A program made the translations under genes and the position numbers. The notes under the pieces were generated by a model, which was not told where the DNA came from, did not search any database, and saw nothing but the letters and a program-made list of their open reading frames with translations. A stretch of DNA of 48,683 bases from a virus (taxonomy: Duplodnaviria > Caudoviricetes). Shown one piece after another: positions 1 to 48,683 of the stretch. The stretch covers positions 1-48,683 of IMG/VR virus record IMGVR_UViG_3300022177_000073. One strand, 5' to 3'. Each line of letters begins with the position of its first letter. The stretch's first letter is position 1.

Positions 1-1092
1 ATGGCAGTATTTGTCGATGACTTAAAAAAGGCTGTAATTGATAATGCAAAAGCGAGCGATAAGATTGTGATTATTAGCGGATATCTGTCTCCTGATATGG
101 TGGATGAAGTTGCGACATTAGGTATTCCGTTTGAGTTTTATTATGGTATGTATGGTGTGGAGAAAATTCGCTCTACAGTTCTTGATGCATTGCGTACGCT
201 TGTAGCCAAACACCCCAATATGAAAATGAATTTTGTTCACACACAACGCGTCCACACGAAACTCTATTTGTTTTATAATTCTGGGATGGTTTTTAATGCA
301 TTAGTGGGTTCGGCAAATTGCTCAACGCAGGGATTGTGTAGTGCTAAAAACGCCGAAATGTTGGCTGAAGTGAACTCTGCAGCAGTGACTGATTCGGGCT
401 ACATTGCAAGTTTTATTGATTATTACAACGATATCAAAGCAAATTCCATTGATATTAACGACCCTTTAGTGAAAGCTGCAAAGAGTAAGAAGTTGAAGGT
501 TACAAAGGGAAAGAAAGGACATATTCCGATTACATCTGACCCACTTACTGCGATTATGCCGTTGTACTGCTTTGATAAAAAGACTGGAAACCGTAAAACC
601 TATTCAGGAGGTGGTCCGAACTGGGGGAGCCAGTCAGGGCATACAGCTAAGAAAAGGACTGCTCTTGAGGCGTACATTCCAATTTTGGCAGACCATATAG
701 ATAATTATCCATTACTATTTCAACCATTTCCAAATAAAAGGACTACAACAGGCGGAAAATCCACACGCAAATCTGATCCAGTTACAGTAATATGGGATGA
801 TGGTACAATAATGACGATGACGTTCCAAGGAGGACAACGATATTATCCGTCAAAAAGCACACCGTTAATGGTATACCCAAAGCAGCTTTCATATGGAGAT
901 GCTTCCACAAGAAAAGGTGGTGCTGTTTTAGGTAAATATTTAAGGGAAAGAATGAATGTTGGGCCGTTTCACGTAATTTCCGTAAAAGACCTGGATGACT
1001 ATGGGCGCGACCATATACTTCTTAGATATGTAAGCCCTGGCCTATATCAAGCTGATTTTTCAGGGAAAAGATTTTCGGTTACAAGACCATAG
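1..1092 (+). CDS. PLD-family (NgoFVII/BfiI-like) restriction endonuclease
   Basis: HxK motif (RVHTKLYLF) followed by VGSAN, typical of PLD nucleases; IISGY N-terminal strand; lies beside R-M genes. ATG is at base 1, so the upstream context is unseen. Confidence 0.75.
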   Translation: MAVFVDDLKKAVIDNAKASDKIVIISGYLSPDMVDEVATLGIPFEFYYGMYGVEKIRSTVLDALRTLVAKHPNMKMNFVHTQRVHTKLYLFYNSGMVFNALVGSANCSTQGLCSAKNAEMLAEVNSAAVTDSGYIASFIDYYNDIKANSIDINDPLVKAAKSKKLKVTKGKKGHIPITSDPLTAIMPLYCFDKKTGNRKTYSGGGPNWGSQSGHTAKKRTALEAYIPILADHIDNYPLLFQPFPNKRTTTGGKSTRKSDPVTVIWDDGTIMTMTFQGGQRYYPSKSTPLMVYPKQLSYGDASTRKGGAVLGKYLRERMNVGPFHVISVKDLDDYGRDHILLRYVSPGLYQADFSGKRFSVTRP

Positions 1093-1138
1093 CGTTAACG
1101 AAGGGAGAAACTTAATGCTGATTCTCCCTTTATTAACG
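1093..1138 (+). terminator. Intrinsic terminator-like hairpin
   Basis: AAGGGAGAA...TTCTCCCTTT inverted repeat, extended by CGTTAA/TTAACG, immediately after the stop codon. Confidence 0.6.
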
Positions 1139-1177
1139 GACTAAAATGTATAGAGGGCGAAATATTTTATTGCTCCC

Positions 1178-1206
1178 TTGAAAAATTCATAGTTTGGTGG
1201 TATACT
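1178..1206 (+). promoter_or_regulatory. SigA-type promoter for the R-M operon
   Basis: TTGAAA (1178-1183), 17-bp spacer, TATACT (1201-1206), with an extended -10 TG at 1198-1199. Confidence 0.65.
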
Positions 1207-1276
1207 GATATAGACTTGGGTATATCATGCCCGTAACAAATTGGAATTTTGCTTGAAGAATAGAGGAGCGAGTAAA

Positions 1277-1480
1277 ATGGATGTAAGTTATAACAAATTA
1301 TGGAAGCTGATAATAGACAGAGGAATAAATAAAAGTGAATTGAGAGCATTGACCGGAATTGGAACGAATACTCTTGCAAAACTCAGTAAAAATCAGCCTG
1401 TTAGTATGGAAGTGTTACTCAAGATTTGTTCAAGACTTGACTGTGACATTTCTGATATTTGCGAATTTATCAAAGAGTAA
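1277..1480 (+). CDS. Cro/C1-type HTH regulator (candidate R-M controller protein)
   Basis: 67 aa, VSYNKLWKLIID...GIGTNTLAKL...LDCDISDI, an HTH_26-like pattern; GAGGAG RBS before ATG 1277; first gene of the MTase operon. Confidence 0.85.
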   Translation: MDVSYNKLWKLIIDRGINKSELRALTGIGTNTLAKLSKNQPVSMEVLLKICSRLDCDISDICEFIKE

Positions 1481-1497
1481 TTTTGGAGGATGATAGA

Positions 1498-2568
1498 ATG
1501 AATGCTATAGACTTGTTCGCCGGGTGCGGCGGTTTGTCAAAGGGTTTTATGGATGCCGGATTTGACATCATAGTGGGCGTTGACAATGACCAGGCCGCAT
1601 TGAATACGTTTGTAAAAAACCATAATGGAGCGGTTGCACTGAACGCAGACCTTTCCAAGCAGGAGACTTTTGATGAGATAAAACGTATTGCCGGAGAACG
1701 TGAAATTGATGTGGTTATCGCAGGACCACCTTGCCAAGGCTTTTCTTTGACGGGACCAAGAAATTTTGATGACGAGAGAAATAAGTTGTATCTGGCGGTC
1801 ATCGAAATTGTGAAGCAATACAAACCTAAAGCCTTTATCATTGAAAATGTACCTGGAATGGCAACATTGTATGAAGGACAGATTAAAGAGGAAATTTTAC
1901 GCCGTTTTAAGGTTATGGGATATAACATCGACTGCAAGATTCTCTGTGCTGCCGACTATGGTGTTCCACAGAATAGAAAAAGATTAATTTTCATGGGAAT
2001 TAGAGAAGACCTCGGTGTACCGGAATTTCCTAAACCTATGTTTACGCCAGAAACATATCGTACCTGCAGAGACGCTGTAAGTGACTTGCCTGCTTTGGAA
2101 AATGGTATTGGTGATGACGTTTCTGAATATGAGCAGGAGCCTTTAACTGAATATCAGAGACTGATGAGGGGTGACTGTGAAGTCCTTTATAACCATCTTG
2201 GTACTAACCATACACAGATGGTTAAAGATACCATCGCTCTTGTGCCAGAAGGTGGTAACTATAAGGACCTTCCTCCTGGATGGGGCGAAAGCAGAAAGTT
2301 CCATATGGCTTGGACGCGACTGAACGGAAATGCCCCGGCAAGGACTGTTGATACAGGACACAGAAACCTTTTCCATTATCAGTACAATCGAATTCCTACT
2401 GTGCGCGAGAGCGCGAGAATGCAGTCATTCCCTGACAATTTTGTTTTTACAGGTACAAAGACACAGCAAAGCAGACAGGTAGGAAATGCAGTTCCGCCGT
2501 TGTTGGGACAGGCACTTGGAGAAGCGATAATGAGAATTATACAGGAGAATGAAAATGGGCAAAACTAA
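1498..2568 (+). CDS. DNA (cytosine-5)-methyltransferase M1
   Basis: Motifs I (DLFAGCGG), IV (GPPCQGFS), VI (ENV), VIII (QNRKR), IX (RESARMQSFPD) and X (GNAVPP); GGAGG RBS. Confidence 0.95.
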   Translation: MNAIDLFAGCGGLSKGFMDAGFDIIVGVDNDQAALNTFVKNHNGAVALNADLSKQETFDEIKRIAGEREIDVVIAGPPCQGFSLTGPRNFDDERNKLYLAVIEIVKQYKPKAFIIENVPGMATLYEGQIKEEILRRFKVMGYNIDCKILCAADYGVPQNRKRLIFMGIREDLGVPEFPKPMFTPETYRTCRDAVSDLPALENGIGDDVSEYEQEPLTEYQRLMRGDCEVLYNHLGTNHTQMVKDTIALVPEGGNYKDLPPGWGESRKFHMAWTRLNGNAPARTVDTGHRNLFHYQYNRIPTVRESARMQSFPDNFVFTGTKTQQSRQVGNAVPPLLGQALGEAIMRIIQENENGQN

Positions 2569-3799
2569 AATTCGTTCCATCGATTTGTTTGCCGGATGTG
2601 GCGGATTGATGGATGGTTTTGAACAATCCGGAGCCTTCGATACAATTGCAGCTGTTGAGTGGGAAAAAGTTCCCTGTAAAAATCTCGAAAACAGAATGCG
2701 TGAGAAGTGGCATTACCCCGATGCAGAAACACGAGTTCTTCGCTTTGATATTCAAAGAACGGATGAATTGTTTGTGGGTTGGGAAAATGATAAAGAGTAT
2801 GGTAGCTCAGTTGGTTTAGATAAACTTATTGACACTGTGGGCGGCATCGATGTCGTAATTGGTGGACCTCCCTGTCAGGCTTATTCCATTGCAGGGCGTG
2901 TTCGTGATGAGTTTGGCATGAAAAATGACTACCGAAATTATCTGTTTGAAAGCTACATCAAGGTATTAGACCGATACAGGCCTAAAGCATTTATCTTTGA
3001 AAATGTACCCGGGATATTAAGTGCAAAGCCTGGTGATAGACCGATAATTGACATCATCCAGGAGAGTTTTAATGAGGCGGGGTATCTGTTGCTTTCCAAT
3101 TTGGGTGAGGCAATAATTGACTTTACCGACTATGGTGTTCCTCAAAACAGAAAGAGAATAATTATTTTCGGGGTTCGCAAGGACGCTTTTGGAGACAGAA
3201 GTAGCGAAGCTATAAATTATTTCTATAAAGTAGCCTTGCCTAAACATAAAACCATGCAGAAAAAAACTGTTTATGAGGCAATCGGCGACTTGCCGAAGTT
3301 GTACCCTCTGTCTGAGGACCTAAAGGTAAATGGTGCAAGAACAAGGCACTCTCTTCCTGAACGTGATGTTCCAAACCATGTAGCAAGATGGCAGAGTGAC
3401 AGAGATGTTGGGATTTTTAAACTATTGACTGAAGATATCGAGTCTGGAAGAAATCAGTATACATCAATCGATGCACTGAAACAGTTATACACTGAGATGA
3501 CGGGAAAGAACTCCAATGTTCATAAATATCATGTTATCCGATGGGATGAGCCGAGTAACCTTATTCCCGCCCATCTTTATAAAGATGGCTTACGCCATAT
3601 CCATCCAGATTCATCTCAACAGAGAACCATAACCGTTAGAGAGGCAGCAAGATTACAAACTTTCGCTGATGATTATGTGTTTGAAGGCAGCAATATGGAA
3701 TTGTATAAAATGATTGGAAATGCAGTGCCTCCGCTGTTTGCGAAGTGCTGCGCAGAAGCAGTTGTTGATACAATGTCAACATTTGGCATCATAGAGTAA
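2555..3799 (+). CDS. DNA (cytosine-5)-methyltransferase M2
   Basis: DLFAGCGG, GPPCQAYS, ENV, QNRKR, REAARLQTF, GNAVPP; overlaps the end of M1. The start could be 2549. Confidence 0.95.
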   Translation: MGKTKIRSIDLFAGCGGLMDGFEQSGAFDTIAAVEWEKVPCKNLENRMREKWHYPDAETRVLRFDIQRTDELFVGWENDKEYGSSVGLDKLIDTVGGIDVVIGGPPCQAYSIAGRVRDEFGMKNDYRNYLFESYIKVLDRYRPKAFIFENVPGILSAKPGDRPIIDIIQESFNEAGYLLLSNLGEAIIDFTDYGVPQNRKRIIIFGVRKDAFGDRSSEAINYFYKVALPKHKTMQKKTVYEAIGDLPKLYPLSEDLKVNGARTRHSLPERDVPNHVARWQSDRDVGIFKLLTEDIESGRNQYTSIDALKQLYTEMTGKNSNVHKYHVIRWDEPSNLIPAHLYKDGLRHIHPDSSQQRTITVREAARLQTFADDYVFEGSNMELYKMIGNAVPPLFAKCCAEAVVDTMSTFGIIE

Positions 3800-3817
3800 T
3801 GAAAGGAGGAATGCATC

Positions 3818-6800
3818 ATGGCATATACAACTTCGCAGGCTGTAGAGGCCTTAAATGAATATATGGGCTGTGATGAAGCCTTAAAACAGTACATAGAAGG
3901 TACGAAAGAAAGAGGCTTTGTTCTGTCCTTGAAGACCGGAGAGCAAATCGTGATTTTCGTTTACCCTTTGGTGCATAAACAAGATAATACTAAAAATTAC
4001 TTTGACACAAGAGATAGTGGTGCGTATGAGCGTGGAGTAGCATGGAGATATGCGTTAGAACACGGTCTTAAGTACTACTGCTTTGGGTTGAATAGTTCTG
4101 TTGATAAGTATGAAAACTATATCTTCAGTCTTGAGTGCGGTGAGGAAACAATTGAGAAAATTTCCGGAACTAAGAATGGACAGCGAAGTGGTCCGGGTAA
4201 TCAAATAATTATTCCTAACAATTACACGCCTGCCCTGCCTTTCGATAGAATCGTTAATAAGTTAGGGATTTATATTGCGGTAATACACAAGGACAAAATC
4301 TATGATTATATCTCGATGTATGATAACAGACCTTATCTGAAGACAAGCACTGATGAAGTCACACAGCAAAATGATGATGCCAATGAGTACGAAAAGGCTG
4401 CCAGATATTTGCAGTCCTATGTCTCTGAAACTGGCTTGGACATTCCTACGAAAAAGGATGATCTGGAATCTATACTTACAGAATTTACATCCAAGTTTTC
4501 TCCGGAGATTTTGGCAGCGTTATCGGATGATGAACTGTTGAATTACCTGTTCTATACTGTTGGCGAGAACCAGGACTCCCTTTGCTGTTGGCTTGAAATG
4601 AACAAGGAGTGTCGTCAGCATTTTGGTAGTATTTCCGGTGGTTCTGCTTATAAATTCGGTCTGTTCCAGAAACAGAAAACTGGAGAATGGACAACGGGTA
4701 GTCCTCAGAAACCACAGGTACTTACGGAAGATGAGGCTTTAGAACTGGGGCGTAGCATACGAGATGCGTTGGTCAAGGCTGCAGGTATTGTTCAGAATGC
4801 AACTCTCGACACCCTTGCTGATTATGAGCAGTTGGATACTACTCTTTGGAACGAAGTCGGCGAGCCGTACTGTAATTGGGGTTGGTTCCACAAGTACCTT
4901 GCGATGGTTTGCCCAGATAAGCTGAGTTGTTTCCATTCCTCTGATTGGCAGCGCCACATTCTCTATGCATTGAAAATCAAGCCGAGTGAAAAATACTTTA
5001 CTCGTAGCGGTCAGTTGGCCATGATTTCCAATTATGCAGGATGGTATTATGGTGAGTTCAAGGATGTACTGTTTGAACGCTTTGGTGGAGACATCATTCA
5101 GTTTGTAAGAGTCGGCACTTCCGATGATACCCAGAATTATGCAGCAGAATGGAATCAGAAATCTGTTATAGGTATCGGTTGGCGAGATATCGGTTCTCTT
5201 GAGGATTATGTCGCAGGTGAAGGTCTTGATAAGGGTGCAATCACGGAGGCATTGAAAGAAAAATTCGGATATGCCGAGAATGTTGCCTCCCGCAAGGCAG
5301 GAGAACTTATTCGTTTTTATAAAACGGACGCAAGCACTGTTGTCGTTGCAATGGACGGCGAAAGTCTGTTAGCTTTTGTTGATGGTATCGGAAATTACTT
5401 CTATGATTCGACATCTGCAATGGCAAATATGAAGCCTGGAACATGGCATCGCAATTTTGCATCCGGTGAGCAGCTCCCTGTGAAATCCGAGGGTAAATTG
5501 ACATCTTGTTATCCTCTCACCGATGAGGCAAACTTGATGTTCCTGTATGATAGATACTATTACGGTAGCGAAGAAATTATTGATGAAGTCGATGAAATCG
5601 AGTTTGACAATCCGGAAGAACGTAATAAGCGTAACTTCCGTGCTTGGATGGAAACACAGGTTAAGCCGGAGGGTGATTCCGATGCAGGACAGCCTTACAC
5701 GGCAAATTCCATCAATCAGTATGTAAGCAACATTTCCAACACTCCACTCCCTTCTCATGAAGGACACAGTGTATTCTACACGGATGCTGTGATTGAAGTG
5801 CAGGATTGCTTGGTTGTGTTAGAAGCATCTGATAAGAAAAATAATACCCAAAGAAGTGCTGTCAAGAAATACTTGATGTACTTGATGGCGTTACAGGAGG
5901 TCAATATGCCGCTGATTTACAATACAGATTTACCAACTAAATATGAGAGAAATCGCATTGTCTTCGGCGCGCCTGGTACTGGTAAGAGTTTCAATTTGAA
6001 GAGAGACTGCGAGGCGTGTCTGAAGGACACAGAAGGTTCTTATGAGCGTGTGACTTTCCATCCGGATTACACATATTCTCAGTTTGTTGGAACATATAAG
6101 CCTGTTTCTGACGGTACCGCTATTCGCTATGAATTTGTTCCGGGGCCGTTCATGAGGGTGTATGTTGAGGCATTGAAGAGTGCGCGTTCTTTGAATCCAC
6201 AGCCTCATATTTTGATAATTGAAGAAATCAACAGAGCCAAGGTGGCTGCTGTTTTCGGTGACGTATTCCAGTTGCTTGACCGCGACGAGGATGGCGTCAG
6301 CGAATACGAAATTCAGACTTCTGAAGATATCAGAAAGTATCTGGCAGCAGAACTGAAGTGCGATATTGCTATGTGCAAGAAAATCAAGATTCCGAATAAT
6401 ATGTTCATTTGGGCAACAATGAACAGTGCTGACCAAGGTGTATTCCCTATGGACACTGCATTCAAGCGCCGTTGGAATTTTGAGTATCTTGGCATTAATG
6501 AGAATCAGGATAAAATCAAAGGGCGTGTACCAGTTGGAACTGTAAATACCCAAGAGATTGAATGGAATGTTCTGAGACGTGCAATTAACGAGAAACTTGC
6601 CAAGGAGTACAAGGTAAACGAAGACAAGCTGATGGGTCCGTTCTTCATTTCCAAGCGTGTACTGAAAACCGTTAGCGAGGAAAATGACACCCTTGTTGAC
6701 GCAGCACGTTTTGTAGAAGTATTCAAGAGCAAGGTTATCATGTATCTTTACGAAGATGCAGCAAAACAGCATAAGCATAAGCTGTTCTCCGGTTGCGAGG

Positions 6801-6904
6801 ATACCACCAAGTATTCTGCCGTATGCGACAGCTTTGACGAAATCGGAATCCAGATCTTCGGAGAGGATTTTGAGGAGGTTTATTATAATCCGCAGAAGGG
6901 ATGA
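3818..6904 (+). CDS. McrB-like AAA+ GTPase restriction subunit (LlaJI R1-like) with a long multi-domain N-terminus
   Basis: Walker A GAPGTGKS, VTFHPDYTYSQFVG, Walker B LIIEEINRA, McrB signature TMNSAD, DTAFKRRW. Confidence 0.9.
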   Translation: MAYTTSQAVEALNEYMGCDEALKQYIEGTKERGFVLSLKTGEQIVIFVYPLVHKQDNTKNYFDTRDSGAYERGVAWRYALEHGLKYYCFGLNSSVDKYENYIFSLECGEETIEKISGTKNGQRSGPGNQIIIPNNYTPALPFDRIVNKLGIYIAVIHKDKIYDYISMYDNRPYLKTSTDEVTQQNDDANEYEKAARYLQSYVSETGLDIPTKKDDLESILTEFTSKFSPEILAALSDDELLNYLFYTVGENQDSLCCWLEMNKECRQHFGSISGGSAYKFGLFQKQKTGEWTTGSPQKPQVLTEDEALELGRSIRDALVKAAGIVQNATLDTLADYEQLDTTLWNEVGEPYCNWGWFHKYLAMVCPDKLSCFHSSDWQRHILYALKIKPSEKYFTRSGQLAMISNYAGWYYGEFKDVLFERFGGDIIQFVRVGTSDDTQNYAAEWNQKSVIGIGWRDIGSLEDYVAGEGLDKGAITEALKEKFGYAENVASRKAGELIRFYKTDASTVVVAMDGESLLAFVDGIGNYFYDSTSAMANMKPGTWHRNFASGEQLPVKSEGKLTSCYPLTDEANLMFLYDRYYYGSEEIIDEVDEIEFDNPEERNKRNFRAWMETQVKPEGDSDAGQPYTANSINQYVSNISNTPLPSHEGHSVFYTDAVIEVQDCLVVLEASDKKNNTQRSAVKKYLMYLMALQEVNMPLIYNTDLPTKYERNRIVFGAPGTGKSFNLKRDCEACLKDTEGSYERVTFHPDYTYSQFVGTYKPVSDGTAIRYEFVPGPFMRVYVEALKSARSLNPQPHILIIEEINRAKVAAVFGDVFQLLDRDEDGVSEYEIQTSEDIRKYLAAELKCDIAMCKKIKIPNNMFIWATMNSADQGVFPMDTAFKRRWNFEYLGINENQDKIKGRVPVGTVNTQEIEWNVLRRAINEKLAKEYKVNEDKLMGPFFISKRVLKTVSEENDTLVDAARFVEVFKSKVIMYLYEDAAKQHKHKLFSGCEDTTKYSAVCDSFDEIGIQIFGEDFEEVYYNPQKG

Positions 6905-6910
6905 TAGGAT

Positions 6911-8380
6911 ATGGAGATAAAGATTCGTTCTCGCTATGTCCGAGAACAGCAGCGTTACACTAAGAATCAGCTGCGTACTCTTTTCTCCTACGATGATGTA
7001 GGAGTAGAAAAATTCATAAAAAGCCTAAAGTCCTACGGTATTTTAAAGACCGTTGCAAACACTGCGGAGCAGAAAGAATTGACAGACCTTGTTGATGAAG
7101 ATGTCCAGGTGGTGGATGAAACTGCCGGAAACGATGATTGCTATTATGTGTTTACATATGTTGGTGTCATTACTATCGGAAATCGTGTAATCAAGGTTTA
7201 TCCGAAATATATTCTTTCTGAAAATGAACCGCTTGCAAGAATGAAGCAGGTTGTGAAAGTTCTTGAACGCTACAGCCATTCGGAGGAGCAAATCATAAAT
7301 CTGTTTAATGGTGACGGAGATAACCGCAGTTTTAATATTCTTGCGGTTATCCTGTACCTTTTGAACGACTACTACGAGTACGGCGTTTATAACAACAGCG
7401 AGGATATTTTGGAAGTCAACGGCGAAGGCGATATTCTTTGGAACAGAACCATCGATGACGGATTTGCTATTATCGAGGAAGGCCGCCCGTATTATACAGA
7501 ACTGATTACTCATAGGTCAGTAGAAGATGATATGGACTATTTCAAGCGCCTGCATGAGTGCGTTCTTACGGAATGTTCCAAGCAGCTCCAAGATGCTGGA
7601 CTGGAAGAATTGTTTGAAATCGATTCTGTTTCCTTAAGTGATGAAGCCTTGGAGGACTTTGGCGAAAAGGAATATATTCTTGAGCGAATCATGAAAGAGT
7701 TGAATGTCCAGTTCAACACGCATCGGCAGATTTTGCTCAAAACACTGTATACCTACATTTCACAGGACAGAAAAATGCTTGAAGAAAATCAAGGCATTAG
7801 TATGTTTGGCACCACCGCATTTCATGCAGTTTGGGAAAAGGCTTGTGCAGCCGCATTCGGAAACAAACTGGATGTTGCGATTGGTCAGTTGCAAATGAAG
7901 GAGCCGTTGGCAGACGGATACAATAAGAAAACCAAGCTGATAGATTTGGTTGAGAAGCCAAAATGGTGTGGAGAGGGCTTTGTTCACGAACCCAAGGATA
8001 CCCTTATCCCCGACCTCATTACCATCAATGAGTACAGTGGGCAGGATTGGTTCATCATTTTCGATGCCAAGTATTATCTGATTCAGCTTGAAAAAGGCCG
8101 CACATTAAGGGGCAACCCTGGCGTTGGCGATGTAGTGAAGCAGTATATGTATCAGTTGGCATATAAGAAATTCTTGGCAGACCACCATATTGCGGTTGTT
8201 AAGAACTGCTTTTTGATGCCGACCGAAGGAAACGAAATAATAAACAAAGGGAACGCCAAATTGGATATGCTTTCCGAATTAGGACTGGAGGATATCCAGA
8301 TACGTTTGATTCCGGCTGATATGCTTTTCGATTGTTACTTGAGGCGAAAGAAAATAGCTATCGAAAAATTGGAGTTGTAG
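6911..8380 (+). CDS. LlaJI-family (McrC-like) restriction endonuclease subunit
   Basis: C-terminal PD-(D/E)XK core LIPDL...IFDAKYY...PGVGDVVKQYMY; directly follows the McrB-like gene. Confidence 0.85.
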   Translation: MEIKIRSRYVREQQRYTKNQLRTLFSYDDVGVEKFIKSLKSYGILKTVANTAEQKELTDLVDEDVQVVDETAGNDDCYYVFTYVGVITIGNRVIKVYPKYILSENEPLARMKQVVKVLERYSHSEEQIINLFNGDGDNRSFNILAVILYLLNDYYEYGVYNNSEDILEVNGEGDILWNRTIDDGFAIIEEGRPYYTELITHRSVEDDMDYFKRLHECVLTECSKQLQDAGLEELFEIDSVSLSDEALEDFGEKEYILERIMKELNVQFNTHRQILLKTLYTYISQDRKMLEENQGISMFGTTAFHAVWEKACAAAFGNKLDVAIGQLQMKEPLADGYNKKTKLIDLVEKPKWCGEGFVHEPKDTLIPDLITINEYSGQDWFIIFDAKYYLIQLEKGRTLRGNPGVGDVVKQYMYQLAYKKFLADHHIAVVKNCFLMPTEGNEIINKGNAKLDMLSELGLEDIQIRLIPADMLFDCYLRRKKIAIEKLEL

Positions 8381-8402
8381 CAGACATAAAGGAGGGTAGA
8401 TT

Positions 8403-10286
8403 ATGGCAGCACATCGTTCATTTGCTGAATATGTAAAAAAGAAATTTGATAATAATTTCTGGGCGGCTGCCGAAAGCTACCTGGAGGCAAACCTTGATTC
8501 TTTGGGTATCGAATTAAAGAGAATCCATCGTGCCGGAGAGACGGAGATTTCAGATGTCAAGGTAGAATACGTGTGGGTTGAGGACAAGCCGGAAATGGAG
8601 ATGCATTTCGATGTGGCCGTTTCTATTTGGTTTGAAACCCATGAGGGAGATTACCATTACGACGATTATGATGAAAATATCGTGTGGATGATGGCTCATT
8701 GCCGTGGTGATCTGGATAAGAAACTGGATGATTTTGAAATCCTGCGGGTATCAAAATACAACGGCAAAAGCCGTGTGAAAGACCCGATGGATGATTCTCT
8801 TGTGCCGATTATCCCATATGAAAAATTGGATGATGTGGCAACAGCATTCTTGCAGGAATATTATCCGGCTGCACTTCGCATTCCAATGCGTGGTCAAGAC
8901 CCTGTATGGGTTGACCCGACAGAACTTGCAAAGAACATGGGGTTAACCGTCAGAAATCAGCGTATCCGTGAAGATGGTTCTGTATTTGGACAGATTTATT
9001 TTGATGATACCGATACAGTAATGTACGATGCAAACGAGGATGCAGATGTTCCTACGCATATCAAAGGAAAAACAATTGTTGTGGACCCGCAGATTTATCT
9101 GCTCCGAAATCTTGGTTCATTTAATAATACCATTGTTCATGAGTGCGTTCATTGGACGAAGCATCGCAAGGCATTCAAACTGGAACAGCTATTCAATACG
9201 GATGCTTCTTACATTAGTTGCGAGGTTGTTGGCGACGCAGATTCCCGCATATCCATAAAATCTACAAAGTATATGGAAAAGCAGGCTAATCAGCTTGCAC
9301 CGAGAATCCAGATGCCGAAGGAACCTTTTACAATAAAGGCTAAAGAATACATAGCCTATTTCATGAGACAGACCGATGCAAGGCATACGGTTGATGTCAT
9401 GGAAATGGTAATCGGGGCATTGGAGCGGGATTATGGTGTTTCGAGACAAGCCGTAAAAATTCGATTGGTAGAACTTGGCTTTGAAGAAGCCATCGGCACA
9501 TTTAACTATGTTGATGGACACTATGTAAAGCCACATGGTTTCCGCAAAGGTGCTATCAAAGTTAATCAGACATTTACTTTGAGTGCCCAGGACGCTGCAG
9601 TTCAGCGTTTTATGAATTTGGAACTCCGTGAAAAGACCGCAAACGGCGATTATCTTTTCGTGGATAACCATTTTGTTTATAACGCTCCCCTATATGTCGG
9701 TTATAACGAAGATGGCAAACTTGAACTGACCGATTATGCCCGAGCGCATATGGATGAATGCTGTCTTGCTTTTGATATGGAAATCACAAGCAAGGTAGAA
9801 TCCACATACCATACTGCCTGTTTCCTTAATCGTGAGCCGAGCGATGTAACCTTTGATATTACATATCACAACGGATATCAAAACGCGCCGCAATCGCGCC
9901 AGGTAGAGATGAGGAAAAAGCAACAGGCTGAATGGTTGGAAATTCGCAGGCAGATGACGGATGACCCTGAACAGTGTATGGATTTATTGCTTGATTGGCG
10001 TGGAATGAAGTACACGGACCTTGGTGATGCGATTGACCGTGACCCTAAAACAATCAGCCGAACAGTGAAAGGAACAACAAATCCATCTGTTGAAACAGCG
10101 GTTCTTATTTGCTTTGGCATGAACCTTCCTCCTGTTATCAGTGAAAAGCTGTTGGATGTTTTGAATTGCAAGTTAAAGCCTATGAATCCAGATCATCAGT
10201 GGATTAGCGAGGCTTTGCACGTGAAGTATCCGGAGCCATTGTGGGCAGTCAGAGAGTATCTGGAACAGTACGGTGTAAATATTTAA
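8403..10286 (+). CDS. ImmA/IrrE-family metallopeptidase fused to a C-terminal XRE HTH
   Basis: NNTIVHECVHW (HExxH) and the downstream MEKQANQLA motif of peptidase M78; C-terminal MKYTDLGDAIDRDPKTISRT...PSVETAVLICFGMNL resembles an HTH. Confidence 0.8.
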   Translation: MAAHRSFAEYVKKKFDNNFWAAAESYLEANLDSLGIELKRIHRAGETEISDVKVEYVWVEDKPEMEMHFDVAVSIWFETHEGDYHYDDYDENIVWMMAHCRGDLDKKLDDFEILRVSKYNGKSRVKDPMDDSLVPIIPYEKLDDVATAFLQEYYPAALRIPMRGQDPVWVDPTELAKNMGLTVRNQRIREDGSVFGQIYFDDTDTVMYDANEDADVPTHIKGKTIVVDPQIYLLRNLGSFNNTIVHECVHWTKHRKAFKLEQLFNTDASYISCEVVGDADSRISIKSTKYMEKQANQLAPRIQMPKEPFTIKAKEYIAYFMRQTDARHTVDVMEMVIGALERDYGVSRQAVKIRLVELGFEEAIGTFNYVDGHYVKPHGFRKGAIKVNQTFTLSAQDAAVQRFMNLELREKTANGDYLFVDNHFVYNAPLYVGYNEDGKLELTDYARAHMDECCLAFDMEITSKVESTYHTACFLNREPSDVTFDITYHNGYQNAPQSRQVEMRKKQQAEWLEIRRQMTDDPEQCMDLLLDWRGMKYTDLGDAIDRDPKTISRTVKGTTNPSVETAVLICFGMNLPPVISEKLLDVLNCKLKPMNPDHQWISEALHVKYPEPLWAVREYLEQYGVNI

Positions 10287-10306
10287 AAATTTTTTTCATA
10301 AAAAAA

Positions 10307-10323
10307 CGGACATGGCGTGTCCG
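10307..10323. promoter_or_regulatory. Palindromic candidate operator, copy 1 (CGGACA-N5-TGTCCG)
   Basis: CGGACATGGCGTGTCCG; a near-identical copy lies at 11490-11506. Confidence 0.55.
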
Positions 10324-10339
10324 GCGAAATGGGGGTGAC

Positions 10340-11368
10340 ATGATGGGATTAACCATGCTTGAGATGATAGATAACAGGTTGGCGCACTTTTTTCCGCAGC
10401 CGGAATTATACGATGTTTCCCTGTTTAGCATTGAGAATCTGCGTGATTGTATCATCATGTTCATTCTTAAAGATGCGTACTATTTGACTGAGCCGAAACA
10501 ATCGTTAAGAGAAAATCGAGGAACGGATGCTGACGATGTAAGAATGCGTGACAGCAGAAATATTGCATATGCTCAGCATTATCGAGACCTTCAGTGTAAT
10601 CATGTGAAAAACGACTTAGGTATTGAAATACCGGAGTTGCTTTCTGCGGATGTCGAAACCATGCGTGGAAAACTGCAGGGGCATAATATTACCCCGATGC
10701 AGTATTTTGAATTAAATACACTTGCAAACCATCCATTGCTTAAAGCTATCGTAAATAAGCGAATCTGTGACGTAAAGAAAATATCCAATGCAACCTTCCT
10801 TGAATATATGCAGGATTATGATAAATTGGTAAGCCTGCTCCTTAAAAAACTGGATGGCTCGGATGAGGATGTTATTTTCGGTACAATCGCCTTGTTTACA
10901 TTAGAATGGAAATATAATGTAGAACTGTTTTATTCCTGTGCAGTCAATGCGGAAGAAGCAGGGGTTCAGGATGTTCCAGTGCATCGCCTGGCTGGATTAT
11001 GCGCCGAACTTTCGATGCCGTTAGCACCGGATTTTACACATATGCTTCATACAGAAAGTCGCTTTGTCCTACACAGGCTGAAATTGGTACCAACCGTATA
11101 TTCTGCATCGGAATCAGAATGGGATGAAGTAAAAGATAAAATATGCCATTATCAGACGGCCAGATATTATATTGAGAAAGAGATTGTACGCAAATGGGAT
11201 ATGGCAGGTTTCTTTGCCCGATACACCACAAGAGAACAGTGGGCAAAATTCTTCCGGGAACACTATGATTTAAGACAAATCTACGTTCCGAAGGAATGGA
11301 ATAATAAACGCATTCGCTATATGAGAAGTATTTATAGTGCGATGATTAAGAACCAACCTACACCATAA
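10340..11368 (+). CDS. Hypothetical protein (about 342 aa, no recognised motif)
   Basis: Long ORF; GGGGGTG RBS before ATG 10340/10343; followed by a terminator. Confidence 0.75.
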   Translation: MMGLTMLEMIDNRLAHFFPQPELYDVSLFSIENLRDCIIMFILKDAYYLTEPKQSLRENRGTDADDVRMRDSRNIAYAQHYRDLQCNHVKNDLGIEIPELLSADVETMRGKLQGHNITPMQYFELNTLANHPLLKAIVNKRICDVKKISNATFLEYMQDYDKLVSLLLKKLDGSDEDVIFGTIALFTLEWKYNVELFYSCAVNAEEAGVQDVPVHRLAGLCAELSMPLAPDFTHMLHTESRFVLHRLKLVPTVYSASESEWDEVKDKICHYQTARYYIEKEIVRKWDMAGFFARYTTREQWAKFFREHYDLRQIYVPKEWNNKRIRYMRSIYSAMIKNQPTP

Positions 11369-11423
11369 TCCCGTTTTTCCGATTTTTCGTTCTTAAAAGC
11401 CTTCATAAAATTTAGATAAAATT

Positions 11424-11468
11424 AAGCCAGAACATGAGAGTAAATACTCTTCGTGTTCTGGCTTTTTT
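11424..11468 (+). terminator. Intrinsic terminator
   Basis: AAGCCAGAACATGAGAGT-AAAT-ACTCTTCGTGTTCTGGCTT followed by a T run. Confidence 0.75.
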
Positions 11469-11489
11469 GCGTTTTACGGCATTTTTTAG

Positions 11490-11506
11490 CGGACACGGCG
11501 TGTCCA
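11490..11506. promoter_or_regulatory. Palindromic candidate operator, copy 2 (GGACAC-N3-GTGTCC)
   Basis: CGGACACGGCGTGTCCA, upstream of a TAAACT -10-like hexamer (11528-11533). Confidence 0.55.
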
Positions 11507-11547
11507 TCGCAGAAAAAAATTCCAGTGTAAACTATAAATAAAAACGC

Positions 11548-11814
11548 CTGGCATTGAGACGGGTACACAGAAATGCGTATCCATCTGAGTGCCAGACACT
11601 CAAATAAAAAATATTCCAATGCCCGAAGTGGTCGACCTTAAGGCGGCGGGATACATCAAGAGTCAAATTCACGGTATAGCCGTGGACTGACCAAAGATGT
11701 ACCCACCGTACTTTGCCATGCCCATTTTCGGTATCAGAGTCGGTGTGTAGCATCACATCGGCTCTTTTTGTGTCCCTGCCGCCACCCAGTCGGGCGGAAA
11801 AGAAAGGCAGGGAC
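11548..11814 (+). ncRNA. Putative structured leader RNA / attenuator upstream of the sigma-like gene
   Basis: Successive pairings: 11548-11595 hairpin; 11623-11731 long nested stem; 11737-11769 terminator hairpin plus TTTTT; 11772-11814 stem covering the RBS region. Confidence 0.55.
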
Positions 11815-11819
11815 TTTAA

Positions 11820-12308
11820 ATGAGAAAGTTCAAAACAGCGGAAGACAACCGTACAAATTACATCTATTACTTCAACGATGGTACAAGCTACACCATCACT
11901 CCCGGCGAAAACGGAGAGAACGCAACCATTATCTCACAGCTTCACGGCATGGACGATGAAGAACTGGATGCACAGCGTAGAGAGGCATATCACTGTCCGG
12001 TTCACTTGGACGGCTACCACGATGGGGACGGCGACGATGCGGATGACCGCAACCCATACCTTGAGGACGATACCTACAATCCTCTGCAGCAGATTCTCAC
12101 TTCTATCGCAAACGAGGAGCGTTCCGTTCGTATGGAAAAGCTGAAGGTGGCTCTTTCGGAACTGACGGACAAGCAGAAGGATACCGTTATCAAGAAGTTC
12201 TATCGTGGCATGACCAACGTGCAGATTGCAGCAGAAGAAGGTGTTTCAGAGGCAGCCATCCGTAACAGGCTCACGAAGATTTACGCAACGCTGAAAAAGA
12301 AAATTTAA
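11820..12308 (+). CDS. Sigma70 region-4 domain protein (phage sigma-like activator)
   Basis: C-terminal LSELTDKQKDTVIKKFYRGMTNVQIAAEEGVSEAAIRNRL is a sigma70 r4 HTH. Confidence 0.85.
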   Translation: MRKFKTAEDNRTNYIYYFNDGTSYTITPGENGENATIISQLHGMDDEELDAQRREAYHCPVHLDGYHDGDGDDADDRNPYLEDDTYNPLQQILTSIANEERSVRMEKLKVALSELTDKQKDTVIKKFYRGMTNVQIAAEEGVSEAAIRNRLTKIYATLKKKI

Positions 12309-12322
12309 AAAAGTTTGATTTG

Positions 12323-12365
12323 AGGGGGTTCGATTCCCCCTCATTTTTCGCTTATGGACAGAGGG
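12323..12365 (+). promoter_or_regulatory. 43-bp repeated motif, copy 1 (candidate phage-sigma promoter)
   Basis: AGGGGGTTCGATTCCCCCTCATTTTTCGCTTATGGACAGAGGG; matches 16951-16993 and 47805-47847 without gaps. Confidence 0.7.
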
Positions 12366-12399
12366 GTGAGAAAAACTCCTCGGAAAGGAGCCAAGTGCA

Positions 12400-12618
12400 A
12401 TGGTAAAACACAAAATCTCTATTAACATTGCAAAACCCGGCGGCACACCTTCTCCGGTAGTCCGAAGCGGAACGATGCAGATTCGCAAGAGAATACTTGA
12501 TTTTCTCTTCGGTCAGCAGGTAAACGTCCTGGTTCTGTCCCCCGGTGACTCGGTGCAGACTGTCGAGATTCACGAACTGAAAGGAGGCGAAAACCATGAC
12601 AAACGCAAACAAGTTTAA
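12400..12618 (+). CDS. Hypothetical phage protein
   Basis: 72-aa ORF with an AAGGAG RBS; overlaps the next gene. Confidence 0.75.
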   Translation: MVKHKISINIAKPGGTPSPVVRSGTMQIRKRILDFLFGQQVNVLVLSPGDSVQTVEIHELKGGENHDKRKQV

Positions 12619-12949
12619 CCTGCTCCTTGATGTGGTGAAGCTGATGCACTCGTTGGCAGACGGACTGGAGGCTGTGGCTTATGCATTCGCAGACAGCCAG
12701 GAAATCTTCGTTGAAGCCAAGGAAGTGTCGAAGCCTGTCGAAACAGGACAACCCACAAAACAGATAGCAGCAGAAAAAACACCTTCATTGGCAGATGTAC
12801 GTGCCGTGCTTGCGGTAAAAACGCAGAACGGAATGACAGCCGAGGTCAAGGGTCTGATTACCAAGTACGGCGGCACCAAGCTGTCAGATGTGGACCCGAA
12901 GCATTACGCAGACCTTATTAAGGATGCGGAGGTGCTTGGCAATGGGTAA
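12596..12949 (+). CDS. Hypothetical phage protein (replication module)
   Basis: AGGAGG RBS; C-terminal VKGLITKYGGTKLSDVDPKHYADL pattern, as commonly seen upstream of DUF2800 genes. Confidence 0.8.
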   Translation: MTNANKFNLLLDVVKLMHSLADGLEAVAYAFADSQEIFVEAKEVSKPVETGQPTKQIAAEKTPSLADVRAVLAVKTQNGMTAEVKGLITKYGGTKLSDVDPKHYADLIKDAEVLGNG

Positions 12950-14078
12950 TCACGCACTTCTTTCTCCTTCCAGTTCCCACAGGTGGCTTTCTTGCACACC
13001 GAGTGCAGTTCTGGAAACGGAGTTTGAAAACAAGAGCAGTAACGCTGCCGAAGAAGGTACCGCTTTTCACGCATTGTGCGAACACAAGCTGAAGAAGGCG
13101 CTCCGCAGACGCAGTAAAAGACCTGTTTCCGCATTTAACACCGATGAGATGGAAGAACACTCTGACGGCTATGTAGAGTTTGTGTTGGAGCAACTTGAAA
13201 AAGCAAAGCAGACCTGCCCTGATCCACTGGTGCTGATTGAGCAGAAGGTTGACCTATCGGATTTTGTACCGGGGTCGTATGGAACGGCAGACTGTCTTAT
13301 GGTTTCAGACGATACCCTGCACATTATTGATGCGAAGTACGGACTCGGAGTCCTTGTGGATGCGGAACGAAATACGCAGCTCATGTGTTACGGCATCGCA
13401 GCCCTTGGTGTCTATGAAAGCCTGTATGACATCAAAGAAGTTTCCCTCTCAATATTCCAGCCAAGACGTGAGAATGTTCAAACGTGGACGGTATCCGTGG
13501 AGGAGTTGAAGGATTGGGCGGAAAACGAACTGAAACCCAAGGCACAAATGGCTGCCAAGGGCGAAGGCGAATATTGTCCCGGAGAGTGGTGTCAGTTCTG
13601 CCGTGCAGCGGTCAAGTGCCGTGCAAGGGCAGCAGAAAAACTCCGTATTGCAGAGGAAGAATTCAAACTACCACCTTTACTTACTGATGAAGAGATTGAA
13701 TCCATTCTTCCGATGTTGCCGGATATCACCAAGTGGGCAAACGAAATCAGTGCTTATGCCCTGGAGGCGGCACTAAACCACGGTAAGCAGTGGAGCGGGT
13801 TCAAGGTTGTGGAAGGTCGTTCTAACCGTAAGTTTTCCGATGAGGATGCGGTGGCGGCGGCAGCCAAGGAACACGGTTACACAGATATTTACCGTCAGAG
13901 TCTTATCACGCTGACCGAAATGCAGAAGCTGATGGGCAAAAAGCAGTTCGAGGAAATCCTGGGCGGCCTCGTAATCAAACCACCCGGAAAGCCTACCCTC
14001 GTTCCCCTTTCGGATAAGAGGCAGGCAATGAATGTATCAAACGCAAAAAACGAATTCAATAAAATTATGGAGGATTAA
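12942..14078 (+). CDS. DUF2800-family Cas4-like PD-(D/E)XK exonuclease
   Basis: HALLSPSSSHRWLSC, GTAD...IIDAKYG nuclease core, CQFCRAAVKC Fe-S cysteines. Confidence 0.85.
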   Translation: MGNHALLSPSSSHRWLSCTPSAVLETEFENKSSNAAEEGTAFHALCEHKLKKALRRRSKRPVSAFNTDEMEEHSDGYVEFVLEQLEKAKQTCPDPLVLIEQKVDLSDFVPGSYGTADCLMVSDDTLHIIDAKYGLGVLVDAERNTQLMCYGIAALGVYESLYDIKEVSLSIFQPRRENVQTWTVSVEELKDWAENELKPKAQMAAKGEGEYCPGEWCQFCRAAVKCRARAAEKLRIAEEEFKLPPLLTDEEIESILPMLPDITKWANEISAYALEAALNHGKQWSGFKVVEGRSNRKFSDEDAVAAAAKEHGYTDIYRQSLITLTEMQKLMGKKQFEEILGGLVIKPPGKPTLVPLSDKRQAMNVSNAKNEFNKIMED

Positions 14079-14082
14079 AATT

Positions 14083-14631
14083 ATGGCAAACGTAAACAGA
14101 ACTAAGGTTATCACTGGCAAGAACACTCGTCTTTCTTACTTCCACGGTTGGGAGCCTGTAAGCATCAATGGCGGCACTGAAAAATATTCCGTGTCCGTGC
14201 TGATTCCGAAGGATGATACCGAAACCATCAACGCTATCAATGCTGCCGTGGATGCTGCTATCGAGGAAGGCATCGCCAAGTTCGGCGGCAAGAAGCCTAA
14301 CAAGGGCGCAATCAAACTTCCTCTCCGCGATGGCGATGTTGAGCGTGACGATGACGCCTATAAGGGTCATTACTTCGTGAACGCCAACAGCACCACTGCA
14401 CCTCAGATTGTGGACAAGGCTGTGAAGCCTATCCTTGACCGTGACGAGGTCTACTCCGGCTGTTATGCGAGAGTGTCCTTGAACTTTTACGCATTTAACA
14501 GTAACGGCAATCGTGGCGTTGCCTGTGGTCTTGGCAACATCCAGAAAATCCGTGACGGTGAGTATCTCGGCGGCCGTACTTCCGCAACCGATGACTTCTC
14601 CACTGTTGAGGATGACGATTTCCTGGCTTAA
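14083..14631 (+). CDS. DUF2815-family ssDNA-binding protein (T7 gp2.5-like)
   Basis: KYSVSVLIPK, LPLRDGD, VYSGCYARVS, GLGNIQK and an acidic tail EDDDFLA. Confidence 0.85.
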   Translation: MANVNRTKVITGKNTRLSYFHGWEPVSINGGTEKYSVSVLIPKDDTETINAINAAVDAAIEEGIAKFGGKKPNKGAIKLPLRDGDVERDDDAYKGHYFVNANSTTAPQIVDKAVKPILDRDEVYSGCYARVSLNFYAFNSNGNRGVACGLGNIQKIRDGEYLGGRTSATDDFSTVEDDDFLA

Positions 14632-14707
14632 GTGTAACCCCTGGCAGGCGGTGTGAAATACCACCGTCTGCCTCAAACGAAAATTACGAAATACGAGGTA
14701 AAACGAT

Positions 14708-14899
14708 ATGAACGAATTATACGAATTTATGAAACAGGTCGATGTGATTGTGCTTTTCTGCCTAATCTACGGTCTTGCCATCAACGGCATTGTGTGGACG
14801 GTATGTGAGGTTATCCGCTTTATCATGAAGAAGGTCAAAGCCTTTCGTGAAAAGCGTAAGCAGAAAAATGCTGCACAGAATGAAGATGTGACCGAGTAA
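14708..14899 (+). CDS. Small single-TM membrane protein
   Basis: GAGGT RBS; hydrophobic stretch followed by a basic tail; bracketed by GC-rich hairpins at 14643-14672 and 14902-14942. Confidence 0.6.
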   Translation: MNELYEFMKQVDVIVLFCLIYGLAINGIVWTVCEVIRFIMKKVKAFREKRKQKNAAQNEDVTE

Positions 14900-14957
14900 A
14901 CATGACGGGCGGCGGAGGATATTCTTCTGCCGCCTTTGTCATAGAAAGGAATGTGCT

Positions 14958-16946
14958 ATGAAAGTATTAAGTATTGATATTGAAACCTTCTCCTCGGTCA
15001 ATCTGCAAAAATGTGGTGTTTACAAATACGCAGAGAGCGAGGATTTTGAAATATTGCTGTTCGGCTATGCCGTGGACGGTGGTGCGGTGCAGGTGGTCGA
15101 CCTTGCCTGGGGGGAGAAAATCCCGGCAGAGATTATTGAGGCACTGACCGATGATGCCGTTATAAAAACTGCTTTTAACGCAGCATTTGAGAGGGTATGT
15201 CTGTCCAGGTTCTTATCGGATATGGGTGTAAGCCTTGACCCGTTCCATGACAATTATCCGTTGTCGCAGGAATGCGCCCGTTACTTAAATCCGTCAAGCT
15301 GGCACTGCACTATGATTTGGTCGGCAACCCTGGGTTTGCCTCTTTCCCTTGAAGGTGTCGGTGCGGTTCTTGGACTAGAAAAGCAAAAGCTGACAGAGGG
15401 TAAATCCTTAATCAAATATTTCTGTGTTCCCTGTGCATCGACTAAGGTAAATGGCGGCCGCACAAGAAATCTGCCGGAGCATGATATGGAGAAGTGGCAG
15501 CAGTTTAAGGCATATAATCTCCGTGATGTGGAAACAGAGATGGGCATTCAGGCAAAGTTGTCACGCTTTCCGGTATCAGATAAGATTTGGGCGGAATATC
15601 ATCTGAGCGAGGAAGTCAATGACCGTGGCATCGGTGTGGATATGGCGCTTGTAAACAGCGCCATTGATATCGACAGCAAGAGCCGTGAGCGTCTGACTGC
15701 CAGGATGCAGGCTCTGACAAATCTCGACAATCCAAACTCCGTGCAGCAGATGAAATCCTGGCTTGCAGATAACGGTCTGGAAATGGACAGCCTTGGGAAA
15801 AAGGAAGTGGCGGCGGCAATCAAAACAGCGCCACAGGAACTTATCGATGTGCTTTCCCTGCGTCAGCAGCTTGCCAAAAGCAGTGTGAAAAAATATACGG
15901 CTATGAAAAATGCCGTGTGCAGGGATAATCGTGCAAGGGGGATGTTTCAGTTTTACGGAGCCAATCGTACCGGAAGATTTGCGGGCAGGCTGATTCAGCT
16001 TCAGAACCTGCCGCAGAACCATATGGAAGATCTGGCAGAAGCACGTGACCTTGTACGCAGCGAAAACTATGATGCCCTGGAAATTCTATATGAAGATATC
16101 CCCGATACTCTGTCACAGCTTATCCGTACTGCCTTTGTGCCACAGAAGGACAGAAAATTTATCGTAGCGGACTTTTCTGCGATTGAAGCGAGGGTGTTGG
16201 CTTGGCTTGCAGGTGAACAGTGGAGAATGAAAGTGTTCGAGGAAGGCAAAGACATTTATTGCAGCAGTGCAAGTCAGATGTTTGGCGTTCCCGTTGAAAA
16301 GCATGGTGTGAACGGACACCTTCGTCAAAAAGGCAAAATTGCAGAACTCGCCCTCGGTTATGGTGGCTCAGTTGGTGCTCTGAAAGCTATGGGTGCCTTG
16401 GAGATGGGTATTGCGGAAGAAGAACTTCAGCCTCTTGTATCTGCGTGGAGAAATGCCAATCCTATGATAACCAGGTTGTGGTGGGATATCGACCGTGCCG
16501 TGAAGACCTGCGTGAAAGAAAAAAGCAGAACGGAAACCCACGGCATTGTATTTCACTATCAGAGTGGATTTCTGTTTCTGACACTTCCGTCTGGCAGACA
16601 GCTTGCCTATGTGAAACCACGCATGGGAGAGAATCAGTTCGGTGGCAAGGCAGTGACCTATGAAGGTGTGGGTGCAACAAAGAAGTGGGAGCGTCTGGAA
16701 AGCTACGGCCCCAAATTCACGGAAAATGTGGTGCAGGCAATCGCAAGGGATATTCTGATGTTTGCCATTCAGACCTTGAGCCACTGCGATATCGTTGCCC
16801 ATGTTCACGATGAAATCATCATCGAATGCGACCGCAGGGTTTCCCTGGATGCCGTCTGTGAGCAGATGGGCAGGACTCCGCCTTGGGCGAAGGGACTTCT
16901 TCTTCGTGCAGACGGATACGAGTGCAATTTTTATAGAAAAGATTAA
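14958..16946 (+). CDS. Phage family A DNA polymerase
   Basis: ExoI SIDIET; motif A ADFSAIEARV; motif B RQKGKIAELALGYG; motif C VHDEII. Confidence 0.95.
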   Translation: MKVLSIDIETFSSVNLQKCGVYKYAESEDFEILLFGYAVDGGAVQVVDLAWGEKIPAEIIEALTDDAVIKTAFNAAFERVCLSRFLSDMGVSLDPFHDNYPLSQECARYLNPSSWHCTMIWSATLGLPLSLEGVGAVLGLEKQKLTEGKSLIKYFCVPCASTKVNGGRTRNLPEHDMEKWQQFKAYNLRDVETEMGIQAKLSRFPVSDKIWAEYHLSEEVNDRGIGVDMALVNSAIDIDSKSRERLTARMQALTNLDNPNSVQQMKSWLADNGLEMDSLGKKEVAAAIKTAPQELIDVLSLRQQLAKSSVKKYTAMKNAVCRDNRARGMFQFYGANRTGRFAGRLIQLQNLPQNHMEDLAEARDLVRSENYDALEILYEDIPDTLSQLIRTAFVPQKDRKFIVADFSAIEARVLAWLAGEQWRMKVFEEGKDIYCSSASQMFGVPVEKHGVNGHLRQKGKIAELALGYGGSVGALKAMGALEMGIAEEELQPLVSAWRNANPMITRLWWDIDRAVKTCVKEKSRTETHGIVFHYQSGFLFLTLPSGRQLAYVKPRMGENQFGGKAVTYEGVGATKKWERLESYGPKFTENVVQAIARDILMFAIQTLSHCDIVAHVHDEIIIECDRRVSLDAVCEQMGRTPPWAKGLLLRADGYECNFYRKD

Positions 16947-16950
16947 AATT

Positions 16951-16993
16951 AGGGGGTTCGATTCCATCGGATTCTTCGCTTATAGGCAGAGGG
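16951..16993 (+). promoter_or_regulatory. 43-bp repeated motif, copy 2
   Basis: AGGGGGTTCGATTCCATCGGATTCTTCGCTTATAGGCAGAGGG; its 3' end is part of a hairpin ATAGGCAGAGGGA/TCCTTCTGCCTAT. Confidence 0.7.
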
Positions 16994-17036
16994 ATACAAG
17001 TCCTTCTGCCTATTAAATTTTTAAGGAGGATTCGAT

Positions 17037-17798
17037 ATGGACGAATTAATCAGAATCAACTATGACAGTGAGCGCCCTACTGTGAATGGACGCGACCTTC
17101 ACGCAGCCCTTTGTGTTGGCAGCAATTACACAACTTGGTTCAAGCGTATGTGTGAGTACGGATTTACTCAGGGAACAGATTTTGAAGCTGTCTTCCAAAA
17201 ATGGAATACAGCCCAGGGCAATGAAACTGTACAGACAGACCATCAGCTTACCATCGACATGGCAAAGCAACTCTGTATGATTCAGCGTACTGATATCGGC
17301 AGGAAGTTCCGCCAGTATTTCATCCAGGTGGAAGAAGCGTGGAATTCGCCGGAAGCAGTCATGGCGAGAGCGTTGCAGTTTGCCAATCAGCAGCTTGCTC
17401 TTTTGAAACACCAAAACATGGAACTGACAGGCACCATTGCCGTGCAGAATCAGCAAATTTTGGAAATGCAACCGAAAGTCAGTTATTACGATGTGGTTCT
17501 TAATTGTAAAGACCTCATCTCTACATCAGCCATCGCAAAGGACTATGGAAAGTCTGCTATCTGGATGAACCGTTATCTCCACGAAAAAGGAGTGCAGTTC
17601 AAGCAGGGAGACATTTGGCTGTTGTATCAGAAATATGCACAGAAGGGTTACACAAGCACCAAGACCCACAGCTATCCGGGTTCTGATGGAGAAACCCATA
17701 CAAAGGTGCATACCTACTGGACACAGAAGGGTCGACTTTTTATCTACGAACTTATGAAATCGGACGGCATAAAGCCTCTGATTGAGCAGGAGGTGTAA
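17037..17798 (+). CDS. Phage antirepressor (AntA N-terminal + KilAC/ANT C-terminal)
   Basis: VNGRDLH...YTTWFKRMCEYGF...DMAKQLCMIQR; C-terminal PKVSYYD...IAKDYG...WTQKGRLFI. Confidence 0.9.
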   Translation: MDELIRINYDSERPTVNGRDLHAALCVGSNYTTWFKRMCEYGFTQGTDFEAVFQKWNTAQGNETVQTDHQLTIDMAKQLCMIQRTDIGRKFRQYFIQVEEAWNSPEAVMARALQFANQQLALLKHQNMELTGTIAVQNQQILEMQPKVSYYDVVLNCKDLISTSAIAKDYGKSAIWMNRYLHEKGVQFKQGDIWLLYQKYAQKGYTSTKTHSYPGSDGETHTKVHTYWTQKGRLFIYELMKSDGIKPLIEQEV

Positions 17799-17802
17799 TG
17801 CA

Positions 17803-18231
17803 ATGGGAATCGATAGATACAATTCCGAGGGTTACTATGACCCAACCAGTTATGAAGCTCTTACCAATGTGGCAAAGGCGGACAGACAGTCTGCTTTTCG
17901 CCCTTTGGTGTATATCTGTTCTCCGTTTTCCGGGGATACGAAGCACAACACGGAGCAGGCAAGGAAATATAGCCGTTTTGCTTATGAGCAGAAAGCAATT
18001 CCTCTCACACCGCATTTGTTATATCCACAGTTTATGGAAGATGAAAATCCAACGGAGCGTGAGGATGCGATACATTTTAATTATGTGCTGCTTGGAAAGT
18101 GTAATGAATTATGGGTATTCGGTGATGTGATTTCCAGGGGCATGGCTCACGAAATCGGTGTAGCCAAAAAGAGGAAACAGACTATCCGTTGGTTCAACGA
18201 AAACTGTGAGGAGGTTAGCAAGAATGCGTGA
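17803..18231 (+). CDS. DUF4406-like / nucleoside deoxyribosyltransferase-like protein
   Basis: LVYICSPFSG...PHLLYPQF...CNELWVFG...SRGMAHEI pattern. Confidence 0.7.
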   Translation: MGIDRYNSEGYYDPTSYEALTNVAKADRQSAFRPLVYICSPFSGDTKHNTEQARKYSRFAYEQKAIPLTPHLLYPQFMEDENPTEREDAIHFNYVLLGKCNELWVFGDVISRGMAHEIGVAKKRKQTIRWFNENCEEVSKNA

Positions 18232-20572
18232 TTTAAATATAGCATACGGCAACAGCCGACAGGCAAAGACCTGGGTCAATAAAACCATCGACTTTGATGA
18301 ATTAAAGGAACGCTTGAAAGTTACCATCCGTACCCCGGAGTCAGCGGAAGAATACGCCAAGATGAATAAGGCACAGCGTGATCTGGCAAAAGACCACGGT
18401 GGGTTTGTAGGCGGTGTCCTTAAGGGCGGCCGCAGAAAAATCGACACCGTGGAGTCACGCTCCATGCTTTCCCTGGACGGTGACCGCATTACAACGGAGT
18501 TCCTTGAAAACTATGAAACTGCATTCCCTTATACTTCCGTGCTTTATACCACGCACAGCAGTACAGAGGAAAATCCAAGGGCAAGAATCGTCTGCCCTCT
18601 GACCCGTGATGTAACACCGGAAGAGTTTGTTGCCGTATCCCGTTATGTGGCGGATATGCTGGGCATCGACTATTTTGACGAGTGTTCCTATCTTCCCAAT
18701 CAGTTAATGTACTGGCCGTCCACTCCGCAGAACGGTGTATTTGCATATAAGGAAACAAACGGCGGTTGGCTTGACCCCGATGCAATCTTAAATGCCCATC
18801 CAGAATGGACTGACCCGACAAGACTGCCTACCTCCTCAAGGGAAAGTAAGGCAAACAGTGTCACGCAGCAGAAGGTGCAGGACCCGCTTTCCAAGGAAAG
18901 TGTGGTGGGTCTTTTCAACCGTGTCTACCATCCGATTTCCAAGGCTCTGGAGATTTTCCTCTCCGATGTATATGAGCCGACTGACAATGAGAGCCGTTGG
19001 CATTTCATCCAGTCAAGCAGTATGGCGGGCGTGGAAATCAAAGAGGATAAGTTTGTCTACAGCCACCATGCCAAAGACCCCGCATATCTGAAACTGTGCA
19101 ATGCCTTTGACATTGTCCGTATCCATAAGTTCGGTGATGCCGATGATAAAAAATCCTTTAACGCTATGTGCGAGTTTGCCATGCAGCAGGACGAAGTAAA
19201 ACTCCTTGCTGCCAATGAACGCCTTGCACAGGCGAATGTGGAATTTTCCATTGACGGTGATGAGGACTGGAAGAAGAAACTCCGCTATCAGCCGAGGTCG
19301 AGCCTGTTGGAGAACAGCGTATACAATCTGAACCTCATTCTGAATAATGACCCTGATTTCCAGAACTTTGCTTTCAATGAAATGGCAAACCGTATTCAGA
19401 TTACGGGTCCTCTCCCTTGGGAGCGTCCTGCGGGCAATTCATTCTGGCGTGATGCGGATACGGCACAGCTTAAGTCCATCATTGACATCCGCTATCTGCC
19501 GTTTTCCAGCCGTAACCACGATGTTGCCTTTACCAAGGCTGCCGATGACCGTCACTTCCACCCTGTCCGTGATTATTTGGATAGTCTGCCGGAGTGGGAT
19601 GGGGTCAAGCGTGTGGAAGACCTCTTTATCAAATATCTGCAGGCGGATGATACGGAATATGTACGCACGGTTACAAGAAAGACCTTTGCAGCGGCTGTTG
19701 CCCGTATCTATGTTCCCGGCATTAAGTTTGACTGCGTTCCCGTGCTTGACGGTGAGCAAGGTATCGGTAAGTCCACCATTGTAAAAGACCTTGTGGGTTC
19801 GGAGTATTATTCGGAAACCCTGTCCCTTACGGATATGGATGATAAGTCCGGTGCGGAAAAACTGCAGGGATTTTGGGCGGTGGAAATCGGAGAACTGGCA
19901 GGCATGAAGAAAGCCGACATCGAGAAAGTGAAGGCGTTCCTTTCCACCTGCGATGATAAATACCGTCCTTCCTACGGTCGAGTGGTGGAATCACATCCGA
20001 GACAGTGCATTATCATTGCCACGGTCAACGGCGAGCGTGGATATCTGCGTGATATTACGGGTAACCGCCGTTTTTGGATTATCAAGGTGCATCAGAAGAA
20101 ACAGAAAAAGACCTGGAACTTTACCGATGAATACCGTCAGCAGTTCTGGGCGGAGGCAAAAGCCATCTGGAAGTCCGGCGAGAAACTGTTCCTTGAAGGC
20201 GATGTGCTTGCGGAATCCGAGAAGGTGCAGCAGTCTGCGATGGAAGTAGACGAGCGTGTTGGTATGGTGGAAGAGTATCTGAATGCCTTACTGCCGACCG
20301 ATTGGGACAGCATGGATTTGTACCAGAGACGCAACTTCCTGCAAGGCAGTGAGTTCGGACAGCCTGATCATAAAGGTACGGTGGTACGCACGGAGGTCAG
20401 CAATCCGGAAATCTGGTGCGAGTGCTTTGGTAAGAATCTGCAGGAACTGAAACCTTCGGACAGCTATGCCATTGCAGCACTGATGAGTCAGATTTGCGGT
20501 TGGGAGCGAACCAACGCTATCAAGCGTCAGCCGATTTATGGCAGGCAGCGACTTTACAAATTCGGAGGCTAA
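18224..20572 (+). CDS. VapE/VirE-family primase-helicase
   Basis: N-terminal primase-like region (LSLDGD, YTTHSS); Walker A GEQGIGKS; LRDITGNRRFW. Confidence 0.9.
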   Translation: MRDLNIAYGNSRQAKTWVNKTIDFDELKERLKVTIRTPESAEEYAKMNKAQRDLAKDHGGFVGGVLKGGRRKIDTVESRSMLSLDGDRITTEFLENYETAFPYTSVLYTTHSSTEENPRARIVCPLTRDVTPEEFVAVSRYVADMLGIDYFDECSYLPNQLMYWPSTPQNGVFAYKETNGGWLDPDAILNAHPEWTDPTRLPTSSRESKANSVTQQKVQDPLSKESVVGLFNRVYHPISKALEIFLSDVYEPTDNESRWHFIQSSSMAGVEIKEDKFVYSHHAKDPAYLKLCNAFDIVRIHKFGDADDKKSFNAMCEFAMQQDEVKLLAANERLAQANVEFSIDGDEDWKKKLRYQPRSSLLENSVYNLNLILNNDPDFQNFAFNEMANRIQITGPLPWERPAGNSFWRDADTAQLKSIIDIRYLPFSSRNHDVAFTKAADDRHFHPVRDYLDSLPEWDGVKRVEDLFIKYLQADDTEYVRTVTRKTFAAAVARIYVPGIKFDCVPVLDGEQGIGKSTIVKDLVGSEYYSETLSLTDMDDKSGAEKLQGFWAVEIGELAGMKKADIEKVKAFLSTCDDKYRPSYGRVVESHPRQCIIIATVNGERGYLRDITGNRRFWIIKVHQKKQKKTWNFTDEYRQQFWAEAKAIWKSGEKLFLEGDVLAESEKVQQSAMEVDERVGMVEEYLNALLPTDWDSMDLYQRRNFLQGSEFGQPDHKGTVVRTEVSNPEIWCECFGKNLQELKPSDSYAIAALMSQICGWERTNAIKRQPIYGRQRLYKFGG

Positions 20573-20710
20573 GAACACAAGATTGCGACACAACACAACT
20601 ATTTCCCTTATATTCAAAATGGCTTTTATTAAGGGTATAAGTGAAAAACACCTGCGTATAGGCGCGTAAGGAATATATAGGGAATGGTTGTGATTTTGTG
20701 TTCTTGTGTC
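20571..20710. repeat. Imperfect inverted repeat with CACAA iterons (candidate replication origin)
   Basis: Left arm GAACACAA...GACACAACACAACTATTTCCCTTATATTC; right arm GAATATATAGGGAATGGTTGTGATTTTGTGTTCTTGTGTC. Confidence 0.55.
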
Positions 20711-20725
20711 AAATGAGGTGTAGAC

Positions 20726-21007
20726 ATGAGAGAACAGTTTATAGAGAAAAAATTCACGGACGCAGTGAAGAAAATGGGAGGCATCGCACCGAAGTTTGTA
20801 AGTCCGGGTTTAGATGGTGTGCCTGACCGTCTTGTGCTTTTGCCAATGGGAAGAATGGCTTTTGTGGAATTTAAGGCTCCAGGCAAAAAGATGCGTCCTT
20901 TACAGATAAGACGAAAAAAACAGTTGGAAAGCCTCGGTTTTAAGGTTTTCTGCGTTGACAGTGTAGAACAGATTGGAGGTGTGACCCGTGCAATACAATC
21001 CTCATGA
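20726..21007 (+). CDS. VRR-NUC domain nuclease
   Basis: GVPDRLVL...FVEFKAPG...PLQ. Confidence 0.9.
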   Translation: MREQFIEKKFTDAVKKMGGIAPKFVSPGLDGVPDRLVLLPMGRMAFVEFKAPGKKMRPLQIRRKKQLESLGFKVFCVDSVEQIGGVTRAIQSS

Positions 21008-22343
21008 GTATCAGACCTATGCAACAAACTTCATATTGGAACATCCGGTGGCGGCAGTTCTCCTTGAGATGGGTCTTGGCAAGAGCGTTATCACACTGAC
21101 TGCCATTTACGAACTGATGCTGAACCGCTTTGAGGTACAGAAGGTTTTGGTGATTGCACCCCTTCGTGTGGCAAGGGATACCTGGCCTGCGGAGATTGAA
21201 AAGTGGGAGCATCTGACGGGTCTTACCTATTCGGTGGCAATCGGAACGGAGGCAGAAAGGCTTGCAGCCTTAAGACGTCCGGCACACCTGTACTTAATCA
21301 ATCGAGAAAATGTTGACTGGCTGATTACAAAAAGCGGTATCCCCTTTGATTTTGACATGGTGGTGATTGATGAACTTTCTTCTTTTAAGTCCCATGCGGC
21401 GAAAAGGTTCAAAAGCCTTTTAAAGGTAAGACCAACGGTAAAAAGGGTGGTGGGACTTACGGGTACTCCTTCCAGTAACGGTCTGATGGATTTGTGGGCA
21501 GAGTTCCGTATCCTGGATATGGGTCAGAGGCTTGGCAGATACATTACTCATTACCGAAATAATTTCTTTGTGCCGGACAAGAGAAATCAGCAGATGATTT
21601 TCTCCTACAAGCCAAGAGCAGGTGCGGAAGATGCAATTTACAGATTGATTTCGGATATTACGATTTCCATGAAATCAGCGGATTTTCTAAAAATGCCGGA
21701 ATGCATTATAAACGAAGTCCCTGTTGCCCTTTCGGAAAAAGAGTGGTCGGTGTACCAGGCATTGAAGGAAGATATGGTGGTAGACCTTAAGGATGAGGAA
21801 ATTGATGCCGTAAACGCTACAGTACTTTCCGGGAAACTTCTTCAGATGGCAAACGGTGCCGTCTATAACGAAGAAAAAGATATCATTCATATTCATGACC
21901 GAAAACTGGATGCCTTGGAGGATTTGATTGAGGGTGCAAACGGAAAGCCTGTGCTTGTGGCATATTGGTACAACCATGATTTACAGAGAATTAAGGAGCG
22001 TTTTTCGGTAAGGGAAATAAAAACAAGCCAGGATATCAAAGATTGGAACAACGGAGATATCCCCGTTGCCGTTATCCATCCTGCCAGTGTAGGACACGGC
22101 TTAAATATCCAGTTCGGCGGTTCTACGATTATATGGTTTGGGTTGACCTGGTCACTGGAACTTTATCAGCAGACCAACGCCCGCTTGTGGAGACAGGGTC
22201 AAAAGAGTACCGTGGTCATCCACCACATTATTGCAAAAGACACCATTGACGAGGATGTTATGAAGGCACTTCGGAAGAAGGAGAAAATCCAATCGGCACT
22301 GATTGATTCCGTAAAGGCAAGAATTGGAGGTGCTGCCCATTGA
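20988..22343 (+). CDS. SNF2-family helicase
   Basis: MGLGKS, VIDELS, GLTGTP, GHGLN, QTNARLWRQGQ; GTG start. Confidence 0.9.
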   Translation: MQYNPHEYQTYATNFILEHPVAAVLLEMGLGKSVITLTAIYELMLNRFEVQKVLVIAPLRVARDTWPAEIEKWEHLTGLTYSVAIGTEAERLAALRRPAHLYLINRENVDWLITKSGIPFDFDMVVIDELSSFKSHAAKRFKSLLKVRPTVKRVVGLTGTPSSNGLMDLWAEFRILDMGQRLGRYITHYRNNFFVPDKRNQQMIFSYKPRAGAEDAIYRLISDITISMKSADFLKMPECIINEVPVALSEKEWSVYQALKEDMVVDLKDEEIDAVNATVLSGKLLQMANGAVYNEEKDIIHIHDRKLDALEDLIEGANGKPVLVAYWYNHDLQRIKERFSVREIKTSQDIKDWNNGDIPVAVIHPASVGHGLNIQFGGSTIIWFGLTWSLELYQQTNARLWRQGQKSTVVIHHIIAKDTIDEDVMKALRKKEKIQSALIDSVKARIGGAAH

Positions 22344-22564
22344 CCGACCCTTATGAAAATCTTGCAAACAGCATCGTCCTATTAGCCGTAAAGGACTACA
22401 GGGCAGCAATTAAGAAACTGAAAAAATGGCCCAGAAACGAGTCAGCCAAAATCATGAAAGATGAGGTGGAGAGGTTCTTCCGCTCTGCGTGGTATAGGGA
22501 ACTTACCTCAGTGGATGGAGAGTATTTAATCTCCAAATTACAAGCGGAGGTGGAAGAATCGTGA
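22340..22564 (+). CDS. Hypothetical phage protein
   Basis: GGAGG RBS, TTG start, translationally coupled on both sides. Confidence 0.75.
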   Translation: MTDPYENLANSIVLLAVKDYRAAIKKLKKWPRNESAKIMKDEVERFFRSAWYRELTSVDGEYLISKLQAEVEES

Positions 22565-22986
22565 AAGTAAAGGAATATTTAGGCCAGGCATACAGACTGG
22601 ACCAGAGAATCAACTCGGATATTGAGGAACTTGGAAAACTTAGGGAAATGTCGAGCTGTATTTCTTCTCCCACATGGGAGGAGCGTGTGCAGACATCGAG
22701 AAATACGGATGCCCCTTTTGTACGAAGCGTTTTTAAGATTATGGAGTTGGAAGATAAAATCAACGCCGAAATCGACAACCTTGTGGAACTGAAAAAGCAA
22801 ATACGCACGGTTATTGATGAGGTTGCCAATACCGATGAGCGTATGGTCCTTCGTTACCGCTATATCCACAACCTTACCTGGGAGCAGATTGGGGATGAAC
22901 TCCATGCCGACAGAACTACGGTGTACCGTTGGCATAACAGTGCCATCAACCATGTAACTATGCCGGAAAATCCAATCAAAATATAA
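22561..22986 (+). CDS. RinA/ArpU-like (DUF1492-type) late transcriptional activator
   Basis: KEYLGQAYRLD N-terminus; ERMVLRYRYIHNLTWEQIGDELHADRTTVYRWH HTH; last gene before the packaging module. Confidence 0.8.
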   Translation: MKVKEYLGQAYRLDQRINSDIEELGKLREMSSCISSPTWEERVQTSRNTDAPFVRSVFKIMELEDKINAEIDNLVELKKQIRTVIDEVANTDERMVLRYRYIHNLTWEQIGDELHADRTTVYRWHNSAINHVTMPENPIKI

Positions 22987-22990
22987 TGTC

Positions 22991-23050
22991 TGCACACTTT
23001 GCAACACTTTGCAACAAGATACCACAGTGGCATTTATGATATGATATAAT
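22991..23050 (+). promoter_or_regulatory. Putative late promoter with ~10-bp direct repeats
   Basis: TGCACACTT TGCAACACTT TGCAACAAGA repeats, then TG-n-TATAAT (23042-23050) with no consensus -35. Confidence 0.6.
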
Positions 23051-23129
23051 CAGCAAAAAGCAGAATGAAACCAAGCCTTGAGGGAGAAATCTTTCAGGGC
23101 TTTTCTTATGCCCAAGGGAGGTGAAACAA

Positions 23130-23489
23130 TTGCCAAAAAGACCAAAGCGACCGTGTTCTTTCCCAGGCTGTCCCAACCTAACGGACGGAAGGTTCTGTGA
23201 GGAACATGAAAAGCAGGAAAACAAACGCTACGAAACCTATGACCGTGACCCCGCTGTGCGTAAACGCTACGGCAGAGCATGGAAAAGGATAAGAGATTCG
23301 TATGCTGCCGCCCACCCGCTGTGTGAGATGTGCCAGGCTGAAGGAAAACTTACACCAACGGAAGAGATACATCATAAGCTGCCCCTGTCCAAGGGCGGAA
23401 CTCATGCGAGAGAAAACTTGATTGCTCTTTGTAAGCCGTGCCATGCTAAGATTCACGCAGAAAGTGGCGACCGTTGGCATAATTACTGA
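23130..23489 (+). CDS. HNH endonuclease (terminase-associated)
   Basis: PLCEMC...EIHHKLPLSKGGTH...NLIALCKPCHAKIH; GGAGGTG RBS, TTG start. Confidence 0.9.
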   Translation: MPKRPKRPCSFPGCPNLTDGRFCEEHEKQENKRYETYDRDPAVRKRYGRAWKRIRDSYAAAHPLCEMCQAEGKLTPTEEIHHKLPLSKGGTHARENLIALCKPCHAKIHAESGDRWHNY

Positions 23490-23580
23490 CCCCGGTAGGG
23501 GCGGTCAAATCTCCTGGACCAATATGGCGTGCAACGGGCGTGGGGTTTCGTGTGAAAAAATTGCGAAATCAAAAGGGTAA
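23490..23580. other. Possible cos region
   Basis: GC-rich intergenic tract between HNH and terS, the usual cos position in HNH-assisted cos phages; cut site not determinable. Confidence 0.35.
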
Positions 23581-23612
23581 TAAGGCCCGCAGACAGAAAG
23601 GCGGTGAGAATC

Positions 23613-24161
23613 GTGCCAACAAAATCGAATAACACAGGCGGCCGTGGCGGAAAACGTCCGGGTGCAGGTCGTAAGCCGAAGTCCAATCTGGAAAAGGCAC
23701 AGAACGGCAACCCCGGCGGTCGCAAACTAACGATGCTGGATATCCCCGATGTGGAAGGTATCCAGATGCCGAAACCAAATGAACTGCTCAGTGCAAAGCA
23801 GCGTGACGGTACGGAACTGAGAGCAAAGCAGATTTATGAGGATACATGGAACTGGCTCAATTCCATCGGTTGTGCGGGTTATGTTTCCCCACAGACCATT
23901 GAACGTTATGCCATGTGCGTTGCCCGTTGGCTACAATGCGAGGAGATGACAAACGAGCTGGGATTCTTATCAAAGCATCCTACAACCGGAAAGCCTGTCA
24001 CCTCTCCATTCATCAACATCGGCATCAACTATATGAACCAAGCTTCAAGGCAGTGGGACAACATCATGCAAATCGTAAAAGAAAACTGTTCCGTGGATTT
24101 CTCCGGTACCAATCCGAATGATGACCTGGAACGACTATTGCACCAACGAAAGGGGTTTTAA
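23613..24161 (+). CDS. terS: Terminase small subunit (P27 family)
   Basis: GGRGGKRPGAGRKPK, GNPGGR, YAMCVARW, SPFINI; follows the HNH gene. Confidence 0.85.
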   Translation: MPTKSNNTGGRGGKRPGAGRKPKSNLEKAQNGNPGGRKLTMLDIPDVEGIQMPKPNELLSAKQRDGTELRAKQIYEDTWNWLNSIGCAGYVSPQTIERYAMCVARWLQCEEMTNELGFLSKHPTTGKPVTSPFINIGINYMNQASRQWDNIMQIVKENCSVDFSGTNPNDDLERLLHQRKGF

Positions 24162-24163
24162 CC

Positions 24164-24946
24164 ATGATTGAAAAAGTAAATCCGAGCCATCCGGACAAGG
24201 TGGCAGACAGAATCGCAGGAGCCATTGTGGATCTGGCTTATGCAAAAGAAGAAAATCCGAAAATCGCAGTGGAGGTTCTCATCGGTCACGGTGTGTGCCA
24301 TGCCATTATTGAAACCACGGCAGATTTGGATAAAGCAGAAATTATAAACGCTGTGCATCGCATCGCAGGTGTGATGGATACGGACATTGTTATCGTTCCC
24401 CAGGATAAGCACCTGTCAAACAATCAGAAGGACGGCATTCGCTGTGGGGATAACGGTATCTTCAAGGGTATGCCTCTGACACAGGAGCAGGAGGAACTTT
24501 CCCGCATTGCCCGTGACATTTACGGCAGATGCCCTTATGACGGAAAGTACATTATGGACGGTGTTCGCCTGATCATCTGCCAGAGCAATGTGGAAACGGC
24601 AGATTTGAAGAGACTCTATTCCGGTGCGGAAATCAATCCTCTCGGTGACTGGACCGGAGGCACGGATGTGGATACGGGTGCTATCAACCGTAAACTTGGC
24701 AGTGATATGGCTGACTCTGTTACAGGCGGCGGTCTTCACGGCAAAGACCTCAGTAAGGCGGATGTGTCTGTGAATGTGTATGCGTTCCTGAAAGCACAGA
24801 AAACCAAACAGCCTGTGCAGCTTTGCTGTGCCATTGGAGATGACACCATTGATGGCAAGCCTTATGCGGAAATCGTAGCCATTGCGAGAGAGTACATTCA
24901 GAACCTCGGTGGCTTTGAGAAGTTCGCTGAATGGGGTCTGTATTAA
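24164..24946 (+). CDS. metK: Compact S-adenosylmethionine synthetase-like protein
   Basis: EKVNPSHPDKVADRI (HPDK), GDNG, GGTDVDTGAINRKL and GGGLHGKDLSKAD match MetK signature regions. Confidence 0.85.
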   Translation: MIEKVNPSHPDKVADRIAGAIVDLAYAKEENPKIAVEVLIGHGVCHAIIETTADLDKAEIINAVHRIAGVMDTDIVIVPQDKHLSNNQKDGIRCGDNGIFKGMPLTQEQEELSRIARDIYGRCPYDGKYIMDGVRLIICQSNVETADLKRLYSGAEINPLGDWTGGTDVDTGAINRKLGSDMADSVTGGGLHGKDLSKADVSVNVYAFLKAQKTKQPVQLCCAIGDDTIDGKPYAEIVAIAREYIQNLGGFEKFAEWGLY

Positions 24947-24956
24947 GGAGGGCGCT

Positions 24957-26222
24957 ATGGGAAGAACAACAACGCAGATGGAACTTGTTTCCATTACAAA
25001 ATTAGTGCCGTATGTGAATAACGCCCGTACCCACTCCCCGGAGCAGATTATGAAGCTCCGTTCTTCGCTGCGAGAGTTCGGCTTTATCAATCCTGTCATT
25101 ATTGATAAGGATTACGGCATCATTGCCGGACACGGCCGTGTGATGGCTGCAAAGGAAGAAGGCATCGATGAAGTGCCTTGTGTTTTCGTGGACTATCTTA
25201 CCGAGGCACAGAAGAAAGCCTACATCCTTGCCGACAACCGTATGGCGCTTGACGCAGGATGGGATGAGGAAATGCTGAAAATCGAAATCGAGTCCTTGCA
25301 GGGCATGGATTTTGATATCGGTCTTGCAGGCTTTGACGATGACGAAATCGCAGACCTTTTTGCCGGAGATGATAAATCCGATGTGGAAGAGGACGATTTT
25401 GATTTAAGCGATGCCCTGGAAAAGGCTGCCTTTGTGGAGCGTGGCGATGTGTGGACGGTGGGCAGACACAGACTGATGTGCGGTGACGCCACCAATCCCG
25501 ATGATGTTGCTACGCTGATGGATGGCAAGAAAGCCAACCTTGTGCTGACCGACCCTCCGTATAATGTAGCCTTTGAAAGTTCCGATGGTCTGTCCATCAA
25601 AAACGATAAGATGGCAAGCGAGAAATTTTATGAATTTCTGCTTTCGGCATTTCAGAACATGGCTGCACACCTGGAAAAAGGCGGTGCCGCTTATGTGTTC
25701 CATGCCGACACGGAAGGCTTGAATTTCCGTAAGGCATTTATTGATGCAGGCTTTCATCTTTCCGGCTGTTGTATTTGGGTGAAAAATTCCCTGGTGCTTG
25801 GCAGAAGTGATTATCAGTGGCAGCACGAACCTGTGCTTTACGGTTTCCTTCAGAACGGCAAGCACTACTGGAGCAAAAACGCAGGCAGAAGCCAGACCAC
25901 CATCTGGAACTTTGATAAGCCGAAGAAAAATAAAAACCATCCGACTTCCAAGCCTCTTGACCTTTTGGCATATCCCATCGGCAATTCCAGTCGTGAGAAT
26001 TCCATTGTGGTCGACACCTTTGGTGGCAGCGGTTCTACGCTGATGGCTTGCGAGAAAACAAACCGTATCTGCCATACGATGGAGTTGGATGAAAAGTACG
26101 CATCGGTCATCCTCCGCAGATATGTGGAAGATACGGGTGATGCAGACGGTGTCTTTGTTATCCGTAACGGTGTGCAGATACCGTATGCCGACCTTGTGAA
26201 GGAGGTTGGCACAGATGAATAA
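24957..26222 (+). CDS. ParB-like N-domain + beta-class N6-A/N4-C DNA methyltransferase
   Basis: NNARTH...IIAGHGR ParB domain; TDPPY; HPTSKP; DTFGGSGST. Confidence 0.9.
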   Translation: MGRTTTQMELVSITKLVPYVNNARTHSPEQIMKLRSSLREFGFINPVIIDKDYGIIAGHGRVMAAKEEGIDEVPCVFVDYLTEAQKKAYILADNRMALDAGWDEEMLKIEIESLQGMDFDIGLAGFDDDEIADLFAGDDKSDVEEDDFDLSDALEKAAFVERGDVWTVGRHRLMCGDATNPDDVATLMDGKKANLVLTDPPYNVAFESSDGLSIKNDKMASEKFYEFLLSAFQNMAAHLEKGGAAYVFHADTEGLNFRKAFIDAGFHLSGCCIWVKNSLVLGRSDYQWQHEPVLYGFLQNGKHYWSKNAGRSQTTIWNFDKPKKNKNHPTSKPLDLLAYPIGNSSRENSIVVDTFGGSGSTLMACEKTNRICHTMELDEKYASVILRRYVEDTGDADGVFVIRNGVQIPYADLVKEVGTDE

Positions 26223-28032
26223 GAAACCTATGACCCTCGGCAGCCTTTTCGATGGCTCCGGGGGATTTCCTTTGGGAGGCTTGATTTCCGGCATTACCCC
26301 TTTGTGGGCATCGGAAGTTGAGCCTTTTCCTATTCGTGTAACAAGCAAGCGTATCCCGCAGATGAAACACCTCGGAGATATTTCTGCCATAAGCGGTGCG
26401 GAGATTGACCCCGTGGACATCATCACTTTCGGTTCTCCCTGCCAGGATATGAGTGTGGCGGGAAAACGCAGCGGTCTTGATGGAGAACGCTCCTGCCTGT
26501 TCTACGAAGCAATCCGAATCGTAAAAGAAATGAGGTGTAAAACCAATGGCGAATATCCAAGATACATCGTGTGGGAAAATGTCCCCGGTGCCTTCTCCTC
26601 AAACGCAGGAGAAGATTTCAAAGCCGTCCTCGAAGCAGTCGCATCCGTCAAAGGCGACTATGCTGTACCTTGTCCTCCAAAAGGAAAATGGACAGGAGCA
26701 GGAGAACTGTTGGGAGACGGTTTCAGTATCGCATGGAGATGCGTTGACGCGCAGTATTGGGGAGTTCCCCAGAGAAGAAGACGTATCTATCTTGTCGCAG
26801 ATTTTAATGGTGGGTGTGCCGGAAAAATATTATTTGAGTCAGAAGGCTTGCTTAGGAATCTTGAGGCGAGCCGATGCCCGTGGAAAAGAACTGCCGGAAC
26901 TTCTGAAGAAAGCACTCCTGCGACAGGCATCGTCTTAAATGACCAGGGTGGCGACCGAATGGATGTCACCGATGATGTGACCTGCACCCTCCGTGCCGAG
27001 GCACACCATCCACCTTGCGTGATGGAGTCTGCGGGATTTTGTACGGAGCATTCTGCCGACAGCCGTGGCATTGGCTATGAGACGGAAAAATCTCCAACGC
27101 TCCGAGCGGGCGTTGTTCCTGCAACCGTTTATGAAAATCACTCCCAGGATACCCGCTATGTGGGTCCCCTTGATGTGGCACAGACCGTGGCGGCTACTTA
27201 CGGCACAGGCGGAAACAATCAGCCGTTTGTGGTAGAGCCGACCGCTTTCGGTGTCTGCTCCAAGGACAGCAATGCCATGAAATCGGCAAACCCCAACAGC
27301 GGTTTTTATAAAGCAGATACCTCCCGTACCCTTGATGGGAACGGTGGTAACCCCACCTGCAACCAGGGCGGCATTGCCATTGTGGAAGGCAACGGCTCCC
27401 GACCTTCCCACCACGGCAACGGTTATGCGGAAAGTGATGTCATGTACACCTTAAACACCGTAGACCGCCACGCCGTTGTTTACGCCATCGACCGTGAAAG
27501 CTATAACTGCGGTCAGAACTTCGCAAGGAACATGGGAATCAGTGATGAGGGTGTCAATTCCACACTGAAAGCCACGGGACCCGATGCGGTTGCCGTTCCC
27601 ACCTACTCAAGCAGCAAGGCATCGTTCTTTACTTCTGCGGAAGAGGAACTTGCCAACACTTTAGTAGCTACGGATTACAAAGACCCTCCGCTTGTCAATG
27701 ACACAGATTCGGATCTGGAATACATTGTCCGCAGACTCACTCCAACGGAGTGTGCAAGGCTCCAGGGATTTCCGGATTGGTGGTGTGCTGACCTTGGTGA
27801 GAAACTTCCTTCTGAAGAGGAACTCACACGGTGGGCAGAAATCTTTGAAACACATCGTAAGATTGTGGGAACATCAAGCAAACCAAAGACACGAAAACAG
27901 ATATTCAAGTGGCTGCAAAACCCTCATTCTGATTCGGCGGAGTATAAGATGTGGGGCAACGGCGTGGCACTGCCCAATGTGGTGTATGTGCTGACAGGCA
28001 TCGTGTACTATACACAAAATGAAGGGGTGTAA
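26215..28032 (+). CDS. Phage DNA (cytosine-5)-methyltransferase with an expanded multi-TRD variable region
   Basis: SLFDGSGG, GSPCQD, WENVPG, QRRRR, RRLTPTECARLQGFPD, GNGV. Confidence 0.9.
   Translation: MNKKPMTLGSLFDGSGGFPLGGLISGITPLWASEVEPFPIRVTSKRIPQMKHLGDISAISGAEIDPVDIITFGSPCQDMSVAGKRSGLDGERSCLFYEAIRIVKEMRCKTNGEYPRYIVWENVPGAFSSNAGEDFKAVLEAVASVKGDYAVPCPPKGKWTGAGELLGDGFSIAWRCVDAQYWGVPQRRRRIYLVADFNGGCAGKILFESEGLLRNLEASRCPWKRTAGTSEESTPATGIVLNDQGGDRMDVTDDVTCTLRAEAHHPPCVMESAGFCTEHSADSRGIGYETEKSPTLRAGVVPATVYENHSQDTRYVGPLDVAQTVAATYGTGGNNQPFVVEPTAFGVCSKDSNAMKSANPNSGFYKADTSRTLDGNGGNPTCNQGGIAIVEGNGSRPSHHGNGYAESDVMYTLNTVDRHAVVYAIDRESYNCGQNFARNMGISDEGVNSTLKATGPDAVAVPTYSSSKASFFTSAEEELANTLVATDYKDPPLVNDTDSDLEYIVRRLTPTECARLQGFPDWWCADLGEKLPSEEELTRWAEIFETHRKIVGTSSKPKTRKQIFKWLQNPHSDSAEYKMWGNGVALPNVVYVLTGIVYYTQNEGV
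26546..26938 (+). CDS. Overprinted alternative-frame protein, M.EcoHK31I beta-subunit-like
   Basis: GAGGTG RBS (26532-26537) 8 nt before the ATG; protein-like C-terminus LSQIL...VPEKYYLSQKACLGILRRADARGKELPELLKKAL. Confidence 0.65.
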   Translation: MANIQDTSCGKMSPVPSPQTQEKISKPSSKQSHPSKATMLYLVLQKENGQEQENCWETVSVSHGDALTRSIGEFPREEDVSILSQILMVGVPEKYYLSQKACLGILRRADARGKELPELLKKALLRQASS

Positions 28033-28131
28033 ATCTACAAACTTTCTCCCTTGTATTTTGCACATATTACTTGCTATTTTAAGCCTTTAGAGTGATATAT
28101 GTAGTACCGAAAATTAAAGGAGGTACTCATA

Positions 28132-28851
28132 ATGAGAATTGAATTTCAAGTAACAGGAAGTGACCGAAAGGCACTGGTTACGGCAATGGCAGAAATCCTG
28201 GGTGTAAAGGCAAAATACATGGGGATGCCAAGCATGAACTACGAGGTGGATTATTTCACGGTAACAAAGGACGGCACGGTGGAGTTTGATGACAGAGTCG
28301 ACAGCGAGGAAATCGAGCAGTTGCTTGACGGTCTTGCTGACAAAGGCTTTGTTGCAGCTCCCGCAGAAATGGCGGAAACTTGGCTCGAAAAAAGAGCCGA
28401 GGAATTATCCGAAGAACCTTTTGCCGAGCCACAGGGCGAAACAGTGGGGCTTACGGTGGCGATTCCCCTTGATAAGGTTGCAGTCGGTAACCTTACAAAC
28501 CTTCTGGATGCCAAGGGAGGTCTTATTAAGAAGGCGTTGGACATTCCGGCAACACCAATCGAAATCGGCGAGGACAGGGTTTCCTTTCCTTGGTTTGAAG
28601 ATGGGTTGGATGCCGATGAGGTCAAGGCTTACAGCCACTTCATTGCTGCCCTTTGCGAAATGAGTAAAAATCAGAAACGCATCAACGCTACGGAAAAAGC
28701 GGTGGAAAACGAGAAATACGCATTCCGCTGTTTTCTCCTCCGTCTCGGCTTTATCGGAAACGAATACAAGACCGAGCGAAAAATCCTGCTCCGCAACCTT
28801 TCCGGCAGCAGTGCTTTCAAAGGAGGTGCCAAGCATGAGATTTCCGAATAA
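28132..28851 (+). CDS. Conserved hypothetical phage protein
   Basis: AAGGAGG RBS; C-terminal ENEKYAFRCFLLRLGFIG..YK..RKILLRNLSGSSAF block. Confidence 0.8.
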   Translation: MRIEFQVTGSDRKALVTAMAEILGVKAKYMGMPSMNYEVDYFTVTKDGTVEFDDRVDSEEIEQLLDGLADKGFVAAPAEMAETWLEKRAEELSEEPFAEPQGETVGLTVAIPLDKVAVGNLTNLLDAKGGLIKKALDIPATPIEIGEDRVSFPWFEDGLDADEVKAYSHFIAALCEMSKNQKRINATEKAVENEKYAFRCFLLRLGFIGNEYKTERKILLRNLSGSSAFKGGAKHEISE

Positions 28852-29221
28852 AGAGGCAGTCGAGCGTGTACGCAAAGCCTACCCTGTAGGCTGCCGTGTG
28901 GAACTGGTGCAGATGGAAGATATGCAGGCACCACCCATTGGCACGAAGGGTACGGTTCGAGGGGTGGATGATACTGCCTCCATCATGGTTCGTTGGGATA
29001 ACGGCTCCGGCTTGAATGTGGTGTACGGTGTCGATAGTTGTCGAAAACTGGATGCCGTGAAGATTACCTGCTACGGTCAGACGGAAGTCTGGGACAGCAG
29101 AAAAGACGCAGCAGATTTCTACCTCAGAGCCATTGCAGGTTCCGAGGGCAGCGAGTGTGAACGCTACACTAAAATCTATACCGAGTTGCTTATGGGCAAG
29201 GAGGTCTGCACCGATGAATAA
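28835..29221 (+). CDS. DUF4314-like protein
   Basis: YPVGCRVELVQM...PIGTKGTV..VDD...VRWDNGSGL. Confidence 0.75.
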   Translation: MRFPNKEAVERVRKAYPVGCRVELVQMEDMQAPPIGTKGTVRGVDDTASIMVRWDNGSGLNVVYGVDSCRKLDAVKITCYGQTEVWDSRKDAADFYLRAIAGSEGSECERYTKIYTELLMGKEVCTDE

Positions 29222-29393
29222 AATCAAGGAACAGATACTCGCCATCCGAGCAACCGGACGAACCAATATGTTTGATGTACCGATGGTACAGTATATTGCC
29301 AACGAGATGCATTTTTACGAATTGGTGGTGTACCTTGAGGAACACCGAAAGGAATACACCCACTTCATTCTGACAGGCGAAATGGAGGACTGA
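29214..29393 (+). CDS. DUF5049-like small protein
   Basis: IKEQILAIRATGRTNMFD...YTHFILTG; AGGAGG RBS. Confidence 0.7.
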   Translation: MNKIKEQILAIRATGRTNMFDVPMVQYIANEMHFYELVVYLEEHRKEYTHFILTGEMED

Positions 29394-29395
29394 CT

Positions 29396-29635
29396 ATGTG
29401 GAAAGAAGGAACAATCGGGATTCCAAAGCCGGACGGCGGTTACAAGGCAGTCCATTACTGGATTAAGGTTTATGAGGAAGGCAGCCAGTTCGGCATCAAC
29501 GGTGGAAAAATCAGCAAGCTGATGCTGAAACTCGATGGCGAGATTATTGCCAACTATGACAGAGGTTGGGATGTTGAACCCACAACCGAAGAAGCCAACC
29601 TTGCCCTTTGTATTTTACTGAACGAACACAATTAA
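29396..29635 (+). CDS. Hypothetical phage protein
   Basis: GGAGG RBS; GINGGKISKL...NYDRGWD motif. Confidence 0.75.
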   Translation: MWKEGTIGIPKPDGGYKAVHYWIKVYEEGSQFGINGGKISKLMLKLDGEIIANYDRGWDVEPTTEEANLALCILLNEHN

Positions 29636-29747
29636 AAATCCTGTAAAGGCAGGACGGAGCCGTGAGGCTCTGTTCCTCGTATACGAAGGTCGCACCGATT
29701 ATGGTGGCGGCTATTTTTTATGCCATTTCTTGAGGAGGTGACGACAT

Positions 29748-31352
29748 TTGCGAAAACTGAAAAACTACAAACCAACTCGCTTTATGGCGGAGGGCAGCTA
29801 TTACGATAAGGATGCCGCCGACCACGCAGTATGTTTTATCGAAAAATTCTGCTGTCATACCAAAGGTACATGGGACGGGAAACCGTTTGAACTGATTGAC
29901 TGGCAGGAGCAGATTATCCGTGACATCTTCGGTATTTTGAAACCAAACGGATATAGGCAGTTCAACACAGCCTACATCGAGATACCGAAGAAACAAGGAA
30001 AATCGGAACTGGCGGCGGCAGTAGCACTTTATCTTCTGTGTGCCGACTTCGAGCCGGGTGCAGAGGTTTACGGCTGTGCTGCGGATAAAGACCAGGCGCG
30101 AATCGTCTTTGATGTTGCATTGGAGATGGTAAGGCGAAGTCCTCTGCTGAAAAATAAAATGACCATCCAGGCAAGCCAGAAGACCATGACCTACAACCCT
30201 ACGGGAAGTAAGTACAAGGCTCTGTCTGCGGATGTGGCAAACAAGCACGGTTTCAATACCCACGGCGTTATTTTTGATGAGCTGCATACCCAACCGAACA
30301 GAAAACTGTTTGATGTAATGACCAAAGGTTCCGGCGATGCAAGAATGCAGCCACTTTATTTCCTGATCACCACGGCGGGAAACGATACACAATCCATCTG
30401 CTATGAAATCCACCAAAAGGCAAAGGACATCATCGAAGGTCGAAAAGTTGACCCTACCTTCTACCCTGTGATTTACGGTGCAGAGGATGATGATGACTGG
30501 ACAGACCCGGAAGTATGGAAGAAAGCCAATCCCTCCCTTGGGGTGACTGTCGGCATTGATAAGGTGCAGCAAGCCTGTGAGCAGGCACAGCAGAACCCCG
30601 GCGAAGAGAACGCTTTCCGTCAGCTTCGTCTGAATCAGTGGGTCAAGCAGGCTGTCCGTTGGATGCCGATGGCGGTGTGGGATGCCTGTGCATTTCCGAC
30701 CGACAAATCCGAATTGGAAGGCCGTGTCTGCTACGGCGGTCTGGACTTGTCCTCCACAACGGATATCACGGCTTTTGTGTTGGTGTTCCCACCGGAAGAT
30801 GAGGATGATAAATACATCATTCTCCCGTACTTCTGGATACCGGAAGATAACATCGACCTGCGTGTGCGCCGTGACCATGTGCCGTATGACATTTGGGAAC
30901 GACAGGACTTGCTTATGACCACCGAGGGAAATGTAGTCCATTACGGTTACATCGAGAAATTCATCGAGTCTCTGGGTGAGAAATATAACATCCGTGAAAT
31001 CGCATATGACCGTTGGGGTGCTGTGCAGATGGTGCAGAACCTTGAAGGTATGGGATTCACGGTAGTGCCTTTCGGGCAAGGGTACAAGGATATGTCTCCT
31101 CCGACCAAGGAACTGATGAAACTTGCGATGGAGAAAAAACTGGCTCACGGCGGTCATCCGGTGCTGCGTTGGATGATGGATAACATCTACATCAAAACGG
31201 ACCCCGCGGGAAATATCAAAGCTGATAAAGCCAAATCCACAGAAAAGATTGACGGTGCCGTTGCTACCATTATGGCGCTCGACCGTGCAATCCGCTGTGG
31301 CAACACCAACAGTGCCAGCGTTTATGACGAGCGTGGCATTTTGTTTATTTAG
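29748..31352 (+). CDS. terL: Terminase large subunit
   Basis: Walker A PKKQGKS, Walker B VIFDELH, ITTAG, nuclease GGLDLS and KIDGAVA. Confidence 0.95.
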   Translation: MRKLKNYKPTRFMAEGSYYDKDAADHAVCFIEKFCCHTKGTWDGKPFELIDWQEQIIRDIFGILKPNGYRQFNTAYIEIPKKQGKSELAAAVALYLLCADFEPGAEVYGCAADKDQARIVFDVALEMVRRSPLLKNKMTIQASQKTMTYNPTGSKYKALSADVANKHGFNTHGVIFDELHTQPNRKLFDVMTKGSGDARMQPLYFLITTAGNDTQSICYEIHQKAKDIIEGRKVDPTFYPVIYGAEDDDDWTDPEVWKKANPSLGVTVGIDKVQQACEQAQQNPGEENAFRQLRLNQWVKQAVRWMPMAVWDACAFPTDKSELEGRVCYGGLDLSSTTDITAFVLVFPPEDEDDKYIILPYFWIPEDNIDLRVRRDHVPYDIWERQDLLMTTEGNVVHYGYIEKFIESLGEKYNIREIAYDRWGAVQMVQNLEGMGFTVVPFGQGYKDMSPPTKELMKLAMEKKLAHGGHPVLRWMMDNIYIKTDPAGNIKADKAKSTEKIDGAVATIMALDRAIRCGNTNSASVYDERGILFI

Positions 31353-31370
31353 GAAGGAGCGTGATTTGAT

Positions 31371-32735
31371 ATGGGTATCTTTACGGGAATGTTTAAATCC
31401 AGAGATAAGCCCGAAAACAGAACGGCGGGCAGTGCCTACACCTTTTATATGGGCGGCACGACTTCCGGCAAAGCAGTGACAGAGCGTTCTGCCATGCAGA
31501 TGACGGCGGTGTATTCCTGTGTCCGTATCCTGGCTGAAGCCGTGGCAGGCTTGCCTTTGCATTTATATAAATATAACGATGACGGCGGCAAGGAAAAAGC
31601 CATCGACCATCCGCTTTACCGACTGCTCCATGATGAGCCGAATCCGGAAATGAGTTCTTTCGTGTTCCGAGAGACACTCATGACCCATCTGCTCCTGTGG
31701 GGTAACGCCTACGCACAGGTTATCCGTAACGGCAAAAACGAGGTGGTGGCACTTTACCCTTTGATGCCAAACAAGATGAGTGTGGACAGAGATGAAAATG
31801 GGCATCTGTATTACACCTATTACCGTGGCCCCGATGAGGCCATTAAAAATAAGGACTTTGCAGTAACCCTGCAGCCTTCCGATGTGCTGCACATTCCCGG
31901 ACTCGGCTTTGACGGGTTGGTGGGATATTCTCCGATTGCTATGGCAAAGAACGCCATCGGCATGGCAATTGCCTGTGAGGAGTATGGTGCCAAGTTCTTC
32001 GCCAACGGTGCAACACCAGGTGGTGTCCTGGAACACCCAAGCACAATCAAAGACCCACAGAAGGTCAGAGAGAGTTGGCAGGCTGCCTTTGGAGGCAGTT
32101 CGAATTCAAACAAAGTGGCTGTCCTTGAAGAAGGAATGAAGTACACACCGATTTCCATTTCACCGGAACAGGCACAGTTTTTGGAAACACGCAAATTCCA
32201 AATCAATGAGATTGCTCGAATTTTCAGAGTCCCTCCCCACATGGTTGGCGACCTTGAGAAGTCGAGCTTTTCTAATATAGAGCAGCAGTCTCTTGAATTT
32301 GTAAAGTACACCCTTGACCCGTGGGTCATCCGCTGGGAACAGTCCATTATGAGGACATTGCTTTCCAATACGGAAAAGAAGGATTATTTTGTGAAATTCA
32401 ATCTGGAAGGTCTGCTCCGTGGCGATTACCAAAGCCGTATGAACGGTTATGCCATCGGTCGCCAGAACGGTTGGATGAGTGCAAACGACATCCGCGAACT
32501 GGAAAATCTCGACCGTATCCCTGGGGCAGAAGGTGGCGACCTTTACCTTATTAACGGCAATATGCTCCCTCTGAAAAATGCGGGTGCTTTTGCAAATACA
32601 ACTGACAATGACGGAAAGGAGGAAAAGCCCGATGAAGAAGTTCTGGAAGTGGAAGAACCAGGCACAGACGGAAACGATGCCGGAGGCGAGGACACTGTTT
32701 CTGAACGGAACAATCGCAGAAGAAAGCTGGTTTGA
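31371..32735 (+). CDS. HK97-family portal protein
   Basis: AVYSCVRILAE, LLWGNAYA, GYSPI, IARIFRVPPHMVG, SNIEQQ. Confidence 0.95.
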   Translation: MGIFTGMFKSRDKPENRTAGSAYTFYMGGTTSGKAVTERSAMQMTAVYSCVRILAEAVAGLPLHLYKYNDDGGKEKAIDHPLYRLLHDEPNPEMSSFVFRETLMTHLLLWGNAYAQVIRNGKNEVVALYPLMPNKMSVDRDENGHLYYTYYRGPDEAIKNKDFAVTLQPSDVLHIPGLGFDGLVGYSPIAMAKNAIGMAIACEEYGAKFFANGATPGGVLEHPSTIKDPQKVRESWQAAFGGSSNSNKVAVLEEGMKYTPISISPEQAQFLETRKFQINEIARIFRVPPHMVGDLEKSSFSNIEQQSLEFVKYTLDPWVIRWEQSIMRTLLSNTEKKDYFVKFNLEGLLRGDYQSRMNGYAIGRQNGWMSANDIRELENLDRIPGAEGGDLYLINGNMLPLKNAGAFANTTDNDGKEEKPDEEVLEVEEPGTDGNDAGGEDTVSERNNRRRKLV

Positions 32736-33363
32736 TGATGATGTTACGCCACAGCTTTTTAAGGATGAACTAAATGCAGGTTCCGGTGATATTACCGTTT
32801 GGATTAACTCACCCGGCGGTGATTGCGTGGCGGCCGCCCAGATCTACAATATGCTGATGGATTACAAGGGCAATGTCACGGTCAAGATTGACGGCATTGC
32901 GGCTTCTGCAGCATCCGTGATTGCGATGGCAGGCACAAAGGTTCTGATGTCCCCTGTGTCTATGATGATGATTCACAACCCTATGACCGTTGCTTTCGGT
33001 GATTCTGCGGAAATGCAGAAAGCAATTGAAATGCTCGGTAGCGTGAAGGATTCCATCATCAATGCATATGAAATCAAGACAGGATTGACCCGCACGAAGT
33101 TGTCCCACCTTATGGACGCTGAAACATGGATGGATGCAAATAAGGCCGTGGAACTCGGCTTTGCCGATGAAATCATGAAGCGTTCTGACAATGCCGAGAA
33201 TATGGAGCCACCCGTGGTTTCCATGCTTTATTCCAAGGCAAATGTGGTCAATTCTCTTATGGACAAGGTTGCCGCAAAGTGTGCAATCAAGTCCGAACCA
33301 ACCCGTAAAACCAAAGCCGATGACCTTATGGCAAGGCTAAATCTTATTAAAAATTGGAGGTAA
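32632..33363 (+). CDS. ClpP-type prohead maturation protease
   Basis: WINSPGGD, GIAASAASVIAM, MMIHNP, ETWM...A..LGFAD. Confidence 0.92.
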   Translation: MKKFWKWKNQAQTETMPEARTLFLNGTIAEESWFDDDVTPQLFKDELNAGSGDITVWINSPGGDCVAAAQIYNMLMDYKGNVTVKIDGIAASAASVIAMAGTKVLMSPVSMMMIHNPMTVAFGDSAEMQKAIEMLGSVKDSIINAYEIKTGLTRTKLSHLMDAETWMDANKAVELGFADEIMKRSDNAENMEPPVVSMLYSKANVVNSLMDKVAAKCAIKSEPTRKTKADDLMARLNLIKNWR

Positions 33364-33369
33364 TTTATT

Positions 33370-34572
33370 ATGACTATCAACGAATTGCGCGAAAAGCGTA
33401 ACCAGGCTTGGCAGGCTGCAAAGGCTTTTGTGGAAACCAAGCGCGACAAGGACGGTCTGCTTTCCGATGAGGACGCAAGGACCTATGCACAGATGGAGAA
33501 GAAGGTTCAGGACTACGGTGCTGAAATTGAGCGTATGGAAGCTATGTCCGCTATGGATGCCCAGCTTTCCAAGCCTACCTCTGCTCCTATTACGGAAAAG
33601 CCTATGAACGGCAAACCTATGGACGGTCAGAAGGCAAAGACCGGACGTGCTTCTGATGCCTACAAGGACGGTATGCTCAAGGCTCTCCGTACCAACTTCC
33701 GTAACGTGTCCAATGTTCTCCAGGAGGGCGTGGATGCCGACGGCGGTTACCTTGTACCGGAAGAGTATGACACTCGTTTGATTGAGGCATTGGAGGAAGA
33801 GAACATCTTCCGTAAGCTGGGTCACACCATCACTACCAGCGGTGAGCGTAAAATCAACATCGCTGCCACTAAGCCTGCGGCTGCGTGGATTGACGAGGGT
33901 GAGGAACTCACTTGGGGTGATGCAAAATTCGCCCAGATTAATCTGGATGCCCACAAACTCCATGTTGCTGTTAAGGTGACTGAGGAACTTCTGTATGACA
34001 ACGCTTTCGGTCTTGAGAATTACATCATCCGTCAGTTCTCCAAGGCTCTTGCAAATGCAGAAGAGGACGCATTCCTCAACGGTACCGGTACCGGTCAGCC
34101 TTTGGGTCTGCTTGCTACCGATGGCGGTGCTGAAATCGGTGTGACTGCTGCGTCTGCAACGGAAATCACTGCCGATGAAATCATCGACCTTGTGTACTCC
34201 CTCAAGCGTTCTTACCGTAAGAACGCCAAGTTTATCTGCAACGACCAGACTTTGGCAGCCATCCGTAAGCTGACTGACAAGAACGGCCGTTACCTTTGGC
34301 AGGATTCCGTACAGGCGGGAGAACCTGGCAGACTCTTGGGTTATGAGGTATACACTTCTCCTTATTTCCCTGTAATCACTGCGGGAATGCCTGCCATTGC
34401 CTTCGGTGACTACAGCTACTACAACATCGGTGACCGTGGTACCCGTTCCTTTGCGGAACTCAAGGAACTCTTCGCCGGAAACGGTATGGTCGGTTTTGTT
34501 GCTAAGGAGCGTGTGGACGGTAAGCTGGTACTTGCTGAAGCAGTAAAACTGCTCACTATGGCTACTGCCTAA
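33370..34572 (+). CDS. HK97-fold major capsid protein
   Basis: Coiled-coil delta domain, DGGYLVPEE, ELLYD, NGTGTGQPLG, FGDYS. Confidence 0.95.
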   Translation: MTINELREKRNQAWQAAKAFVETKRDKDGLLSDEDARTYAQMEKKVQDYGAEIERMEAMSAMDAQLSKPTSAPITEKPMNGKPMDGQKAKTGRASDAYKDGMLKALRTNFRNVSNVLQEGVDADGGYLVPEEYDTRLIEALEEENIFRKLGHTITTSGERKINIAATKPAAAWIDEGEELTWGDAKFAQINLDAHKLHVAVKVTEELLYDNAFGLENYIIRQFSKALANAEEDAFLNGTGTGQPLGLLATDGGAEIGVTAASATEITADEIIDLVYSLKRSYRKNAKFICNDQTLAAIRKLTDKNGRYLWQDSVQAGEPGRLLGYEVYTSPYFPVITAGMPAIAFGDYSYYNIGDRGTRSFAELKELFAGNGMVGFVAKERVDGKLVLAEAVKLLTMATA

Positions 34573-34589
34573 GATGGGAGGTGGCAGTG

Positions 34590-34901
34590 ATGAGCGAACT
34601 TCTTACGAAAGTTAAGGAAAATCTGATACTGGAGCATTCGGTGGATGATGGACTGATTGAAAGGTTCATCACTGCCGCCGTTTCCTATGCGGAAAGCTAT
34701 CAGCACATCGAGGCAGGATATTATACGGAAAATGCGATGCCTGCAACCACGGAACAAGCCGTGATTATGTTGGCATCACATTTCTATGAGTCAAGGGACG
34801 GTTCTACGGGCGGATTCTTCGCCGACAATGTGCAGGCAGGTCAGCAGGTATGGAACACGGTCAACCTTCTGTTAAGGCTCGACCGAGATTGGAAGGTGTG
34901 A
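34590..34901 (+). CDS. Head-tail connector (gp6-like)
   Basis: KVKENLIL...DDGLI...AVIMLASHFYESR; position after the capsid gene. Confidence 0.85.
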   Translation: MSELLTKVKENLILEHSVDDGLIERFITAAVSYAESYQHIEAGYYTENAMPATTEQAVIMLASHFYESRDGSTGGFFADNVQAGQQVWNTVNLLLRLDRDWKV

Positions 34902-34902
34902 C

Positions 34903-35238
34903 ATGAGTTTCGGAAAAATGAACGGTTTTACAGATATCATTATTGCAAAACGCATCAAGGACAGCGAGGGTTTCACCACTACGGTGGATGAAATCCTTGC
35001 ATCTGTCCGTGTGTACAGAGAAGGACGCCACGGCAGTGAACGGTGGGCAAATCTTGCTGCATTCTCCGAGGCAACAGACCTGTTCCGCTTTCGATGTATT
35101 CCCGGTCTTAATGTTACCACCGACCACATTTTGGTCTGTGAGGATGGAAGGTTTGAAATCACATCCGTAGAGGATGTCAAGGGGCGTGGAATGTATACGG
35201 AGGTACTTGCGAAAAAGGTGGTGGCATCCGGTGGCTAA
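34903..35238 (+). CDS. Head closure / head-tail adaptor
   Basis: Position; FRFR...FEITSVEDVKGR pattern. Confidence 0.75.
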   Translation: MSFGKMNGFTDIIIAKRIKDSEGFTTTVDEILASVRVYREGRHGSERWANLAAFSEATDLFRFRCIPGLNVTTDHILVCEDGRFEITSVEDVKGRGMYTEVLAKKVVASGG

Positions 35239-35662
35239 AGTAGACATTAAGATGCCGGAGGACTTTCTGGAGCGTATCTCAAGGCTTGGTTCAGACTTTG
35301 ACCCTGTGGCACAAAAAGTGCTTGAAGCCGGAGGCGAGATTGTTCTTGCTAAGGCACAGAGCAACCTTTCTTCTGTAGTAGGAAGTGGTACAAAGTATGA
35401 ATCCCGCTCCACGGGAGAACTGGAAAGTGCCCTTGGTCTGTCTGCTGTGAAGATGGATAAAAACGGCAATCACAATATCAAGGTTGGTTTTGCAGAACCT
35501 CGCCGTGACGGTATCAGCAATGCGAAACTGGCCAACATCATCGAATACGGCAAACACGGTCAGCCTGCCAAACCTTTTATGAAACCTGCAAAAACGGCAT
35601 CCCGTGCTGCCTGTATCAGTGCCATGCAGGATAAATTTGAAGAGGAGGTCAGAAAGCTGTGA
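35231..35662 (+). CDS. HK97 gp10-like neck protein
   Basis: STGELES...IEYG...QPAKPFMKPA. Confidence 0.85.
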   Translation: MAKVDIKMPEDFLERISRLGSDFDPVAQKVLEAGGEIVLAKAQSNLSSVVGSGTKYESRSTGELESALGLSAVKMDKNGNHNIKVGFAEPRRDGISNAKLANIIEYGKHGQPAKPFMKPAKTASRAACISAMQDKFEEEVRKL

Positions 35663-36000
35663 GCGTACTTTCAGATATCAATACGGCTTTGGAGTCCTTG
35701 TGCATTCCTTTGGAAACAGGAGTGTTTCACGAGGAGGCTCCGGATAAATATATCGTGGTAGTGCCTATGGCAGACAGCTTTGAACTTCATGCTGACAATA
35801 CTCCCGGATGTGATATCCAGGAGGCACGAATTTCCCTGTATGCCAAAGGCAGTTATACCAAAGAGAAAAATGCAATCGTCCGTGCCTTGCTTGGCATGGA
35901 TTTTACAATAACTGACCGAAGATACATCGGTTATGAAACAGAAACAGGCTACTTCCATTACAACGTGGATGTGGCAAAACATTATGAAATGGAGGAATAA
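35659..36000 (+). CDS. Putative tail terminator / completion protein
   Basis: Position before the major tail gene; GYETETGYFH C-terminus. Confidence 0.65.
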   Translation: MSVLSDINTALESLCIPLETGVFHEEAPDKYIVVVPMADSFELHADNTPGCDIQEARISLYAKGSYTKEKNAIVRALLGMDFTITDRRYIGYETETGYFHYNVDVAKHYEMEE

Positions 36001-36003
36001 TCA

Positions 36004-36600
36004 ATGGCTACTATTGGTCTTGACAAACTGTATTATGCCAAAATCACCGAAGATGAAAACGGCAATGAAACCTACGCTTCTCCGGTGCAGATGGCAAAGG
36101 CGATGACCGCCGACCTCTCCGTGGAACTTGCAGAGGCAACCCTTTATGCCGATGACGGTGCATCTGAAATCGTCAAGGAATTCAAGTCCGGCACCCTTTC
36201 TTTGGGTGTGGATGATATCGGTGCCTCTGTCGCCTCTGACCTTACGGGTGCGACCATCGATGCCAACGGTGTAGTGGTGTCTACAAGTGAAGATGGCGGC
36301 GAGCCTGTGGCTGTGGGTTTCCGTGCGAAGAAATCCAACGGCAAGTACAAGTATTACTGGCTTTACCGTGTGAAGTTCGGCATCCCTGCTACGAACCTTG
36401 CTACCAAGGGTGACAGTATTACTTTCTCTACACCTACTATTGAGGGTACGATTCTTCGCCGCAACAAAGTGGACGGCAAGGGCAAGCATCCTTGGAAGGC
36501 AGAGGTCACGGAAGGTGATGCTGCCGTAACTTCGGAAATTATCAAAAACTGGTATCAGGAAGTATATGAACCTTCCTATGCTACGGAAACGGCTGAGTAA
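36004..36600 (+). CDS. Major tail protein (phi13-like family)
   Basis: IGLDKLYYA, LYADDG, VAVGFRA, YWLYRVKF. Confidence 0.9.
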   Translation: MATIGLDKLYYAKITEDENGNETYASPVQMAKAMTADLSVELAEATLYADDGASEIVKEFKSGTLSLGVDDIGASVASDLTGATIDANGVVVSTSEDGGEPVAVGFRAKKSNGKYKYYWLYRVKFGIPATNLATKGDSITFSTPTIEGTILRRNKVDGKGKHPWKAEVTEGDAAVTSEIIKNWYQEVYEPSYATETAE

Positions 36601-36616
36601 GGAGGATATATGACAC

Positions 36617-37000
36617 ATGGATAAAGAACGCTCTGCAATTATCAATATCGGCGGTGATGAGTATTTACTGCTTCTCACTACCAAAGCTACCAAGGAAATC
36701 GCAGGACGCTACGGCGGTTTGGAGAACCTTGGCGACAAGCTGATGAAATCCGAGAATTTCGAGATGGCTATTGGCGAAATCGTGTGGCTGATTACCCTTT
36801 TGGCTAACCAGTCCATCCTTGTTCACAATCTGAAAAATAAGGACAACAAGAAGGATATTCTCACAGAGGAAATGGTAGAACTTCTGACCACACCTTTGGA
36901 TTTGGCAGATTACAAGGTTGCCATTACCGAGGCTCTGTATAAGGGCACCAAGCGAAACATTCAAAGTGAGGATAACTCAAAAAACGCAGCGGTCGAGTAA
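36617..37000 (+). CDS. Tail assembly chaperone (gpG analogue)
   Basis: Lies between the major tail and tape measure genes; ends just after a slippery site. Confidence 0.8.
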   Translation: MDKERSAIINIGGDEYLLLLTTKATKEIAGRYGGLENLGDKLMKSENFEMAIGEIVWLITLLANQSILVHNLKNKDNKKDILTEEMVELLTTPLDLADYKVAITEALYKGTKRNIQSEDNSKNAAVE

Positions 37001-37188
37001 GTGACGAAGAGTTATTTACTCGACTTTTATATTACGGCATCAGTCAGCTTCATCTGTCAATGGATGAGGTATGGCTGATGCCGTTTGGCTTGCTGTTGGA
37101 TTTGTGGGAATGCCACAAGCAGTACACGGGTGCAGCGAAACCGAAACGAGAGTATTTCATTGACGATATCATTCCGGACGGAATTTAA
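36979..37188 (+). CDS. -1 frameshift extension of the tail chaperone (gpGT analogue); absent from the ORF track
   Basis: A AAA AAC at 36979-36985; the -1 frame reads RSGRVSDEELFTRLLYYGISQLHLSMDEVWLMPFGLLLDLWECHKQY...IIPDGI to TAA at 37186-37188. Confidence 0.8.
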   Translation, partial: KKRSGRVSDEELFTRLLYYGISQLHLSMDEVWLMPFGLLLDLWECHKQYTGAAKPKREYFIDDIIPDGI

Positions 37189-37200
37189 GGAGGTGGTTTG

Positions 37201-39756
37201 ATGGCGGATGATTTTGGTCTGAAGATTGGCCTTGAAGGCGAAAAAGAATTTAAGAAAGCGTTGTCCGAAATCAACCAGTCCTTTAAGGTTCTGGGGTCGG
37301 AGATGAAGGTTGTCACTTCTCAGTTCGACAAAAACGATAATTCCGTGCAGGCACTGACTGCAAGAAACCAGGTGCTGAATAAGGAAATTGAAGCACAGAA
37401 ACAGAAAATCGAAACCTTACGGCAGGCACTTGCCAATGCATCCGAGTCTTTTGGCGAAAATGACCGAAGAACACAGCAGTGGCAGATTCAGCTTAATAAC
37501 GCTACGGCGGCGCTCAATGATATGGAGCGTGAACTTGACCGTAATAATACGGCTTTGGATGAAGCGGAGCGTGAGATGGATGATGCCGCCGACGCTGCGG
37601 ATGATCTGGAAGAAGAAATCGAAGATGCCGGAGATGCTGCCGATGATTCCGAGGGCAAATTCTCAAAACTTGGCGGGACATTAAAAGCTGTTGGTGTGGC
37701 AATGGGTGCGGTGGTCACGGCTGCCGCTGCCGCCGCCGTTTCACTCGGAAAAGCAGTGGTAGAAGCCTATGGAGAGTATGAGCAGTTAGTCGGTGGTATC
37801 GATACGCTGTTTAAAGACTCATCTGCCTCTTTGCAGGAATACGCCAATAATGCCTACAAGACGGCGGGTATGTCGGCAAATGACTATATGTCCACGGTCA
37901 CATCTTTTTCCGCCTCTCTGATTTCTTCCCTTGGGGGCGATACTGAGGCAGCAGTGAAGTATGCGGATATGGCCATTACTGATATGGCGGATAACGCCAA
38001 TAAGATGGGTACAGACATATCCCTCATTCAGAATGCCTACCAGGGATTTGCCAAGCAAAACTATACGATGCTTGACAATCTGAAACTTGGTTACGGCGGT
38101 ACCAAGACCGAAATGGAACGTTTGCTTGCTGATGCGCAGGCTATTTCCGGTATTGAATATGACATCAGTTCCTATGCGGATGTGGTGGAGGCTATCCACG
38201 TTATCCAGGAAAGTATGGGTGTGGCAGGTGCAACGGCAGCAGAAGCCGAGCATACCATCGAAGGTTCTATGAACGCCATGAAGGCGGCAATCGATAACCT
38301 TATCGTTGGCTTTGGTAATGCAGATGCCAACATTGAAATGCTCTGCAACAATGTGGTGGATGCGTTCCAGGATGTGCTGACCAATATTACTCCGGTCATT
38401 GAGAATATTATCTCGGCACTGCCAACGGCTCTGAACGCACTGCTCTCGACCGTAGGAGAATTACTGCCGACCTTATTGGATACGGTGGTTGACCTGTTCT
38501 CTCAAGTGTTGAATACCATACTGACTATGTTGCCGGAACTTATCCCTGTGGTCATTGATGCGTTAATGACTATTGTAAATACGCTGATAGAAAATCTGCC
38601 TCTGCTCATCGATGCCGCCATTCAGATAGTGATGTCTTTGGTACAGGGCATTGGAGAGGCTCTGCCTACATTGATTCCAACGGCAGTGCAGGCGGTTATT
38701 ACCATTGTGCAGAGTCTGATTGACAGTCTGCCGATGATACTTGATGCGGCCTTGCAGCTTATCATGGGTCTTGCAGAAGGTCTGCTTACAGCCATTCCGG
38801 TGCTGATTGAGGCACTGCCGTCCATTATACTTGCCATTGTGGATTTTGTGATTGGAGCAATCCCTCAAATCATAGACGCAGGCGTTCAGCTTCTGACCTC
38901 ATTGGTTTCTGCATTGCCGGAAATCATCGTGGCAATCGTGGAGGCTATCCCGCAGATTATTGAGGAAATTATCACAGCGGTGCTTGGTTCGATTCCGCAG
39001 ATTATCCAGGCAGGCATAGACCTTTTAGTGGCACTTATCCAGGCACTGCCGGAAATCATCACAACCATTGTAGCTGCAATTCCTGAAATTATCGGTTCTG
39101 TAGTCAATGCACTCATTAACAGCATTCCGCAAATTGTACAGGCTGGTATTACTTTGCTGACTTCACTGATTAAGAACCTGCCAACTATTATCGTGACAAT
39201 CGTGAAGGCTGTGCCTCAGATTATTTCCGGACTTGTGAATGCCTTAAGCAAAGGCGTATCCCAAATGGCGCAGGTCGGCGGTAACCTTGTCAAAGGTTTG
39301 TGGCAGGGCATCCAGTCCCTTGCATCCTGGCTTTGGAACAAGGTATCCGGTTGGATTTCTTCTATCTGGGACGGTATCTGTGATTTCTTCGGCATCCATT
39401 CGCCTTCGGATGAGATGGCATGGATTGGTGAGATGTTGGTGGAAGGCTTGGCAGGTGCTATCAATACCAGTGGTAAAGATGCCGTTGCAGCCGCTGAAGG
39501 CATGAGCCAGGACATCAATGATGTGATGCAGAGTCTTGCGGATGATATGACAACGGCACTGCCTACGGATTTCAATGTGAACGGTACGGTAAATCGAAAT
39601 GACACCATTTCCGGTATGGGAACGGGTTATGGTGCGCTGATTACCATTCAGCAGATGATTGTAAGAAGCGAAGAGGATATCCGTAAGATTTCCCAGGAAC
39701 TTTACAACTTGATTCAGAGTGGCTCCCGTGCACAGGGACATTTCACTACGGCATAA
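37201..39756 (+). CDS. Tape measure protein
   Basis: N-terminal coiled coil, LP/IP-QII amphipathic repeats, FGIHSPS motif. Confidence 0.92.
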   Translation: MADDFGLKIGLEGEKEFKKALSEINQSFKVLGSEMKVVTSQFDKNDNSVQALTARNQVLNKEIEAQKQKIETLRQALANASESFGENDRRTQQWQIQLNNATAALNDMERELDRNNTALDEAEREMDDAADAADDLEEEIEDAGDAADDSEGKFSKLGGTLKAVGVAMGAVVTAAAAAAVSLGKAVVEAYGEYEQLVGGIDTLFKDSSASLQEYANNAYKTAGMSANDYMSTVTSFSASLISSLGGDTEAAVKYADMAITDMADNANKMGTDISLIQNAYQGFAKQNYTMLDNLKLGYGGTKTEMERLLADAQAISGIEYDISSYADVVEAIHVIQESMGVAGATAAEAEHTIEGSMNAMKAAIDNLIVGFGNADANIEMLCNNVVDAFQDVLTNITPVIENIISALPTALNALLSTVGELLPTLLDTVVDLFSQVLNTILTMLPELIPVVIDALMTIVNTLIENLPLLIDAAIQIVMSLVQGIGEALPTLIPTAVQAVITIVQSLIDSLPMILDAALQLIMGLAEGLLTAIPVLIEALPSIILAIVDFVIGAIPQIIDAGVQLLTSLVSALPEIIVAIVEAIPQIIEEIITAVLGSIPQIIQAGIDLLVALIQALPEIITTIVAAIPEIIGSVVNALINSIPQIVQAGITLLTSLIKNLPTIIVTIVKAVPQIISGLVNALSKGVSQMAQVGGNLVKGLWQGIQSLASWLWNKVSGWISSIWDGICDFFGIHSPSDEMAWIGEMLVEGLAGAINTSGKDAVAAAEGMSQDINDVMQSLADDMTTALPTDFNVNGTVNRNDTISGMGTGYGALITIQQMIVRSEEDIRKISQELYNLIQSGSRAQGHFTTA

Positions 39757-39772
39757 AGGAGGGTTTTGACCT

Positions 39773-40549
39773 ATGGGTTTTATTTTTAATGATATTACAT
39801 CGGCAAGCATGGGCATCAAAGCCCGTCTGACTTCCTGGCAGGTGTGTGGTAAACTTCGAAACTTTACCACCACCGTGCCTGGTAAATATGGTGTGGCAGA
39901 TTTCGGAGCCGATTTTGATTACCGTGAAATCAAGATACAGTGCAATATCTATCCGAAACACAGCTTCACAACCTTGGTATCTGCCTTGGATGACATTGCT
40001 GCATGGCTTGACCCTGTGCAGGGACTTCGTCAACTTGTGCTTGATGATGTGCCGGACAGATATTTTATGGCAAGGCTTAATGATGCAGTGGATTGTGAAA
40101 GGCTTATCCGCTCAGCAGGCAGTTTTGAACTGAAGTTTTTCTGTCCTGACCCATTCGGATATGCTATCACGGATGAAACTTTCTCCATTGTGGAGGAAGG
40201 GGTTCACACCATTACAAGAACGATTGGCAACATTGAGTCACTGCCTGTGTATCGCATTAAGGGTGTGATAACCGCAGGTGCAAGCAATTATATCAGCATT
40301 ACCACAAACGGCACGGAAATGAAAATCGTAAATGCCACGCTTTCCGAGGGAGAAACCCTCGTTGTGGATACCGATAAAATGACCGCTTATGTGGTGGATG
40401 AAAACGGCGAAACGCTCCGTAACGGTCTGCCGTATTTGCAGGAATTGAACTTTCCAACACTGGCTGTCGGAGATAACACGGTAACCGTGGAAGTAAGCAA
40501 TGCCACGCTGAACGAATTACAGATTGGGGCCAAGAGCAGATGGAGGTGA
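39773..40549 (+). CDS. Distal tail protein (Dit)
   Basis: VPGKYG, LDDVPDRYFMA, FFCPDPFGY; follows the tape measure gene. Confidence 0.85.
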   Translation: MGFIFNDITSASMGIKARLTSWQVCGKLRNFTTTVPGKYGVADFGADFDYREIKIQCNIYPKHSFTTLVSALDDIAAWLDPVQGLRQLVLDDVPDRYFMARLNDAVDCERLIRSAGSFELKFFCPDPFGYAITDETFSIVEEGVHTITRTIGNIESLPVYRIKGVITAGASNYISITTNGTEMKIVNATLSEGETLVVDTDKMTAYVVDENGETLRNGLPYLQELNFPTLAVGDNTVTVEVSNATLNELQIGAKSRWR

Positions 40550-40553
40550 CGGT

Positions 40554-43079
40554 ATGTCTTTGAAAACAATTCTGAATAAACAGACGGATTTTACGGGAGA
40601 GTTTCCTGCAGAATATGCTGCCTCCGGCTTATGGCGTTTCAATGAATCTGCACCGGATGATAATACGGCTCTTGCCGACTCTTCCGGTTGTGGACGCAAT
40701 TTTACTATCGTGAACTGGTCGGGTACTACGGCAAATCTGTCGAAGAGTCCGAAAGGCAGACAGATTCGTTTTAATATCAATAATCCGACCTCTGAAAAGA
40801 CTCATTTGCAGGTGACCAATGACGGCAGTATTTTTGCAAATCTCGGAGAGCGTATCATCGTGGGTGGTTGGATGTGTCCTACCACCTATTCCGTAGGTAA
40901 TACATTCTGTCCGATTTTCAATACTCGTTACGGTCCGGGACAGCCTATTTTCTATCTGTCTTTGTATTCCGGCAAGCCGAGAATTATGCTTTATAACGCA
41001 TCTGGCAGCCTTATCCTTGATAAGACCGTGACACCGACTTTTACATTAAAGAATGGTGTGTGGTATTTCATTGCCGGAGTTATTGAGCCTACAAGTAAGA
41101 AGTTCACCTATGTGGTGGGTGACCGCTCCACAGGAGAAGTTTGGAAATCTGAGGTTCTGACATTTACGGGAGAACTGAATCGCTCCTGTGTTGCAGATCT
41201 GGTTATTGGTATGCACGCCACTACTTATTATTACGCAGGAGGTTTTGATGAGTGGTTTTTAGACTGCAATTCAACGCTTACCGCAGATGATTTGGTGGAT
41301 TTCTTTCATGCAACCATTCTCTGTAACGGTGCAGACAGTTCTTCGGATGTGGATGCCATTACCGATGCAAGCGGTGTTACTTTGAAAGCAACAAATGGTG
41401 TATATCCGGAAAGTGGTATCCTTTATACCAAGGCGGTAGAATGTAACCTTTCCGGTACAGGCAGAGTGTCTTATACCAGTGAGTATATCGCGGGAACAAC
41501 GGCAGTGGCATCAGTGGAAACCTCCACCAGTGATGACCTCGTAGATTGGAGTGATTGGGTATCCGTCGGAGCAGACGGAAAACTGCAATCTCCGAACCGA
41601 AACTATATCCGTTTCAAAGTAACGCTGACAACTACGGATACTTCAAAAACACCGAAGTTAGTGGATATCCGCCTTTATGATATTCCGAAAGCACCGTATG
41701 AAAAAATCGGCTATGCCCGTCCTGTGGTTCTCGATGATAACGGAGCATGGGAGGCCATTTTGGAAAACGCCTATAACATCATTGTTACAGGCGAAATCAA
41801 TGGCGAGGATACGCTGTCCTTTTCTATTCCGTTCCGTGACGGTAAGCGTAAATACTTGGAAAATGAAAAGAAAATCCAGATTGTTGATGATGTTTATAAG
41901 GTGCGAACTATCACTGATGTGAAGGACACTGCGGGAAATACAGTGACACAAGTGTATGCCGAAGCGGAATTTTACGATTTGACCTTTTCTGTCCGTAAGG
42001 AAGAAAAGAAGTTTGATGCAGAAACGGCGGATGTGGCTATGGCGTATGCTTTGGCTGATACGGAGTGGAGTGTGGGAACGGTTAATGTTACATCAAAGCG
42101 TACCTGGACTTCTACGGAGAAAAATGCTCTTTCCATTCTTCGCAGCATTGCCAATCTCCACGGTGGTGACCTTGTATTTGACTGTCCGAACCGATTGGTG
42201 CATCTGCTTACGGTCAACGGCAAAGACAGTGGTGCCCTGTTTGCATACAAGAAGAATATGAAAAGCATTGAACGAGTGGTGGATACCCGTTCCCTTGTAA
42301 CAAGGCTTTATGCGGTCGGCGCTAACGGCATGACCTTTGCTGATATCAATAATGGAAAAGCGTATCTTGAGGATTTCACTTATTCCAAAGATATCCGCAT
42401 CACTACACTGGATTGTTCTTCTTTTACCAATCCGTATCAGATGAAAGAATACACTGCCATGCGTCTTGCAGAATATTGTAAGCCTTCCGTATCTTATGTG
42501 CTGAATGCGATGGACTTATCTGTTCTGACGGGATACGAACATGAGGCGTGGAACTTAGGTGATTATGTCCGTGTGGAAGATAAGGATTTGGGGCTTTCGG
42601 TCACTACCCGTATCGTGCGTCGTGAGTATAACCTGCAGGAGCCTTGGAATACGGTATTGGAACTTTCCACTACGCTAAAGAACCTGGGCAGTTCGGTGAG
42701 TTCCATTGATACCATTGCCGATGCACTGGAAGGTACAGGAATGGTATCTAATAACGATATCCGAGAACTTGTGCCGTTCAACCATCTGCGAAATTCCCGT
42801 GCTGATGATGGCTTGGCATATTGGGTCAGTTCCGGTTTTGAGGCAGACGGAGAAAACGGTGCATCCGGTACGGCATCTTTCAAGGCAGAGGGTGTTGCCG
42901 GAATGACAAAAAGTCTGTATCAGACTGTGTATCCTTCCAACCGCAGCAGTTATACGCTGTCGGCGCAGATTGCATCGGAAAATCTGGAAAAACTGTCCGA
43001 TGATGCACAGGTCGGCATTGAAGTGGTCATCGAATACGAGGACGGCAGCGCCGAAACCCGATTCATTGACCTTTACTGA
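40554..43079 (+). CDS. Tail spike/Tal-like protein with an N-terminal LamG domain and a partial C-terminal CBM-like domain
   Basis: GLWRFNE...WYFIAG LamG-like region; central EINGEDTLSF...KKNMKSIERVVD...VTRLYAVG...LGDYVRVED tail endopeptidase-like region. Confidence 0.8.
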   Translation: MSLKTILNKQTDFTGEFPAEYAASGLWRFNESAPDDNTALADSSGCGRNFTIVNWSGTTANLSKSPKGRQIRFNINNPTSEKTHLQVTNDGSIFANLGERIIVGGWMCPTTYSVGNTFCPIFNTRYGPGQPIFYLSLYSGKPRIMLYNASGSLILDKTVTPTFTLKNGVWYFIAGVIEPTSKKFTYVVGDRSTGEVWKSEVLTFTGELNRSCVADLVIGMHATTYYYAGGFDEWFLDCNSTLTADDLVDFFHATILCNGADSSSDVDAITDASGVTLKATNGVYPESGILYTKAVECNLSGTGRVSYTSEYIAGTTAVASVETSTSDDLVDWSDWVSVGADGKLQSPNRNYIRFKVTLTTTDTSKTPKLVDIRLYDIPKAPYEKIGYARPVVLDDNGAWEAILENAYNIIVTGEINGEDTLSFSIPFRDGKRKYLENEKKIQIVDDVYKVRTITDVKDTAGNTVTQVYAEAEFYDLTFSVRKEEKKFDAETADVAMAYALADTEWSVGTVNVTSKRTWTSTEKNALSILRSIANLHGGDLVFDCPNRLVHLLTVNGKDSGALFAYKKNMKSIERVVDTRSLVTRLYAVGANGMTFADINNGKAYLEDFTYSKDIRITTLDCSSFTNPYQMKEYTAMRLAEYCKPSVSYVLNAMDLSVLTGYEHEAWNLGDYVRVEDKDLGLSVTTRIVRREYNLQEPWNTVLELSTTLKNLGSSVSSIDTIADALEGTGMVSNNDIRELVPFNHLRNSRADDGLAYWVSSGFEADGENGASGTASFKAEGVAGMTKSLYQTVYPSNRSSYTLSAQIASENLEKLSDDAQVGIEVVIEYEDGSAETRFIDLY

Positions 43080-43090
43080 TGGAGGTGCCT

Positions 43091-43288
43091 ATGGCTTATT
43101 TTTCTAAAACATCGGAGAAGATAACGCCGGAAAGTTACTTCTCTAAAGTGAAATCTATTACCGTGCGTGTGTGCGTGACCAACTGCACAGGCACTTTTTA
43201 TATTACAGACCTTTTGCTGCAGCCTGGTTCTGTAGCCACGGGATGGGTAGGTCATCCCTGTGAAATCAAGTGGGTGCTTGATGGCTAA
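43091..43288 (+). CDS. Small tail-region protein
   Basis: GGAGG RBS; TGTFYITDLLLQPGSVATGW. Confidence 0.7.
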   Translation: MAYFSKTSEKITPESYFSKVKSITVRVCVTNCTGTFYITDLLLQPGSVATGWVGHPCEIKWVLDG

Positions 43289-43844
43289 TCCGGTATTCAT
43301 CCGTTTGGCAGAGGTCATCAACAAAAAGCAGGATATGCGTGTTGTGAGCGTTACCGTGAAGCCTACCATCACGGACTGCTCCGGCACCATTTGGTTTACT
43401 GACCTGCAATTACAGGAAGGACCTGCACTGACAGGCTATGTGCCACATACGGAGAGTCGGCTTAAGGAAGGCTCAAAAGTATGGTTTAACGGCGTGGTTC
43501 GTTCTGCGGAAACAGTGATTGTCTGTAACCTTGGAGAAACCTCCGGCGGGTTGGATATTCATATTTATCCGAAATCTGATATGGCGGCAGGCTCGGTGCA
43601 GCTTTCCCAAGGTGTGGGTGGTCAGAAGGTTAGATTCCCAAATGCACTGGTAGCAGAAGATGATCTGGCGCTCCTTGCTTCGGTGCGAGAATGCACAAAG
43701 AACGGTGTGATAGAGCTGAAAGAAGGATTTTATCAATACAGTGCTGCTTGGGATTCCAAGCATAAGGTTACCTTGGAAGACGGTAAGTCTGCCAGGGTAC
43801 TTTTTGAGTTACAGGAAATGACGGACGGAGGTGTATCGATTTGA
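43281..43844 (+). CDS. Tail-region protein; N-terminus paralogous to the preceding ORF
   Basis: SGTIWFTDLQLQEGPALTGY; overlaps both neighbours. Confidence 0.75.
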   Translation: MANPVFIRLAEVINKKQDMRVVSVTVKPTITDCSGTIWFTDLQLQEGPALTGYVPHTESRLKEGSKVWFNGVVRSAETVIVCNLGETSGGLDIHIYPKSDMAAGSVQLSQGVGGQKVRFPNALVAEDDLALLASVRECTKNGVIELKEGFYQYSAAWDSKHKVTLEDGKSARVLFELQEMTDGGVSI

Positions 43845-46309
43845 GGGATAAACTGAAAGGCAAACGTATTATGGTGTGGACATTTATGGGTAATTCCAGA
43901 ATGTATGAAGCCTTGCGTGATTACGGTGACCGAATTGATACTATCGGTCTGTTTTCTTTTAAGGTAGATAAGACAGGAACGATTACCGAAAGCGGCGTTC
44001 CCATCAGCAATATGCTGACCTACATCAACAAATGGCCACATATCCGATGGTTGCTTACTGTTGCTAACGATGGTGCAAATTCCATCTTTAAGGCTTTGCG
44101 TGATAACACGGACGGTGCACAGGATAAGTTCTGCTCTGAACTTGTGCGTATCATGGAAAAGTATCCGTGGTGCAATGGTGTGGATATCGACCTGGAAAAA
44201 GGAGATGATTATTCCACCCACGCAGTATCCACGGCTATGTTCAAGCATATCTATGAAACGGTCAAAGCCTACGACTCCACCAAGGAGATGAACATCTGCC
44301 TTCCCGGTATGACTTCCGTCAACGGCTCGGTGGGTGGAGAGAATTGGTGCGTGTATGGTGACCTTGATAAATACTGCGATACAGCATCTATTATGAGTTA
44401 CGGTATGGCTTGGGCGGGTTCTGCTCCCGGTCCTGTTTCTCCGAGGAGCTGGCTTGAGGGTATTTATGATTATGCTACGCAGGTGATGAACCCCGACAAG
44501 GTATTCCTCGGTATGCCCGCTTACGGTTGGAACTGGCAGATTTACGATACGCCGGAGAACCTTGGGAAATATTATCGTGGTACATCTAACACTTATTACG
44601 CCGCAAAATACTGGATGCAGGGTGTCTATAATTTTACCGATGATGCACCTCCACAGCCATTTATTCCTATCGTTTCCTATTGGGATGACTACGATATGGG
44701 ACCATGGGCATTGCCTCATGTGTACGATTATATGGAAGGCAGGGATGCCGTTTATAAGGAATACCCACAGATGTCAGAAACCTATAACCGCAGACGATAT
44801 CTGACTGCCTATGCCAAGCAACAAAAAGCGGAGTTTGGAGAAATCATCATTGACCACGATGCCGAGCCGGACAGCTATGAAGGAGTGGTTTCGGTATCGA
44901 AAACACTGGTCACTTTAGGTGATGAGGGTTCTGCTACCTACAATTTTACGATTGATGAGGCAGGAACTTATGATGTGGCGGTTCGTCTGTGTTACCCATT
45001 CTGGGATAAAAACAGCATATATGCATCTCTTGACGGCAGTACAGTTCATTTCTCTGAAAACAGGCTGTGGTGGCCATATTGGAGGACTACCTTCTGGACG
45101 ACACTTGCCAAGGGAGTAAAACTTTCTGCAGGAGAGCATACGCTGACCATTTCCGTTGGTGTAAACGGCGTGCAGTTTTATGGTTTCCGCATCTGTTCTG
45201 ATTTTTCTGAAGAACCTACAGCGGGAGAAGCGGAATATACCCTTGCTCCACGAAAGTTCAAGGATGTAAACGGAGATATGGTGGGGCCGGCGACAGGCTT
45301 CAAGCTGACATTGGAAATGCTCCGCAGAAAACCTGACTCGGCTCTCGTTTGGTACGAGGACTTCCGTGATGAAGAAAAAATACCGGAAAGCTACTGGACA
45401 GTTCTCTCTGGTGAGTGGGATGTGTGGCAAGACCCGGAAAGCACGGCAAACCGACCGTATTCACAGCTTGAGGGTTACGGTCAGCTTGCATGGAACTATA
45501 GTAGTTTTTCTGATATTCACCTTCGTGCGCAGATTATCTTTCCAGTGAATGGTGGCGGTAAAGCGGGCATCTTCCTTGGTTCATTGTTTTGCTGCCTTAA
45601 CTATGATACACAGCGTTTGGAGTTGTATGATGGCTCTACGCTGAAAGGCAGTTACTCCATGACAATTTCAAAAACTTCCAAGGCTGACCTTCGCAGCAAT
45701 CCAAATGTTTACACCATTGAATTGCGTAAGCGTGGAAACAAGGTAAGAGTGTATTCCTCTACATCCAATACGCTGCGATTTACTGCGACGGTAAGTGGTG
45801 GCGGTGGGTATGCGGGGATTCGTTCTGAAAATCAAATCAACTGTCAATTGCTCCGTTTAGGAGATGCCTGGACGTATGAGCCATATGAGAGATTTGATGT
45901 TGTAATGCCGGATGGAACGGAAACTTCCTACGGCAGAATTGAGAGAAGTAACTGCACATGGGATGATGAGTTCCAGGTCTTTACGCTGACTTCCGATGTG
46001 GAGGAATACTCCACACGCAGCGAAGATATTTCACTGGACTACGAATTTTATCATTCCCACATCATGCCGTTGGAGTGTGGCTATGATTACAGAACAAAAA
46101 TCATCCCAAGGGATATCAATATCTGGATTTCCAGACTGTTCCTTGGGGATTCGGACGGCTTTTCCATTCTGTACTATCAGGATGTGGACAGCCTGATCTA
46201 TTGGGCGAACCAGGCGGCGTATCGTTGGAAACTGCGAGGGATGTGTATGTGGTCCCTTGGGCAGGAAGATATGCGAGTGTGGGAATGGCTGCCCAAACAA
46301 ACTGAATAA
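43841..46309 (+). CDS. Glycoside hydrolase family 18 protein with large inserted domains
   Basis: Catalytic GVDIDLE (DxDxE), IMSYG, KVFLGMPAYGWNW; barrel end LRGMCMWSLGQED at the extreme C-terminus. Confidence 0.85.
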   Translation: MRDKLKGKRIMVWTFMGNSRMYEALRDYGDRIDTIGLFSFKVDKTGTITESGVPISNMLTYINKWPHIRWLLTVANDGANSIFKALRDNTDGAQDKFCSELVRIMEKYPWCNGVDIDLEKGDDYSTHAVSTAMFKHIYETVKAYDSTKEMNICLPGMTSVNGSVGGENWCVYGDLDKYCDTASIMSYGMAWAGSAPGPVSPRSWLEGIYDYATQVMNPDKVFLGMPAYGWNWQIYDTPENLGKYYRGTSNTYYAAKYWMQGVYNFTDDAPPQPFIPIVSYWDDYDMGPWALPHVYDYMEGRDAVYKEYPQMSETYNRRRYLTAYAKQQKAEFGEIIIDHDAEPDSYEGVVSVSKTLVTLGDEGSATYNFTIDEAGTYDVAVRLCYPFWDKNSIYASLDGSTVHFSENRLWWPYWRTTFWTTLAKGVKLSAGEHTLTISVGVNGVQFYGFRICSDFSEEPTAGEAEYTLAPRKFKDVNGDMVGPATGFKLTLEMLRRKPDSALVWYEDFRDEEKIPESYWTVLSGEWDVWQDPESTANRPYSQLEGYGQLAWNYSSFSDIHLRAQIIFPVNGGGKAGIFLGSLFCCLNYDTQRLELYDGSTLKGSYSMTISKTSKADLRSNPNVYTIELRKRGNKVRVYSSTSNTLRFTATVSGGGGYAGIRSENQINCQLLRLGDAWTYEPYERFDVVMPDGTETSYGRIERSNCTWDDEFQVFTLTSDVEEYSTRSEDISLDYEFYHSHIMPLECGYDYRTKIIPRDINIWISRLFLGDSDGFSILYYQDVDSLIYWANQAAYRWKLRGMCMWSLGQEDMRVWEWLPKQTE

Positions 46310-46316
46310 CGGCTTG

Positions 46317-46350
46317 AAGGGTATCTGCCAATGTGGTGGGTGCCCTTTTT
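46317..46350 (+). terminator. Intrinsic terminator-like hairpin
   Basis: AAGGGTATCTGCCA-ATG-TGGTGGGTGCCCTT followed by Ts. Confidence 0.55.
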
Positions 46351-46384
46351 GCATACAAAAATTAATGAAAGCGAGGATTTTACT

Positions 46385-46807
46385 ATGAAGGATTTATGGA
46401 ACACCATTCAAATCATCTTTACTGCCCTTGGCGGCTGGCTCGGTTGGTTCTTGGGAGGCTTTGACGGTCTTCTCTATGCATTGGTGGCGTTCGTGGTTGT
46501 GGACTACATCACGGGAGTCATGTGTGCCATTGCAGATAAGAACCTTTCCAGTTCCGTTGGTTTCAAGGGTATCTGCCGTAAGGTGTTGATTTTCACTTTG
46601 GTAGGCATTGCACATATCATCGACGCCAATGTCATCGGTGACGGCAGTGTACTCAGAACGGCGGTTATTTTCTTCTACCTCTCCAATGAGGGCGTAAGCC
46701 TTTTGGAAAATGCATCCCATCTTGGTTTGCCGATTCCGGAGAAGATGAAGGATATCCTGGAGCAACTCCATAACCGTGCAGAAAATACGGAAAGTGAGGA
46801 CAAGTAA
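46385..46807 (+). CDS. Phage holin (toxin secretion/phage lysis family)
   Basis: LGGFD...DYITG...SSVGFKGICRK...NEGVSLLEN...LGLPIP. Confidence 0.92.
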   Translation: MKDLWNTIQIIFTALGGWLGWFLGGFDGLLYALVAFVVVDYITGVMCAIADKNLSSSVGFKGICRKVLIFTLVGIAHIIDANVIGDGSVLRTAVIFFYLSNEGVSLLENASHLGLPIPEKMKDILEQLHNRAENTESEDK

Positions 46808-46808
46808 T

Positions 46809-47753
46809 ATGAACTTACACAAACTTATTTTAACGGAAAATGCCTGCTACAAGGCAGGCAAGAAAATCACGGTCAAAGGCATCATGGTTCATTCCACTGG
46901 TGCTAATAACCCGAACCTGAAACGCTATGTGGGTCCCGATGATGGTCTGCTTGGTAAAAATCAGTACGGCAATCACTGGAATACTTATCATCCCGGTGGC
47001 AGAGAGGTTTGCGTTCATGCCTTTATCGGCAAGTTGGCTGACGGCACTATCGCAACCTATCAGACACTCCCTTGGAATCATCGTGGATGGCACGCCGGAG
47101 GCAGTGCAAACAACACTCATATCGGTTTTGAAATCTGTGAGGACGGTCTTACGGATTACGCCTACTTTAAGAAGGTGTACCGTGAGGCCGTTGAACTTTG
47201 CGCCTACCTCTGTAAGGAGTACGGTTTGACCGAACAGAACATCATCTGCCACTCCGAAGGTTACAAGCAGGGCGTGGCATCCAACCACGGCGATGTGATG
47301 CACTGGTTTCCAAAGCACGGCAAGAGCATGGATACCTTCCGTGCCGAGGTCAAGGCACTCCTGGCGACTACCGATGAGGAGGAAACCGAAACTCCTGCAG
47401 AGCCTACGGTGACATATCCCGAAAAGCTGACTACTGGTTATTACCGTGTGCGTAAGGATTGGAAGGACAGCAAGTCCCAGGTGGGTGCTTACCGTATTCT
47501 CTCCAATGCAAAGGCGGCGGCAGATAAGAACCCAGGAACTTTTGTTTTTGCAAATGACGGCACTGCCATTTATCCTGCCGACAGCACAGCCGAGCCGGAT
47601 TACCGTGTCCATACGGTTGTGAAGGGCGATACCCTTTGGGATATTGCCGTGAAATATCTCGGCAAAGGCAGCAGATACACCGAAATTAAGAAACTGAATG
47701 GACTTTCTTCCAATGTGATTTATAGCGGTTGGAAACTCAAAATTCCGAACTAA
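46809..47753 (+). CDS. Endolysin: N-acetylmuramoyl-L-alanine amidase + C-terminal LysM
   Basis: IMVHSTG, WHAG, IGFEICE, IICHSE; LysM HTVVKGDTLWDIA...IYSGWKLKIP. Confidence 0.92.
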   Translation: MNLHKLILTENACYKAGKKITVKGIMVHSTGANNPNLKRYVGPDDGLLGKNQYGNHWNTYHPGGREVCVHAFIGKLADGTIATYQTLPWNHRGWHAGGSANNTHIGFEICEDGLTDYAYFKKVYREAVELCAYLCKEYGLTEQNIICHSEGYKQGVASNHGDVMHWFPKHGKSMDTFRAEVKALLATTDEEETETPAEPTVTYPEKLTTGYYRVRKDWKDSKSQVGAYRILSNAKAAADKNPGTFVFANDGTAIYPADSTAEPDYRVHTVVKGDTLWDIAVKYLGKGSRYTEIKKLNGLSSNVIYSGWKLKIPN

Positions 47754-47757
47754 CACG

Positions 47758-47798
47758 ATGCCCTTTGAGGATTTTTCCTTGAAGGGCATTATTTTTTT
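47758..47798 (+). terminator. Intrinsic terminator after the lysis cassette
   Basis: ATGCCCTTTGAGGA...TCCTTGAAGGGCAT followed by TATTTTTTT. Confidence 0.75.
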
Positions 47799-47804
47799 GC
47801 CTTG

Positions 47805-47847
47805 AGGGGGTTCGATTCAGCCTGTCTTTTCGCATATAGGCAGAGGG
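47805..47847 (+). promoter_or_regulatory. 43-bp repeated motif, copy 3
   Basis: AGGGGGTTCGATTCAGCCTGTCTTTTCGCATATAGGCAGAGGG, just past the terminator and upstream of the recombinase module. Confidence 0.7.
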
Positions 47848-47883
47848 AACATTTCCACCGTTCCCCGGACTGGAGGAATCACA

Positions 47884-48099
47884 ATGGAAGTAAAACAGAT
47901 TGAGAATTTTAAGATACCTAACGCCGTTGCACACGAAATCACACAGGAAGAGCTTCAGCGAGAATTTGACTATTACAGGGCACAGCAGGTGCTTGAAACC
48001 ATGTTCCTGTTCGGCATGATTTCTGTGGATGAATTCCACAAAATATCGGCTTATAATCGCAAAACTTTCTCCCCATTTCTGGCGGAGATTATGGGCTAA
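47884..48099 (+). CDS. Small SHOCT-like protein preceding the recombinase
   Basis: GGAGG RBS; GMISVDEFHKI SHOCT-like motif. Confidence 0.7.
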   Translation: MEVKQIENFKIPNAVAHEITQEELQREFDYYRAQQVLETMFLFGMISVDEFHKISAYNRKTFSPFLAEIMG

Positions 48100-48161
48100 A
48101 TGACTTGATAGTTCCGCAATAGTACGGGAATATATCACTACCCAAAAAGCGAGGTGAGTTG

Positions 48162-48683
48162 ATGAAAAGGATAACAAAAATCGGAGTAAATGAAACCCTG
48201 ATTCAAAAGAAAAAGCTGAAGGTTGCAGCCTACTGCCGTGTATCCACAGCCAGTGATGAGCAGCTTATCAGCCTTGAGGCACAGAAGGCCCACTATGAAA
48301 ACTACATCCGTTCCAATGACGAATGGGAGTATGTGGGTCTTTACTATGACGAAGGAATCACGGGTACAAAAAAGGATGTCCGTGCCGGACTTCTTTCTAT
48401 GATTGCTGATTGTGAGGACGGCAAGATAGAGTTCATCATTACCAAGTCTATCAGCCGATTTGCGAGAAATACTACAGACTGCTTGGAGATGGTGCGAAAA
48501 CTGACAGATCTGGGCATTTCCATTTTCTTTGAAAAAGAGAATATCAATACAGGTTCGATGGAAAGTGAATTGATGCTCTCCATTTTAAGTGGGCTTGCAG
48601 AAAGTGAGTCAATTTCCATTTCAGAGAATACGAAGTGGGCCATTCAAAGACGATTTCAAAACGGAACCTTTATAATTTCCTAC
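48162..48683 (+). CDS. Large serine recombinase (integrase), truncated by the window edge; absent from the ORF track
   Basis: Hand translation: MKRITKI...KVAAYCRVST...YYDEGITGT...IITKSISRFARN...FEKENINT...LAESES.SISEN; GAGGTG RBS. Confidence 0.92.
   Translation, partial: MKRITKIGVNETLIQKKKLKVAAYCRVSTASDEQLISLEAQKAHYENYIRSNDEWEYVGLYYDEGITGTKKDVRAGLLSMIADCEDGKIEFIITKSISRFARNTTDCLEMVRKLTDLGISIFFEKENINTGSMESELMLSILSGLAESESISISENTKWAIQRRFQNGTFIISY

Follow-up and report, generated by a model that had tools for sequence, protein, structure and literature searches.

Organization of the methyltransferase locus

The window, by which we mean the whole 48,683-nt stretch of DNA analyzed here, is an IMG/VR provirus record carrying head, tail, and replication genes of the siphovirus type. 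A C5 DNA methyltransferase gene occupies positions 26215..28032 and encodes a main chain, alpha, of 605 residues (Pfam PF00145, E 8e-40); this gene and all of the features mapped within it lie on the plus strand. AGGAGG precedes its start, which overlaps the termination codon of the preceding N6 methyltransferase gene. The gene is located in the packaging region, between the genes for the small and large terminase subunits, where its neighbors are a ParB-N6 methyltransferase and an amidoligase-family gene. No cognate restriction endonuclease is adjacent. Upstream of the C5 gene, together with the ParB-N6 methyltransferase, is a short SAM-synthetase-like gene (24164-24946, 260 aa) situated immediately 5' of both methyltransferase genes. 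The left end of the window holds a restriction-modification island (1459-8380) comprising two ordinary single-chain C5 methyltransferases (1459-2568 and 2549-3799), a 1028-aa ORF, and a restriction endonuclease-family gene (6911-8380). The two ordinary methyltransferases served as controls from within the window.

In the main chain, motifs I-VIII, an array resembling target recognition domains (TRDs), and motifs IX and X share a single frame. Motif VI (ENV) is at 26575..26583 and motif VIII at 26767..26805. A pattern scan placed seven TRD-like units, each with a T-[LV] dipeptide, at 26926..27700; by analogy with multispecific phage methyltransferases, we take this array to be putative TRDs in a multispecific-type layout. 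Motif IX, which the initial annotation had assigned to the main frame, was located there at 27712..27783, corresponding to PF00145 positions 270-293 and aligning with M.HaeIII and M.HhaI. Motif X (27943..28000) aligns with motif X of EcoHK31I-type alpha chains.

An open reading frame overprinted on the catalytic motifs

The initial annotation had proposed that a 130-residue ORF in a shifted frame lies wholly inside the methyltransferase gene, over motifs VI-VIII. Indeed, an ATG-initiated ORF of this length spans 26546..26938 in the +1 frame. It runs from motif VI, which it overlaps, to beyond motif VIII and stops at about the first of the seven TRD-like units, as had been described. The C-terminal part of the predicted protein is helical by prediction, again in agreement with the earlier description, and contains a conserved module comprising residues 72-127 (26759..26926).

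The proposed ribosome-binding site, GAGGTG, was found 8 nt from the ATG, at 26532..26537, where the main-frame codons specify Met-Arg-Cys. Of all 38 internal ATGs in the gene, this one has the strongest Shine-Dalgarno-like site, although by a narrow margin (-6.9 vs -6.7 kcal/mol), and the site is weaker than that at the start of the main gene itself (-12.4 kcal/mol). When synonymous codons were redrawn with the main-frame protein held fixed (2000 draws), 2.5 stops were expected in the hidden frame and 5.2% of the draws had none (P = 0.052). Thus, the ORF of the window taken by itself is borderline with respect to chance.

The view that gene callers would miss such an ORF held in part: the ORF carries no annotation in the records opened, but gene callers have recorded 320 relatives as proteins. 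Of the 120 called relatives listed, nearly all are unnamed or 'hypothetical'. Among the 23 runs listed, 8 are registered as RNA and contain the stretch, in the form of contigs that reveal no strand, start, or translation; these runs were given no weight as evidence.

Searches with the hidden protein alone returned little. Its predicted structure was a weak model (mean pLDDT 57) that gave no Foldseek match at E<=0.001 and a best VIA Z of 3.3. A search against the sequences of solved structures yielded nothing relevant, and an NCBIfam scan yielded no family. The family scans that did respond were weak (DUF6217, E 0.008, below the cut-off; phrog_16143, E 3e-4), and matches in the ESM Atlas were confined to 'hypothetical' clusters.

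Conservation and selection in the hidden frame

To evaluate conservation, viral loci were fetched using main-frame peptides only, and the best 80 of 598 confirmed loci were kept (74-100% identity). All 80 have a +1 frame free of stops for 131-146 codons, together with a broken +2 frame. The ATG occupies the identical place in 81/81 sequences (the window plus these best 80 of 598 loci), only four codons past an in-frame stop, and TGAGGTG is present in 75 of the 81. The frame and its ribosome site are conserved in these homologues, a point that the initial annotation had proposed to check.

Removing near-copies left 48 of the 81 sequences, with a mean nucleotide identity of 72%. The hidden ORF is 129-142 aa long in every one of them. 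As the absence of +1 stops inside the ORF is partly definitional, the measure used was this constant length. The +1 frame has 314 stops per 4800 codons ahead of the ORF and 220 per 6170 beyond it. Within the ORF region, 291 stops occur in 6298 codons of the +2 frame. Codon choice in the main frame follows the hidden signals. The Arg codon that forms the ribosome site is AGG in 47/48 non-redundant loci, and upstream Arg codons are AGG in 18/242 cases. Similarly, the Asn/Asp codon that forms the ATG ends in T in 48/48 loci, as compared with 669/1227 Asn codons elsewhere. Synonymous variation proved to be suppressed in the overlap, as had been anticipated: identity at fourfold sites is 0.72 inside it vs 0.37 outside.

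Amino acid selection differed along the overlap. Before the overlap, pN/pS is 0.19 in the main frame and 1.62 in the +1 frame. Over hidden residues 89-128, this relationship is reversed, with values of 0.25 in the +1 frame and 1.24 in the main frame. In the last 40 codons, amino acid identity is 0.79 in the +1 frame vs 0.56 in the main frame, and at motif VIII both frames are almost invariant. Across residues 1-88, the ratios for the +1 frame (1.12, 0.83, and 2.17) are not clearly below 1, so pN/pS does not reveal amino acid selection on this part. Purifying selection acts on the last 40-60 residues of the hidden protein. At the level of sequence, these comparisons confirmed 26546-26938 as a real, conserved, and selected second gene, the decisive evidence being its conservation and not the length of the ORF.

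The P1-like loci behave in the same manner, with the +1 frame kept open in 60/61 distinct ones. The sole case among these 61 with a premature stop in the hidden-frame module is a P1-like dmt locus, L092, in which the main frame is intact.

Comparison with M.EcoHK31I

M.EcoHK31I is an alpha/beta C5 methyltransferase from E. coli that recognizes YGGCCR (PMC2836561 and PMC3404938). According to PMC2836561, both chains are needed, beta uses its own AUG, and N-terminal deletions of 41, 46, and 50 residues from beta weaken the alpha-beta association, with Kd values of 2.4, 5.3, and 7.1 uM, respectively. The N-terminal region of beta that sets this affinity is the region that it has in common with the ORF of the window.

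A locus reached via a primer in the supplement of PMC2836561, L084, encodes a 309-aa main frame and a 176-aa +1 frame beside a convergent NotI-family endonuclease. Because both chain starts match the primers of that study, we took L084 as a near-identical M.EcoHK31I allele. The initial annotation had noted a likeness between the hidden ORF and the N-terminal part of beta, and the alignments bore this out. By BLASTP, the hidden protein is 31% identical to L084 beta over 67 aa (E 1e-7), and a profile comparison using hhalign matched it to beta residues 16-112 (97.4%, E 1.5e-11). The two also use the same +1 frame in identical register over motif VIII.

The second chain of both systems is thus encoded entirely within the +1 frame of the main gene, from its own start and in the same register over motifs VI-VIII. 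They differ in what follows. L084 beta continues into motif IX, which is absent from L084 alpha, whereas the ORF of the window stops earlier, so that the second chain has 130 rather than 176 residues, ends after the common module, and lacks motif IX. The main chain of the window instead holds motif IX and the seven TRD-like units, and its gene is a solitary phage methyltransferase without a paired restriction endonuclease. Since the defining motif-IX feature is not found in the window, we consider its system a variant, rather than a member, of the M.EcoHK31I type.

The module in single-chain and fused enzymes

We used profiles of the conserved module to search single-chain enzymes. In MtbP, the best match is at residues 249-273, in a segment (240-273) located after motif VIII (12.6-13.5 bits, 0/2000 shuffles). 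In Dcm, it is at residues 292-326, also after motif VIII (6.1 bits, 0/2000 shuffles); a second module profile gave 1.0 bit on Dcm (13/2000 shuffles). The module may therefore resemble the segment that follows motif VIII in these two enzymes, the match being short and weak but consistent in place. None of 62 overprinted main chains scored with the module profile, such that a post-motif-VIII connector of the MtbP kind is undetected in them by this profile. The two ordinary C5 methyltransferases of the window did not score either. In MtbP, Dcm, and these two enzymes, the +1 frame over motif VIII is closed.

Further loci were obtained using an EcoHK31I-type alpha as query (17 loci) and by a genome scan with one of those (11 loci). 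Eight of the loci (L167-L170 and L261-L264, two of them 99% alike) encode complete single-chain enzymes in which the module is fused behind motif X (HMM scores of 21-39 bits). In these fused loci, the +1 frame is closed over motif VIII, and is open for just 7-42 codons before and 16-21 codons after it. A ninth locus of the fused type, L265, is frameshifted. Two others, L266 and L267, have TRD sequence in common with the fused loci, end shortly past motif X, and carry the module overprinted as in the window. The fused genes (e.g., L169:2498-3742) precede a gene of 540-670 aa, with an AAA_5 match in L261. Where named, members of the fused clade are mostly Bacteroidales.

A 33-row tree of catalytic domains placed the seven fused rows that it included in one clade (100/98), within a supported group that also contains 19 overprinted rows. 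Further overprinted rows fall outside that group, and the root is unsure owing to long branches. Because the fused clade nests inside overprinted rows, the fusion looks derived and like a single event. As those relatives that have the piece fused have lost the hidden gene, the latter is likely to provide the main chain with a structural element missing from it.

AlphaFold2 returned one confident model of the fused protein (pTM 0.87, from an alignment that included partial rows), in which pLDDT in the module is about 68-95 per ten-residue block. The alpha part of this protein (residues 1-299) aligns end to end with M.HhaI without the module (Z 26.9, rmsd 3.2, 268 aligned).

Role of the hidden protein

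Based on these sequence comparisons, we propose that the hidden product is needed as a small structural subunit of the cytosine methyltransferase whose gene overlaps its own, and give this reading a probability of roughly 0.75. Ribosomes would start at the internal site on the methyltransferase mRNA. The C-terminal module of the product would then dock on the main chain, replacing the post-motif-VIII connector of enzymes like MtbP and Dcm, and would thereby allow the catalytic and recognition domains to work together. The first 40-60 residues probably form an arm under loose constraint. Once complete, the enzyme is likely to modify cytosines at several targets, which would shield the phage DNA from host restriction. 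An anti-restriction role is proposed for a common methyltransferase of related phages in the Heliusvirales paper (PMC11283538).

Several observations weigh against a structural role. The main chain of the window already holds all ten motifs; M.EcoHK31I beta is needed for a further reason, because it also brings motif IX. In addition, the M.HhaI alignment of the fused relative's alpha part dispenses with the module, the MtbP/Dcm match is short and weak, the fusion amounts to one evolutionary event only, and L092 has lost the end of its module. These considerations leave some room for a hidden protein that is real and that binds or accompanies the methyltransferase as a non-essential modulator of its stability, processivity, or methylation level or timing. 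The presence of motifs I-X in the main chain, the intact main frame of L092 despite the loss of the last helix pair, and the failure to detect the module in the window's two ordinary methyltransferases all point this way. Nevertheless, we regard a modulator as unlikely: the hidden frame is kept in 60/61 P1-like and 80/80 near loci (the best 80 of 598), the module persists in fused form in loci whose +1 frame has closed, and the hidden gene also occurs beside restriction-type genes (L084, L266, and L267), where methylation is expected to be vital.

A considerably less probable alternative is that ribosomes enter or leave the +1 frame by frameshifting, producing hybrids of motifs I-V with the module, or of the module with the TRDs and motifs IX and X. 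Such hybrids do exist as called proteins: among 120 long profile matches listed, 21 have motifs I/IV ahead of the module and 57 start with the hidden protein and continue to motif IX, often also including TRDs and motif X. Frameshifting is also left open for a related overlap in Cresawn-type mycobacteriophage work (PMC4351075). However, the ATG, invariant in 81/81 sequences, comes only four codons past an in-frame stop, and a conserved ribosome site precedes it by 8 nt; the loci behind the motif I-IV hybrids mostly have the ordinary two-frame layout or scattered frameshifts resembling decay; and M.EcoHK31I beta starts at its own AUG.

That the open +1 frame is only a by-product of main-frame conservation, with no protein of its own, as the borderline chance of an open frame in the window (P ~0.05) and the poor fold of the hidden protein alone might suggest, is largely refuted and very improbable given the greater conservation of the last 40 codons in the +1 frame, the occurrence of the module as main-frame sequence in fused enzymes, and the closed +1 frames over motif VIII in MtbP, Dcm, and the window's two other methyltransferases.

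Broader significance

Returning to the hidden product as a structural subunit, we lean toward a wider proposal: that the C5 methyltransferases of a large clade, found in phages, prophages, and restriction systems and including P1 Dmt, work only as two-chain enzymes, a connector internal to the fold having moved to the +1 frame, where it overlies the catalytic motifs. The point at which this frame ends would be a switch, from which motif IX, the TRDs, and motif X are assigned to one chain or the other; in one lineage, C-terminal fusion would have removed the overlap. M.EcoHK31I has so far been treated as an oddity defined by its displaced motif IX. What the family has in common is another module, one that persists even in genes with motif IX in the main chain, so the accepted view of beta function is likely incomplete. 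If the proposal is correct, M.EcoHK31I is just one way of partitioning an overprinted system that is both ancient and widespread, and working from the main frame alone, whether in cloning (e.g., after codon optimization) or in annotation, would yield inactive enzymes. Recoded synthetic genes for these methylases would drop the hidden chain.

To our knowledge, long overprinted genes on the same strand whose products both form one enzyme are rare. A large family that includes P1 dmt offers a system for testing how overlaps originate and are later removed, and overprinted and fused sister enzymes with a common recognition domain allow direct comparison. The literature searched, mostly non-subscription, contained no description of the short form lacking motif IX or of the fused form; a prior description elsewhere is possible.

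Related systems, other partitions, and family size

P1 dmt resembles the window in having a short +1 ORF (162 aa in P1) and motif IX in the main frame, but P1 Dmt is a C5 domain fused to a Dam domain. The P1 hidden ORF is without annotation in NC_005856. One P1-like dmt (L082:1395-4436) has a long, intein-looking insertion at the catalytic Pro-Cys, giving 1013 aa vs 754 in P1. SPbeta MtbP, a single-chain multispecific enzyme, has its TRD array between motifs VIII and IX, where the window has seven candidate T-[LV] units by pattern; unlike the window, MtbP is one chain, with the module-like segment in its main frame and a closed +1 frame.

M.AquI is also a natural two-chain C5 methyltransferase, in which, as described in PMC3404938, alpha has motifs I-VIII and beta has the distal variable region and motifs IX-X. 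Close relatives of the window's ORF similarly occur as long chains extending into TRDs and motifs IX and X. By the published description, M.AquI is set apart from the window, where the TRD-like units and motifs IX and X are all in the main chain. Overlapping frames in a phage cytosine methylase were noticed and left unexplained for genes 6/7 of mycobacteriophage Corndog (PMC4351075); there, the enzyme's C-terminal helices are encoded in the second frame, unlike in the window.

Two of the long module-first proteins have TRD units in common with the main frame of the window. Frameshifted pseudogenes may account for some proteins of this type. A few clusters comprise about 20 members. We also considered the P0186 family, with motifs I-V fused to the module, as a working partition, and dropped it because its loci mostly had the ordinary layout or scattered frameshifts. 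Apparent I-V/beta fusions of the P0186 kind come from a lineage (L182-L210) whose methyltransferase gene is often disrupted by frameshifts, located in the TRD array and within the overlap. Another two-frame type (L171, L177, L179, L269, and L270), with a +1 frame over the methyltransferase at about 2500-4000, LPTP/WPTP repeats, and a motif-IX-like end, gave no significant score with the module profile and was left out of the argument. As for the size of the family, profile searches returned 5772 and 7015 matches, each among about 8000 candidates. Finally, a set of circularly permuted C5 methyltransferases (L211-L260), with motif I at the C-terminus, retains the overprinted frame.
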